Program-made: the position numbers and the translations under genes | Shown here: piece by piece, positions 1-64,000 of the stretch | How the letters are laid out: each line of letters begins with the position of its first letter | How positions within the stretch are numbered: the first letter of the stretch is position 1 | NCBI RefSeq assembly: GCF_028641065.1 | Contig: NC_073390.1 | Location: 9,796,001 to 9,860,000, forward strand | Length of the DNA: 64,000 nucleotides | Origin: Leucoraja erinacea | Lineage: Eukaryota | Reading direction: 5' to 3' | Notes under the pieces: generated by a model | Databases searched by the model: none | What the model was told of the DNA's origin: nothing | What the model saw: the letters and a program-made list of their open reading frames with translations, nothing else

Positions 1-2854
1 CAATTTGTCATTCATACCCAAGATATGTGGTTTCTGCCACATATTAATTGCAGAGTTGAAGCAACTATTTATTATTAAATGTGGATAAATGTTATTTCAT
101 CACCAAAACAGCCCCACTATTACATTGGGCACACCGTGTACTCATTTTGCAATGTAAGTGTATAAGAGCTGTCACAGATGCAAACAAGCCACACTCAAAG
201 CTGAATACATTGTTATCTTTTATCTGATTTGTACTGTATACGTGAAGACGATGACATACGCAAGCCATATGGTATCAGACGAAGCCTGTACTGTTTATGT
301 AAATTTGTGTGGCTTGACTTTAGTGCAGATTTGGATAGACTTGAAAGAAAATATTTTTACAATCATCTTATTAAAACTGTATTTTAGGTGTACAGCGCGC
401 TTGTATATCTGAACAACCAACCTTTCAGTTAGTGAAGAGTTCCAGACAGCTGACTGCAAAGATGATTTTAATGTATTGATGCTGTTTACTCTGTTGAAAT
501 AGTCACATAACATTAGATCAAATTTTAGAATGTAATACCAGGGAATGCTGCATATCCAAACCAAAACCCTTGTCTAAATAATGCCAGTCTGCTAGCACTA
601 AAGGGGCCATGCTGTTTGGCAACATACAAAAAAAGAGAATTGTGAAAAGAGTTGGAAACTGCACATCGTGTTGAATGTAATGCAGTTATAATAATTATCC
701 CAATTTAGGGATAAAACAATTCTGCCACTTTTCTACAGCAGCCTAATACAATAAATGAAAGGAAAATAACAACAGTTTTTAGTGGTACAATTGAAAGGTA
801 AAATAATTGTCTTGAGCAGTTTCTTTTGGTCCAATTGTTTATTTTCAAATCAATACTGTTCCTCAGAAATATCAAGTTTTAAAAAGCACAATCAAAAGGG
901 GAACCTTGGCAAAAAGTCACTATTAAGGATGACAACTGTTATACTTCATTCAAAAAATAAACTTGCCATCGAAAAATGTTTGAATTTGTACGAAACATGT
1001 GGGTTTATTTGTAATACTGCAGATTGCAGTTACCATGCTAGATTTAGTCAAATTACATTTTTCTTAACATTTATTACAGTTCCCTCTCAAAACAATGAAA
1101 TAGATTGGAAAATGTGCACATGAAAATCACACTGAATTCTTGATGGGATTTTGTGCATTACCGCACAAACCAGCATGGTGTGTAGGAAAGCACTGCTAGT
1201 TTAAATCCAAAGTAGATACAAAATGCTGGAGTAACTCAGCAGAACAGTCAGCATCTCTGGAGAGAAGGAATTGGTGACGTTTCAGCCAAGACCCTTTCTT
1301 CAGACTCTAGAAGGGTCTCGACCTAAAACGTCACCCATTCCTTCTCTCCAGAGATGCTGCCTGTCCCACTGAGTTAAACCAGCATGGTAATACTTTCTGC
1401 ATTACTATGAACTTTGTATGAATTCCAATGTATTTATGTTATTTTATGACAATAAACTCATAGTGAATGGATGTCACAATAAATATTGATTAAAAGTGTG
1501 AGGACTGGATTTGTCCCGCTTAATTCCAGACCCCTTCCTACTTTCTGCCTCTACCAACGATGCTGTTTGGAAAACACTTTCATTTTGTTAACCTTGTTAG
1601 AAAGAAGGCAGGCATTAAAGACTTCATTATGAAGGCTGCCTCACATAAATTTGATTTATTATTTAAAATAATTTAGCATCATAACTATCAAACCATCTGG
1701 TCTCTGTCTGAATTAGTTTGTGTGATGGGGAAGAATAAGTAGAATTCTAATATAAATTTAACAAATAATTCATGCATGTACTTTCACCAGTTTCTGATTT
1801 GATCAGGGAGGACTGGACCTTCTATCCTTCCTAATTATGGATGTGGTAGAGATGGGAAGAACCATATCAGAGGGTTTTCCATTGCGCAATAACTACAGAG
1901 TTTGAAAACTTGTACCTGCCTGCCCCATGCTTATGAAAGATAGCCAGGATTGGTCTGTACACAGTATTCCTCAAAGATGCAAGGGGACGGGTATATGTAT
2001 GTGCATAAATTAACTCTGAATTCGTTTCTGTGATAAAGAATAATTAGAATACTAATACAAATTTAACAAATAGTTCATGCACTTACTTAACTAATACTGT
2101 TACCCACTGGAAAGGGGCAATGATTTTTTTTTTCTAGTGAACTCAAGTATCAAGACACGCTTCTGTAAAGGAAATAAGATGAATGGTTGTTTGTTAATAA
2201 CTCCTGTTGCGTGAAGATATGAGGAATTGCAACAGCATAGTTAACAAGCCCTAATCAAAGATTTGGAAACGTTCAAAACTCATCTGGGGAAATTAAATCT
2301 ATTTTAATTCAATAATAAAGAGTTAAAAGGTCATCAATGGTGACTCTAAAATTCTTAAAATATTTTTAAAAAGAATATTTACTGTCAAACCTTTCAAGCA
2401 TAATGTCCTTCATTCTGGTGCATATCTGACTCCACACCCAACAAATATGATGGACTCCCACAGTTTCCCTTTGTGTTTGGGCCATTACTAAATGGCTCAC
2501 TAGAACAGCCTAACCAACCATGATCACATTGTTAGTTGCAGGAGGCTGCTATAATCAGGCATGCGTTCTGCTGTACAATAATTAGCTGTAAAGAACTTTG
2601 CAACTGAAAATTATAAAATCTGTAAACTATTTTAGTCTTGTCTTTCTAAAGGATAGCAACTATTTCTATGGAATTGATAAAGTAGATTAAACAAATGTGA
2701 CTTTGCTTCTCATTATAAGTAGCATACAATGAAAACAAATATCATCAGTTGAAAAATTAGTAGCGCTAAAAAACAAACTTTTGATTTCATCATGCACAGG
2801 CTAATAAAGGCACCAAGAGACAAATGAAGAAATTCTTTGTAAACAGGTCAAATT

Positions 2855-2860
2855 TTTATT
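2855..2860 (-). terminator. Candidate DAW1 polyadenylation signal (AATAAA)
   Basis: TTTATT on the + strand ~455 bp downstream of the stop codon; motif only, no transcript evidence. Confidence 0.35.
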
Positions 2861-3314
2861 TGTAAACAAACAGAAAGTTTAGATGGTATGACATCAGTGT
2901 AATTGTGCTACTTTATAAAAGCATTTAATGCAACAATTTACAATAATGAAATTCGATCAAATGTAGTTTTTAGTATTTGAAAAATTCAGAAGACATAACT
3001 TAATGGCATTCTATCTGTAACCGTGTAATCTTGTATTAACAAAAGTCTTGTTGGAAAAGGGAAGCATTGGTGTTGTTAGTTAGAAGTGTAGCACACATTT
3101 GAAGACATTTCACTGATGAGCTAAACTATCTAATTTGTTACCAGTTGGCAATGAAAAACAAATTGAATATATTGCTTAGAATTCTTCACATCTTTCTTTA
3201 AGATTGCAAATGTCTGAAATACTGGAGATTCTCATTTATAGAACAACATATCGCACTTACTCTAGAGGTTATTCAGTATGAGTTCACTGTATGCTTTAAT
3301 AACTCCATCTTCAT

Positions 3315-3349
3315 TCAGCGCCATATCCTGCAAGTGTTATCCTTGCTTC
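3315..3349 (-). CDS. DAW1: DAW1 last coding exon ([11 protein letters not shown])
   Basis: 35 coding bp after acceptor aaacag; TGA at 3315-3317. Confidence 0.94.
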
Positions 3350-6300
3350 CTGTTTAAAAATAAATATAAATTTTTTGTATAGTGCGTACGCCAAAGAGGC
3401 CTAAAATATTATATCATACTTGATAGTGAACATATTTAAAGTTTCCCAAACTATCTAATTTGAGCATCCGGTAATAACCACATACAGATAGGATATGCTT
3501 CAGTGAACATTGAGAATAGGCTTATTCACTGCACACTTGGCATGACGTACATGGAGTGAAGAAAAATGGTGGGGCGGGGGAATGGGGAGAATGCAATTAA
3601 TCATAGCATCATACATCAAAGAAGGAAGTCATCTAGCCTCCAGTGCTTTGGTCCTTTGGTCAGCACTTTGAACAACTCATCTACTTAGTCCCAGGCTTTT
3701 GTTTTGTTTTCCTTCCTGCAGCCCACAAATTTTCTTTTTCATTTGTATGTCTGCCAATCTTTTGAATGCCACTATTGAATCTGATTCTATCCTCCTGTCA
3801 AGTAGTAAAATATTTTGATTCATTTGATCCCTGAACCTGTTTTATTACTGTACCTGTGATGATGGCATTTCCTTCATAGTTAAAAGCACATGAGAAAATT
3901 TCATCGCTGTGGCCTTCTAGCACCTGCAGGCATTGGCCCGTGCGTGGATCCCAAAGCCTGGCTGTCTTATCAGAACTGCCTGTGAGAATACGACTGCCCT
4001 GAGGATTGAAACAAATCTGACAAAAGCATCATAGCATTAGAATGCTGCATTCACATTTCTAGAATTTTCAGTCTCTAAGTGTCCAGAATGACTATGGAAC
4101 TTATCAGTAAAATGCAAACATCATTAGCACTAAATATGATATGTAAAATGATTCCCGATTTTAATTGCCTTTAATTTTTATAAAGATGTTCCGTATTTAA
4201 ATTAACGGATAATCTTTTCATTTCAGTATATCTTTGTTTTATAGACACAAAATGATGGAGTAACTGAGCAGGTCAGGCAGCATCACTGGAGAAAAGGAAT
4301 AGGTGACGAAACGAGATGTTGCCTGACCTGCTGAGTTACTCCAGCATTTTGTTTCTGTCTTTGGGGAAAAGCAGCACCAGCAGTTCCTTCCTATACCTTT
4401 TCCATTTGGTCCCTTTAAGATACAGAAATGCATATTTAGGGCAAATTAACATGCATTAAAGCCTAATGACATATCATTTTCATACAAAATATAAAGATCA
4501 TCTTATTGTATTTAGTTAAACGGACATAAATCAAAAAAGGAAAATCTAAAGAGCCAAAAGAAGCCCCAACACATTATTTTGCCCATTAAATGTTCTCTAT
4601 GCACAAAGACAATTTGATATGCCTGTATACTCCCAGAGGAGGTTGGCAACATTTTCATTGTGAAGATTTGAGAACAGTGAACGTTTTATTGCACAGTTCC
4701 ATTCAATCCGGAATTCATTAATGCTGGAATGAAGTTCACTTGGGCTTAAGGACTAATTTAAACTCCTTCAAGGTCAGATAGCTCCAAAGCTACAAGGCAA
4801 TGGCACAAAATAATCATAAAACAGAACATGGAAGTAGTCATTTTGAAAATAAAGTGTTCAATAAAATGTGCTTCATCACCTCTTGCAAAAGATATTTAGT
4901 TTTAACTCATTGACGTGTCACCAATTCATCACACACCGACATTAGCACCACTTCAAATATGAAAAGGTGATAAAAATGTTAATCATACAGCAGCACCCTC
5001 CTGCAGCCACAATTTTATGCCATCCTATTTTATGATGGTTTTCCTCTTCCAACCTGAATACAAATTGTCGCTGTTGGTTAGTAAATAATATTGTTGTTAT
5101 CTCCAGGGAGAAACAGCACACAGGATTAATCTGTGCCATGATGCTTTTGTTTTTCCCAGCCTGAATCTGTGAGGCAATGTAACTAAAACTGTCTAACTTG
5201 CCTGTAATTTTCTGTCTGACCTTGAAATTTTGCAGCTTTCAAATCTGTGGCTCCAAATTATGAAAAAAATGATCAAGGATCATGTTGACAAGAACAACTT
5301 TCAGTTCTGCAAGACACCCATCTGATTTAGATGCAAAGTCAATTTCCTGCCATTTTAAGACAGAAATGCAAAATTCCGAAACAAATGAGTAAACGTATTC
5401 TAGATTGTACTAAATCAAATGGCCAAAACCTCATTAAAGAGACCACTAGAGAAAACAACAAATGTGTTTATTTGGAGCTAAAAAAAAATGCATTTGCTAT
5501 AAATCTGAAATAAAAATGGAAAATGTTGCAAGAACCTTGCACCATTTTGGGTGGGGGTGTGGAAGAAAAGGATTGGAGGTTGCAAATTAAGGATTCTTCG
5601 TTAAAGCCAGAAAACAAATTGCTTTAATTTGGTGGATGGAGGAGAAGTGGTAGAACATGCAGTAGATGATGTTTACTGGACATTATAGAGATGGATGGGG
5701 TGTTATCCTCATTTATTGTGAAAAAGATGTGGAGGCTAATGAATTAAGGGAAATGAATAGTGATGTCTTGGAACCTATTCACATTACAAAAAGGAGGTGC
5801 TGGCAGTCTTGCATTCATTGCTGAGGGCATTGGGCATAGGAGCTGGGACATTGTGTTTAGAGATACAGAGATACAGCACGGAAACAGGCCCATCGGCTCA
5901 CCGGATCAGCACCGACCAGCGATCCCCGCATATTAACACTATCCTACACCCACTAGGGACAATTTTTGTAGCCAATTAGCTTCCAAACCTGTACGTCTTT
6001 GGAGTGTGGGAGGAAACCGAAGATCTCAGAGAAATCCCACGCAGGTCACGGGGAGAACGGACATAATCCGTACCGGCAGTACCCGTAGTCGGGATCGAAC
6101 CTGGGTCTCCGACGCTGCATTCGCTGTAAGGCAGCAACTCTACCGCTGCACGACCGTGACTGCCCCGTGTTACAACTGTTTAAATCACTGATGATATCAC
6201 ACTTGGGAGTGGTATCTGCAGTTCCGGGTGTCCAGTTACAGGAAGGTCATTAGGCCGGAATGGGTGCAGAAAAGATGACGAGGATGTTGCCAGAATTCGA

Positions 6301-9300
6301 GTTACAGGGAGAGGCTGCGACTTTTTTCCCTGGAGCACAGGAGGTTGTGGAATGATCTTATAGAGGTATAAAATCATGACGGGCATGCACAAAAAGATGA
6401 TCACAATCATTTTTCCAGGGCATAGATTGGCAGCTTTATCGTGCAGAGGTTGGTGGGTAAAGGGAATAAGTTGCTAGAGGAAGCTGTAGAAGCGGGTACA
6501 ATTACATTTAATAGATAGGTGCATAACTGGGACAGATTTCGAAAAAAATGTGCCAAATGTAAGCAAGAGGGACAAGTTCAGAGGGACATCTTGGTCAGTA
6601 TGAATGAGTTGACCCAAACATCCTGTTTCCAATATGTATAACTCGTTTACACTGTGACTGTGACACAGGGTGTGGACCAAGGTTGAAAGGATAAAATTTA
6701 CTTTCAAAACTGGCAAATTTCCATCTAATTATATTAACTTTTGGGACATAACATTGAAATAATGGTTAAAGAATCATCAGCAGAGTGAAATGGAGGATGG
6801 AGATGGAAAAAAGAAATGAAATCTTTCCAAGAGGCAAGGTGAGAGGAGAATGATTAATATATATGAGGAAGTCTTCTATCCCAGAGATCGGCATAGAGTT
6901 TGCAAGAAAGAGAGCAAAGTCAGAAATGGATAAGGTAAATGTGAGAGCAGATGCGGGAGGAAATCAGTAGAACAAGTGCTAATATTTTTGAGTTTGTATG
7001 AATGCAAGAAGAAGTACCAGCACAGTTGGCGATGAAAAAGAAATGAGGTAAGAGAACTGAGTGGCACCGAGTAGACTCAGGGTCCACTGGGAGCCGCACG
7101 GGCCCGATTTACCTGCCGAACAACAGCCGCACCGATGACCGTAACGCTCCCCGGTGGGCCTGACTCATCCCACAGGTCTCCCAGGTAACTGCGGAGAAGC
7201 CGGGAGGCGAGGCCAGTCTGGCAAAGAAGCCTCTACAGCGGCGGCGATGGGAGCCGCGGCGGCAGCAATAGGGGCTTCAGCGCAACGGGGGCCTAGGCGG
7301 CAACGGAGCGGTGGCGGCGGCAGCAAGAACCTCTGTGGCGGTGGAGCATGAGGAGGGGGAAGACAATGGGGACACAGCGTGAGAGGACCGCTGTGAGGGA
7401 TGGCCAAAGGGGAATCCGGGGTGGGGGGCACTCTCGTTTAGAATCCTCTGCCCAGGGGATAAGTCTGCGTTCATTCGTTTGTTTGTCTGTTCATTTGTTT
7501 TTCCGGTAAAGGCGCTGTGCACAACGCAGCCACCCAACAGTCACTTGTCCTTTTCTTTTTTTTTTCACTTTTAATTTCAAGTTTTCGTGCACCTTGTTGT
7601 GTGTTGTGACTGGTGGCAGACCAATTTCCCTCCGGGGATGAATAAAGTTTATCATATCATATTGTAGGCTAGAATCCCAGTATCCCTGGCCTGTACCCCA
7701 GAAAGGGAAATGTATAACTTTGTTATAGATCAGTGTCATAAGTTCAAAGTGTCATACAGCACAGAAACAGATCCTATGGTCCAACTCGTCCATGCCAACT
7801 TAGTTGCCACATCTAAGCAGGTTCCTTTTACGTATCGCTTGAAACCATTCTTTTCCATATACCTTTCCATCAATATTGTATCTCTCAACTACTCTGAAGA
7901 GGGACTTGACCCGAAAAGTCTCCCATTCCTTTTCTCCAGAGATGCTGCCTGTCCCACTGAGTTACTCCAGCTTTTTGTGTCTATCAACTACTCATCTGGC
8001 AGTTTGTCCATACACCCATCACCCATTCTGTGAAAATGTGGCCCCTCAGGTTGCCATAAAATATTTCCCACCTCAGCTTAAACCTATGCCCTCTAGTTCT
8101 TGGTTTCCCTTTACTGGGGAAAAATGCTTCTATCTATTACCCAATATATACCTCTCATGATTTTGTACACTATAAGATCACACCTCAGCCCATCGCACTC
8201 CAAACAGTAAAGTCCTAGCCTGCCCAACCTCTACCTATAGGTCCTCAAGTCCCGGCAACATTCTCATAGTATTCTCTGCACTCTTTCCATCTTATAGCAT
8301 CTTTCCTATAACAGGGTGACCAAAACTAAACATAACACTCCAGGTGTGTGGCCTTACAGGCTACTTGTACAACTGTTACTTATACAACTTGTACAACTTA
8401 GTTGCATTCCAACTAAGACCTGGACATGGTTCAACAACAACAAGCCCTGGTTCACTGCAGAATTCATACAGCTCCGATGGTCTAAAGAGGAGGCGTACAG
8501 GAGCGGAGATGCAGGCCTCTACAGGCAGGCCAAGTACAAGCTGAGAAGAGGAATCAGAGCTGCCAAAGAAAGGTACTCTGAGAAGTTGAGGAGCAAGTTC
8601 TCAGCTAGTAACTCTTCGTCAGTTTGGAAGGGCTTGCAAGAAATTACCAGCTACAAGAGGAAAGACCCCCGCTCTTTGGACAATCGTCAGCTGGCCAACG
8701 ACCTGAATGAGTTTTACTGCAGGTTTGAAAATCAGAAACGTAACCCTGGTGCCCCCCCTCCCCAACCAACACAGCCAGACCCCAGTCTACAAAGAATGGA
8801 CCCTGCACCCTCTCCTTCCCATTCACCATTTCACACCTACTTAGGGCAAGACTCCAGTATGAAAAGACTGGACCATTTCCCACCCCAACCAACACTTCAC
8901 ACCCACTCACAGCCTGACCTCAGTCTGCAAAGACTGTGCCTTTCTATACCCACCCCCCTCCAATCTCCACTTCACACCCAATCATCCACACCCTCTGTGC
9001 TGCACAACATAACTTATACAATATAAACAATAAAAATAGAGGAGATGGAGAGGCTTTTCAGAGGACAAAAGAGCTGGAAATCTCCCTCTACTCTGAAGCT
9101 CTGTGCCAAACAAATGTCTATACAGTACATGTACAGGCAAACATGTACTGTCCCTGCCTGCTTCAAAGTCTCCACTATTGTCCCTGTATCCAAAAAGGCA
9201 AGAATTACTTGTCTTAATGACTACAGGCCTGTCGCACTGACCTCTGTAGTCATGAAGACACTCAAAAGGCTTGTGCTGGTCAAGCTGAAAAATATCACAA

Positions 9301-12300
9301 ACTCCCTGCTGGACCCTCTGCAGTTTGCATATCGGACCAATAGATCTGTGGATGATGCAGTCAACCTGGGCCTGCACTTCATCCTACAGCACCTAGACCG
9401 CCAGGGGACCTATGCGAGGATCCTGTTTGTTGATTTTAGCTCTGCATTCAACACCATCGTACCAGAGCTACTACACTCCAAACTTTCCGAGTTGACTGTG
9501 CCTGAACCCCTCTGTCAGTGGATCACCAACTTCCTGACAGACAGGAAGCAGCATGTGAGGCTGAGAAAGCACATCTCGGACCTGCAAACACTCAGCATAG
9601 GAGCACCACAAGGCTAGGTACTCTCTCCTCTATTCTCTCTACACCAACGACTGCTCCTCCACAGACACCTCTGTCAAGCTTCTCAAGTTTGCGGACAACA
9701 CAACCCTGATTGGACTGATCCAGGATGGGGAGGAATCTGCCTATAGACAGGAAGTGTCACACCTGGCATCCTGGTGCGGTAGCAACAACCTAGAACTCAA
9801 TGCTCTTAAGACAGTGGAATTGATTGTCGACTTTAGGAGAGCTCCCCCTCCCCTCACCCCACTCACCATCAACAACACCACAGTCACATCTGTGGAGTCT
9901 TTTAAGTTCCTGGGAACCATCATCTCCAAGACCTTAAGTGGGGAGCTACCATCGACTCCACAGTCAAAAAGGCACAACAGAGGATGTACTTCCTGCGGCA
10001 GCTGAGGAAGCACAATCTGCCACAGGCAATGATGGTCCAATTCTACACGCTATCGTAGAGTCTGTTCTCACCTTCTCCATCATGGTCTGGTTTGGCTCAG
10101 CCACCAAGCACGACACCTGGAGGCTGCAGCGAATCGTCCGATCAGCAGAGAAAATTATTGGTTGCAACCTTCCCTCCATTGATGAACTGTATACTGCAAT
10201 GGCCAGGAAGCGAGCGGGCAAGATCATCTCTGACCCCTCTCACCCTGGCCACAAACTCTTTGAATCACTTCCCTCTAGAAGGCGACTCCAGACTGTCAAA
10301 GCTGCCACAGCCAGATATAAAAATAGTTTTTATCCATGAGACGTTGCTCTACTCAACAGCCAAAAATCTGTAGCCTCCCTTTGATCTGGTATTTTGTTGG
10401 TTCACATGCTTGATCAATGGTGTTTTATCATTAATGTTTTATTATTATTAATGTTTAGTGTTTTCTAAGTCATTCGTAATTGTCACTGTATGTCATGTTG
10501 TTACTTGAGGGCGGAGCACCAAGGCAAATTCCTTGTATGTGAATACTTGGCCAATAAACTTACTTATTTACTTTACTTAACAGAATGTCCCAACGCCTAT
10601 ATTCAATTCCCTGACTGATGAAGGCCAATATTTCAAAAACATTCTTCACCACCCTATCAACTTGGGATGTCACTTTCAGAGAACTGTGCACTTGTGCTCC
10701 TAGAGCCCTCTGCTCTAGTATACTCTCCAGCCACCCACCATTCAATGTGAAGATTCCCCTCTGGTTTGATTACACAAAATACAACACCTCGCACATATCT
10801 GTATTAAACTCCATTTACCATTCCTCAGTCCACATGCCCAGCTGATCATGATCTTGCTGTAATTTTTGATAACCATCTTCACTGCTTATGATTCCACCCT
10901 ATTTAGTGTGGACTTGGATTCCTTTATTGTCATTCAGACCTTTCGGTCTGAACGAAATTATGTTGCCTGCAGTCGTACACAGAACCAATAAAAACAAAAC
11001 ATACAATAAACACAAATTAAACATCCACCACAGTGAGTTCACCAAGCACATCCTCACTGTGATGGAGGCAAAGTCTTAGTCTCCGTCTCTTCCCTCCTTG
11101 TTCTCCCTCTGCGCTGAGGCGATCGATCCTATGGAGATGCTACCCTCCAGTCAGCGGACCTCCGTGGTGATGAACCGCCGCCAAAAGCCGGAACGAAATC
11201 CACAGCATCAGCTATGCCGCCGCCCCCGCTCAGGCCGCCGCCCCAGCTCCGGATCTTGCAGTTACTTCTTCCGCCCCAGTTCCGGGTTTTGCAAATCCGC
11301 TCCGGGTCCTGCAGTCTCCGCTCCAGGCCGCTGCCCCAGCTCCGGGTCCCGCAGTCTCCGCTCCAGGTCCAGCAGTGTCCGCTCCGGGCCGTCGCCCCAG
11401 CTCCAGGCCGCTGCCCCAGCTCCAGGTCTCGCCGTTTCCGCTCTGAGCCCCACTGCATCAGCTCCAGGCCGCCGCCGTAAGCCAGAATGCCGCACCAGCA
11501 AGTCGGGCCACCGCTGCCTCAGCCCCGAAGACGGCCAGCCTCTCGTTGGTAAGTCCTGGCTGGCTCTGCCTTCGGAGCCTCGGGGTTGGTCGCAGGCTGG
11601 AGGCCGCCTGCTCCGCCATTAGGCCTCAGCGCAGACGGAGGCAGACAAGGGGGATACCACACGAAAAAGTCGCATTCCCCTGAAGGAAGAGACAGATAAC
11701 ATGTTTCAACCCCCCCCCCCCCCCCCCCACCTCTGACGCAACCCAACAAACTAAAACTTAACCAAAACAAGACAAGAAAAACAACAGAAAAAAGTAAAAA
11801 CAGACGGACTGCAGGCGAGCCGCAGCTGTTAACAGCGCCACCACTTCCGGAAGTGTCACCTGCATGCCTTCTACATTCTCATCCAAATTGGTGATATAGA
11901 TGGCAAACAGCAATGGGTGCAACACGTCACAAACCCCCAGTCCAAAAGACAACCTTCCACCACCACCCCCTGCTTCCTAACATGAAGCCAATACTGTACA
12001 CTGTTAACTAGTTCTCCCAGGATCCTATGTGATCTATCCTTTCTGAGCAGCCTACCATACGGAACCTAATCAAAGGCCTTCTGAAATCCAAATATCTATG
12101 GCCCAGCCTTCATCAAATTTCTTAATTACTTCTTCAAAAACTCATTCAAATTCATAGGACACGACCTCCCACAGACAGCACCATGCTGACTATTCCTATT
12201 CAACCCATCTTTCCAAATCAATGTATATTTTATCCATCAGATTCCGTGAATCCACAGTAGCTAGAGTAAACCTCACTTAAACCCCTAAATCCGGCAAGTC

Positions 12301-15300
12301 TCTTCCATACCTACCTTGGAGATTTCTCCTTCATGTCCTTCCAGCTTCACCATACACTTGCGGTTTGCAGCACTGTAAACCCTTGCAGTACCTTGAAGCA
12401 AAACATGAATATATTCAGCATCATGGCTTCTCTAAGAATTTGGGACAAACATGGAAAACAATCCCAATAAAGACATGACATCCTCCCATAGTTGGGTGCA
12501 AGTTACAGCTTGACAAAATTTCAACAGCTGGAATCTACCAGGGAATGATTCCTGATATTGATTTCACTTAGGCAAGAGAATCCAGGCAATTATCACCTTT
12601 AAAAAGGAAAGTAAGTCAGATTTGCATTTGTGTAATGCAATCACAACATGGAGATGTATTAATGAACTTTAAGCCAATTAAATACTTTTTGAAATGTAAT
12701 CATTTTTATTGTGATTCCTCTAAAGATCACTGAATTATTCCACAAATACTTGTGAGTGGCAACTACATATTCTCAGGAAGCAAATATACCTTAGGGCATG
12801 TAATAATTAAATCCACCAAGCCACACTCCGAGTTCAGTTCTGAAACTGAAAAATGTATATAATGATTTAACTTTTTAATGGAGCTATTAAAATTTGAATA
12901 ATTAAATTGTTCTTATGGACTAGTTAAATAATTAAGCAATACAATTCTAGTGAAAATTAAAAAGCAATGTTGGCTAACATGCCAAGGCCTCCAATATTCC
13001 ACATTTATTACTTTTTATATTACTCATGTATTCCACAAAGCTAAACAGGCATACATCTAAAAAAAGGAAGTACTGGAAACACTCAGCAGACAAGGCTGCA
13101 TTTATAGAAAGCGAACCAATTAGCATTTTAGGTCCAGGACTCTTCATCATCCTGGTCCTGAAACATGAATATTTCTCTTTCCACAGCTTCTGCAGCATAT
13201 TCTATTTTTACTTTAAGATTTCCAGCATCCACAAATGTTTTTGGTTAGCATTTAGCTAACAAGATGATGTTCATATAAGTATCATTTTGTTTCATTCATT
13301 GCACACTACTGCCATTCAATTACTCAAGTTAAATGCTGCTATTCATTTAGATTTATGTTTATTAATGCCGGGTGTACTGAGATAGGGTGAAAAGCTTTTT
13401 TTTTTTGCATACCATCCAATCAAGTCAGATAATACTGTATATAAATCAAGTAAAACTTAAGTACAATCGGTGGCAAGGGGAAAATACAGAGTGCAGAATA
13501 TAGTTCTCAGCTCCTCAGCATTCAGTCATGTTAGAAATAATAAAATTTGTCCTTTTAAATTTTCTATCTAGTAATATCCTTTATCACTCATTCAAAAAAA
13601 TGGTTTGTGTATGTGTGTAACTTTGAGCCTGTTCCACCATTCCATGAGATCACATTTGATGTGCAATTGTCATTGATCAATTGATGCAATTGTAATAATT
13701 GAGACACCATCAACAGCTACTTACAGAAGTAATATACTATATCTCTCTACGTCACTGTCTATATCTCTCGTTTCCCTTTCCCCTGACTAGTCTGAAGAAG
13801 GGTCTCAATCAGAAACGTCACCCATTCCTTGCTGCCTGTCTCGCTGAGTTACTCCAGCATTTTGTGTCTATCTTCAGTTTAAACCAGCATCTGCGTTTCC
13901 TTAATCTACTATCTTCTTTGTTTGAAGAAAAAGTTTGAAAACTGCACTGTGTTTAAGATGGAACTGCAGATGCTGGAAAATCAAAGGTAGACAAAAATGC
14001 TGGAGAAACTCAGCGGGTGAGGCAGCATCTATGGAGCGAAAGAAAAAGGCAACGTTTCGGGCCGAAACCCTTCAATAAGAATGGTTTTGGCCCAAAACGT
14101 TGCCTATTTCCTTCGCTCCATAGAAGCTGCCTCACCCGCTAAGTTTCTCCAGCATTTTTGAAAACTGGTTGTAAATTTTAGACAATATCATGTGATCCTA
14201 AATAACCAGAGAAAACAGTTTAACGAATTAATGTCAAGATAGTTTTAATTTTATATTGTAAACCTTTAGCTCAAATCTCCTCTTAATTTCCTGGAAGTAT
14301 AATCTCACCAGCAATTAGAAAACCACTATTTACATCCTGATCCAGTTTAAATTTACCAGTTCCTTTATCAGGCTGCAAAGTGACCTGGTGCATTTAACAA
14401 CACATTTTCAGTTTTGAAAGAATATTAACTGGAATTTATGTGTAAAGGTGAAGTAGAGTGATGCCACATGAGGTGCCTGTACCAATTTGATGGGAATTGA
14501 CAATAAAGAATACTTATACTTATACTTATTTTGTGCGAGATCAATCAGCAGTGACATTGATTCATGCACAAGACCTAAGGTGTCGTGCCCAATAGAATGG
14601 ACTTGGACATTTTGTATTTACCAAGCTTTTCTTATGTTAGCTCCTGCCTTTGCTGAGCTAGTTGAAGAATTGCAGCAGCCTGCAAAGGGAAGGGGAGAAG
14701 AGAAAATCAACGCCAGAGATAAAATTATGCACTAGGGACATGATCAACCCACGGTCAATATAGGGTCAGCAAAGAGGCATTTCACTGGGGAAGCAGGGTG
14801 GATTGGGAGAGATGATCAGTGGGAAGGAGACGTTGTGGATATCAGCAGCATCAGATGTGACTGCTAGGAGCCCACGTTCCTCTGTAATAAATCAAAATGT
14901 TATGTGGAGAATGTCACTGATCACCTACACTATTATGCTGACTGGGTCTCAGTTACAAGGGATATGTTGATGGGAATTGTGCAGTGTTGAGCCACCAAAC
15001 TAAAACACTGCAGTACTTTTTGAAAAAGTACCCAGTGGTGTTAGCTCAGGATTTAGCACCAGCAACAGATAAAGAATAGTAATATCACTATGGTGTGTGA
15101 CTTGCAGGGAAAATTGCAGGTGGTGTGTTACTATGTGCCTCTCATTTTGACATTCTTGATGGCAAATCATAGTCATTTTTCTATGTTTTAGAATCTTACA
15201 GCAGTAAAGGAAAAAAAGGAAAACACATCTTCCCCGTACCACATGTAATGTGATACATCATGCGGCACCAAATTCACTGAGACCATTCTGACTCTTGCTG

Positions 15301-18300
15301 TTGCACCCGCTGATATTTAACTCTTCCCACCATCCTCACTGAGAATTGCTGTCACCAATGCACACACCCCACTGCTATACAGGGATGGATGGGTCATACC
15401 ACACGTTTTGAGATCACCACTGTTGGTGCGGCGCAGTAAAGTGTTTGGCTGTGTAGATCAATGGGGCTCATGGCACAATGCTTAGAACGATGGTTACTGG
15501 GTCAGTGGTAAAGGAAGCTAGCCGGATTTAACCTTTTTAGCAGGGAAGGGAGTGAAAAGAGAAATAAGTCAACAAGGAGAGGGAACGGGACAGGGGGAGT
15601 GAAAGGGAAAAGGAAAAGGAGAGGGGGAAGAGAAAGAGAGGGAGAGGGAGAAGAAGAGGAAGAGGGGGAGGGGGAAAGGAGGGGGAGAGTGAGAGGGAGG
15701 GGGAGGGGCAGAGGAAGGAACAAGGGTGTTACAGAGAGGAGAAAGGATGTAAAGTGGGAGGGAGAAGTTGGTAAATGGGAACTAAACGAGTGGGATGTAA
15801 TGATAAGGGGGAAAGAGAATTATGCAGGAGGGAAAGATGCCCACAGGACCCAAACACTCCTCTGCTTCAAATCTGGAGTTTGGTAAGATTCACTAAGATT
15901 CCCCCTCAATCTTCTAAATTCTAGCGAGTACAAGCCGAGTCTTTCCAGTCTTTCTTCATATGAAAATCCTGACATCCCAGGAAATAGTCTGGTGAACCTT
16001 CTCTGCACTCCCTCTATGGCAAGAATGTCTTTCCTCAGATTAGGAGACCAAAACTGTATGCAATACTCCAGGTGTGGTCTCACCAAGGCCCTGTACAACT
16101 GTAGTAGAACCTTCCTGCTCCTATATATACTCAAATCCTTTTGCTATGATACCTTTGTGTGTATGGTCCTCAGTTCCCAAGGAATTGTAAACGTAATGGA
16201 ATATTTAGTGATTATTTCTGAGCGTCCCACTTCTGACCTTATGATGGCTAGGGAGTCTTTAATAGCTAAAGACAGTACACTGCAGAACACTCCCCATTGA
16301 ATTCCTGTATCAAAGTTATGTGGCTCTGATAATTCAACATTCATACCAATTTCCCTGGCTGCAAGTTGTTCAGCCCACAGAGTGTCATTACCCCTTCAGC
16401 TCTTTGGGTCCTCATTGAGCTCTATGTTTGGCTCTATTGAGTTAACCAATTAAGTGATTCAGAAACAAAACAGAACTGACCATTGGTGAACTGATCATTG
16501 ACCGCGGTGAGACACTTTTTCAAACAACTGTAATTGTAGCTATTTAATTCACTTTACAGTTTCACATTAACAATTTTAGTGGGCAATATGTAAAAAAAAC
16601 ATACTTCTCAACCAATAAGGGTTGATTCACTGCAGCTACAATAAAGGGAATAGTCAACTGAACCCATGGTTCTATTTAGTGAGCTCTTTCAATGAGGCAG
16701 CCATCAAGGGAAAATATATATACTCTTTGATCAGTTCATTTCTAAAATTCTCATCTGCATCTCACAGGTAAATAGCCTCCTATTCATAGCCTACATGTAT
16801 AACCACTGCATCAACGTGTCTGATGTTATAAAATCATTAGTATAGACCTACTGTATATTATATCTGCAAGAATTAATGGGTAGGTCATCACACATTGATT
16901 CTGCTCATTGACTAAGGTTAATTCAGAGCAACAGAGGCTCTTGAAATAGTATCTGTCTGATAATGAATGAATGCCCTGAGATTAACATCGAAACCTTTAC
17001 AAGAAAGAAAATAACTCAACCAAAATTTTAAAAAATCTGTCTTCAATGGGTATGATTATAATAGCAATGGCAAAAACCTGAGAGCATTTTATTGAAAGCG
17101 GGGCATGTCAAATTGACATGCAAACACCAATACATGATGCAAAAAATAAAAACGGCTTTATGAAAATACACAGACTCTATTCTGAACCTGGTTGCGAATC
17201 CACCTACCATCAGCAGAAGCAGTTGCTATTAGCTGTCCTGTGTAGTCAAAGCACACATCAAGTACTTCATCTTCGTGCCCAGACAATGTTGCCACACACT
17301 TCCCACTAACTGCATCCCACATCTGGAAAATATCAGTATATGCAAGTCAAATGAAGCAATCTTTAAAGAGCCTTGAAATGAAATTAAAAGCAACATTTGT
17401 GGCAAAGAAATACTACACAGGAAAGCTACCTTAGATTATCGGGTAAATACGCTTTGAAGGCTGATCAGTTAAAACCTGATGATATATGAATAAGCTCAAG
17501 TTTACCCCTTGAATGAGGATGGCCAAGTTTGGAGACATGTGTGAGCATTCCAGCAACAGATGAGCTGAGACCGAGTATGGAGATAGGTAACATTATTGAG
17601 ATGGGTGTAGATAGTCTTGTCAATGAAAAGTAGGACAAATACATGGATTGGAAAGTTTAGAGGAATATGGCCCAAACGCAGGCCGGTGGGACAAATGTAG
17701 ATGAGCCATCTTGGTTGGCATGGGGATGTTATGACAATGGTCCTGTTTCCACACTGTCTGACTTTATGATTCTAATATGAGTATAAAGCTATACACACAT
17801 TGCTAAAGAATCTAGTAGATGTAGGTATGTTGGAAAGCCTACCTGAAACGTCGCTGAAAATCTGTCCTAGCCAGTGTGCGCGATTTTGGTGCCGTTTAGA
17901 GGGGGGCGGGTTTAAAACGTGATTTTCTCTAGGCTGTTCCAATCGAAGATGTTCAGCCTAGTTAATTATTAACGAAAAATCGCTGGAAGACCCCGTCGCA
18001 AAAGCTATTATTAGTTTTAAAGGCCTTGTATAATAGTTATAGTAGTTTAAAAATCAATCTCTAAACAAGCGACCACCGGCAGCCATCAGGGTCGCATATA
18101 GCAGACAACAGAAGGTAGGCTGTTTATTTTTACATTAAAAAGGGCTTCTTAAGATCCCTTTATACAAAGTTTAATGTTGCGAGTAGCTAATTTTGGGCCC
18201 ATTATATCCCGTAGTATTTTTCTGGGCATTGAGGCACAAATCTAGCGCACTGTGAACGTTCTAAACCAGCACGTTCACAGGATCCCACTAGAAAACTGAT

Positions 18301-21300
18301 TAAATTGACTTTAATTTACAGCAATTGAACACTAAATTCCTTCCATTTGGCCTAAAAATTAATGTAAATGAGATTTAAAAATCATGTTTTATTGTGAATT
18401 ATTTATGAATATTATTTGTCACTTAGGCTATTTAAAAATGTTAATCATATATTAAGAAATGGATAGACGTTTAGATCTAGTAATTGAAGTTTGAAATTAG
18501 CTACACTTGGGTAACTAACTAATTATATGCTTTAATTTCAGGTCATCCAAGTAAGATTATTTTATATTTGTTTCAGAATGGTTCAATCTACGATAACTGA
18601 AAATTTCATTCAGTTCTCTTAATTTTTAAGAAGGTTATGGGCTTTTGACTGCACACGATCACAGCTTTTTTGTTATGTCCATAGAAAATCAATAGGGAAC
18701 AAGATGCTTATTTCCGAGTATGAAAATGGCCATAACCTTTTAAATACTTGAGATATGAAAGTGAATTAGGTGTCAAATTAAACTTATTTTTATGCTTTAT
18801 CTGATGGGATAAATTACAGACTTGATTGTTTAAATCTCAAAATGTTGTAACATTGCTAGTAAATGTTCAATCACCAAGGCCAGTTGAGAAAGAGTTAATG
18901 ACAAGACAATGAAATGGTATTGAGGATCAGTCAAATATTTATTTGGAAGAAATTTCCATTTATTCATTAGTCCATGAAGGAAAAGCAGTGTGGTAAATAT
19001 GAACTTATGGAGGGTCCACAATAGGTGACAGTGAGGTTGTGCTACATATCATCAGGAAAAATGTAATTTGATGCATTTTCAAATAACAATGCTGAAACTA
19101 AAGTATGGATCCATTGGATTATTACCTTGTTTAAATACAAATTTGAATATTAAAATTAAAACGACTGGGATTTTCCTAGCAATGTCCAAGCAAATGCGTT
19201 GCAACTTCCTCTGCCCATACGGGCTAGAAATAAAGTCATAACCCTATTGAATAACAGAGCTAAAGATCGAGACATTGGCAATGTTCCTGCCTATTCAGAC
19301 CTCTCAAATTACATGCATCTTGATGGTTCATCTATCATTTCATTGGATTAATTTTTAAGAATGAGACCAGAAGAAATATAAAATAAGAATTAGCAATGTA
19401 ATAAAAATTATATTCTAGGCGATCAGTGATACATAATGTAATGTCAATACTGAGCCATTTCACACTTAAATTTCTCTCTGATTGAAGCATGCAGTTCAAA
19501 TTATTTAAAGGCCATGGAAATTTATATAGTATGACAATGTAATTTATTGTTAAACCTACCGTGCAAGTTTTATCCATTGATCCAGTAGCAATAAGTGAAC
19601 AGTCCCAGTTAAACTGTGCACTGCTAATCTCTCCTCGATGGCCAATCAGGGTGTGCATTCTCCTAACAGATCACAACATTAAAAATGGACAGTTAATATG
19701 TTTCAACTATTACGCATGCAAAGTTTAAATTATGACTGTCCCTATATTTAGATATGAAAACAAACTACAAACAATGACAGACTAAAATGCTGGAGTAACT
19801 CAGCGTGTCAGGCAGGATACCCAGCACAACATACAGTGCATTGAGAAAGTATTCAGACTCCTTCACTTTTTCCACATTTTGTTACATCACAGCTTTATTC
19901 TAAAATTGGTTACAGTCATTTTTTTAAATCATCAATCTACGCACAATACCTCATAATATAAAAGCGAAAACAGGTGTTAGTAATTATTGCAAAATAATTA
20001 AAAATAAATAACTGAAATATCATATTACGTAAGTATTCAGACCCTTTGCTGTAACTCTCAAAATTGAGCTTTGGTGCATCGTGTTTCCATTGATTATCCT
20101 TGAAATGTTTCTACAACTTGATAGGAGTCTACAAGTGGTAAATTAAATTGATTGTACATGATTTGGAAAGGCACACACATGTCTATATAAAGTCCCACCG
20201 TTGACAGTGCATGTCAGAGCAAAAAACAAGCCATGAAGACAAAGGAATTGTCTGTAGACCTCCGAGACAGGATTGTGTTGAGACACAGATCTGGGGAAAA
20301 CATTTTTTGGAGCATTGCAGGTCCCGAAGAGCACAGTGGCCTCCGTCATTCTTAAATAGAACTTTGAAACCACCAGGACTCTTCATAGAGCCTGGTCAAA
20401 CTGAGCAATCGGGGGAGAAGTGACTTAGGATAAAGACTTACTAACATATTCAGGGAGACCAGTCAGGATCGAGGTAAAGATGAACGGAGCAAAGTATAGA
20501 GAGATCCTTGATGAAAACCTGCTCCAGAGCGTTCAGGACCTCGGATTGGGGCAGACGTTCACCTTCCAACAGGACAACGACCTAAAGCTCACGTCCAAGA
20601 CAACGCAAGAGTGGCTTTGTGACAAGTCTGTGAATGTCCGTAAGTGGCCCGGCCAGAGCCCGGACTTGAACTCGATCGAACATCTCTGGAAGGCTCTGAA
20701 AATAGCTGTGCATCGACACTCCCCATCCAACCTGACAGAGCTTGAGAGGATCTGCAGAGAAGAATGGGATAAATTACCCAAATACATGTGTGTCGAGCTT
20801 ATAGCGTGATACCCAAGAAGACTTGAGGTTGTAATCACTGCCAAAGGTGCCTCAATAAAGTACTGAGTAAAGGGTCTGAATACTTATGTAAATGTGATAT
20901 TTCAGTTATTTATTTTTAATTATTTTGCAAAAATTTCTAAACACCTGTTTTCACTTTTTTATTGTGGGTTATTGTGTGTAGATTGCTGATAAAAACAAAT
21001 GAATTTAATCCATTTTGGAATAAGGCTGTAACGTAACAAAATGTGTAAAAAGTGAAGGGGTCTGAATACTTTCTCAATGCACTGTATATAGATGACATTT
21101 TGGGTCGAGAACCTTCTTCATATTGGATGCCTATGGATGAACAAGTTGATATACAAAATCGAACACTTTTTTTGGATACATGCAGGAAACCCAGAATATT
21201 CTTTCTCCACTTGTAAGGTCCAAAAATCAGTGCAGGCATCACACATTAGGCCATATTTTAGCCAGTGCTTTGGCATTATTTAAAGAGGGCATGCCTTTAG

Positions 21301-24300
21301 CTGGGAAGCTATCAGTCAGCCAAAAGTATTTGGTCTGCCCAGTGATCACTCACATCATCCTTTTTTCTGAAGATAGACAGAAAAAGCCCGAGTAACTCAG
21401 CGGGACAGGCAGCATCCCTGGAGAGGAATGGGTGACGTTTTGGGTTGAAACCCTTCTGCGTCCTTCTTTCTTACAGTCTAAGTCTTCAGAGCACCAACCC
21501 CTTCGTCCATCATCACAACATCCGTGCCCAATCTTCCTCAATCTTCTCTGTTGCCCACTTATGGAAATCTACCTCTACCTAGAGATTCTCCCTGTCCTCT
21601 GCAACTCCCATCCATAATGTTGCACCTTCAACTCACAATCCACTGCTGGATTGATTCACTTCACATTAGACTCTGCTTGATGTCAGAACTCATAAACAAA
21701 AATGTCTTTGTGTGGGGTTTGAAATGTAGGGCATGGTTTATTCCACGCAACATGTTGTGCGTAATAGAACGAGCCTGCTGCAAAGCCTCGTGCAAATCCA
21801 ACAAGGGACTTATCATGAATAGCTAATTTGGCATATATTTACAAATGCTTAAAAACCTCCTAGGCTATGTTTTAAACAGTAGTTCATTTCATGTTAAGAA
21901 ATAAATATCTCGCAGTTGCTGCATAAAGTATTAAATATTACATGACCACATGACATCCTGAGCAACGTTTTTTTGAATTTAGACACTGCTACAATACAGA
22001 AAACACAGCAAATGATTGTGGATTTGTAACGGTCATGTTGATTCTATTCCTTTTGCAAATGGGATGTTGTGAATGTTGTGTAGCGTTCATTATATTTTTC
22101 AAGAGTCACTTGATCAAGTTTCAAATATGAAGGTACATAATGTTAAAAGGAATGTAACTAAAATGATCAAAAATTAGCAAGTGAGAAAAGTAGACAGAAA
22201 TTGGGATGTAGATCTACTGTCTACTGTCTACTAGATATAAATACATTGCAAGAGTCTGTGCTCAACTCCATTTCCCCCAATAATTTATACAAAGATGCAA
22301 GACATTATATATTAAATTGACTCAAAATTGTATTGGAATTTCCAAAACATCATTAAAAAATAGGCTGAAGTATAAAACAAAGCAATTTACGAACCTTCCA
22401 GATCCCACATCCCAAACAGAAACTGTATGGTCAAAGGAGCCAGTGATAATCTTATCTCCGGTTGTATTAAATGACAAAGAAATTATTTCAGCTGAATGAC
22501 CCTGAAAGAAAGAAATAAAGGTATCAGAAAAGGTCAACATGAACTTCTGAAGTTAAATCATAGGAAGGTCACATTGAAAGTGAAGTTTTAGTCAAAGGAA
22601 AGGAAAGCAGAACTAGCGAAGCAATATAAACATATGTACAATGTTTGATTTAAGAACAAGAGAAGGCTATTCAATTCCTCAAGACTTCTCCAGCATGTAA
22701 TAAGAAAATGGTTGATCTTCAACTCCACATTTCTGTCTATCAGGCGTAACATTTTATACCATTTCTTAAAAATCTGTTTACTTCTGTTTTCAAAGTATCC
22801 AGGAACTCTACCTCTACCACCCTTTGAGGATGAGAGTTCCAAACACCTACAAACTTTGGAGAAAAAAATCTAATTTTCTCTCCATCTTAAATGGGTGATC
22901 CCTTATTTTTAAGCTGGTTTGTTCCAGGTTTGTCCACAGAAAACATCGTATTAATGTCCACTGTCGAGACCCTCACGATGTTATGCATTTCACGCAAGTC
23001 TCTCTCTTACTCTTCTGAGCCTTTGTGGGTATGAGCCTAACCTGTTCAACCATTTCTAATGGCCAACCCTCTTCTATTCCAGATATTAATATAAATCTTC
23101 TCTGAACTGCTTCCAATACATTTACAAACAATCATCAATGAGGATGTTTATATGGATATGGAATATAAATATTGATTCCACATTGGATCCCAATCTTATT
23201 CCCACTCCATTAATTTATCCATCACCCTTTGAAGCCTCTCTATGTTCTCTTCACAATTCACTTTCCTATCTAACATTATGTAATCAGTATATTTAGCAAA
23301 CAAAGCTTTGGTACCTTCATCACTATCTAAGATGCTACTTTACAGTGAATACAGCGCTGGAGACCCGGGTTCGATCCTGACCGGGTTCAGTGCTGTCTGT
23401 ACAGAGTTTGTATGTTTGGCGCAGACCTGTTTCCATGCTGTATCTCTAAAGTGCAAGTGATCACCCCGTATACTTGCACTACCCTACACACTAGGGACAT
23501 TTTACAATTTTTACCAAAGCCAATTACGGTAATCTACAAAGCTATACGTCTTTTGAGAGTGGGAGGAAACCGGAGTACCCGGAAAAAACCCACAGAGTTA
23601 CAGGGAGAACATACAAATTCTGTACAGGCAGCACCAGTGGTCAGGATTGAACCTGAGTCTCTGGTGCTGTATGACAGCAACTCTACCACTGCACCACTGT
23701 AGTATTGTGCTATCACCCACACAGAATTTTCTATCGTTCACTATAACTTTGATGTTGCATCTTATCAAATGCCTGCTAAGAATTTAAGCTCAATATAAAA
23801 ATGCATGAAAACACAGTTGGAGCAGCTGTAGGTCGCCATCTTTGTTAGCTTCAGCGCTTCTTCATGCGCCAGTTCCCCATATTCCTCAAGTTTTACATGT
23901 TTCAATTATTTGGACTCTCCCCGTCTCTCTCTATAATAAGATAATATTCTGCCTTTTGGCTCCTCTTACCAAAGTGCATGACCTGACACTTACCCACTTA
24001 AATTCTATTTGTTAGGTTTGCGCTCATCACTTATCATCTTTATACACCTTTGCAGAATCATCGGTAGGGCTTTCCATAAGACTGCACAGCATATTTTGGC
24101 CTGCACTATTATAATATAGCTACCAAGTATAACTGATACTTTATTATATTATTAGTGTATATTTATTGTCATGTATTGCATTAATATGACTGTAAAGCTG
24201 CAAATTAAAATGTCATTGTTCTGATCCCGGTGCATACGACAACAAAATATCCTTTGTTCTTGAGAATCACAATGTCCTCATCACAACATTTTATACCTTC

Positions 24301-25346
24301 TAATTTCATATCATGAGCAAACTTGGAAACAGTTCATTTCATCACATCTTTTAATTTAGAGATAAAGCATGGAAACAGGACCTTCGGACCACCTAGTCCA
24401 CGGCAACCGTTGATCACATGTTCACGCGTTCCATTTTATCTCACTTTCTTATCCATTTCCTGCACACATGGAACAACTTAAAGAGGCCAATTAACCTACA
24501 AACCCGCAAGTCTCTAGGATGCTGGAGGAAACTGGAGCACCCAGAGGAAACCCATATGATCACAGGACCTATCTAAACGCCACTATCGTTATCTGCCTCC
24601 ACCATCACCCCAGGCAATGTATTTCAGGCCGCCACCACTCTATATCAAAAACTTGGCCCGCATGTCTCCATTACACTCTCCCCCTTTCGAAGGATGAGAA
24701 GCCGAAGTGAAGAAGTGGAAGCCAAGATACTGAACGGAAATGACGCCGTAAAGACAAATAACCGAACAGACGCTACGCCAGAAAGTCAAATAACTGAACG
24801 GAGAGGACCCCGAAAAGCCAAATAACCGAAAGGGTACGATGCCAAAAAGCCAAATAACCGAACCTTGTCAGCGATTGGTCCATACATCACTGGCCGGGGG
24901 AGACGGGAGGGTGGGTTTTTTTTTAAATTTTCCTCCGCCGCTATTGGACTGCCAAAGATCATAGAGCAGATTATTTTTGTAAGCGTTGATCTACCACGGT
25001 GCNNNNNNNNNNNNNNNNNNNNNNNNNNNNNNNNNNNNNNNNNNNNNNNNNNNNNNNNNNNNNNNNNNNNNNNNNNNNNNNNNNNNNNNNNNNNNNNNNN
25101 NNNNNNNNNNNNNNNNNNNNNNNNNNNNNNNNNNNATAGACACAAAAAGCTGGAGTAACTCAGCAGGACAGGTAGCATCTCTGGATAAAGCAATGCGCGA
25201 CGTTTCAGGTCGAGACCCTACTTCTGAATTCTCGTCGGTGAGAGTACTTGTGATTGTCTGAAGAAGGGTCTCTACCCGAAATGTTACCCATTCCTTCTAT
25301 GCAGAGGTGCTACCTGCCCTGCTCAGTTAAAAACCTGCGGGGAAAA

Positions 25347-25383
<37 letters not shown>

Positions 25384-28300
25384 TATAGAGAGAGATTCCA
25401 GCCTCTTAACTCCAAGCACCGTGGTAGATCAACACTTACAAAAAAATCCCAATCGCTGACATGATCTCGGGCAAATCCCGTCCCCGGAGACGTCATGTCC
25501 GTTATTTGGCTTTTCAGCATCGCGTCCATTCGGTTATTTGGTTCTTCGCCGTTGTTTCCATTCGGTTATTTGGCTCTTCGGCATCATTGCCGTTCGGTAT
25601 CTTGGCTTCCACTTCTTCGCTTCGGCTTCTCGTCCTTCGACGTCCCGTCCGCACACGTTCTCTGCATCCCATCCAATGCCTTCACACCTTTCCTGTAATG
25701 GGGTAATCAGAACTACATGCAATACTCCAAATTCCTGCCTAACCAAAGTCTGCAAAGTAAACTTCTTCACTCTCCACTACACAACCAATTTTGGTATCAT
25801 CCACAAACTCACTACCACCCTCTGTCTCCTTCCATTAAACCAATTTGATAACCTTTGGCCAGCTCGCCCAGATATCCATGCAAAACCTTACAGACCAGCC
25901 TACCAAGTGGACCCTTGGCAAAGGGCTTATTCAAGTATAACTACTCTGAGGAAATCCAAGTTTCTTGGTTAAAAGTCTCATCAAAATGATAACACCTTCT
26001 CCATGTGACGTTGCAATATGTGTGAATGCTCAAATGTTTAAAGTGCATTTGAAACACGACATGTCCACTTAAAGTGCAATAGTGTTAGCAATGAACCATG
26101 GGCAGGATCTCACAAGAATCATGCTGTCATGAAGCAGCAATTGCACGCAATTGTCTCATTTAGATTATTGCACCTAATGTGGATTCTAGCTCCTTTAAAC
26201 TAACAAGATATGGCTAAGACAAAATGATAAAATTGCTTGTTGGAACATCAGAGGGAACCACAGTATTATATGTAAATAAAAGTAATCTATTTAAACAACT
26301 CTGGAGTCATTTAGGTTTAGGGAATACCAAATAAAACAGTCAAGCTTATTAAAATAAGCAACACAAACACCTTGATTCACAACAATGTGCAGCAAAACAA
26401 ACGGCACTTTGCCAACAAATGCTCATTAGCAGCACATTAAAATAATTTGAATGAACAAAGAAAAAATATCAAAGTGTAAAATAAAAATTGAAAATAGGGA
26501 AAATACAGCACGTGAGGCAACATCTAAGGGAATCTCTTGCTGAGTATTTCCAACATTTACTGACTTATTTTAGATGACCACTATTTATAGCTTACTTGAT
26601 TTTCAATCTCAAAAGGTAAGGCTCATGTAATATATATATATATTTTTTTAATTAGAAGCAGTGTACAAAAGTATAAACCGCAGCATATGACATAATACAG
26701 TTTTTGCCGTTAATACAGTTAATACAGGCTCATGTCATATTTTAAGGAGATTGAAGCAATGATAAGATACTTAAGCTGAAAAGGAATATTTGTGAAAATA
26801 TTCTGTACATACTGTCAGAGTCACAGATTCTTCTCCAGATTGTATATCCCAGAGCTTTGCTGTAGTATCCATACTGCCTGTTGCCACAAGGGAGCTTTGA
26901 GGATTAAATGATAAACACACCTAGAATGGGTTAATAGTAAGAGTCAAAAAGTGAAACATTTCTAAATATTTTACTCTGCAAAGTTATTTTCCTTTCTCTA
27001 AAGATCAGGCATTTTTTCAAATACAGTAGCATGTTCCCCCATTGTTTCTTAAAGGAACCCTAGCACAGTGGATGTTACCTACTGCAGAATGCAATGAACC
27101 AAGTAAAGGAAAAAAACCTCCCAAAAGACATTTACATTCCTTATTCATTCATGCAGTCTGCAGCGGGCCAGTCGGCAACATTCCCTGACTGACATCTCGC
27201 TCTGCTGGGTGGTGAACAACGCTCGGGCAGACCAATGAGCGTCTTTTACCTAGTTGATGACCTTCCAGCAGCACTCGATGTCAGCCTCTGAATGTGTCCC
27301 TGGGAACAGTCCGTAAATCACAGAGTTGTCTGTGACGGAGCTGTTCGGGATAAAGCATTCCAGGGACCCTTACATAGTTCTCCAGACTCTTTTTGCAAAT
27401 CCACACTCTGCAAAGAGGTGGGCGACCATCTCCTCTCCATAGTAGCCGTCCCGAGGGCAGCGTGCGCTGGTAGTGAGGTTCCGACGGTGCAGGAAGGATC
27501 TGACTGGGAGGGCTCCCCTCACCGCCAGCTAAGCCAGATCTTGGTGCTTGTTGGTGAGTTCTGGCGATGAGACATTTTGCCAAGGTCCTCCCGCTGCTGG
27601 ATATGGGGGGCAGGATATGGTGGAGACACCCCTCAAAATAAGGGAAGGTATCCCACGCCAGGGGGCCACATGAGTGGCACGGGTGGGAGACAGTTTTGTG
27701 GAATTTAAAAAATGTATAAACTGTATTGAACAATTTGTACAGCCTCCGAAAATGTTGGATGAATTTTTTGCACGGTTCACGTATTGTATATATTTATTAC
27801 TTGAATAAAGTCTATTTTAAAAAATTTTTTTAAATCCTTATTCATTTATAAAGTTACATTGTATAAGCATTATGTTTAAGAAAGTTACAATGTAAAGCAT
27901 TAGTTATTTGGTTTTCCATTGTTAAGGGAGAAAGTTATTTTGCATAATACCAGGCAAATCATAATGAGAACTCGAAGGACAAAGTTGATGCTACGTAGAG
28001 CTAACTGAAAATCAGCAAATAACTATTTTATATTCATAGACAATGGACAGACTACATCGCAGGATTCCCCATGCAATAACAGCTTCATTATAAAATGCAA
28101 TTGAAATGAAAATCTAAATTAAATCCATTTGTGTTTTTCAGTGCACATACAAATTGAGATCAGTATTGTTTATTACAAGGAAATAATTTTATAATCATGC
28201 AAAAAAATTAAACTTAAGTATTCCTCAATGTATAATTTTGTAGTCTGAATGCTCCTTGATTGACAAGCATTTTTATTTGCCTTGTGTTGCACATGGATAA

Positions 28301-31300
28301 GAAATACTTATCTCCAAATGGATTACTACCAAGCATGCGTTCCAGAACTCAAGATATATGTTCACCAATCAAGGAATATGCACTACCCTCTGTCACTCAC
28401 AAAAGGACTAATTCATTCAAATTCTGTTTCCTGTTGGCCAACCAGTTTTGTTGTCCACCAAGCTCACATACCATAATATTGCAGATTTATCTCTTATGTT
28501 TGGCCTTATTGAAAGCTTCCTTAAAGTTTAATAAATGTTACATTCAATAATTGTACCTCATCTATCCTGCAACTTACAATATGAGAATTATATGGTATGC
28601 CAACTACTTTTTCAGTCATGGATCATTTTCAGTGGCTCCTACTGAACAAGCTTTAAGGAGGGACCAGAACGTGTGGGGGTGCTCAGCATGCAGGCCATTA
28701 GCTGCCTGGTTGGGCTAGTTCAACCATTAGAGGTTCAGAGCCTGAGGTAGGATTGGTTGACATTGGGGGATAGAACCTGTGAGAAGTGAATCAAACTAAC
28801 TTCAGAGATTTGGCCGTCTCTATCGGTGGTGTTAGATGGTTAAACAGACAATCACAAATGATTGATGAGTTGAGAGTAGACAAAAATGCTGGGGAAACTC
28901 AGCGGGTGAGACAGAATCTATGGAGCGAAGGAATAGGTGACGTTTCAGGTCGAGACCCTTCATCAGTCTGAAGAAGGATCTCGACCCGAAATGTCACCTA
29001 TTCCTTCGTTCCATTGATGCTGCCTCACCCGCTGAGTTTCTAAAGCATTTTTGTCTACCTTCATTTTTTCCAACATCTGCAATTCCTTCTTAAACGATGT
29101 TGAGAGTGTCGGTTAACTAAAAATCTGGGACTGATTTCAGTAGGTGGTTTGGAACCTGGAAGAGGGACACAAGGATAAACGCGAGGTATGACACTAGCAC
29201 TACAGGAGCTCTGACTACTGCTGTTCTATGAATGCAGGATTTTCTTGGGAATGACTAACATGGTCTAATTTCCTAAATAACATCGTTTAAGCTCGCAATT
29301 TCAAGAATGATGCAAAATTACACAGAAATTGTCATCAACGAGTGTCACTCCAAATGAAAAGTATTTTTAATCACTGATATAAATATCTACACATTCATAC
29401 ATTTTCAGGGCTGTGTTTCAACCAAACGAGTAATAGCATTTGTGTAGGAAAGAACTGCAGATGCTGGTTTAAATCGAAGGTAGACACAAAATGCTGGTGT
29501 AACTCAGCGGTACATGCAGCATCTCTGGAGAGAAGGAATGGGTGATGTTTCGGGTCGAGACCCTTCTTCAGACTCCGTAATAGCATTTGCTGGCCTAAAG
29601 ATTTAATTGTATGCTAGGATATTGCTTTCCAAGTGCTCATCACTAGGTGGCTATTATTAAGGATTTTACTTCGGAGTCACGTGAGTGACTACGTGAAGAG
29701 CCCGCTCAGCACGCATGCGCGGCATTGCGTTCAGCAGTGCAACAGTGGCTGCAGCGGGATTCAGGCGCTCCCGCTACAGTTTAAAAGACGGACCGTCAGG
29801 TAAGTTACTCTGAGGTCGGTTTTCTGTTGGCTAGGAGAGCCTTCTGCTTTGTTTCCACAGCATGAATATGAACAAGAAAAGGCTCTTGAAGAAACCTGTT
29901 CCCCGCTCTGCTCCAACGGAGGAGCGTTCCATCAGTGGGGGGCAGGAGGCGGTAGGACCACTTACCCGGCGCTCCGCCATCCCCGACACCGGGCCGAGCC
30001 CAATCTTGCTAGCGCCTGAGCAGCAGAATGGATGCAAAGCCACCAGGAAGACCATCCGGCCAGTGGTTTCCGATTCGTCGGACGGGGACGTCTCACCACC
30101 CGTTCGGGGGAGAGACAGCCGCCTGAGCCGCATGTAGCGGCTCCTGGAGCAGGTGCTCCAGCGAGACTCACTGTGTGAGGAGCAGTCTCGCAGGGGGAGT
30201 TCAGGCACTCCCTCCACAGTGCCTTGTGCACTGGCCATCGCTTTCCCCTCATCCGAGGGCAGCTTTGGCACCAGGGCTGGGCTGGTCAGGAAGTGGGGAT
30301 GCTGGCTGAAGAAGTCGGGAGTCTGCCAGGGGTGCAGGAACAGGAAGAGCTGCTGGGTGTGGTGGACCGCTAGGTGGCAGCCCCACGTGCAGGAAGGCCA
30401 TTAGAGCCTAAACTAGCAGCCAGCATTAACCACCTCTCCAACAGGCCCCTACAGGAGCAGGTGGTTAATGAGCTGGATGAGGGAATTGAAGGCAATATCT
30501 CCAAGTTTGCGGATGACACTAAGCTTGGGGGCAGTGTTAGCTGTGAGGAGGATGCTAGGAGACTGCAAGGTGACTTGGATAGGCTGGGTGAGTGGGCAAA
30601 TGTTTGGCAGATGCAGTATAATGTGGATAAATGTGAGGTTATCCATTTTGGTGGCAAAAACGGGAAAGCAGACTATTGTCTAAATGGTGGCCGATTGGGA
30701 AAGGGGGAGATGCAGCGAGACCTGGGTGTCATGGTACACCAGTCATTGAAGGTAGGCATGCAGGTGCAGCAGGCAGTAAAGAAAGCAAATGGTATGTTAG
30801 CTTTCATTGCAAAAGGATTTGAGTACAGGAGTAGAATTATGTCAGAAAACCCATAATAACCCACTATTTAAGTGAAAGAGGGAAACACTACATAAATGTA
30901 AATTTATCAACTTTACACAAAATGTGAAAGTTATTGGTATCAGACATCAGGAACAATGTTAGAACTGATCACAAAGAGGCATTGGTAAGAATGCATCTTT
31001 CATTGCTTTCATGAAATATACATGTGTTCTTTTGAAGTCCATTGCTCTGAACTGCTAGTGCACGCAAATGGGTGAATGAAGTGATCGTTATCATGGTCTA
31101 GCAAGACGTTTTCAATTATTTGCCTGCTATAAAAAGGGCACTTTTCCATGTTTAATTTAGTTTTGTTTAGAGATACAGCGCGGAAACAGATACAGCACGG
31201 AAACCTTCGGCCCATCGAGTCCGCACTGACCTGTGATCCCCGCACATTAACGCTATCCTACGCAAACTCGGGACTATTTACATTTGTACCAAGACAATTA

Positions 31301-34300
31301 GCCTACAAACCTGTACGTCTTTGCAGTGTGGGAGGAAACCGAAGAGCTCAGAGAAAACCAATGCAGGTCATGGAGAGAACGTGCAAACTCCGTGCAGACA
31401 GCACCCATAGTCAGGATCAAACCCGGGCCTCTGGTGCTGCAAGGCAGCAAGTCTACCGCTGCGCCACCGTGCCTAACCTACTTATTTGACATAAATTCAA
31501 TCTATCCCTCGTAAATTAGAAGATAATTAGGACGCCACAGAGGCACAGCTGGTAGAGTTGCTGCCACTGCACAAGAGACCTGAGTTTGATCCTGACATCA
31601 GCTACCGTAGGTATGGAGGTAGTATGTTCTCCGTATAACCTCGTGGACTTTCTCCAGATGCTCCGCTTTTCTCCCACATCCCAAAGACGTGTGGGTTTGC
31701 AGGTTAAATAGCCTCTGTAAATTGCCCCGTGTGTGTAGGGAGTGAAAAAGTGAGATAACAGAAAATTAGTGTGACTCGATGGTAGACATGGACTCTGTGG
31801 ATCAAACGGCCTGATTCCATGCTGTATCTCCAAACTAAACTAAACTAAAAGGGAGACAGGAATAAGGAAATTTAAGTGGTGTTCCTTCGGGTTCTACATT
31901 GAGATTCAGCAGATAAGTGTTCTTGCCTTCAGAATTAATTAACATGTGACAATGGCATTATTAATTGAGTTATTCAATTCAGTGATGAAAAGCAATGTTT
32001 TTTCTATAAATAAAATAAAAATACTAAGAATATTTTGCCGGACAGACAGCATCTGAGAGAAAATGAGTTACTGTTTCAAGTCAATGAGCCTTCATCAGAA
32101 CTATGTCTGTGACATGGGCCATTGGCCTAAAAATCGATTGATATGAAACATTAAGGCTGTTTATTCTTAATTGATTCTACCTGACCTGCTCAGTATACCC
32201 AGAATTTTCTTGATGTATTTCAGATATCCAGCATCTGCAACTTTTTGCTTTTACGTTTGTTGTTTATCACATTACATTATTTGTTGGGATCTGACATGAA
32301 TATTTATCTATATATAACCAAAACTCTGATCTTGTTATCTTCCGGTTTGGCGGTCTTTCTATTTGCGCAAAAATGGTTCGCGATGTGCTACGATTTTCGC
32401 CAGTTCACTCACCATTCTCCTGTGCTACGAGTGCACCAAGTTTTGTTCTGATCGGTTGAAGGTCGTAAAAGTTAGCGAGGTTTAAAAATCTTAAAAACCG
32501 CGCATGCGCAGATCGATCTCTTCCCCTGCCTGTCAGCACCGCGCGGATTAGTCTCTTCCCCTGACACTCCACGGGACGGTCCGCCCCTTCCTGCACCATC
32601 GCTTCTTTACTGGCGCTGAGGATGGCCTGCGGAGGTTCCAACCAGACTTTCGGAAGGACCCGGCGGTGAACGACCAGTGACCAGCGCTCGCTGTGAGTAG
32701 GTATGTTACAAAACGTACCTGAATCGTGGCTGAGCATCTGCCCCACCCCTTGTGTGTGATTTTGGCGCTGTATAGAGGGGGCGGGTTTAAAACGAGATTT
32801 TTACTAGGCTGTTCCAATCGAAAATGTTCAGCCTAGTAAATCATTAACGGAAAATCGCTGAAAGACCCCGTCGCAAAAGGTATTATTAGTTTTTATGGCC
32901 TTGTATAATATTTAAGTAGTTTAAAAATCACTCTCTCACTCCGCAACCTCTCGCAGCCCCAGGGTTTTATAAAGCAAACAATTAAAGGTATGTACCTTAT
33001 TTTTACATTAAATGGGGCTTGTCATATAACCCTGTATATAAAGTTTTCTATAGCGAGTAGCTCATTTTGGGCTCTTTATATCCCGCAGTATTTTTCTGGG
33101 CACTTGAGGGCACAAATCCAGCGCAATGTGAACGTTCTAAACCAGCACGTTCACAGGAACCCACTAGAAAGCCGATTTAAATTGACTTTAATTTACAGCA
33201 AATGAACACTAAATTCCTTCCATTTGGCCTATAAATTGATGTAAATGAGATTTAAAAATCATGTTTTATTGTGAATTATTTGTGAATATTATTTGGACAC
33301 TTAGGCTATTTAAAAATGATAATCATTTATTAAGAAATGGATAGATGTTTAGACTAGTAATTGAAGTTTTGAAATTAGCTACAATTGGGTAACTAACTAA
33401 TTATATGCTTTAATTTCAGGTCATCCAAGTAAGATTGTTTTATATTTGTTTCAGAATACTTCAATCTACGATAACTGAAAATTTCATTCAGTTCTCTTAA
33501 TTTTTAAGAAGGTTATGGGCTTTTGACTGTCCACGATCACAGCTTTTTTGTTATGTCCATAGAAAATCAATAGGGAACAAGATGCTAATTTCCGAGTATG
33601 AAAATGGCCATAACTTTTTTATTACTTGAGATATGAAAGTGAATTAGGTGTCAAATTAAACTTATTGTTATGCTTTATCTGATGGGATAAATTGCAGACT
33701 TGATTTTTTAAATCTCAAAATTTTGTAACATTGCTACTGTGAGTCCTCATCGCACCGCCAATTCCAGCTACTACCCCTCTCGCTGGCTCCTCCCCTGTGA
33801 TGCCCCCCCTCTCCCCCATGGCTCTTCCCCCGTCTTTTCTCCGAGCTCACTCCCCCCGCCACACAGCACTCTCCCCCCACAAGCCCCCTGCCTACACACC
33901 CCACCCCCACCCCCCATGTCCCCCTGCCCACACACACCCCCCTCCCCCGCCCGCATACAACACACCCTCCACCCCCACCCACCCCCGCCCCACACCCAAC
34001 CCATCCCCCCCCCCCCCACACACCCCCCCCCCACACACCCCCCCACACACTTCGCCCACCCCCACAACTTCCCCGTGCCACCACAACCTCCCCTGCCCCC
34101 ATTCGCCCACCCAGTCCGCCACACACAATCCCCCTGCCCCGACAACCCCCCCCCACCCCCCACAGGCTCCCTACCACCCCACAACCCACCCCCCCCCCCA
34201 CAACCCCACCCCCCCAACAACCCGCCCTTCCTCATAAACCCCCTCCCCCACAACCCCTACCCTCGCCACACACCCCACTTCCCTCCCCCTCCCACACATG

Positions 34301-37300
34301 AAGGGGAGGGGAGGAAGTGCTCGAGGATGAGGGGAAATGAGCTGCGCATGCGCAGTTAGGGGCTATGGATCAGTGGTGGAATATTGCGTTGGGAGAATGG
34401 GTTGCGCTGCGGTAACAGGTGAGTGGTGGAATATTGCGTTGGGGAAATCAGTTGTGTTGGGGGACCAGGCCTCCCATGTGACTGGGACCCAATGGGTCCC
34501 ACTTAGTCTAGTAATCCTTAAAAGGCCCGGTTGTGATTTTCACAAAGTATCAATGGTATTCAAAGGAAAATAGTATTATATCATATGCATTGCAGTAGAA
34601 GTGATATACAAACAATACTAGACATAAAGAAAACAAGAATGCTGACATCTAATGATAAATTAGCAAATATCCATGAACATTAGAGATGCTTTAGGCTCAC
34701 AATGCATATCCACTTGTGAATAGGTTATCAGCAAACTAAATAGGCCGTGGGCCGAGGTGTCAAAAGGGCTCTAGATTATAATTTTTGTGATCCATCTCTG
34801 CTAACTACTTCAAATTAGGTACATTTAGATAAAACATCATTGTTAAGGAACTTATAACTCGTCAGTGCAAAAAGTTGCACACTAATTAATTAAGCTAATT
34901 GGAAAGGGTATCAGCGCCCTCTTGTGCTCAATAATATATAGCTGTATGTGGGAACATTGAATATGAGACTGCCACAGTGGACTCGGGCTGCTCTCTGATT
35001 TACGGTGGTCCTCACTCTGGTAATGGATGAGGCCCAGGACAGAAAGGTCGGATTCAGAATGGGAGGAGGAGTTGAAGTGCTGAACCACCGGGAGATCAGG
35101 TTGGTTATTGTAGCCAGAGTGAGGACCACCATTGGAGGAGCAGCACCTCATATTTCGCTTTTGGCAAGTTTGCACCCCAGCGGTATGAACATTGACTTCT
35201 CTAATTTCAGGTAGTCCCTACTTTCTCCTCCCATTCTCAGCTCTCCCTCAGCCCACTAGCTCCACCTTATCCTTTTTTCTTCCGCCCCCCACCCTCACAT
35301 CAGTCTGAAGAAGGGTTTTGAGCCAAAACGTTGCCTAGTTCCTTCGCTCCATAGATGCTGCCTCACCCGTTCAGTTGCTCCAGCATTCTTTCATCCCCTT
35401 CTGGATCATTAGCATCAGCCCACCTGACGCCACGATTACACCAAATGTCAACATGGTGGGGAGCAGCACTGCCCTGCACGCCGCCCGGGCCACCTTCAGC
35501 ACCCCCATAGCGCCGGCTCCGTCAGTCTGCCCGCTTGCTCACTGCAACACCGCTGACAGCTCGACCACCCCCTCACAGCACCCAACGGCCGGCCGACATT
35601 CCAACCGACCCCTCACAGCACCCACTAGCCGGCCGAAAGCTGGACCAACTGACTGACCCCCTCTCTTCCATGCTGCTGTTTAGCTCGGCTCAAGGCCGCC
35701 TGCAGCACCCCCATAGCGCAGTCATATTCACAAATACCCCAAAGGGCTGGATGTTTTCAGGTTACGGGCATGATCTGGCCGACCTCTGTCCTAACCCTAA
35801 CCCTCTTCCATTGAGAGGAAAATGCCTAACATTGACACTGACCCTAACCCTGACCCTGATCCTATCCCTAACCATAACCCTGACCCTGACACTAACCCTA
35901 GCTCTACATTTTTATTTATCATTTTTATTTCACAATTCACAACAGCATAACTTTGCAAAGACAAATCAGTTGTAAAACAAAATGATCAGCAAGTGGTTAG
36001 CATTACCTTTCTTCCTTCGAAACCTTGCTATCGTTGTGATCTTATTAGGAAGCAGCCATGATCCCAGTGTGCTCGCTGCCTAGCTAGCATGAAACAAAGC
36101 ACGTGATTGGTCAATTGGCGTCCGACTCAATGTCAAACGTGCTTTGATTGGATAATTACTAGTCGGAAAATTGGAGGTTTTCCTCATATTTTAAAAAATA
36201 TGTGAGGGTTTTGTTCTTGACGAGTTTAAGGTATGATTTCTATAATATTTCCTACACAATATGTTATAAATATAGGTAGATATGTGATTTAGGTCACAAA
36301 ATGAAATGAAAAAGCACCTCGGCCCACGGTCTAAAAGCACCGAAAGATAAAATGGCAATAATGGCATAATATTATGTTATTAATGCAATTCTCTTGTGCA
36401 AATAAACTCAAGTCAGTGAATTCCATATAACCATCGCAAAATGCACTTATTGGGGGAAAATAATTATTTGCAGAAATATATTCATTTAAATCTACAAAGC
36501 TTATTAACTTACAATCTCCGCAGTATGTCCTCGAAAGGTATGGTAACATTTGCCTGTTTCAGAGCTCCATAATTTACAGGTTTTATCAAATGAGCCGGTT
36601 GCAATTTTGTCTCTAAAACAAATAAACACATGCTTTAAGTATAACAAAAGACATCGAACATAAACATCTGTAAAATGTTCTTCATTGCAATCTGTAGCCC
36701 TGGCCAACTAAACCGCTTGCCAGGAGCTTTTCTCAGTTCAAAGTTATGGTCGAAAATATGAAGAATAATTTGCTCATTCCCGTATGAAAGAAATCACTTA
36801 CAGGACATTTAAGTTGAAGCAGTAGCATATTGTTTGTACATGCAATTTCACATACTATTCCAAATGTCATGACAATAATAACCACTTATTGCATAATTGT
36901 TAAGGTTGCAAAGTTAGAAAAGGAGGATAAATTATATGTATAATTCCTTTCCTCATAATAACCAGATTTTCAAAGTAATTATGAGGCTTTAGAGATGCCA
37001 TAATGGCGGATTCTATTCCTCTACACATTTCAACTGCTGTTTTTTTTTTGTGTAATCCATTCAGGAAGAAAAGGTCACATAGGAGATTTTTAAACGCATC
37101 ACTGAGCAGTGCTGCTGAAGATAACACAGGATAATTATTCATTATTTACAGATGGTACTTAAAACTGCAAAGTGGCTTGGATATTTGTCACACTTCAGTA
37201 AGTCTAAAAAGATCAAGCATACGGTTTAGTTACTGCCTTTTCACAATCAATGTTGGACAATCCAGGGAAATTAGTTGCATATAAAGTTATACACATTAAT

Positions 37301-40300
37301 TTTATTTTTTCTCAAATCCACCCGGATGCTGAGGAAATGGAGATTGTTGAACAATGAAGGATAAGAAGAATTGATACATAAAGCCTGAAATTATGTTATG
37401 CTAATTTGTGATGCACAAACACAGAATAGGGCTATAATACTAGGGACTCAAAGAATAAAATGTCATTATATGCAGACAATATACTTTTATATATTACAAA
37501 GTCACAAACGAGCATACCAAATTTATTAAATCTAATAGAGGAATCTGGGTCTTTTTTTGGATATAGAATAAACTGGAATAAAAGTGAAATCATGACATTA
37601 AAACCTCAAGAACCTACACACTTACTGAAGTTCCCCTTTAAAATCGCAACAGAAAAATTTAAATACTTGGGTATTCAGATTACTAGAAAATATAAAGCAT
37701 TATTCAACGCTAATTTTATACCTTTATTAAATAAACTTAATACGCTGATTAAATTTTGGAAAACACTTCCTTTATCATTATTAGGTAGAATAAATGCAAT
37801 AAAAATGATTTTCCTACCACAATTACTATACCTATTTCAGTCTATACCGGTATATATACCAAAATACTTTAAAAACAAATTAGACTCTAATATTACTAAT
37901 TTTATTTGGGACTATAGATCACATAGAATTACAAAAAAACACTTATGTAAACCAAAAGAGGTCGGGGGACTTTCACTTCTGAATGTTATGTATTATTACT
38001 GGGCAGTGCATATTAAGAATATAATTTATTGGCTGAATAGTTCTACCCAACAGACAGAATGGATAAAAATGGAGAAAGAGGATTGTCATCCTTGTAATAT
38101 AGGAATGATCCTCTTCTCCCCGAAAAAAATGAAAAACACAATATATAAGAAGAACCCAATTATTTATGGTACAACAAGAATTTGGAAACAAATAAAATTA
38201 TCTTTAAAATTAAGAAATTTATCATTGTTAATGCCAATAGTGAATAACCCTTTATTTAAACCATCTCTTATTGATAAAACATATAACCAATGGGAAAGTC
38301 TCTGAATTAGAAGGATCGGGGATATGTACGAAATGGGAAACCTACTATCATTCCAACAATCTATATTGCTAAAAGTCTGTTCTTGACCGGTATTGGCCAT
38401 CTGTGCTGCAATTTCCGAGAGAACGCCGCCACCTACGGCCGTCATTTATGGCCACCTTGCTCAGAGCCCCCCTACGCCGTATGTGTGCTGAGGATTTTTC
38501 CCGTCGATGAAAAATGACAGAGATATTAATGTTTTTACAAAATTTCTCATTCTCTCTGCTGCCCCTGCTGGCGGCAGGGGGGAGGGACTATAAAACCAAG
38601 AAGTGGTGTCTCATAGTCTCTTCAAGATGGAGGAAGGCAGAGGGTCACGTTTCTCTGAGCTGTGAATAACAGTGAACACATGTCTACTCAAACGTGCAAG
38701 TGCCCTTAGTGGTTCTAAAACGCTTGCAGAATGTGTCTATTGGTTCTAAAATGTTTGCAAAAAGTGTCTCTTTTGGTTCTACAATGCTTGCAGAATGTGT
38801 CTTTTTTGGTTCTAAAATGTTTTTTAGGTTCTCCCCCCCCCCCCCCCCCCCCCCTCTCCTCCCCGCCTTCTCCTCTCCCCCCCCCCCTCTCCTCCCCCCA
38901 CCCCTCTCCTCCTCCCCCTCTCCTCTCCCCCCCTCTCCTCTCTCCCCCCCTCTCCTCCCCCCTCTCTCCCTCCCTCTCTCTCTCCCCCTCTCCTCTCCTC
39001 TCCCCCACTTTCCTCTCCCCCCCCCCCCTCCCTCTCTCCCTCTTTTTCTCCCCCCCTCCCCTCCATCCCCCTCCCCCACCATTCCTCCCCTAAACCCCCC
39101 CCCCCCCCCACACACCCCTACCCCCTTCCCTCCACCCTCCCTCCGCCTTCCTTGCTCCCCACCTCTCCCCCTCCCCCTCTCAGCACACCCTCTCTCTCCC
39201 CCTCTTTCCCCCCTCTTTCCCCTCTCTCCTCCCTTCCCCCTCTCTCCCCCTCCCTCCTCCCTCCCCCCCTCTCCCCCTCGCTCCTCTCCTCCCCCCTCCT
39301 CCCCCTCTCCTCCCCCCTCTCCCCCCCCAACTCTCTCTGCCCTCCTCCCCTCCCCCACCCCCCCTCCCCTAAAACCCCCTCCCCTCCACACCCCCTACCC
39401 TCACCTCTCCCCCTCACCCCCCTCTCAGCACCCCCCCCTCTCTCTCCCACTCACTCTCACCCTCTCTCTCCTCCCCTCCTCCTCCACCTTTCCCCCCTCA
39501 CCCACCCTCCCTCTTCTCCTCCTCGCCACCCCCCTCTCCCTCATTCCCCTCTCTCTGTGTCTCTGTCTCTCTCTGTCTCTCTCTCTCTCTGCTCTCTCAC
39601 TGTCTCTGCCCCTTCTCTCTCTGCCCTCACTCTCTACCCCCGCCCCCCCCCCCCCTCCCTAGATGTGACTGCACGTTGGGGGCTATGCGTCAGTAGATAG
39701 GGTGTAAATGGGGTAAAAGGAGCAAATTAATAATTTTAATATAATATCAAGGGGGGTAATTAGCATGAGTGTGGGGGGGGGGGGGTAGTTAGTGTGTGTG
39801 ACGCTGCATGCCGCCTCCCCCCCCCCACAACCGCACGTTGGGGGAACAGACCCAACGGGTCTGCACTTGGTCTAGTTACAATTAAAATTTAAACAGAAAA
39901 ACAACCAATATTTTAAATATCTTCAGATTTGCAATTTCATGAAAAAATATATACAAGGATATCAAAAAATAACTCCTGAATTATTGGAAAAGCAATGAAT
40001 AATGAAGCTCTCACAAAAATTAATATCATATTAATATAATAGTATTCTAAATATAAACCTACCATCGACAGAGGTACTTAGTGGGAACGGGAACTAATGA
40101 TAAAAACTATGAAGGTTACATGGGAAAAGTACTTGATATATATTCACAAATGTTCGATTAATGTAAGACATAATCTAATTCAATTTAAAATTTTACATAG
40201 ATTATATTATTCAAAAACAAGATTGAACAAATTTTATCCAAATATATCCCCCATTTGTGATAAATGTCTATCCCAAAACACAACTATAACACACTCCTTT

Positions 40301-43300
40301 GTTTCTTTAGATTCTCTCTTTAGATTCTGGAGTAGTTCCTGAGGATTGGCGGGTAGCAAACGTAACCCCACTTTTTAAGAAGGGAGGGAGAGAGAAAACA
40401 GGGAATTACAGACCAGTTAGTCTAACATCGGTAGTGGGGAAACTGCTACAGTCAGTTATTAAAGATGGGATAGCAGCACATTTGGAAAGTGGTGAAATCA
40501 TTGGACAAAGTCGGCATGGATTTACGAAAGGTAAATCATGTCTGACGAATCTTATAGAATTTTTCGAGGATGTAACTAGTAGCGTGGATAGGGGAGAACC
40601 AGTGGATGTGGTGTATCTGGACTTCTAGAAGGCTTTCGACAAGGTCCCACATAAGAGATTAGTATACAAACTTAAAGTACACGGCATTGGGGGTTCAGTA
40701 TTGATGTGGATAGAGAACTGGCTGGCAAACAGGAAGCAAAGAGTATGAGTAAACGGGTCCTTTTCACAATGGCAGGCAGTGACTAGTGGGGTACCGCAAG
40801 GCTCAGTGCTGGGACCCCAGCTATTTACAATATATATTAATGATCTGGATGAGGGAATTGAAAGCAATATCTCCAAGTTTGCGGATGACACTAAGCTGGG
40901 GGGGCAGTGTTAGCTGTGAGGAGGATGCTAGGAGACTGTAAGGTGACTTGGATAGGCTGGGTGAGTGGGCAAATGTTTAGCAGATGCAGTATAATGTGGA
41001 TAAATGTGAGGTTATCCATTTTGGTGGCAAAAACAGGAAAGCAGACTTATCTAAATGGTGGCCGACTAGGAAAAGGGGAGATGCAGCGAAACCTGGGTGT
41101 CATGGTACACCAGTCATTGAAAGTAGGCATGCAGGTGCAGCAGGCAGTGAAGAAAGCGAATGGTATGTTAGCTTTCATAGCAAAAGGATTTGAGTATAGG
41201 AGCTGGGAGGTTCTACTGCAGTTGTACAGGGTCTTGGTGAGACCACACCTGGAGTATTGCGTACAGTTTTGGTCACCAAATCTGAGGAAGGACATTATTG
41301 CCAAAGAGGGAGTGCAGAGACGGTTCACCAGACTGATTCCTGGGATGTCAGGACTGTCTTCTGAGGAAAGACTGGATAGACTTGGTTTATACTCTCTAGA
41401 ATTTAGGAGATTGAGAGGGGATCTTATAGAAACTTACAAAATTCTTAAGGGGTTGGACAGGCTAGATGCAGGAAGATTGTTCCCGATGTTAGGGAAGTCC
41501 AGGACAAGGGGTCACAGCTTAAGGATAAGGGGGAAATCCTTTAAAACCAAGATGAGAAGAACTTTTTTCACGCAGAGAGTGGTGAATCTCTGGAACTCTC
41601 TGCCACAGAGGGTAGTTGAGGCCAGTTCATTGGCTATATTTAAGAGGGAGTTAGATGTGGCCCTTGTGTGCTAAGGGGATCAGGGGGTATGGAGAGAAGG
41701 CAGGTACGGGATACTGAGTTGGATGATCAGCCATGATCATATTGAATGGCGGTGCAGGCTCGAAGGGCCGAATGGCCTACTCCTGCACCTAATTTCTATG
41801 TTTCTATGTTTCTATATGATAGTACTTAATTCTAATAAAATAAAATATTTAAAAAAAAACACAGAATGCATTCAAATGTAATTCCTGTGATGGCCACTCT
41901 GCATTAACACAATTGGCAGTTTTGTACAAATGTTAACAATCATAATTATGAGATATTCTTTGAGGAAGTACTAAATATCAAACTGAACAATAATCCCAAA
42001 GCATTTTTCAAGTAAAACCATTAATATTCATGTTCAGAAGTTCAGAGTTACTAGGAGCAAAATTAAGTCATTCATCCTATTAAGTCCACTCTGCCATTCA
42101 ATGATGGCTGATCTATTTTTCCCTCTCAACCCCATTCTCCTGTCTTTGCTCCATAACCCCCGACACGAATCAAGAATCTGTCAATCACTGCCTTAAAAAT
42201 ATCCAATGACAGCCGCCACAGCTTTCTGTGGCAATGAATTCCACAAATTCACCACCCTCTGACTAAAGAAATCCCCATCATCTCCTTTCTATAGGTGCGT
42301 CCTTTTATTTTGACTGGTCCTAGACTCTCCCACTAGTAGAAACATCCTCTCCTCATTCACTCTATGTCGGCTTTCACTAATCAGTGAGTTTCAATGAGGT
42401 CATTCCTTATCCTTCAAAACCTCAGCGAGTGCAGGCCCAGTGCCTTCAAACGCTCATCATATGTTAACTAAATCATTTCTGGGATGATTCACATAACCTC
42501 CCTCTGGACTCTCTTCAATGCCAGTACTTCCTTCCTCAGATATGGGGCCAAAAACTGCTCACAATACTTGCAATACAGTCTGACCAGTGCCTTATAAAGC
42601 CACAGAATTACATCCCAAGTATTTTATCCCTCTTGAAATAAATGCTAGTATTGCATTTGCCTTCCTTACCACCAATTCGACTTGTAAATTAACTTTTTCG
42701 GAATCCTGCACCAGCACTCTCAAGTCCCTTTGCACCTCTGATTTCTGAATTCTCTCCCCATTTAGACAATAATTTACATATGCCTTTATGCCTACTACCA
42801 AAATGCATGACTCCACACTTTGCTCCGCTGTATTCCATCTGTCACTTCTCAACCCACCCTCTCAACTTATCTAAGACCATCTGCAGAGTCCCTGCTGTCT
42901 CAACACTACCTGCCCCTCCACATATTTTCCTATCATCTGCAAAATTGGCCGCAAAGCTTTCAATTCTCTCATCAAAATCATTGTTATACCTGTGAAGAGT
43001 AACGGCCCCTGCGGAACACCACTAGTCACTGGCAGCCAACAAGAAAAAGCCACCTTTATTGCCTCTCTTTGCCTTCTGCCATCCAGCCAACCTGCTATCC
43101 ATGCTAGTATCTTCCCTCTGATAGAGTCATACAGTGCGGAAACAGGCCTTTCGGCCCAACTTGCCCAAACCGACCAACATATCCAAGCTACACAGGTCCC
43201 ACCTGCCTGTGTTTGGTCCATATCCAGCCAAACCTGTCCTATCCATGGACCTATCTAACTGTTTCTTAAATTTTGGGATACCTCTTCTGACAGCTTGTTC

Positions 43301-46300
43301 CATACACCCACCACCTTTTGTGTGAAAAGGTTACCCCTCAGATGTTACCCCTTTTAAATGTTTTCCCCTTCACCTTAAACCTATGTCTTCTTGTTCTCGA
43401 TTCACCTACTTTGGGCAAGAGACTATGCATCTACCCAATCTATTCCTCTCATGATTTTATACACCTCTATAAGATCATCCCTCATCCTCCTGCACTTCAA
43501 GGAACATAGTCTCAGCCTACTCAACCTCTCCAGATGGCCCTCCAGTTGTGGCAACATCCTTATAGATCTTCTCTGTACCCTTTCCAGCTTGACAACATCT
43601 TTCCTATAACATGGTGCCCAGAATTGAACACAATATTCGAAATGTGGCCTCGCCAACATCTTGTACAACTGCAACATGGCCTCCCAACTATACTCAATAT
43701 AGACACAAAATGGTGGAGTAAATCAGCGGAACTGGCAGCATCTCAGGAGAGAAGGAATGGGTGACGTTTCACGTCGAGCCCCTTCTTCAGAATCTGGGTC
43801 TGATTCTTCTATACTCAATACTCTGACTGATAAAGGCCAAAGTGCCAAACATTTTTTTGACCACCCTATCTACCTGTGACTCCACTTTCAAGGAACCATG
43901 CACCTGCACTCCTAGATCCCTCTGCTCTACAACACTCCCCAGAACCTTACCATTCACTGTGTAGGTCTTGCCCATGTATGACTTCCCAAAATGCAACACC
44001 ACATTTTTCTCTGGATTCAATTCCATTCCTCATCCCACCTGGCCAATCGATTAAGATCCTGCTGCAATTTTTCACAACCATTTTCACTATCAGCAAAACC
44101 ACCCACTCTTGTATCATCTGCAAGCTTGCTAATCTTGTCATGTATGTTCTCATCCAAACCATTGATATAGATGACAAACAGTACCGGGCACAGCATCGAA
44201 CTGTGTGGCACACCACTAATCACAGGCCTCCAGTCCGAGAAGCAACCTTTCACCATCACCGTCTGCTTCCTTCCATGAAGCCAATTTTCTATCCATTCAG
44301 CTATCTCTCCTTGGATCCCATGCGATCTAACCCTCCAGAGCAGCCTATCATGTGGAAGATTGTTGAATGCTTTGCTGAAGTCCATTTATATAACATCTAC
44401 AGCACTGCCCTCATCGACCTTTTTGGTCACATCTTCAAAAAACTCAAGATTTGTGAGACACAACCTCCCACTTACAAACCCATGCTAACTAACCTTGTCT
44501 ATCTAAATGCCTGTATATCCCTATCCCTCAGAATACTCTCCATTAACTTTCCAACTACAGATGTTAAGATCACTTGCCTATAGTTCCCAGAATTTTCTCT
44601 GCAGCCCTTCTTGAATAGAGGCACAATATTTGCTACCCTCCAGTCTTCCGGCACATCTCCTGTATTTAAAGACGACTCGTAAATTTCAACCAGGTCTACC
44701 GCAATTTCCTCTCTAGTTTCCCACAATGTCCTCGGATATATCTGATCAGGCCCTGGAGATTTGTCCATCTTCATACACGATAGTACCTTCAGCACTTCAA
44801 CTGTAACACTGAGTGCTCTCAAGACACTTCCATTGACTGATATCATGGGCTCTCATCTTCTTTAGCATCCTCACGTAATGTACTTCATCAAAGGCCTTCT
44901 GAAAATCCAGGAAAACCACACACACTGACTCTTCTTTGTCTATCCTGCTATTTACTTCCTCAAATAATTCCAACAGGTCCATCAGGCAAGACCTCCCTTT
45001 CATAAAACCTTGCTGGCCAGCCTATTTTGTCGTATGCTTCTAAGTACTCAGAAACTTCATCCTTTATAATGGACTATTTTATAGTGTTGATTGCTGGCAT
45101 CTGTTGGTTGAATACATGCATAATATATATTTGGGGTGCAATTAAATTGTGCATTTTTAAAATCACCAGTTATTGTTAAAGACTAGATTAGAACATTATA
45201 GGCGCATGTTTATTGAGAAGTATCAGATACCAGCAAAGAATTACTGATCTCACCCAAAAGGATTGTTGAATGCAATGGCATAGACCACATTTCTATGTCC
45301 CTCAAGTGTGTGGAGCTCTTCTCCTGATAGTGTGTCCCATAGTTTACAGGTTCGGTCATAGCTTCCTGTGATAAATCTAAGTGCAAGACAAATCATCAAA
45401 CTGTAATTGCTTAAATAAAAGCAAGGCAAATTTTACAAGTACACAATCTAAATATATCGATGCTCATGATACATATGTTATCTGCACACAGGAATATTTT
45501 AACATGAAGGTAAATTTCTGGGCTCAGGTATTTATCTGCATTCCCCAATCCCTGGTCATTAATGAGTAGTGCAGGCTCAAAACAAAATGAAGATAAAACC
45601 ACAACTAATCGACAAGATTAACTTTCATTAACTTCAGCAGCAATAACAGCACACAAAAGATCATATATCAATATGGCACATATTTGGGATTCTGTAATAA
45701 AAATGTTTCAGTTAATGAGGAAATCCAATTGCATTTGCAATTAAGTACGTTAAAACTTCTAGTTAATTAAGCATTCTCCCAATAAAACTACCTTTCAGTG
45801 CTGACCACTGCTGTTCTGATTTAACCTTCATGTGGGAAGACAGATAACAATATTTTTTTTCTGATTTCCAGCAACATGATGCAACCGGTTAGTTCACAGA
45901 CCTTTCAAATATTTGTTCTGGTTTCCTAATGGAATTTTGGAATTGTAAAAATTATGAAATTGCTGAGCTTTAGAAACAAATTCAAGGCTGTCTTGCGATA
46001 ACTGTTTTAAAACTACAAAATTGTTTAAAATAATTCATATTGAGTTCTAAGCAACTTCACTAACAGAATGATGAATGGATGTCCTTATTTTTTATAGTCA
46101 GACCTTGCGTTTTGGTTGTGGCTTGTAAAGCTTTCATTACTTTCAGGTCATCTTCTGGAAAATAGAATGCGATATTAATATTTATTGCCAAATCAAGGTT
46201 GTAAAATGGCAGCAACCTCCATTGGAGCCAGAAATTTGATGGTTTAATCCTTGCTCTAAGACTTTTCAAAACATGTATTTTGGATGAGGGTAAGATCCCA

Positions 46301-49300
46301 TGGGACTTCAAAGAACTTAAAACTCCTAACAAAATGTTGCTCAAAATACATTGCCAAAATGAAAATGGTGCCAGGGTCCAGGTTGTCTTTGTTGCATAAC
46401 ATTCTCAAAGGGAAGGGCAAGCAACCAGAAGTCGTTGTACATGTTGACATAAATAACATAGGTAGGAAAAGGGATGAAATCTACAGGGTGAATATATGGA
46501 GTTATGCTACAGATTTGACTTCGGCGTCACGTGAGTGACTTAGTGAAGAAGGCCCGTCCAGGCGCACATGCGTCATATCGTCAGACGCATAGTGACTGCG
46601 ACCGCGGTAGGAGGTGCAGAGCCCGCTAAGCGGTGAGTGAAAGAAAAACCTGAAGGTAAGTGCTTTTACTTTCACTTTCAGGCTGCTTTTCTTCAGTGGA
46701 GACTGCATGTAGAAACACAGGCAAGTCTTATTATGGAGAAAAGTGGGAGAAGTAAGGAAAAGCGCGCCGCAGTAAGAACTCAAGAGGACAGAATGTCTGA
46801 GAGTCGCGGGCGCCTGACGAAAAAGTCGGCGAAGAAAAACCAGCAACTTCTAAAACGGGAGAAAAATTCTGGCAGCATCAAAAAAAGGGCTGCCAGAATA
46901 TGATTCTATGGAAGAGCCTGTGATACCCAAAAAGGGTTGACTAAGCGTAGGCCTATCAGAGAGCCAGCGCATGAAATACCTGAAGAAGAAATGCCAGGTG
47001 AACCCCATTATGAGGAGGAATATCCAGAAGATTTTGACAATGAATCATATGAGGACCAGAGCCCAATAATACAACGCAAAGTACCAGGCCTGGCCCAAAA
47101 ATTCTTTAGTCCCAGACACAAGGGACAACCTCTGCCAGGAAATATAGCAGAAAGTATAAATTACCTGCTTTCCCATCATTTGGAAGAACCAACGATGGAT
47201 GAGATTGTGAACAAATACGAAATCCCACAGAATTGTGCCCTGCTAGCAGTCCCAGCACTAAACAGTGAAATATGGGGTTATTTGGGCACCGCAGTACGCG
47301 CACAAGAAATTATGTTACAGCGGGTGCTAAGATTAATGGGGTCAAGCATTACGACATTTGCCAGAGACCTGGAAGAAGGAAATGTGACAACGTCACAACA
47401 GGATGTTATGGGGATGATGTGTAATGCACACTTTGAAATAAACTGTATTCGTAAAAGTGCGATAAGACCTAACATACATCCTAAGTTTGCAGGGCTCTGT
47501 AAACCATCGAATATACAATTGCTGAACTTACTCTTTGGAGAAGATCTTGCCAAAAATCTGAAAGTCTTAAATGAAGAAGCAAAAACCATGGGTATGATAA
47601 AACCACCAATGTTTGGCAGAACAGTTCAAAGGCAATATCCATACCGAAGGTACACAAAAATGCTGGAGAAACTCAGCAGGTGCAGCAGCATCTATAAAGC
47701 GAAGGAAATAGGTGGCGTTTCAGGCCAAAACCCTTCTTCAGACTGATGGGGGTTGGGGGGGGGGGGGGGGGGAGAAGGAAGGAAAAAGGGAGGAGGAGGA
47801 GCCCGAGGGCGGGGGGATGGGAGGAGACAGCTCGAGGGTTAAGGAAGGGGAGGAGACAGCAAGGGCTAGCAAAATTGGGAGAATTCAATGTTCATGCCAA
47901 CCGGACGCAAGCAACCCAGGCGGAATATGAGGTGCTGTTCCTCCAATTTCCGGTGTTGCTCACTCTGGCAATGGAGGAGACCCAGGACAGAGAGGTCGGA
48001 TTGGGAATGGGAGGGGGAGTTGAAGTGCTGAGCCACCGGGAGTTCAGGTAGGTTATTGCGGACTGAGCGGAGGTGTTCGGCGAAACGATCGCCCAACCTC
48101 CGCTTAGTCTCACCGATGTAAATCAGCTGACATCTAGAGCAGCGGATGCAGTAGATGAGGTTGGAGGAGATACAGGTGAACCTTTGTCGCACCTGGAACG
48201 ACTGCTTGGGTCCTTGAATGGAGTCGAGGGGGGAGGTGAAGGGACAGGTGTTGCATTTCTTGCGGTTGCAACGGAAAGTGCCTGGGGAGGGGGTGGTACG
48301 GAAGGGAAGGGAAGTATTGACAAGGGAGTTGCGGAGGGAGCGGTCTTTGCAGAAGGCAGACATGGGGGGAGATGGGAAGATGTGGCGAGTGGTGGGGTCA
48401 CGTTGGAGGTGGCGGAAATGGCGGAGGATTATGTGTTGTATTTTCCGGCTGGTGGGGTGAAAGGTGAGGACTAGGGGGACTCTGCCCTTGTTGCGAGTGC
48501 GGGGATGGGGCAGTGTTGCGGGGTATGGAAGAGACCCTGGTGCGAGCTCATGTATGGTGGAGGAGGGGAATCCCCGTTCCCTGAAGAGCGAGGACATTAG
48601 CGATGCCCTGGTGTGGAACGTCTCATCCTGGGAACAGATGCGGCGTAGGCAGAGGAATTGGGAGTAGGGGATGGAGTCTTTACTGGGGGCAGGGTGGGGA
48701 GACGTGTAGTCCAGATAGCCATGTGAGTCAGTTGGTTTGTAGTGTATGTCGGTCAGAAGTCTTCCCACCCTGCCCCCTGTAAAGACTCCATCCCCTACTC
48801 CCAATTCCTCTGCCTACGCCGCATGTGTTCCCAGGATGAGACGTTCCACACCAGGGTATCGGAAATGTCCTCGCTCTTCAGGGAACGGGGATTCCCCTCC
48901 TCCACCATACATGAGGCTAACACCAGGGTCTCTTCCATATCCCGCAACACTGCTTTCTCACCCCATCCCCGCACTCGCAACAAGGGCCTTAACAAGTCTC
49001 AGCCCTTTTGTACGGTATAAACATTTCAAAATGGAGACATTTACTAATGCTTTGCATCTAATTTCAACAGAATGCTATATGGCAAGCATAGATCTCCAAG
49101 ATGCATATTACTCTGTGGCCGTGCATGTGAATGACCGTACATATTTGAAATTTATCTGGATGAGTCAATTGTGGCAATTCAAAGCATTGCTTATGGGTTA
49201 ACCTCAGCCCCTAGATTGTTTACAAAATTGCTAAAACCAATTTTAGCATTGTTAAGAGCCCAGGGCCATTTGGTAATGGCTTATTTGGATGACATTTTAA

Positions 49301-52300
49301 TTGTGGGAGACACTGAAGCCACAACAAAAGCATTAGTTTTAGAAGTCAAACAAACATTTCAAAATCTGGGCTTTCTTATCCATCCAGATAAATCTAGACT
49401 GTCACCTAATAAAACAATTGATTACTTTGGGTTCACTATTAATTCAGAGCACATGACAGTGACCTTACCAAAGGACAAAAAGCTGCAGTTAATTGAAGGT
49501 TGTAACAAACTAATTTCAGGTCAAAAACCATCAATTAGGCAAGTGGCAAGCCTACTTGGCAAACTATTTGCTTCTTTTCCAGCTGTTCAGTTTGGTCCAC
49601 TGCATTACCAACAACTGCAGCGAGCAAAGGTCCAAGCATTAAAAAGACATTCCGGGCATTTTGATAGACCCATGCAACTGCCAAAAACAGCAATTGATGA
49701 TATACAATGGTGGATTAAGAATGTTCATTATTCTTACAGAAAAATTCTGGTTGAATCACCAGCTATCATTCTACAAACTGATGCAAGCGCACTAGGTTGG
49801 GGAGCTGCTCAAGTCAAGTCAAGTCAAGTCAATTAGCCTTTATTGTCATTCAGACCTTGCGGTCTGAACGAAATGTTGTTGCCTTGCAGTCCTACATATA
49901 GTAAAAATGACAAAAACACACAATAAACACAAATTAACATCCACCACAGTGAGTTCACCAGGCACCTCCTCACTGTGATGGAAGGCAAAAATCTTAAGTC
50001 TTTATCTCTTCCCTTTTCCTTCTTATTCTCCCTCTGCGCCGAGGCGATCCAGGCTTCAGATGTTATGACCCCGCCGGGCGATGGTAAGTAATGTCAGTCC
50101 CGCGGCTGAATCCGAGCTCCGCGAACGGGCCGGTTCAACTCCGCGGCCCAGGGTGGTCGAAGTTGCCGAAGCTGTGGCCCCCCAGTCCAGCGGACGCAGC
50201 TGTTGTCGCTGCCCCAGCTCCAAGGCCGCGTCGCCTCTGCTGTCGGAACACCACAGCTCCGGAGTCGGACCGCTGCCGCTGGAACGCTGCCCCTGCTGCC
50301 TCGGCGCAGGCGGAGACGGAGACGGGGGATACGACAAGAGAAGTCGCATCCCCCCGAAGGAAGAGCCCAAAAACATGTCCCCCCCCCCCCACACACACAT
50401 ACACAACCTAATAAACCAAAAATTAACTGAAACAGGACAAAAGAACAACAAAAAAAAGAAAAAAAACAGACGGACTGCAGGCGAACCGCAGCTGCTAAGG
50501 CAGCGCCGCAATCTTGCTGATACCATCTCAAGCTGTGGAGGTAGATGGAGTGCGCAGGAAGAACCTTTGCTCGAGGCACATGGCATTAACTATCTTGAAT
50601 TATTAAGTACATTTCATGGGCTTAAAGCTCTTTGCGCTAAGATGCAAAATTTGCATCTGCAGGCTCGGATTGACAACACCACGGCAGTAGCATATGTCAA
50701 TCATATGGGTGGAATCAAGTCAGAAGCATGTGACAGATTGGCAAACATGATCTGGCACTGGTGCATTACGAGAAACATTTGGCTTTCTGCAATTTACCTC
50801 CCAGGTAAATTCAATATAATTGCAGACAGTAGGTCACGAAAATTTAATGACAATACAGAATGGATGTTAAATCGTGACATTTTCCATATCATTGTTCAAA
50901 AATTTGGAAAACCAGAAATTGACTTGTTTGCATCCAGACTGAACCATCAGTTACCTCAATATGTTTCATGGGAACCAGGCCCAGGGGCAACAGGGGTAGG
51001 CATTCTCGCTAAATTGGGGTGGAATGTTTTTATATGCATTTCCTCCCTTTTGTCTTATCAGTAGATGTCTACAAAAGATCAAACAAGATAATGCTTCAGG
51101 ATTATTGGTTGTCCCAGATTGGCCCACATAACCATGGTATCCACTAGTGTTAAAAATGGTGACAGAACCTCTAATGCATATCTCAAGACAAGAAAACCTA
51201 CTTTTGCACCCTGTAACTGGTGATTTTCATCCTTTGCATGATCGTAATGATTTGTTGATTTGCAGATTCTAAAAAGGCTTTATGTCGGAAGAAGACTATC
51301 AAATTGCACTATGGATGTAATTGCATGATCCTGGAGGGATAGTGCCCAGAAGCAGTATGTTTCTCACATTAAGAAATGGGAGGAGTTTTGTGCAAGACAA
51401 AACATTTCATACCACACTGCAGACACTTCAGATGTTGTAGAATTTTTGTCAACATTACATTTTGATGTAAATTTAAGTTATAATGCGATCAACACTGCAA
51501 GGAGTGCCCGCTCTGCATATTTATGGAGAGCATCTGAACAACAGGTTCTAGGGTCACACCCCTTGGTTTGTAGATACATGAAGGGTATCTTTAATGCTAA
51601 ACTTCCCAGACCGAGATATACGGAAATCTGGAATGTGAGGGATGTACTCATGTTACTTCGGGATTGGAGTCCCATCTCAAATTTGTCTTTAGACAAAATT
51701 ACCATGAAAGTAGGCATGTTAATGGCATTAGCTTCAGCACAAAGAGTTACAGACATTACACAAATTACGTATAGACAGAATGGGAATGACAACAGAGGAA
51801 ATTACATTCTATGTCTATGACTTGCTAAAACAGAGCAGACTAGGAGTCACGGGGTGTAAATTGGTCATTACAGCATATCCTACAGATCCAAGACTTTGTG
51901 TAGTGACACATTTGAAACACTACATTGAGGCCACCAAGCACTTTAGAGGTGTAGAACCCGCATTATTTATCAGCCATAAAAAAACACACAAAAAAGTGTC
52001 AACACAAACCATTTCCAGATGGCTGAAGCAGGTGCTATTGGATGCAGGAATTGATACTGACAAATTTAAATCTCATTCCACCAGGGCGGCGGCAACATCG
52101 GCGGCCAAGGATTTGGACGTTCCAATAGACCATATCCTCACGGTCGCAGGATGGGCAAACGAACGGATGTTTTACAAGTATTACCACAAAGAGATTGCAG
52201 ACCCTAGTCTATTTGGTGGTACTGTTTTGGATTCAGTATTAAATGTTCCCAGTGATTAAAAGGGGACACAAAATGTTTATGATAAATAAACCATTAACTG

Positions 52301-55300
52301 ATTACATAAATGTTATGGTTGTGTGTTATTGACTGTCTTTCACTCATAGAGTCAATCAAATGCAGTGATACGCCAGAATTGAATCTACGGCCTGAAATCA
52401 CAGAAGCTTTAAAACCTTCACGTAGTCACTCATGTGACTCCGAAGTAAAATAGTAAGATTAAACGAGAACTTACCAGTTTGAAGTTTGATCTTTATTTTA
52501 TGAGGAGTTACGTTGAGGGACTACGTGCCCTCCACTCCCACCCTAATCAAGATCAAAGGTAAGTTAAGTTGGTATCACGTAGCTTACTATTATCCTTCGG
52601 TATCTATCATCTGTGATTTCACACCGCTGCTTTGAAGATTGACGTATGTGCGCCTGGACGGGCCTTCTTCACGTAGTCTCTCACGTAACTCCTCATAAAA
52701 TAAAGAGCAAACTTCAAACTGGTAAGTTCTCACTTAATCTTACTATTAAAAAGCAGGACTCTGAGGTTTAGTAATCTCTGGATTACTCCCGGTGCCACAT
52801 GCTACTCTGTCATTACAGAATGATTTAAACCAATTTTATAGTTTGAAAACAGTTATCGCAAGACAGCCTTGAATTTGTTTCTAAAACTCGGCAATTTCAT
52901 AATTTTTACAATTCCAAAAAGTGGAGGACATTAGGAAACCAGAACAAATATTTGAATGAGGTCTGTGAACTATCTGGTTGCATCATGTAACTGGATATCA
53001 GAAAAAAAACATTGTTATCTGTCTGTCCACATGAAGCGTAAATCAGGACAGCAGCGGTAACACATGATAAGAATAGGAAAATAGAACAGATGATTGCGTG
53101 GCGCAGGAGTTGGTGCAAGGGCAGGGATTCAGATTTTTAGACCATTGGGATCTCTTCTCGAGCAGAGATGACCTGTACAAGAGGGACGGACGGGTTGCAT
53201 CTGAACTGGAGGGAGACCAATACCTTACAAGTGTTACGAGGGTTTAAACTAGAAAGGGAGGAGAATGGGAAACAGAGTAGTAGGTCAGAAATTGGTAGAG
53301 TGATGGGAAGATAGAGGTTAGGATCTGTCAGCCTGAAAGGGAGGACAGGCAGAGAGAGGTGAAGGAATATGGTGAAGGTAATGGGCAGAAGTATGCTTAT
53401 TTCAATGCAAAGGTATTGTTTTGCAGATGAACTTGGAGCCTGGATCAGTGCTTGGGATTCTGATGTTGTGGCCACTGCAGAAACGTGGTTGTGAGAGTGG
53501 CCTCAAAGCCCTCCGGTTCTTCCTCGACCAGAGGAGCAACCTGTAGCCAGCCAATGACACTCTCCTCCGCCTAGCGGAGTTGGTCCTCACCCTCAACAAC
53601 TTTACGTTTGACTCCTCCCATTTCCTCCAAACACAAGGCGTAGCTATGGGCACACGCATGGGCCCCAGCTACGCCTGCCTCTTTGTCGGGTACGTCGAAC
53701 AATCCTTGTTCAATACGTACCAGGGCCCCATCCCCGACCTTCGTTACATTGACGACTGCTTTGGGGCCACCTCCTACACCCACACACAGCTGACTGACTT
53801 CATCCACTTCACCACCAACTTCCATCCGGCACTCCAATACACCTGGACCATTTCCGACACTTCCCTACCATTCCTTGACCTCACCATCTCCATCGCAGGG
53901 GACAGACTTCTGACCAACATACACTACAAACCAACTGACTCACATGGCTATCTGGACTACACGTCTTCCCACCCTGCCCCCTGTAAAGACTCCATCCCCT
54001 ACTCCCAATTCCTCTGCCTACGCCACATCTGTTCCCAGGATGAGACGTTCCACACCAGGGCATCGGAAATGTCCTCGCTCTTCAGGGAACGGGGATTCCC
54101 CTCCTCCACCATACATGAGGCTCACACCAGGGTCTCTTCCATACCCCGCAACACTGCTCTCTCTCCCCATCCCCGCACTCGCAACAAGGGCAAAGTCCCC
54201 CTAGTCCTCACCTTTCACCCCACCAGCCGGAAAATACAACAAATAATCCTCCGCCATTTCCGCCACCTCCAACGTGACCCCACCACTCGCCACATCTTCC
54301 CATCTCCCCCCATGTCTGCCTTCCGCAAAGACCGCTCCCTCCACAACTCCCTTGTCAATTCTTCCCTTCCCTCCACTCAGTCTGCAATAACCGACCTGAA
54401 CTCCCGGTGGCTCAGCACTTCAACTCCCCCTCCCATTCCCAATCCGACCTCTCTGTCCTGGGTCTCCTCCATCGCCAGAGTGAGCAACACCGGAAATTGG
54501 AGGAACAGCACCTCATATTCCACCTGGGTTGCTTGCGTCCGGATGGCATGAACATTGAATTCTCCCAATTTTGCTACCCCTTGCTGTCTCCTCCCCTTCC
54601 TTAACCCTCGAGCTGTCTCCTCCCATCCCCCCGCCCTCGGGCTCCTCCTCCACCCTTTTTCCTTCCTTCTCCCCCCCCCCACCCCCCATCAGTCTGAAGA
54701 AGGGTTTCGGCCCGAAATGTCAACCATTTCCTTCGCTCCATAGATGCTGCTGCACCCGCTGAGTTTCTCCAGTATTTTTATGTACATTGTGAGAGGGACA
54801 TGACTGGCAGTTCAGTGTTCCGGCATTTAAATGTTTAAGACATGATGGAGAGGGAAGGAAAATAGGTGGAGGAGTTGCGCTATTAATCAGGGAGACTGTC
54901 ACAACTGTATTCAGAGGGGACATACTTGAGGGTTCATCCACTGAGGTGATATGGGTAGAACTTAAAAATGAGAAAAGTGCAAGCACTCTAATGGAATCGC
55001 GCTATGTCCCCCATTAGCAAGAAAGGGATAAAGGATAAGATATGTGGATAGATTACCAAACAAATGTCAAAGCACATTGCACCAAAGATTCGGGTTCGAT
55101 CCTGACTGTATTCTTGCTGTCTGTATGAAGTTTGCACGATTTTGCTGAGACCACGTGGATTTCCTCTGGGTGCTCTGGTTTCCTCCCACATACCAAAGAT
55201 ATGTCGGTTCGTGGGTTGATTGGCCTCTGTAAATTACCCCTTGTGTAGGGAGTGGATGCGGAAGTGGAATAACATGGAGCTAGTGTGAACGGGTAATCGA

Positions 55301-58300
55301 TGGTCGGTGTGGACTTGGAGAGCTGCAAATTATAAGTAGTGAGTGCAGCGCAGTAGTATAGTTGCTGCCTTACAGCACCAGAAACCCAGGTTCGATTCTG
55401 ACTATGGGTGCTGTCTCAACAGAGTTTGTACGTTCTCCCTGTGACCACGTGGGTTTCCTCCCACATTCCAAAGACGTACAGGTTTGTAGGTTAATTGGCC
55501 TCTGTAAATTGACCCAAGTGTGTAGCAGACAAAACTGGGATAACATAGAACTAGTTTATGGGTGATTGTTGGTCAGCGCAGACTCGATGGGCCAAAAAGT
55601 CTGTTTCCATGCTGTATCTCTAAACTAAACTATTCATGATTGTCTTCGGAGGTGACTTTAACTTGCACAATATTGACTGGAACCTGCTTAGTGCCAAAGG
55701 CTTTGTAGACTGGGCAGAATTTCTGTGGTGTTTCCAAAAGGGTTTCCAGAAATAATTTGTGGATAGTCCAACCCGAGAGTGGAATATACTCAACCTTGTG
55801 TGCAGGAAGGAACTGCAGTTGCTGGTTTACACTGAAGACAGACACAAAAAATTGGAGTAACTCAGGGGAGCAGACAGCATCGCTGGAGAAAAGTAATAGG
55901 TGACATTTCGGCTCTGAAGAAGGATGGTGATCCGAACCATCACCTATTCTTTTTCTCCAGAGATGCTGTCTGTCCCGGAGAGTTACTATAACATTTTGTA
56001 TCTGTATTGGACCTTGAGTTGGGTAATGAGCTTGGCCAGGAGACTGATGTTACAGTGAAAGAGCATTTTGGGGATAGCGATCACAACCCAAAAGTTTTAG
56101 GATCATTTTGAATAGAGAGAAGGCTGTGGGAAAGTATTACAATGTTGTTAGGCAGGAGATCAGGAGGATACATGAGGAGTAGTTGTTACTTGGCAATTCC
56201 ACATCTGATACATGTGAGGGTCATTTGAAGGCCAATTGATCGAATTTCAGGACTGGCATGTTCCAGTAAGGAGGAGGGGATAGGGTGGGATAAGTAAGGA
56301 GACCTGGGATGACCAAAGAGGTTATTAAATTTGGTCAAAAGAAAAAAGAAGTACAGGCAAGGTTTAAGAGGATGGGGGGCTTTTAGGAATATAGAGAAAA
56401 GAGGAAAGAACTGAAGCAGGCAATTAGAAGTGTCAAAAGGGGGCACAAAATGGATTTGGTGAGTCGGATTTAAAAAAATCCCAAATCTTTTCATACTTAC
56501 ATTAAAAACAAGAGGGCAACGAGGTAGAACATAGGACCACTCATAGATAAAGGAGAGAATTTGTACTTGGTGTCAGGGGATGTAGGCGAGGTGCTAAACA
56601 AGTACTTAGCATGTGTTTTCACCGAGGAGGACATGGAGGACAGTGTGATTAGTGTGGAGTACACTAATATGTAAGGGCAATTTGAGATTAAGGAGAAGGA
56701 TGTTTTTGGGGCTCTTGAAGAGCATTAAGGTGGATATATCCCCAGGAAGTGAAGGGACCTATCCCAGGTAAATGAGAGACGAGAGAGGAGATTGCATGAG
56801 CCTTGGCAAACATCTTTGCGTTTTCTCTAGACACAAGCAAGAATGGAGAGTAGCTAACGTTCTTTCTTTTTTTCAGAAGGGAAGTAAATACAATCCAGGG
56901 AATTATAGGCCAGTGCGCATCACATCAGTGTTATGGAAGCTGTTGAACAGGATTATTTGGGATAGGGTTTACTCCTATGGATAAGGGAAATGGTCTATTT
57001 ATTAGCGTGGCTTTCTGTACAGCAGGTCATATCTTACTAACATGATTGAGTATTTTGAGGAGGTGATGAAGGTGATCGATGAGGGTAGTATTCAGTATTC
57101 AGTATTCAGTATTTATTTAATATCATTTTCACTGAGTACTTGCATACACAGAGGAAACGAAAAAACGTTACTCGATCAGTTTCCATTCAGTGTAGTTAAT
57201 TTTTTTTTAAAAAAGGATAAATACAAAGGGCTTTAAAAACAAATTAAAATTACCATGTCTAAAAACAAAAAAATAGGCCTAAAATTTACAATAGAATAAA
57301 AACAGACATTCCGACCAAAAGTGGCTTTACTTTGACAGGTGCCTAGACAGGTACCTAGTGCCAAAGTATGGACGAGGTTGAATGTGTTTGTGAACAATAT
57401 TTGGGGAGGGGACAAAGTCCATTCATCAGTCTTATTGCCTGTGGGAAGAAGCTGTGGAGCATCCTGCTGGTTTTGCAGCTGATGCTCCTGTAGCTCTTCC
57501 CAGATGGCAGAATAGAGAAGATGTGGTGTGATGGATGATAGGGGTCCTGGATGATGGAGATGGCTCTACTGATGCTCCGTTTCTTGTATATCTCCAACAG
57601 GAAAGGGAGTGGGGCACCAATGATCCTGCTGGCTGTCTTCACTATCCTGTGGAGTTGATATTGTTCGTGAGCCTTGCAGCTCCCACACCAGGAAGTGATG
57701 CCGTAGGTCAGTATGCTTTCAATGGTGCCCCTGTAGAAGGTCCTTAGATGAGCAGTAGGGAGACCTGCTTTCCTTAGTCTCCGGAGGGGGTGGAGCCGCT
57801 GCTGAGCTCTTTTGATCACTGCTGTGGTGTTGGTCGTAGACAGCAGCTCCATCAATATGCAGCGGAGTGTGATGTTGTTTTCCAACCCTCCTGAAATCAC
57901 TCACCATTCCCTTCGTTTTTTCCACATTGAGAGTGAGGTTGTGAGATCTGCGGCATAGGTATTCTTGCGATCGAGATGCAATAGTGCGAGGTTGAGTGTT
58001 GTAGAGACTGCGTCCTCTGTGGACCGGTTGGCTCTGTAAGCGAACTGCAGTGGGTCCAGGTCGGCAGGGAGACAGTTTTTAATGCTCTGCATAATGTGCC
58101 GCTCAAAACACTTCATTAGTATGGGTGTGAGAGCCACTGGACGAAAGTCATTGAGACAGGCTGGGTTGGGCTTCTTCGGGACAGGAACGATGGTGGCACT
58201 TTTAAGACAGTTGGGCACTACTGCGTGGCTGAGTGAGACGTTAAAAATGTCTGTAAAGACATCTTTTAGTTGCTCGCACAATCTCTTAAAACGCATCCAG

Positions 58301-61008
58301 GGATGTTATCCGGCCCTGCAGCTTTGCGTGGATTGATGCTGGCAAAGGCCTTTTTAACTCCGGCTGTGGACAGCCTGAGTGACTGGTCGCTGGGTGTTGG
58401 CAGGAGTGCTTGTATCTGGGTGGTATTTTTAACCTCAAACTGTGCGTAAAACTCGTTCAGTTCATCTGGTAGAGAGGGGTCGTTTTGGCATATCCACAGC
58501 GGGAATATATAGTCAGTGATGGTATGAAATCCCTGCCACAAGCGACGTGTGGCTTTGTCATTTGTGAAGTGGCTATTAAGTTTTTGTACATACCGCCTCT
58601 TCGCTTCCCTGATCCCCCGGGATAGGTTACTCCATGCCAGTTTGTATGCTGCGTTGTCCCCAGATTTGAATGCAGCATTCCGGACTCTCAGTAGAGAACA
58701 AACTTCCCCAGTTAGCCAAGGTTTCTGATTGGCACGCCTCTTGACGGTTTTAACCACAGTCACATCATCAATGGATTTATTAATGTATGCGATGACAGAC
58801 TCTGTATATTCTTGGAGGTCAATGCCACTGTCACATGTTGCTGCCTCTCTGAAAATGGTCCACTGTGTGGTTTCAAAACAGTCTTGCAGTGCTGTGGTAG
58901 CTCCCTGTGGCCATATTCTGACTTCTTTGACCATTGGCCTGTCCTGGTTCACCCAAGGTCTGTATACAGGTGTGAGCATAACCGCCAGATGGTCAGAGTT
59001 GCTGATGTGGGGGAGGGGGTCTGCTCTATATGAATCCTTGATGTTTGTGTACACCAGGTCTAGTGTGTTCTTTCCTCTGGTTGCAATATTCACATGCTGG
59101 TAGAATTTAGGCAGAACAGATGTTAGACTTGCCTTGTTGAAATCTCCAGCTGCCATGAAGAAAGCCTCGGGATGTTCCCTCTGCTGCTCACTGATGTTGT
59201 TGTAGAGCTCTGTCATAGCATCCTTCACGTCCACTCTCGGTGGTACATAGGCGGCCGTTATGAAGACTGCCGTTAGCTCCCTCGGTAAGTAGAAGAGTCG
59301 GAATTTCACAATCATTAGCTGTACGTGGGGTGAGCAGTAAGTGGGAACCACCACGGCATTCCGGCACCACGATCTGTTAACGTACACAGCCAGGCCGCCT
59401 CCCCTTGACTTACCAGCTAGCGAAGCTAGGGTGGTGGATGTCATCTACATGAATTTAGGTAACGCCTTGTATAAAGTATCCTATGGTAGGCTTATCCAGA
59501 AGATTAAGATGCATGAGATTAGTAGCTTGGTCATAGTGATTCATGACTTGCTTACTGATAGAAGACAGAATGCTGTGGCGGAAGGGCAATATTCAGATTG
59601 GAGGTCTATTGCCAGCAGAGTCCCACAGGAATAGGTGCTAGGACCTCTGCTGTTTGTGGTATGTATAAATTACTTGACATAAATGTAGACGTTGGTAAGT
59701 ACACAGATGACACCAAGATTGCTGAGGTCACCGACTGTGCAGAAGGATGCCGAAGTATACAGCGGGATATAGATTTACTACAGAAATGGGTGAACAAATG
59801 GCAGGTGGAGTTTAATCCAAGCAAGTGTGAGGTGTGGCACTTTGATAAGTTGAATATAAGGGTAAAATATACTATTAATTGGAGGACCGTTAACAGCCTT
59901 GATATACAGAGGAATCCTAGTGTCCAAGTCCAGAGCTCCCTCAAAGTAGCAACACAAGTAGATAGTGGTGAAAAATGCATACAATATGCTTGCCTTCATA
60001 GATAAGACATTGTGTATAAGAGTCAGGATGCCATGATGCAGTTTCATAGACTTTGGCTAGGCCACATTTGGAATATTGCATGCAATTCTGGTTACCCCAT
60101 TACAGGAAGGGTCTGGAAGCTTTGGAAGTTGACTAGAATGATGCCTGGATTAGGCTGTATTGGCTCCAGGGAGAGGTTGGACTGATTTGCATTGTTTACT
60201 CTGAAAAAATGGCGGATGCGGGGAAACCTGATTAAAGTATATAATATTATGAGACAGAATCTTTTTTCACAGGACTGAAGAATCAAATGCAAAAGAGTAT
60301 GCGCATGGCAAGTTTTTTTTTTACACAGAGATTGGTGAGTGCTTGGGACGCACTGCCAGGAGTGGTGGTAGAGGCAGATACGATTGTGTCATTTCAGAGA
60401 CTTTTGGATACACATAAGCATTTGCAGAGAATGGTGAATATGCACCATGTGTTTTTTTTACAAGAGATTTTGTGAGTGCTTGGGACGCACTCGCCAGCAG
60501 TGGTGGTAGAGGCGCATATCGATTGTGTCAATTTCAGAGACTTTCGGATACACATAAGGCATTTGCAGAGAATGGGAAATTATGCATATGCAAAGGCAGC
60601 AGATAAGAGACGGCACTATGTTCAGCAAAGACATTGTGGATTGAAGGGTCTGTTCCTGTTTTGAACTGTACTATGTTCTATTTATATCATTCTTTGTTTG
60701 TAGAACCTATAACATGGAAACTGCTTGTCAACGTGGAATGGAAGAGCAAAATCAAAAGCTAAGAGCTTTAAATTCAATTTAAATTCAATTTAATAAGGCT
60801 CCACATTTCCCATCTTGCCAGCGCTCGCTTGCACAATCCCTGCAAGAATGGAAACTAATATTCAGACTGATGATTCTGTCAGAACACCACATTTTTCACA
60901 TTCAACTTCTTGGGCACATGGGTTAACAGAGAACAAGTAGGACACGTACCTTGAGCCAGACTTATTGAATGCAACATTTGTCAGTGGCAGTATGTGCGCC
61001 CGAAGTAC
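3315..61008 (-). CDS. DAW1: DAW1 (WDR69/ODA16) dynein assembly factor with WD repeats 1; spliced gene, 10 coding exons in window, 5' exons outside
   Basis: Exons of 59, 123, 100, 108, 107, 103, 115, 77, 163 and 35 bp splice in frame via GT-AG sites into a WD40 protein (GH..W-D repeats) that matches my recollection of vertebrate DAW1, ending [11 protein letters not shown]. Confidence 0.96.
3854..4016 (-). CDS. DAW1: DAW1 exon ([54 protein letters not shown])
   Basis: 163 bp; acceptor tgtcag, donor gtacag. Confidence 0.95.
5853..6166 (-). mobile_element. tRNA-derived SINE (V-SINE/HE1-like)
   Basis: B-box-like GGTTCGATCCC and conserved core on the minus strand; CTAAA-type tail. Confidence 0.8.
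7077..7665 (+). mobile_element. GC-rich non-autonomous retroelement fragment
   Basis: CpG-rich stretch ending GGGGATGAATAAAGTTT(ATCAT)n, a LINE-like tail. Confidence 0.5.
8400..10578 (+). mobile_element. Rex1/Babar LINE, 5'-truncated, inserted in a CR1
   Basis: [40 protein letters not shown] and GAPQG motifs; AATAAA followed by a (CTTA)-like tail; frameshifts present. Confidence 0.9.
10908..11856 (-). mobile_element. Non-autonomous GC-rich retroelement (SINE-like) with an internal tandem array, copy 1
   Basis: Shares both ends with 49810-50514; 3' hairpin TTCAGACC-TTTC-GGTCTGAA plus AATAAA; interrupts a CR1. Confidence 0.75.
12315..12391 (-). CDS. DAW1: DAW1 exon ([26 protein letters not shown])
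   Basis: 77 bp; acceptor ttcaag, donor gtaggt. Confidence 0.94.
15540..15760 (+). repeat. Purine-rich (GA) low-complexity tract
   Basis: Nearly pure G/A run. Confidence 0.85.
15880..16150 (-). mobile_element. CR1 fragment
   Basis: ORF 15820..16134 contains [15 protein letters not shown]. Confidence 0.85.
17208..17322 (-). CDS. DAW1: DAW1 exon ([38 protein letters not shown])
   Basis: 115 bp; acceptor ttccag, donor gtaggt. Confidence 0.95.
17822..18858 (+). mobile_element. Non-autonomous DNA transposon, TAG...CTA termini, 7-bp TSD (copy A)
   Basis: Imperfect TIRs TAGGTATGTT / AACATTGCTA; TSD GTAGATG / GTAAATG; highly similar to 32698-33736. Confidence 0.85.
19560..19662 (-). CDS. DAW1: DAW1 exon ([34 protein letters not shown])
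   Basis: 103 bp; acceptor tgttag, donor gtaggt; visible in ORF 19335..19658. Confidence 0.95.
19834..21084 (+). mobile_element. Tc1/mariner element, internally deleted
   Basis: TA TSD; ~200-bp TIRs starting CAGTGCATTGAGAAAGTATTCAGAC with an internal direct repeat; transposase remnant FQQDND and [15 protein letters not shown] (ORF 20480..20809). Confidence 0.93.
22395..22501 (-). CDS. DAW1: DAW1 exon ([35 protein letters not shown])
   Basis: 107 bp; acceptor tttcag, donor gttcgt; visible in ORF 22322..22540. Confidence 0.95.
23330..23705. mobile_element. tRNA-derived SINE pieces in opposite orientations
   Basis: Plus piece ~23330-23450 and minus piece ~23460-23705 of the same family. Confidence 0.7.
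24687..25640. mobile_element. Foldback/MITE-like element with long modular inverted arms
   Basis: Arms 24687-24982 and 25416-25640 are reverse complements built from repeated GCCAAATAACCGAA-like units; the centre holds an N gap and a Penelope-end derivative. Confidence 0.65.
24983..25134. other. Assembly gap (152 N)
   Basis: N run. Confidence 0.99.
26813..26920 (-). CDS. DAW1: DAW1 exon ([36 protein letters not shown])
   Basis: 108 bp; acceptor ttctag, donor gtatgt. Confidence 0.95.
27290..27820 (+). mobile_element. L1/Tx1-like 3' fragment
   Basis: Cys/His-containing C-terminal-like segment followed by AATAAAGTCTATTTT and an A-tract. Confidence 0.5.
28876..29095. repeat. Palindromic Penelope-end derivative with back-to-back hammerhead-like cores. 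Similar palindromes at ~1184-1386, 4238-4392, 13955-14160, 25135-25328 and 55798-56005; single arms at ~7890, 13790, 21370, 29440, 43700 and 63190
   Basis: Arms match the 3' end of the Penelope copies (54690-54786); centre reads CTTCATCAG|T|CTGAAGAAG. Confidence 0.8.
29664..30470 (+). mobile_element. 5' fragment of a second DIRS family (left terminus plus start of gag)
   Basis: TTTTACTTCGGAGTCACGTGAGTGACTACGTGAAG terminus. [15 protein letters not shown] resembles [15 protein letters not shown] in the gag of the full element. Fused to a CR1 at ~30465. Confidence 0.82.
30465..30832 (+). mobile_element. CR1 RT fragment
   Basis: [19 protein letters not shown]; nearly identical to ~40840-41200. 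Confidence 0.88.
31150..31850. mobile_element. Two tRNA-derived SINEs head-to-head (minus ~31150-31470, plus ~31535-31850)
   Basis: Same SINE core in both orientations, with (CTAAA)n tails pointing outward. Confidence 0.78.
32307..34511 (+). mobile_element. Non-autonomous Helitron
   Basis: A|TC 5' end; GGGACCC-AAT-GGGTCCC hairpin at 34484-34500; CTAG|T 3' end; no TSD; C-rich interior. Confidence 0.8.
32698..33736 (+). mobile_element. Non-autonomous DNA transposon, TAG...CTA termini, 7-bp TSD (copy B, nested in a Helitron)
   Basis: TIRs TAGGTATGTTACAAAA / TTTTGTAACATTGCTA (14/16); perfect TSD CTGTGAG. Confidence 0.87.
34741..36333. mobile_element. Putative non-autonomous TIR element (TAG...CTA) containing a telomere-like tract and a Penelope fragment
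   Basis: TAGGCCGTGGGCCGAGGTG at 34741 is inverted to CACCTCGGCCCACGGTCTA ending at 36333 (18/19); no clear TSD. Confidence 0.6.
35000..35390. mobile_element. Rearranged Penelope 3' fragment (inverted plus forward pieces)
   Basis: [20 protein letters not shown] on the minus strand, followed by the forward 3' end (GMNIDFSNF and the CTGAAGAAGGG motif). Confidence 0.75.
36513..36612 (-). CDS. DAW1: DAW1 exon ([33 protein letters not shown])
   Basis: 100 bp; acceptor ttttag, donor gtaagt; visible in ORF 36504..36707. Confidence 0.96.
37430..40315 (+). mobile_element. L1-clade LINE ORF2 fragment, split by a Helitron
   Basis: [26 protein letters not shown] motifs; C-terminal [12 protein letters not shown] zinc-knuckle-like segment at 40097-40342. 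Confidence 0.88.
38360..39875 (+). mobile_element. Non-autonomous Helitron inserted in an L1
   Basis: A|TC 5' end; CAGACCC-AAC-GGGTCTG hairpin at 39847-39863; CTAG|T 3' end; removing it rejoins the L1 sequence (ttccaacaa|ttacaatt). Confidence 0.85.
40322..41815 (+). mobile_element. CR1 LINE 3' part, relatively young
   Basis: [33 protein letters not shown] and [12 protein letters not shown] motifs; (TTTCTATG)n tail. Confidence 0.93.
42030..45065 (-). mobile_element. Cluster of degenerate CR1 fragments (at least two nested copies)
   Basis: Minus-strand ORFs with [28 protein letters not shown] and NYR motifs. Confidence 0.82.
45254..45376 (-). CDS. DAW1: DAW1 exon ([42 protein letters not shown])
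   Basis: 123 bp; acceptor acttag, donor gtgaga; in frame with neighbouring exons. Confidence 0.95.
46937..47650 (+). pseudogene. DIRS gag-like ORF1, truncated by Penelope insertion
   Basis: Long open frame after the left ITR, with a PQNC..L.VP.LNSEIW segment; homologous to the second DIRS fragment at ~30370-30465. Confidence 0.75.
47651..48987 (-). mobile_element. Penelope-like element fragment (RT C-terminus plus GIY-YIG) with an inverted 5' segment, nested in DIRS
   Basis: ORF 47866..48804 contains [19 protein letters not shown] and [16 protein letters not shown]; ~48760-48987 is an inverted copy of part of the body. Confidence 0.9.
48988..51270 (+). pseudogene. DIRS pol remnant: RT, RNase H and N6-adenine methyltransferase-like domain (frameshifted, interrupted)
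   Basis: Motifs [72 protein letters not shown], and YAFPPF at ~51033-51050 in a shifted frame. Confidence 0.88.
49810..50514 (-). mobile_element. Same non-autonomous retroelement family, copy 2, inserted in the DIRS RNase H region
   Basis: (TTGAC)n tail; hairpin TTCAGACC-TTGC-GGTCTGAA; TGCT duplicated at the junctions; removing it restores [15 protein letters not shown]. Confidence 0.8.
51280..52259 (+). pseudogene. DIRS tyrosine recombinase remnant
   Basis: [13 protein letters not shown] and AGW...FYKYY catalytic-type motifs in ORFs 51446..51820 and 51780..52259, with one frameshift between them. Confidence 0.88.
53498..54786 (+). mobile_element. Penelope-like element, 5'-truncated and internally deleted, with 9-bp TSD
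   Basis: ORF 53580..54551 contains [14 protein letters not shown] and RYIDD; TTGTGAGAG is duplicated at 53489-53497 and 54787-54795. Confidence 0.9.
54691..54725 (+). ncRNA. Minimal type I hammerhead-ribozyme-like motif at the Penelope 3' end
   Basis: CUGAAGA, an extra A, stem GGGU-UUCG-GCCC, GAAA, then U-GUC; Penelope-like elements are known to carry such motifs; helix I is very short. Confidence 0.6.
55080..55630 (+). mobile_element. Two tandem tRNA-derived SINE copies
   Basis: GGGTTCGATCCTGAC and GGTTCGATTCTGAC boxes, shared core, (CTAAA)n tail. Confidence 0.78.
57089..59424 (-). mobile_element. Rex1/Babar LINE (endonuclease plus partial RT), inserted in a CR1
   Basis: ORFs 58266..59444 ([17 protein letters not shown]) and 57901..58296 ([20 protein letters not shown]); (ATACTGA)n tail at the left end. 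Confidence 0.9.
60950..61008 (-). CDS. DAW1: DAW1 exon ([19 protein letters not shown])
   Basis: 59 bp; acceptor atctag, donor gtacgt; ends phase 2. Confidence 0.93.
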
Positions 61009-61299
61009 CTAGATATGAAACAAAGAGAAATAATACTGAAAATGAGTTATACCCTTACAGGAAAGCTTATTTAATCAAATAAATTTTGAAGGAGGCTGAT
61101 TGACCACCATCAGAAAGATGGCATATTAAAAACTCTTATTTGCTAATTGGGATGGAGCATCTATGTTCTGACTTTTAACTACACCTTTGTGTGTAGTCCG
61201 AGTGTTTCCTATTGATAGAACGATCAATATTGTAACGGAACAGGTACTTTGCTCATCTTGCACCACTCTTAACATTGAGTGAAGGGTTAATGTTTAGAA

Positions 61300-63770
61300 T
61301 CATGGAGTCATACAGCACAGAAACAGACCCTTTGGCCAAACTTGCCTGTGCTGAACAAGATGACCCATCTATGCTAGTTCCACCTGCCCTCTTTGGCCTA
61401 TATGCCTCTAAACTATTCCGTACATGCACCATCCAAAAACCTTTTGAATGTTGTTATAGTATTTGCCTCAACTATCTCCTCTGACAGTTCCTTCCATATA
61501 CCCACCATCTTCTGTGTGAAAAAGATACCCCTCAGGTTCCTATTAAATCTTTCTCTTCTCACTTTAAACCCATGTCCTCTGGTTCTTGATTCTCCTATTC
61601 TAGTTAAAAGACTCCGTGCATTCACCCATTGTTTCCCCCTCATGATATTATACACCTCCATAAGATCACCTCTCAGCTTTTTGCACTATAAGAAATAACC
61701 GTCCCAACCTCTCCCTTTACCTCAATCTGTCAAGTCCTGGCAACATCTTCGTAAATCATCTCTGCTCTCTTTCCAGCTTAACAACATCCTTCCCTGGGCA
61801 GAGTGAACAAATGAACACATACTCCAAATGGAACCTCACCAACATCTTGCACAACTGCAACATAACATGGATATTACATATGGACTATGAGGGGGAGAAC
61901 TGGATATTTTTGGTGCCTTCCCTCACAGTGAATTCTGCTGTGGGGGGACGTTTCATGTTGATTTCTATAGTGTACTGCTTCTGTGTCTTTTTTTCTTTTT
62001 CTCTTTTTTTCTCTCTTTTTTTGATTTGTATGGATTTATTGCATTGATCTGTTCAATTAATTTAATCAATCTCTGTAAAGCACTTTGGTTCAAATACTGG
62101 TTTTGGTGAAAAGTGCTATATAAATAAACATTATTATTATTATTATTAACATCCCAACTTTGGTACTCCGTACCCTGATTGATGAAGACCAATGTACCAA
62201 AAGCTTTCTTGACCACTCGATCCACCAGAGATGCCACTTTCAGGAAACCATGTACATGCACTCCTAGATCCCGCTTGTCTACAACATTCCCCAGGACACA
62301 GCCATTCACTGTGAAGGCCCAGTCTTGATTTAACTTCCCAAAATGCAACATCTCGCACTTAACTGCATTAAACTCCATTAACCTTTCCTCAGCCCATTTG
62401 TCCAACTGATCAAGATCCCGCTGTAATTTTTGACAGCTACCTTCGCTACATACAATACTACCCACCTCAGTGACATCTGCAAACTTACCTACATGCCGTG
62501 TACATTCTCATCCAAATTATTGATATCGTTATCCAAATCATTGATATCAACCACAAACACCAATGTGATTGACGGTGACTTGGCCGTGTGGATTCAGAAC
62601 TGGCTTACTGATAGGAGACAGAAGAAGGTTGTAGTGGGAGGGCGGTATTATGGCTGTAGGTCTGTCAACATTGTCTGGGACCTCTGCTGCTTGTATGTAT
62701 GTGTGTATAGGCAATGACAATATATAGTCATTTATATATGCATATGACTTGGATATTATGTAGGCACGTTGGATAGTAAGATGGGATGTGGATTAGCTAC
62801 AGAAATGGGTGGAGAAATGGCATATGAAGTTTAATCCGACCAAGTATGAGGTATTGCCCTTGTGAGGTCAAATGTAAGAGGAAAGTATACACTTAACATC
62901 AGAATCCTTAATAGCATTAATGCAAGAAGGATCTTTGGGTCCAACTCTGTAGTTCCACAAAAGTGGCATCACAAGTAGTAAAGAAGGTATATGATATGCC
63001 TGCTTTCATTTTTCGGAGCCAAGAGTTAGGAAATCATGATGCAGATTTATTGGACTTTAGTTAGGTCACATTTGGAGTATAGTATACAGTCTGTTTGTCC
63101 CATTATAGGAAGGATGTTGAGGCTTTGGAGAGGTTGAAGCAGAGGTTTACTGGAATGTTGCCTGGATTAGAGGGTTATAAGGTATAAGGAGAGACATAAA
63201 AAGCTGGCGTAACTCAGCGGGTCAGACAGCATCTATGGCAAAAAGGAATAGGTGACGTTTCGGGTCGAGACCCTTCTTCTGACTGAGTCCGTGGAAAGGG
63301 ATTCGAGAGATATAGACAGTTATATAGAGAGATATAGAACAAGTGAATGAAAGATATGCAAATGTAATGAAGATAAAGGAGAGGTTGGATAAACTTGGAT
63401 TGCTTTCCCTGGAGCATCAGAGGCTGAGGGGCTTATGGAAGTAAATACAATTATGAGGCAGAGATAGAGTAAAAAGTATTTTTCCAAAGGTGGCGATGAT
63501 ATAGGAATAGTTTAAATGAGGTGCGGGGTAAGTTCTTCTTTTCCACAGGGAGTGGTGGGTGCCTGGAACCTGCTGCTGGGTTTGCTGATGGAGGCCAATA
63601 CAATAACACTGGTTAAGAGGCTTTTAGGTTGCCACATTTAAATACAGAGATATGGATCATGTGCAGGCAGATGAGATGAGTTTATTTTGGCATTATGTTT
63701 GGCAGAGACGTTGATGGCTGAAGGGCCTGTTCCTGTGTTGTACCGTATTATGTTCTCTGTTCTCAATAGA
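61300..63770. mobile_element. Degenerate CR1 fragments (minus ~61300-62530, plus ~62540-63770)
   Basis: LQRDLDQL..FNAVKCE and FFTQKMVGIW motifs; CR1-type 3' end. Confidence 0.75.
61865..62147 (+). mobile_element. Short retroelement 3' fragment with an L2-type tail
   Basis: TGTAAAGCACTTTG...GAAAAGTGCTATATAAATAAA followed by (ATT)n; interrupts a CR1. Confidence 0.55.
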
Positions 63771-64000
63771 AATCACTCTAACATCAAAATCAAAATGATG
63801 GCTGCCAGTTGCAAATTTTAAATTAGAAGGCTGTTTGAAATGGAACCAAGTTATGGAAAAAGGGAGCGCTAAGAATATACCATCCTCTTATTCAGTTGCA
63901 ATCCGGTCACAATCACTAGTCAAGCATTCTCTCTACAGGAATTGAAATGAGCAGGGTTGAGTGAGAGTGGATTCTGTAACGTGATCTAGCAGAAATCCCT

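Follow-up and report, generated by a model that had tools for sequence, protein, structure and literature searches.

The window, that is, the whole 64,000-nucleotide stretch of Leucoraja erinacea DNA that was analysed, carries a DIRS1-like element at 46513-52747 on the forward strand, which was delimited by its ends, its ICR, its domains, and comparison with siblings. The element is very probably a decayed and internally deleted copy of a type of about 5.0 kb, placed at ATT in a CR1-like repeat within a DAW1 intron, likely by a circle/recombinase route, and it belongs to a guild with a shared end sequence, a site that likely lets active families move others, including the gene-dead families N1 and N2. 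The window copy is broken and decayed, and on its own it is an ordinary fossil; its family is a minor, probably extinct member of the genome-wide guild. A broader reading, to which we would give slightly less than an even chance, is that in a guild of DIRS1 families the genes have moved apart by a third around one shared, frozen recombination site that acts like an attachment site. On the same reading, elements use one another's ends and ICRs as insertion sites, host targets mimic the site beyond the 3-bp core, full-length gene-dead families ride on the site and outnumber several coding families, being the first described large non-autonomous ITR/ICR elements, and run-on right ends are genomic fossils of ICR-templated end completion.

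The location in a DAW1 intron, claimed by an earlier sequence-only reading, was confirmed by DAW1 exons on the minus strand that flank the element on both sides (approximately 60940-61008 upstream and 45255-45380 downstream of the host intron) and match residues 89-111 and 108-149 of DAW1 in the PDB. The claimed insertion in CR1 also held; the host repeat, which we take to be CR1-like from its translation, occupies 46370-46512 on the forward strand and resumes in register from 52748. It gave 336 candidates in the genome at first look, although such first-look counts are not copy numbers. The right end at 52747 was as claimed, whereas the true start is 46513 rather than 46514. Likewise, the absence of a target-site duplication stood, but the target is ATT and not ATTT: the empty CR1 site keeps the spacing of uninterrupted CR1 copies, and the fourth T is the element's. 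Both ends carry the same 3-bp core, ATT, and the target otherwise neither gained nor lost sequence.

The left terminus (46513-46583, forward strand) consists of the ATT core (46513-46515), the outer portion of the ITR, which extends to 46548 and pairs with the left half of the ICR, and the inner ITR, while the right ITR and right extension (52633-52747, forward strand) close in the ATT core at 52745-52747. In the ICR (52416-52527, forward strand), a first half of 36 nt is complementary to the left end and a second half of 79 nt to the right end, and the two halves overlap on AAT. The left end and the first half were paired at 31 of 36 positions (46513-46548 against 52416-52451), the right end and the second half at 93.7% over 79 nt (52670-52747 against 52449-52527), and the inner ITRs at 29 of 30. 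Local scores of 47 and 131 were obtained for the ICR, against shuffle maxima of 26 and 28 (100 shuffles each). As the sequence-only reading had proposed, the reversed ICR spells the circle junction (right end-ATT-left end); both this and the complementarity recurred in 20 of 20 siblings, the junction differing here and there by a point change. Unequal ITRs and an ICR complementary to both outer ends with a 3-bp overlap are present. A PAT-like or Ngaro element, with split direct repeats, was rejected, as the ends are inverted repeats and long terminal direct repeats are absent.

According to the route proposed for DIRS1, an intact source element would have been transcribed and then reverse-transcribed, its ends completed on the ICR as template, and the ATT of the circle joined by the recombinase to a genomic ATT; decay and two nested insertions would have followed after arrival. 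Several points count against the circle route. The data showed no circle, no transcript, and no new insertion, and in Dictyostelium the circular-junction PCR failed and the cDNA was mostly linear (PMC7192593, in part). Right ends running past ATT into ICR-derived sequence speak against a clean reciprocal exchange; in five clear cases the left junction was normal and the right end ran on for approximately 36-98 nt. For two loci (L098 and L100) a tandem reading was rejected, since the sequence past the right end is ICR-derived and there is no second element. Among 17 re-fetched loci running into ICR-like sequence, five were ordinary ICRs on the other strand, four were probable run-ons whose left end or ICR was not checkable, and two were unassigned; none of these was counted as support.

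The five run-ons could be explained by integration from a linear or fold-back intermediate, in which the right end, in plus sense, anneals to the ICR and is lengthened there; the recombinase would make one junction, and host repair would finish the other. This alternative is considered unlikely, though several further observations speak for it: the last two core letters deviate at 11 of 304 right ends compared to 1 of 206 left ends (p 0.03), the flank bias described below is stronger on the right side, and Dictyostelium cDNA is mostly linear (PMC7192593, in part). However, run-ons are rare, making up some of 51 exact loci compared with about 5,300 elements, and may be later repair events, and insertions into an ICR that are bordered left and right by junction sequence (L323, L332, and L334) fit plain reciprocal recombination. 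The circle/recombinase route is retained as the preferred one. The flank bias consisted of an enrichment of T at +2, A at +3, and C at +7, which persisted where the first flank base was other than T (103 ends), and a short run-on artefact was rejected on that ground. Host targets weakly mimic the circle junction; such a preference past the trinucleotide predicts the position of recombinase binding.

The shared end sequence could be followed through the genome. A left-end 27-mer had 10,599 exact matches (about 5,300 elements), compared to 0 for the control. Of 152 right ends, 142 had ATT as their core, as did 101 of 103 left ends. Twenty paired loci, chosen on one contig by the left-end motif, a choice that may under-represent DIRS families whose ends differ, fell into many groups with interiors 65-79% identical or unalignable. 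Their right-terminal 79 nt, a region not selected by the search, matched the window at 68-72 of 79 positions. Families 25-35% diverged inside therefore have almost identical ends. A protein-selected control gave a similar result: of 30 loci found with Pfam recombinase profiles, 27 were assessable, and 26 of these had an ICR and 25 scored for the right end, with recombinases only 49-69% identical to that of the window copy; a single family makes up most of this set, 22 of the 27 clustering at 85%. The shared site likely lets the proteins of any active family move other families. Thousands of insertions are available here for a retrotransposon class whose recombinase specificity was stated in 2020, in the portion of PMC7192593 available, as not yet investigated experimentally.

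Elements insert into the ends and ICRs of one another. In a search that covered junction sites only, head-to-tail joins were found at 12 of 30 examined junction loci, in nine of which the sequences to the left and right matched different families best, and insertions into the ICR of another family at 3 of the 17 re-fetched loci; by chance, 0.25-2 and 0.13-1 events, respectively, were expected.

Two abundant families, N1 and N2, account for 8 of the 20 paired loci, and their copies are 92-100% identical with their own flanks. All 14 full-length N1 copies keep only 18-21 of 180 RT residues and have a broken recombinase (8 of 20 fetched loci were left out of this set because one end was not recovered), and the top 40 genome matches of N1 stood at 98-100%. 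At 20 of 20 N2 loci, which were picked with a query spanning the deletion, the part of RT that carries YLDD was missing, together with the whole of RNase H. Because neither family has a working RT or recombinase, and near-identical copies nevertheless occur with their own flanks, N1 and N2 likely moved in trans, on the enzymes of intact elements, which would serve as putative helpers. The ends plus the ICR would then likely be enough for movement, making these families cis-only passengers. Shared ends and near-identical gene-dead copies could also have arisen if old dead elements had undergone gene conversion or segmental duplication, as thousands of homologous copies offer many possible donors and the ICR could homogenise the ends inside one copy. 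This is improbable, since the full-length N1 copies are 95-99% identical pairwise over 4-4.7 kb with different flanks and precise ends on many contigs, and separate families with interiors 25-35% apart still have alike ends.

The family of the window copy is multi-copy, with 40 of 40 scored 3' matches at 92-100% (window copy included) and siblings of 4,851-5,046 nt where large insertions or deletions are absent. Lesions differ between copies, and intact copies could not be found, an unbroken pol plus recombinase being present at 0 of 57 loci, some of them partial. In three RNA runs, which carry other organism labels, interior depth was sparse and matches at the ends were mostly partial, a pattern that argues neither for nor against expression. 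The reads piled on the ends might have come from a miniature element, but none turned up among the paired loci, which are families of 4.3-5.2 kb.

The assignment of the window copy to DIRS1 was correct, as the domain matches accompany the ICR complementarity of the siblings. The YLDD, RNase H acidic, IDLFAS, YAFPPF, and HSTR motifs were all found. ORF1, a presumed gag-like remnant at 46733-47650 (forward strand), lies in the expected place and is conserved between families, with 41% identity to a natural ORF1 over 188 aa and no Pfam or Atlas match; it has small frameshifts (near 46830 and 46928) and has lost its 3' end. It is followed on the minus strand by a nested fragment at 47651-48988 with an internal inverted duplication, presumably Penelope-like (GIY-YIG, E 2.8e-4, below cut-off). 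What is left of pol first appears at 48989-49809 (forward strand) with RT and the start of RNase H. RT matched RVT_1 above cut-off (E 5e-13), has a frameshift near 49189, and carries YLDD at 49282-49293. A nested non-coding high-copy repeat at 49810-50514, which ends in (CAAGT)n, is accompanied by about 4 bp of duplicated sequence, and has 6,963 first-look candidates in the genome, splits RNase H. This domain was identified by its acidic motifs, invariant in 123 of 123 homologues, as no Pfam RNase H match was obtained in the window copy. The rest of RNase H and the methyltransferase-like (MT) domain follow at 50515-51269 (forward strand; IDLFAS at 50918, YAFPPF at 51033, frameshift near 50998, one stop). 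Finally, a tyrosine recombinase takes the place of a DDE integrase at 51266-52259 (forward strand; Phage_integrase, E 2.8e-9; Phage_int_SAM_4, E 5e-4; HSTR at 52074), with one early stop and a frameshift near 51746.

Alignment to siblings contradicted the claim of structural completeness: approximately 350 nt of ORF1 are gone at 46866/46872 and approximately 484 nt with the start of pol at 47650/48989, the place now occupied by the Penelope-like fragment, so that pol retains residues 170-694 of a 694-aa natural frame and lacks the N-terminal 169. Owing to deletions, frameshifts, and stops, the three unbroken frames over all domains of an intact autonomous element were not found. Both nested insertions are absent from siblings, as had been supposed, but their removal cannot restore the copy because two large private deletions and several frameshifts remain. 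The view of a complete element with only two insertions to remove and an active adenine methyltransferase is hardly credible and, as to completeness, already refuted: although all four domains and all repeats are represented and siblings align at 93-96% on either side of each insertion, about 830 nt are gone, including pol residues 1-169, frameshifts lie in ORF1, RT, MT, and the recombinase, and 120 of 123 homologues have FPPF as their catalytic motif.

The catalytic motif of N6-adenine methyltransferases is (D/N/S/H)PP(Y/F/W). The MT domain after RNase H was recognised by its DLFASRLN and FPPF motifs, and its profile matches to PCIF1_WW (E 0.009) and Dam (E 0.07) were both under cut-off. Across 123 aligned pol proteins, the first motif position was F in 120, L in 2, and a gap in 1, with N, D, S, or H, as in an active Dam/PCIF1-type enzyme, in none; the name adenine methyltransferase is therefore a homology label. 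The domain is likely inactive, judging from these residues. Its dN/dS was 0.06-0.14 between natural open frames, as low as in RT and RNase H, and this strong purifying selection points to a needed, likely non-catalytic role, which turns a function unknown into a question of binding. A sequence search of the PDB with the domain gave no match, and single-sequence fold prediction gave no usable model (pLDDT 35). DIRS1 methyltransferase domains related to PCIF1 were already called likely inactive in the available part of PMC4738411, and they share the weak PCIF1_WW and Dam matches and the substituted motif; the constraint figures are added here.

The claim of an uncharacterised chondrichthyan family was overstated, since DIRS elements are on record for chondrichthyans (PMC4350176, in part) and the Gypsy/DIRS1 class for batoids (bioRxiv 10.64898/2026.10.27.761883, in part). 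A search of openly available papers brought up neither an account of DIRS1 families from cartilaginous fish nor one of non-autonomous ITR/ICR elements. Among the relatives, only a coral protein bore a species name; the representative of its cluster is 46% identical. As far as described in the available portions of PMC3266345 and PMC7192593, the DIRS1-like superfamily, including Dictyostelium DIRS-1, has a gag-like ORF, to which ORF1 here would correspond, and shares the RT-RNase H-MT pol, a recombinase with HSTR, unequal ITRs, a right extension, ICR halves overlapping on a 3-bp junction, and the lack of a target-site duplication; the length of the window family is near its 5.16-kb average, whereas the window copy is dead. 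Self-insertion is likewise reported for DIRS-1, there without apparent sequence preference (PMC5633606, in part) and here exactly at ends and ICRs, across families, among the junction sites searched. The mollusc elements AcaDIRS1/2 and LgDIRS1/3 have ATT/ATT ends as here (a likeness by description, not by sequence comparison), with outer ITRs of 30-36 nt, inner ITRs of 31-36 nt, right extensions of 48-49 nt, and an ICR of about 40+87 nt, whereas the fish, frog, and lizard elements tabulated with them end in GTT/TTT/CTT and carry longer inner ITRs, of 102-148 nt (PMC3266345, in part). The corresponding values in L. erinacea were approximately 36, 30-37, and 45 nt, with an ICR of 36+79 nt, and the host is a vertebrate. 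TOC1 of Chlamydomonas is of the split-direct-repeat type. It has been called an active nonautonomous DIRS retrotransposon, moving without its own enzymes, as N1 and N2 probably do (bioRxiv 10.1101/2022.06.16.496473, in part). In contrast to TOC1, N1 and N2 are decayed ITR/ICR elements of 4.7-5 kb whose ends are common to many putative helper families.

The window element extended from an ATT trinucleotide at 46513 to another at 52747, and its internal repeat (ICR) occupied 52416–52527; the repeat positions of the sequence-only reading were correct within about one base. This ICR paired with the left end at 31 of 36 positions and with the right end at 93.7% over 79 nt, both far above shuffled sequence, which confirmed the proposed complementarity to both termini. 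Comparison with uninterrupted CR1-like copies revealed an empty site with a single ATT and unchanged spacing, the host repeat continuing in register beyond the element; therefore only the core ATT was repeated, and the claimed lack of a target site duplication holds with the core excepted. Minus-strand DAW1 exons were found to the left and right, in agreement with the proposed location.

Several other features could be observed nearby. A 240-bp inverted duplication (45804–46036 and 52818–53058; 88% identity; just these two copies in a genome search) brackets the element. Because its right copy splits the CR1-like repeat, this duplication probably arose by local templated insertion, independently of the DIRS event. 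The nested Penelope-like fragment (47647–48987) has a 93–97% identical relative at 53899–54788, approximately 1.2 kb right of the element. The left end and ORF1 remnant of a second DIRS1 element of another family lie in the same gene (29663 to approximately 31000), with no pol or tyrosine recombinase (YR) match up to 45000.

Five of six DIRS1 features were found; for the sixth, a gag-like ORF, a frame at the expected position was conserved between families but gave no Pfam or Atlas match. The proposed domain set stood for the RT and recombinase, which scored above Pfam cut-offs; the methyltransferase-like (MT) region gave only weak matches to PCIF1_WW and Dam. The element was not structurally complete, as had been suggested. 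Compared with its siblings (4,851–5,046 nt when free of large insertions and deletions), it lacked approximately 350 nt at 46866/46872 and approximately 484 nt at the first nested insertion; its RT-RNase H-MT frame (pol) comprised residues 170–694 of the natural 694 aa, the RT N-terminus being lost, and frameshifts lay near 46830, 46928, 49189, 50998, and 51746. The closest copies were 94–96% identical, none of 57 loci of this family had both pol and YR unbroken, and individual copies carried different lesions, as expected of a once autonomous family decaying after insertion. The element is a real but broken member of the known DIRS1 superfamily. In 20 runs (X1–X20; 8 studies, 5 organism labels), 0.21–0.37 of sampled words were present, and in X1, the single run aligned, short pieces covered 30 of 30 bins; the family is likely older than several species divergences.

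An alignment of 123 pol proteins showed near-invariant DLFA and RLN motifs. The MT catalytic position was F in 120 and N, D, S, or H in none, which contradicts the proposed adenine methyltransferase enzyme. Across four pairs with natural open frames, some with synonymous distances near saturation, MT dN/dS (0.06–0.14) was similar to that of RT (0.06–0.08) and RNase H (0.07–0.17). DIRS1 MT domains are judged likely inactive and PCIF1-derived in PMC4738411, and the best reading is a needed, likely non-catalytic binding domain.

Reads and contigs accumulated on element ends only, so the genome was searched for the end motif. A left-end 27-mer had 10,599 exact matches (control, 0), corresponding to at least approximately 5,300 elements. 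Twenty paired loci on one contig fell into many groups with interiors 65–79% identical or unalignable; their right-terminal 79 nt, a region not part of the selection, matched the window at 68–72 positions. The same ICR was present in 26 of 27 assessable loci picked by the Pfam recombinase profile, a set dominated by one family. Two families with shared lesions, N1 and N2, made up 8 of the 20 paired loci. N1 retained about a tenth of RT, and YR was broken in all 14 full-length copies, which were young (95–99% identical) with different flanks; of the 20 loci fetched, 8 were excluded because an end was not recovered. The best 40 genome matches of N1 were 98–100% identical, and its first-look candidates, which are not copy numbers, were 4,319 versus 445 for the window's family. 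RNase H and the YLDD-containing half of RT were both missing from 20 of 20 N2 loci. Common lesions together with separate precise insertions imply that both families moved in trans via a putative helper. A third such passenger family may be represented by L197, another degenerate element, whose ends are intact and which gave no RT match. DIRS1 families may share one recombination site while their genes diverged, with gene-dead families riding on it, a reading held tentatively at slightly below an even chance; this genome-wide picture, rather than the window copy, carries the interest.

ATT was present at 142 of 152 right ends and 101 of 103 left ends. In right flanks, bases of the circle's own arm were favored (+2 T, 59% vs 31%; +3 A, 51% vs 31%; +7 C, 36% vs 19%) and G was avoided at +1; left-flank biases were weaker with no clear match to the arm. 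The pattern right ITR–right end–ATT–left end occurred at 51 loci (control, 0). Head-to-tail joins made up 12 of 30 examined junction loci, 9 pairing different best-matching families, and three were confirmed using long flanks. Seventeen other loci, when re-fetched, comprised three insertions into another family's ICR, three clear and four probable run-ons, five ordinary ICRs, and two unassigned loci. At L323, L332, and L334, whole elements, one of them N2, sat exactly at the ICR junction of another family's oppositely oriented element; rough chance expectations were 0.25–2 end and 0.13–1 ICR insertions. Clear run-ons totaled five (L324, L330, L337, and, outside the 17, L098 and L100), each with an ordinary left junction and approximately 36–98 nt of its own ICR read backwards beyond the right ATT.

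Following the DIRS-1 model outlined in PMC7192593, the element would be transcribed and reverse-transcribed, its ends would be completed on the ICR to give a junction with a single ATT, and the recombinase would exchange this junction with an ATT in the genome, one flanked on its right by sequence resembling the junction arm. The leading alternative is a linear fold-back intermediate that repair completes; it is favored by the run-ons and by the core asymmetry (deviations 11/304 right vs 1/206 left, p 0.03), although neither requires it. The right-flank bias as a run-on artefact was rejected, since it persisted once possible run-ons were removed.

The consulted portions of PMC9210276, PMC8498967, PMC8969392, PMC12477816, and PMC5633606 did not describe ITR/ICR passengers or cross-family ends. 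Excerpts of other sources record TOC1 as a known non-autonomous DIRS (bioRxiv 10.1101/2022.06.16.496473), DIRS elements in chondrichthyans (PMC4350176), and 2.5–3.7% Gypsy/DIRS1 in batoid genomes (bioRxiv 10.64898/2026.10.27.761883). The repeat proportions of the window element were closer to those of mollusc elements than to fish, frog, or lizard ones (PMC3266345 Table 3), a likeness of size rather than of tree.
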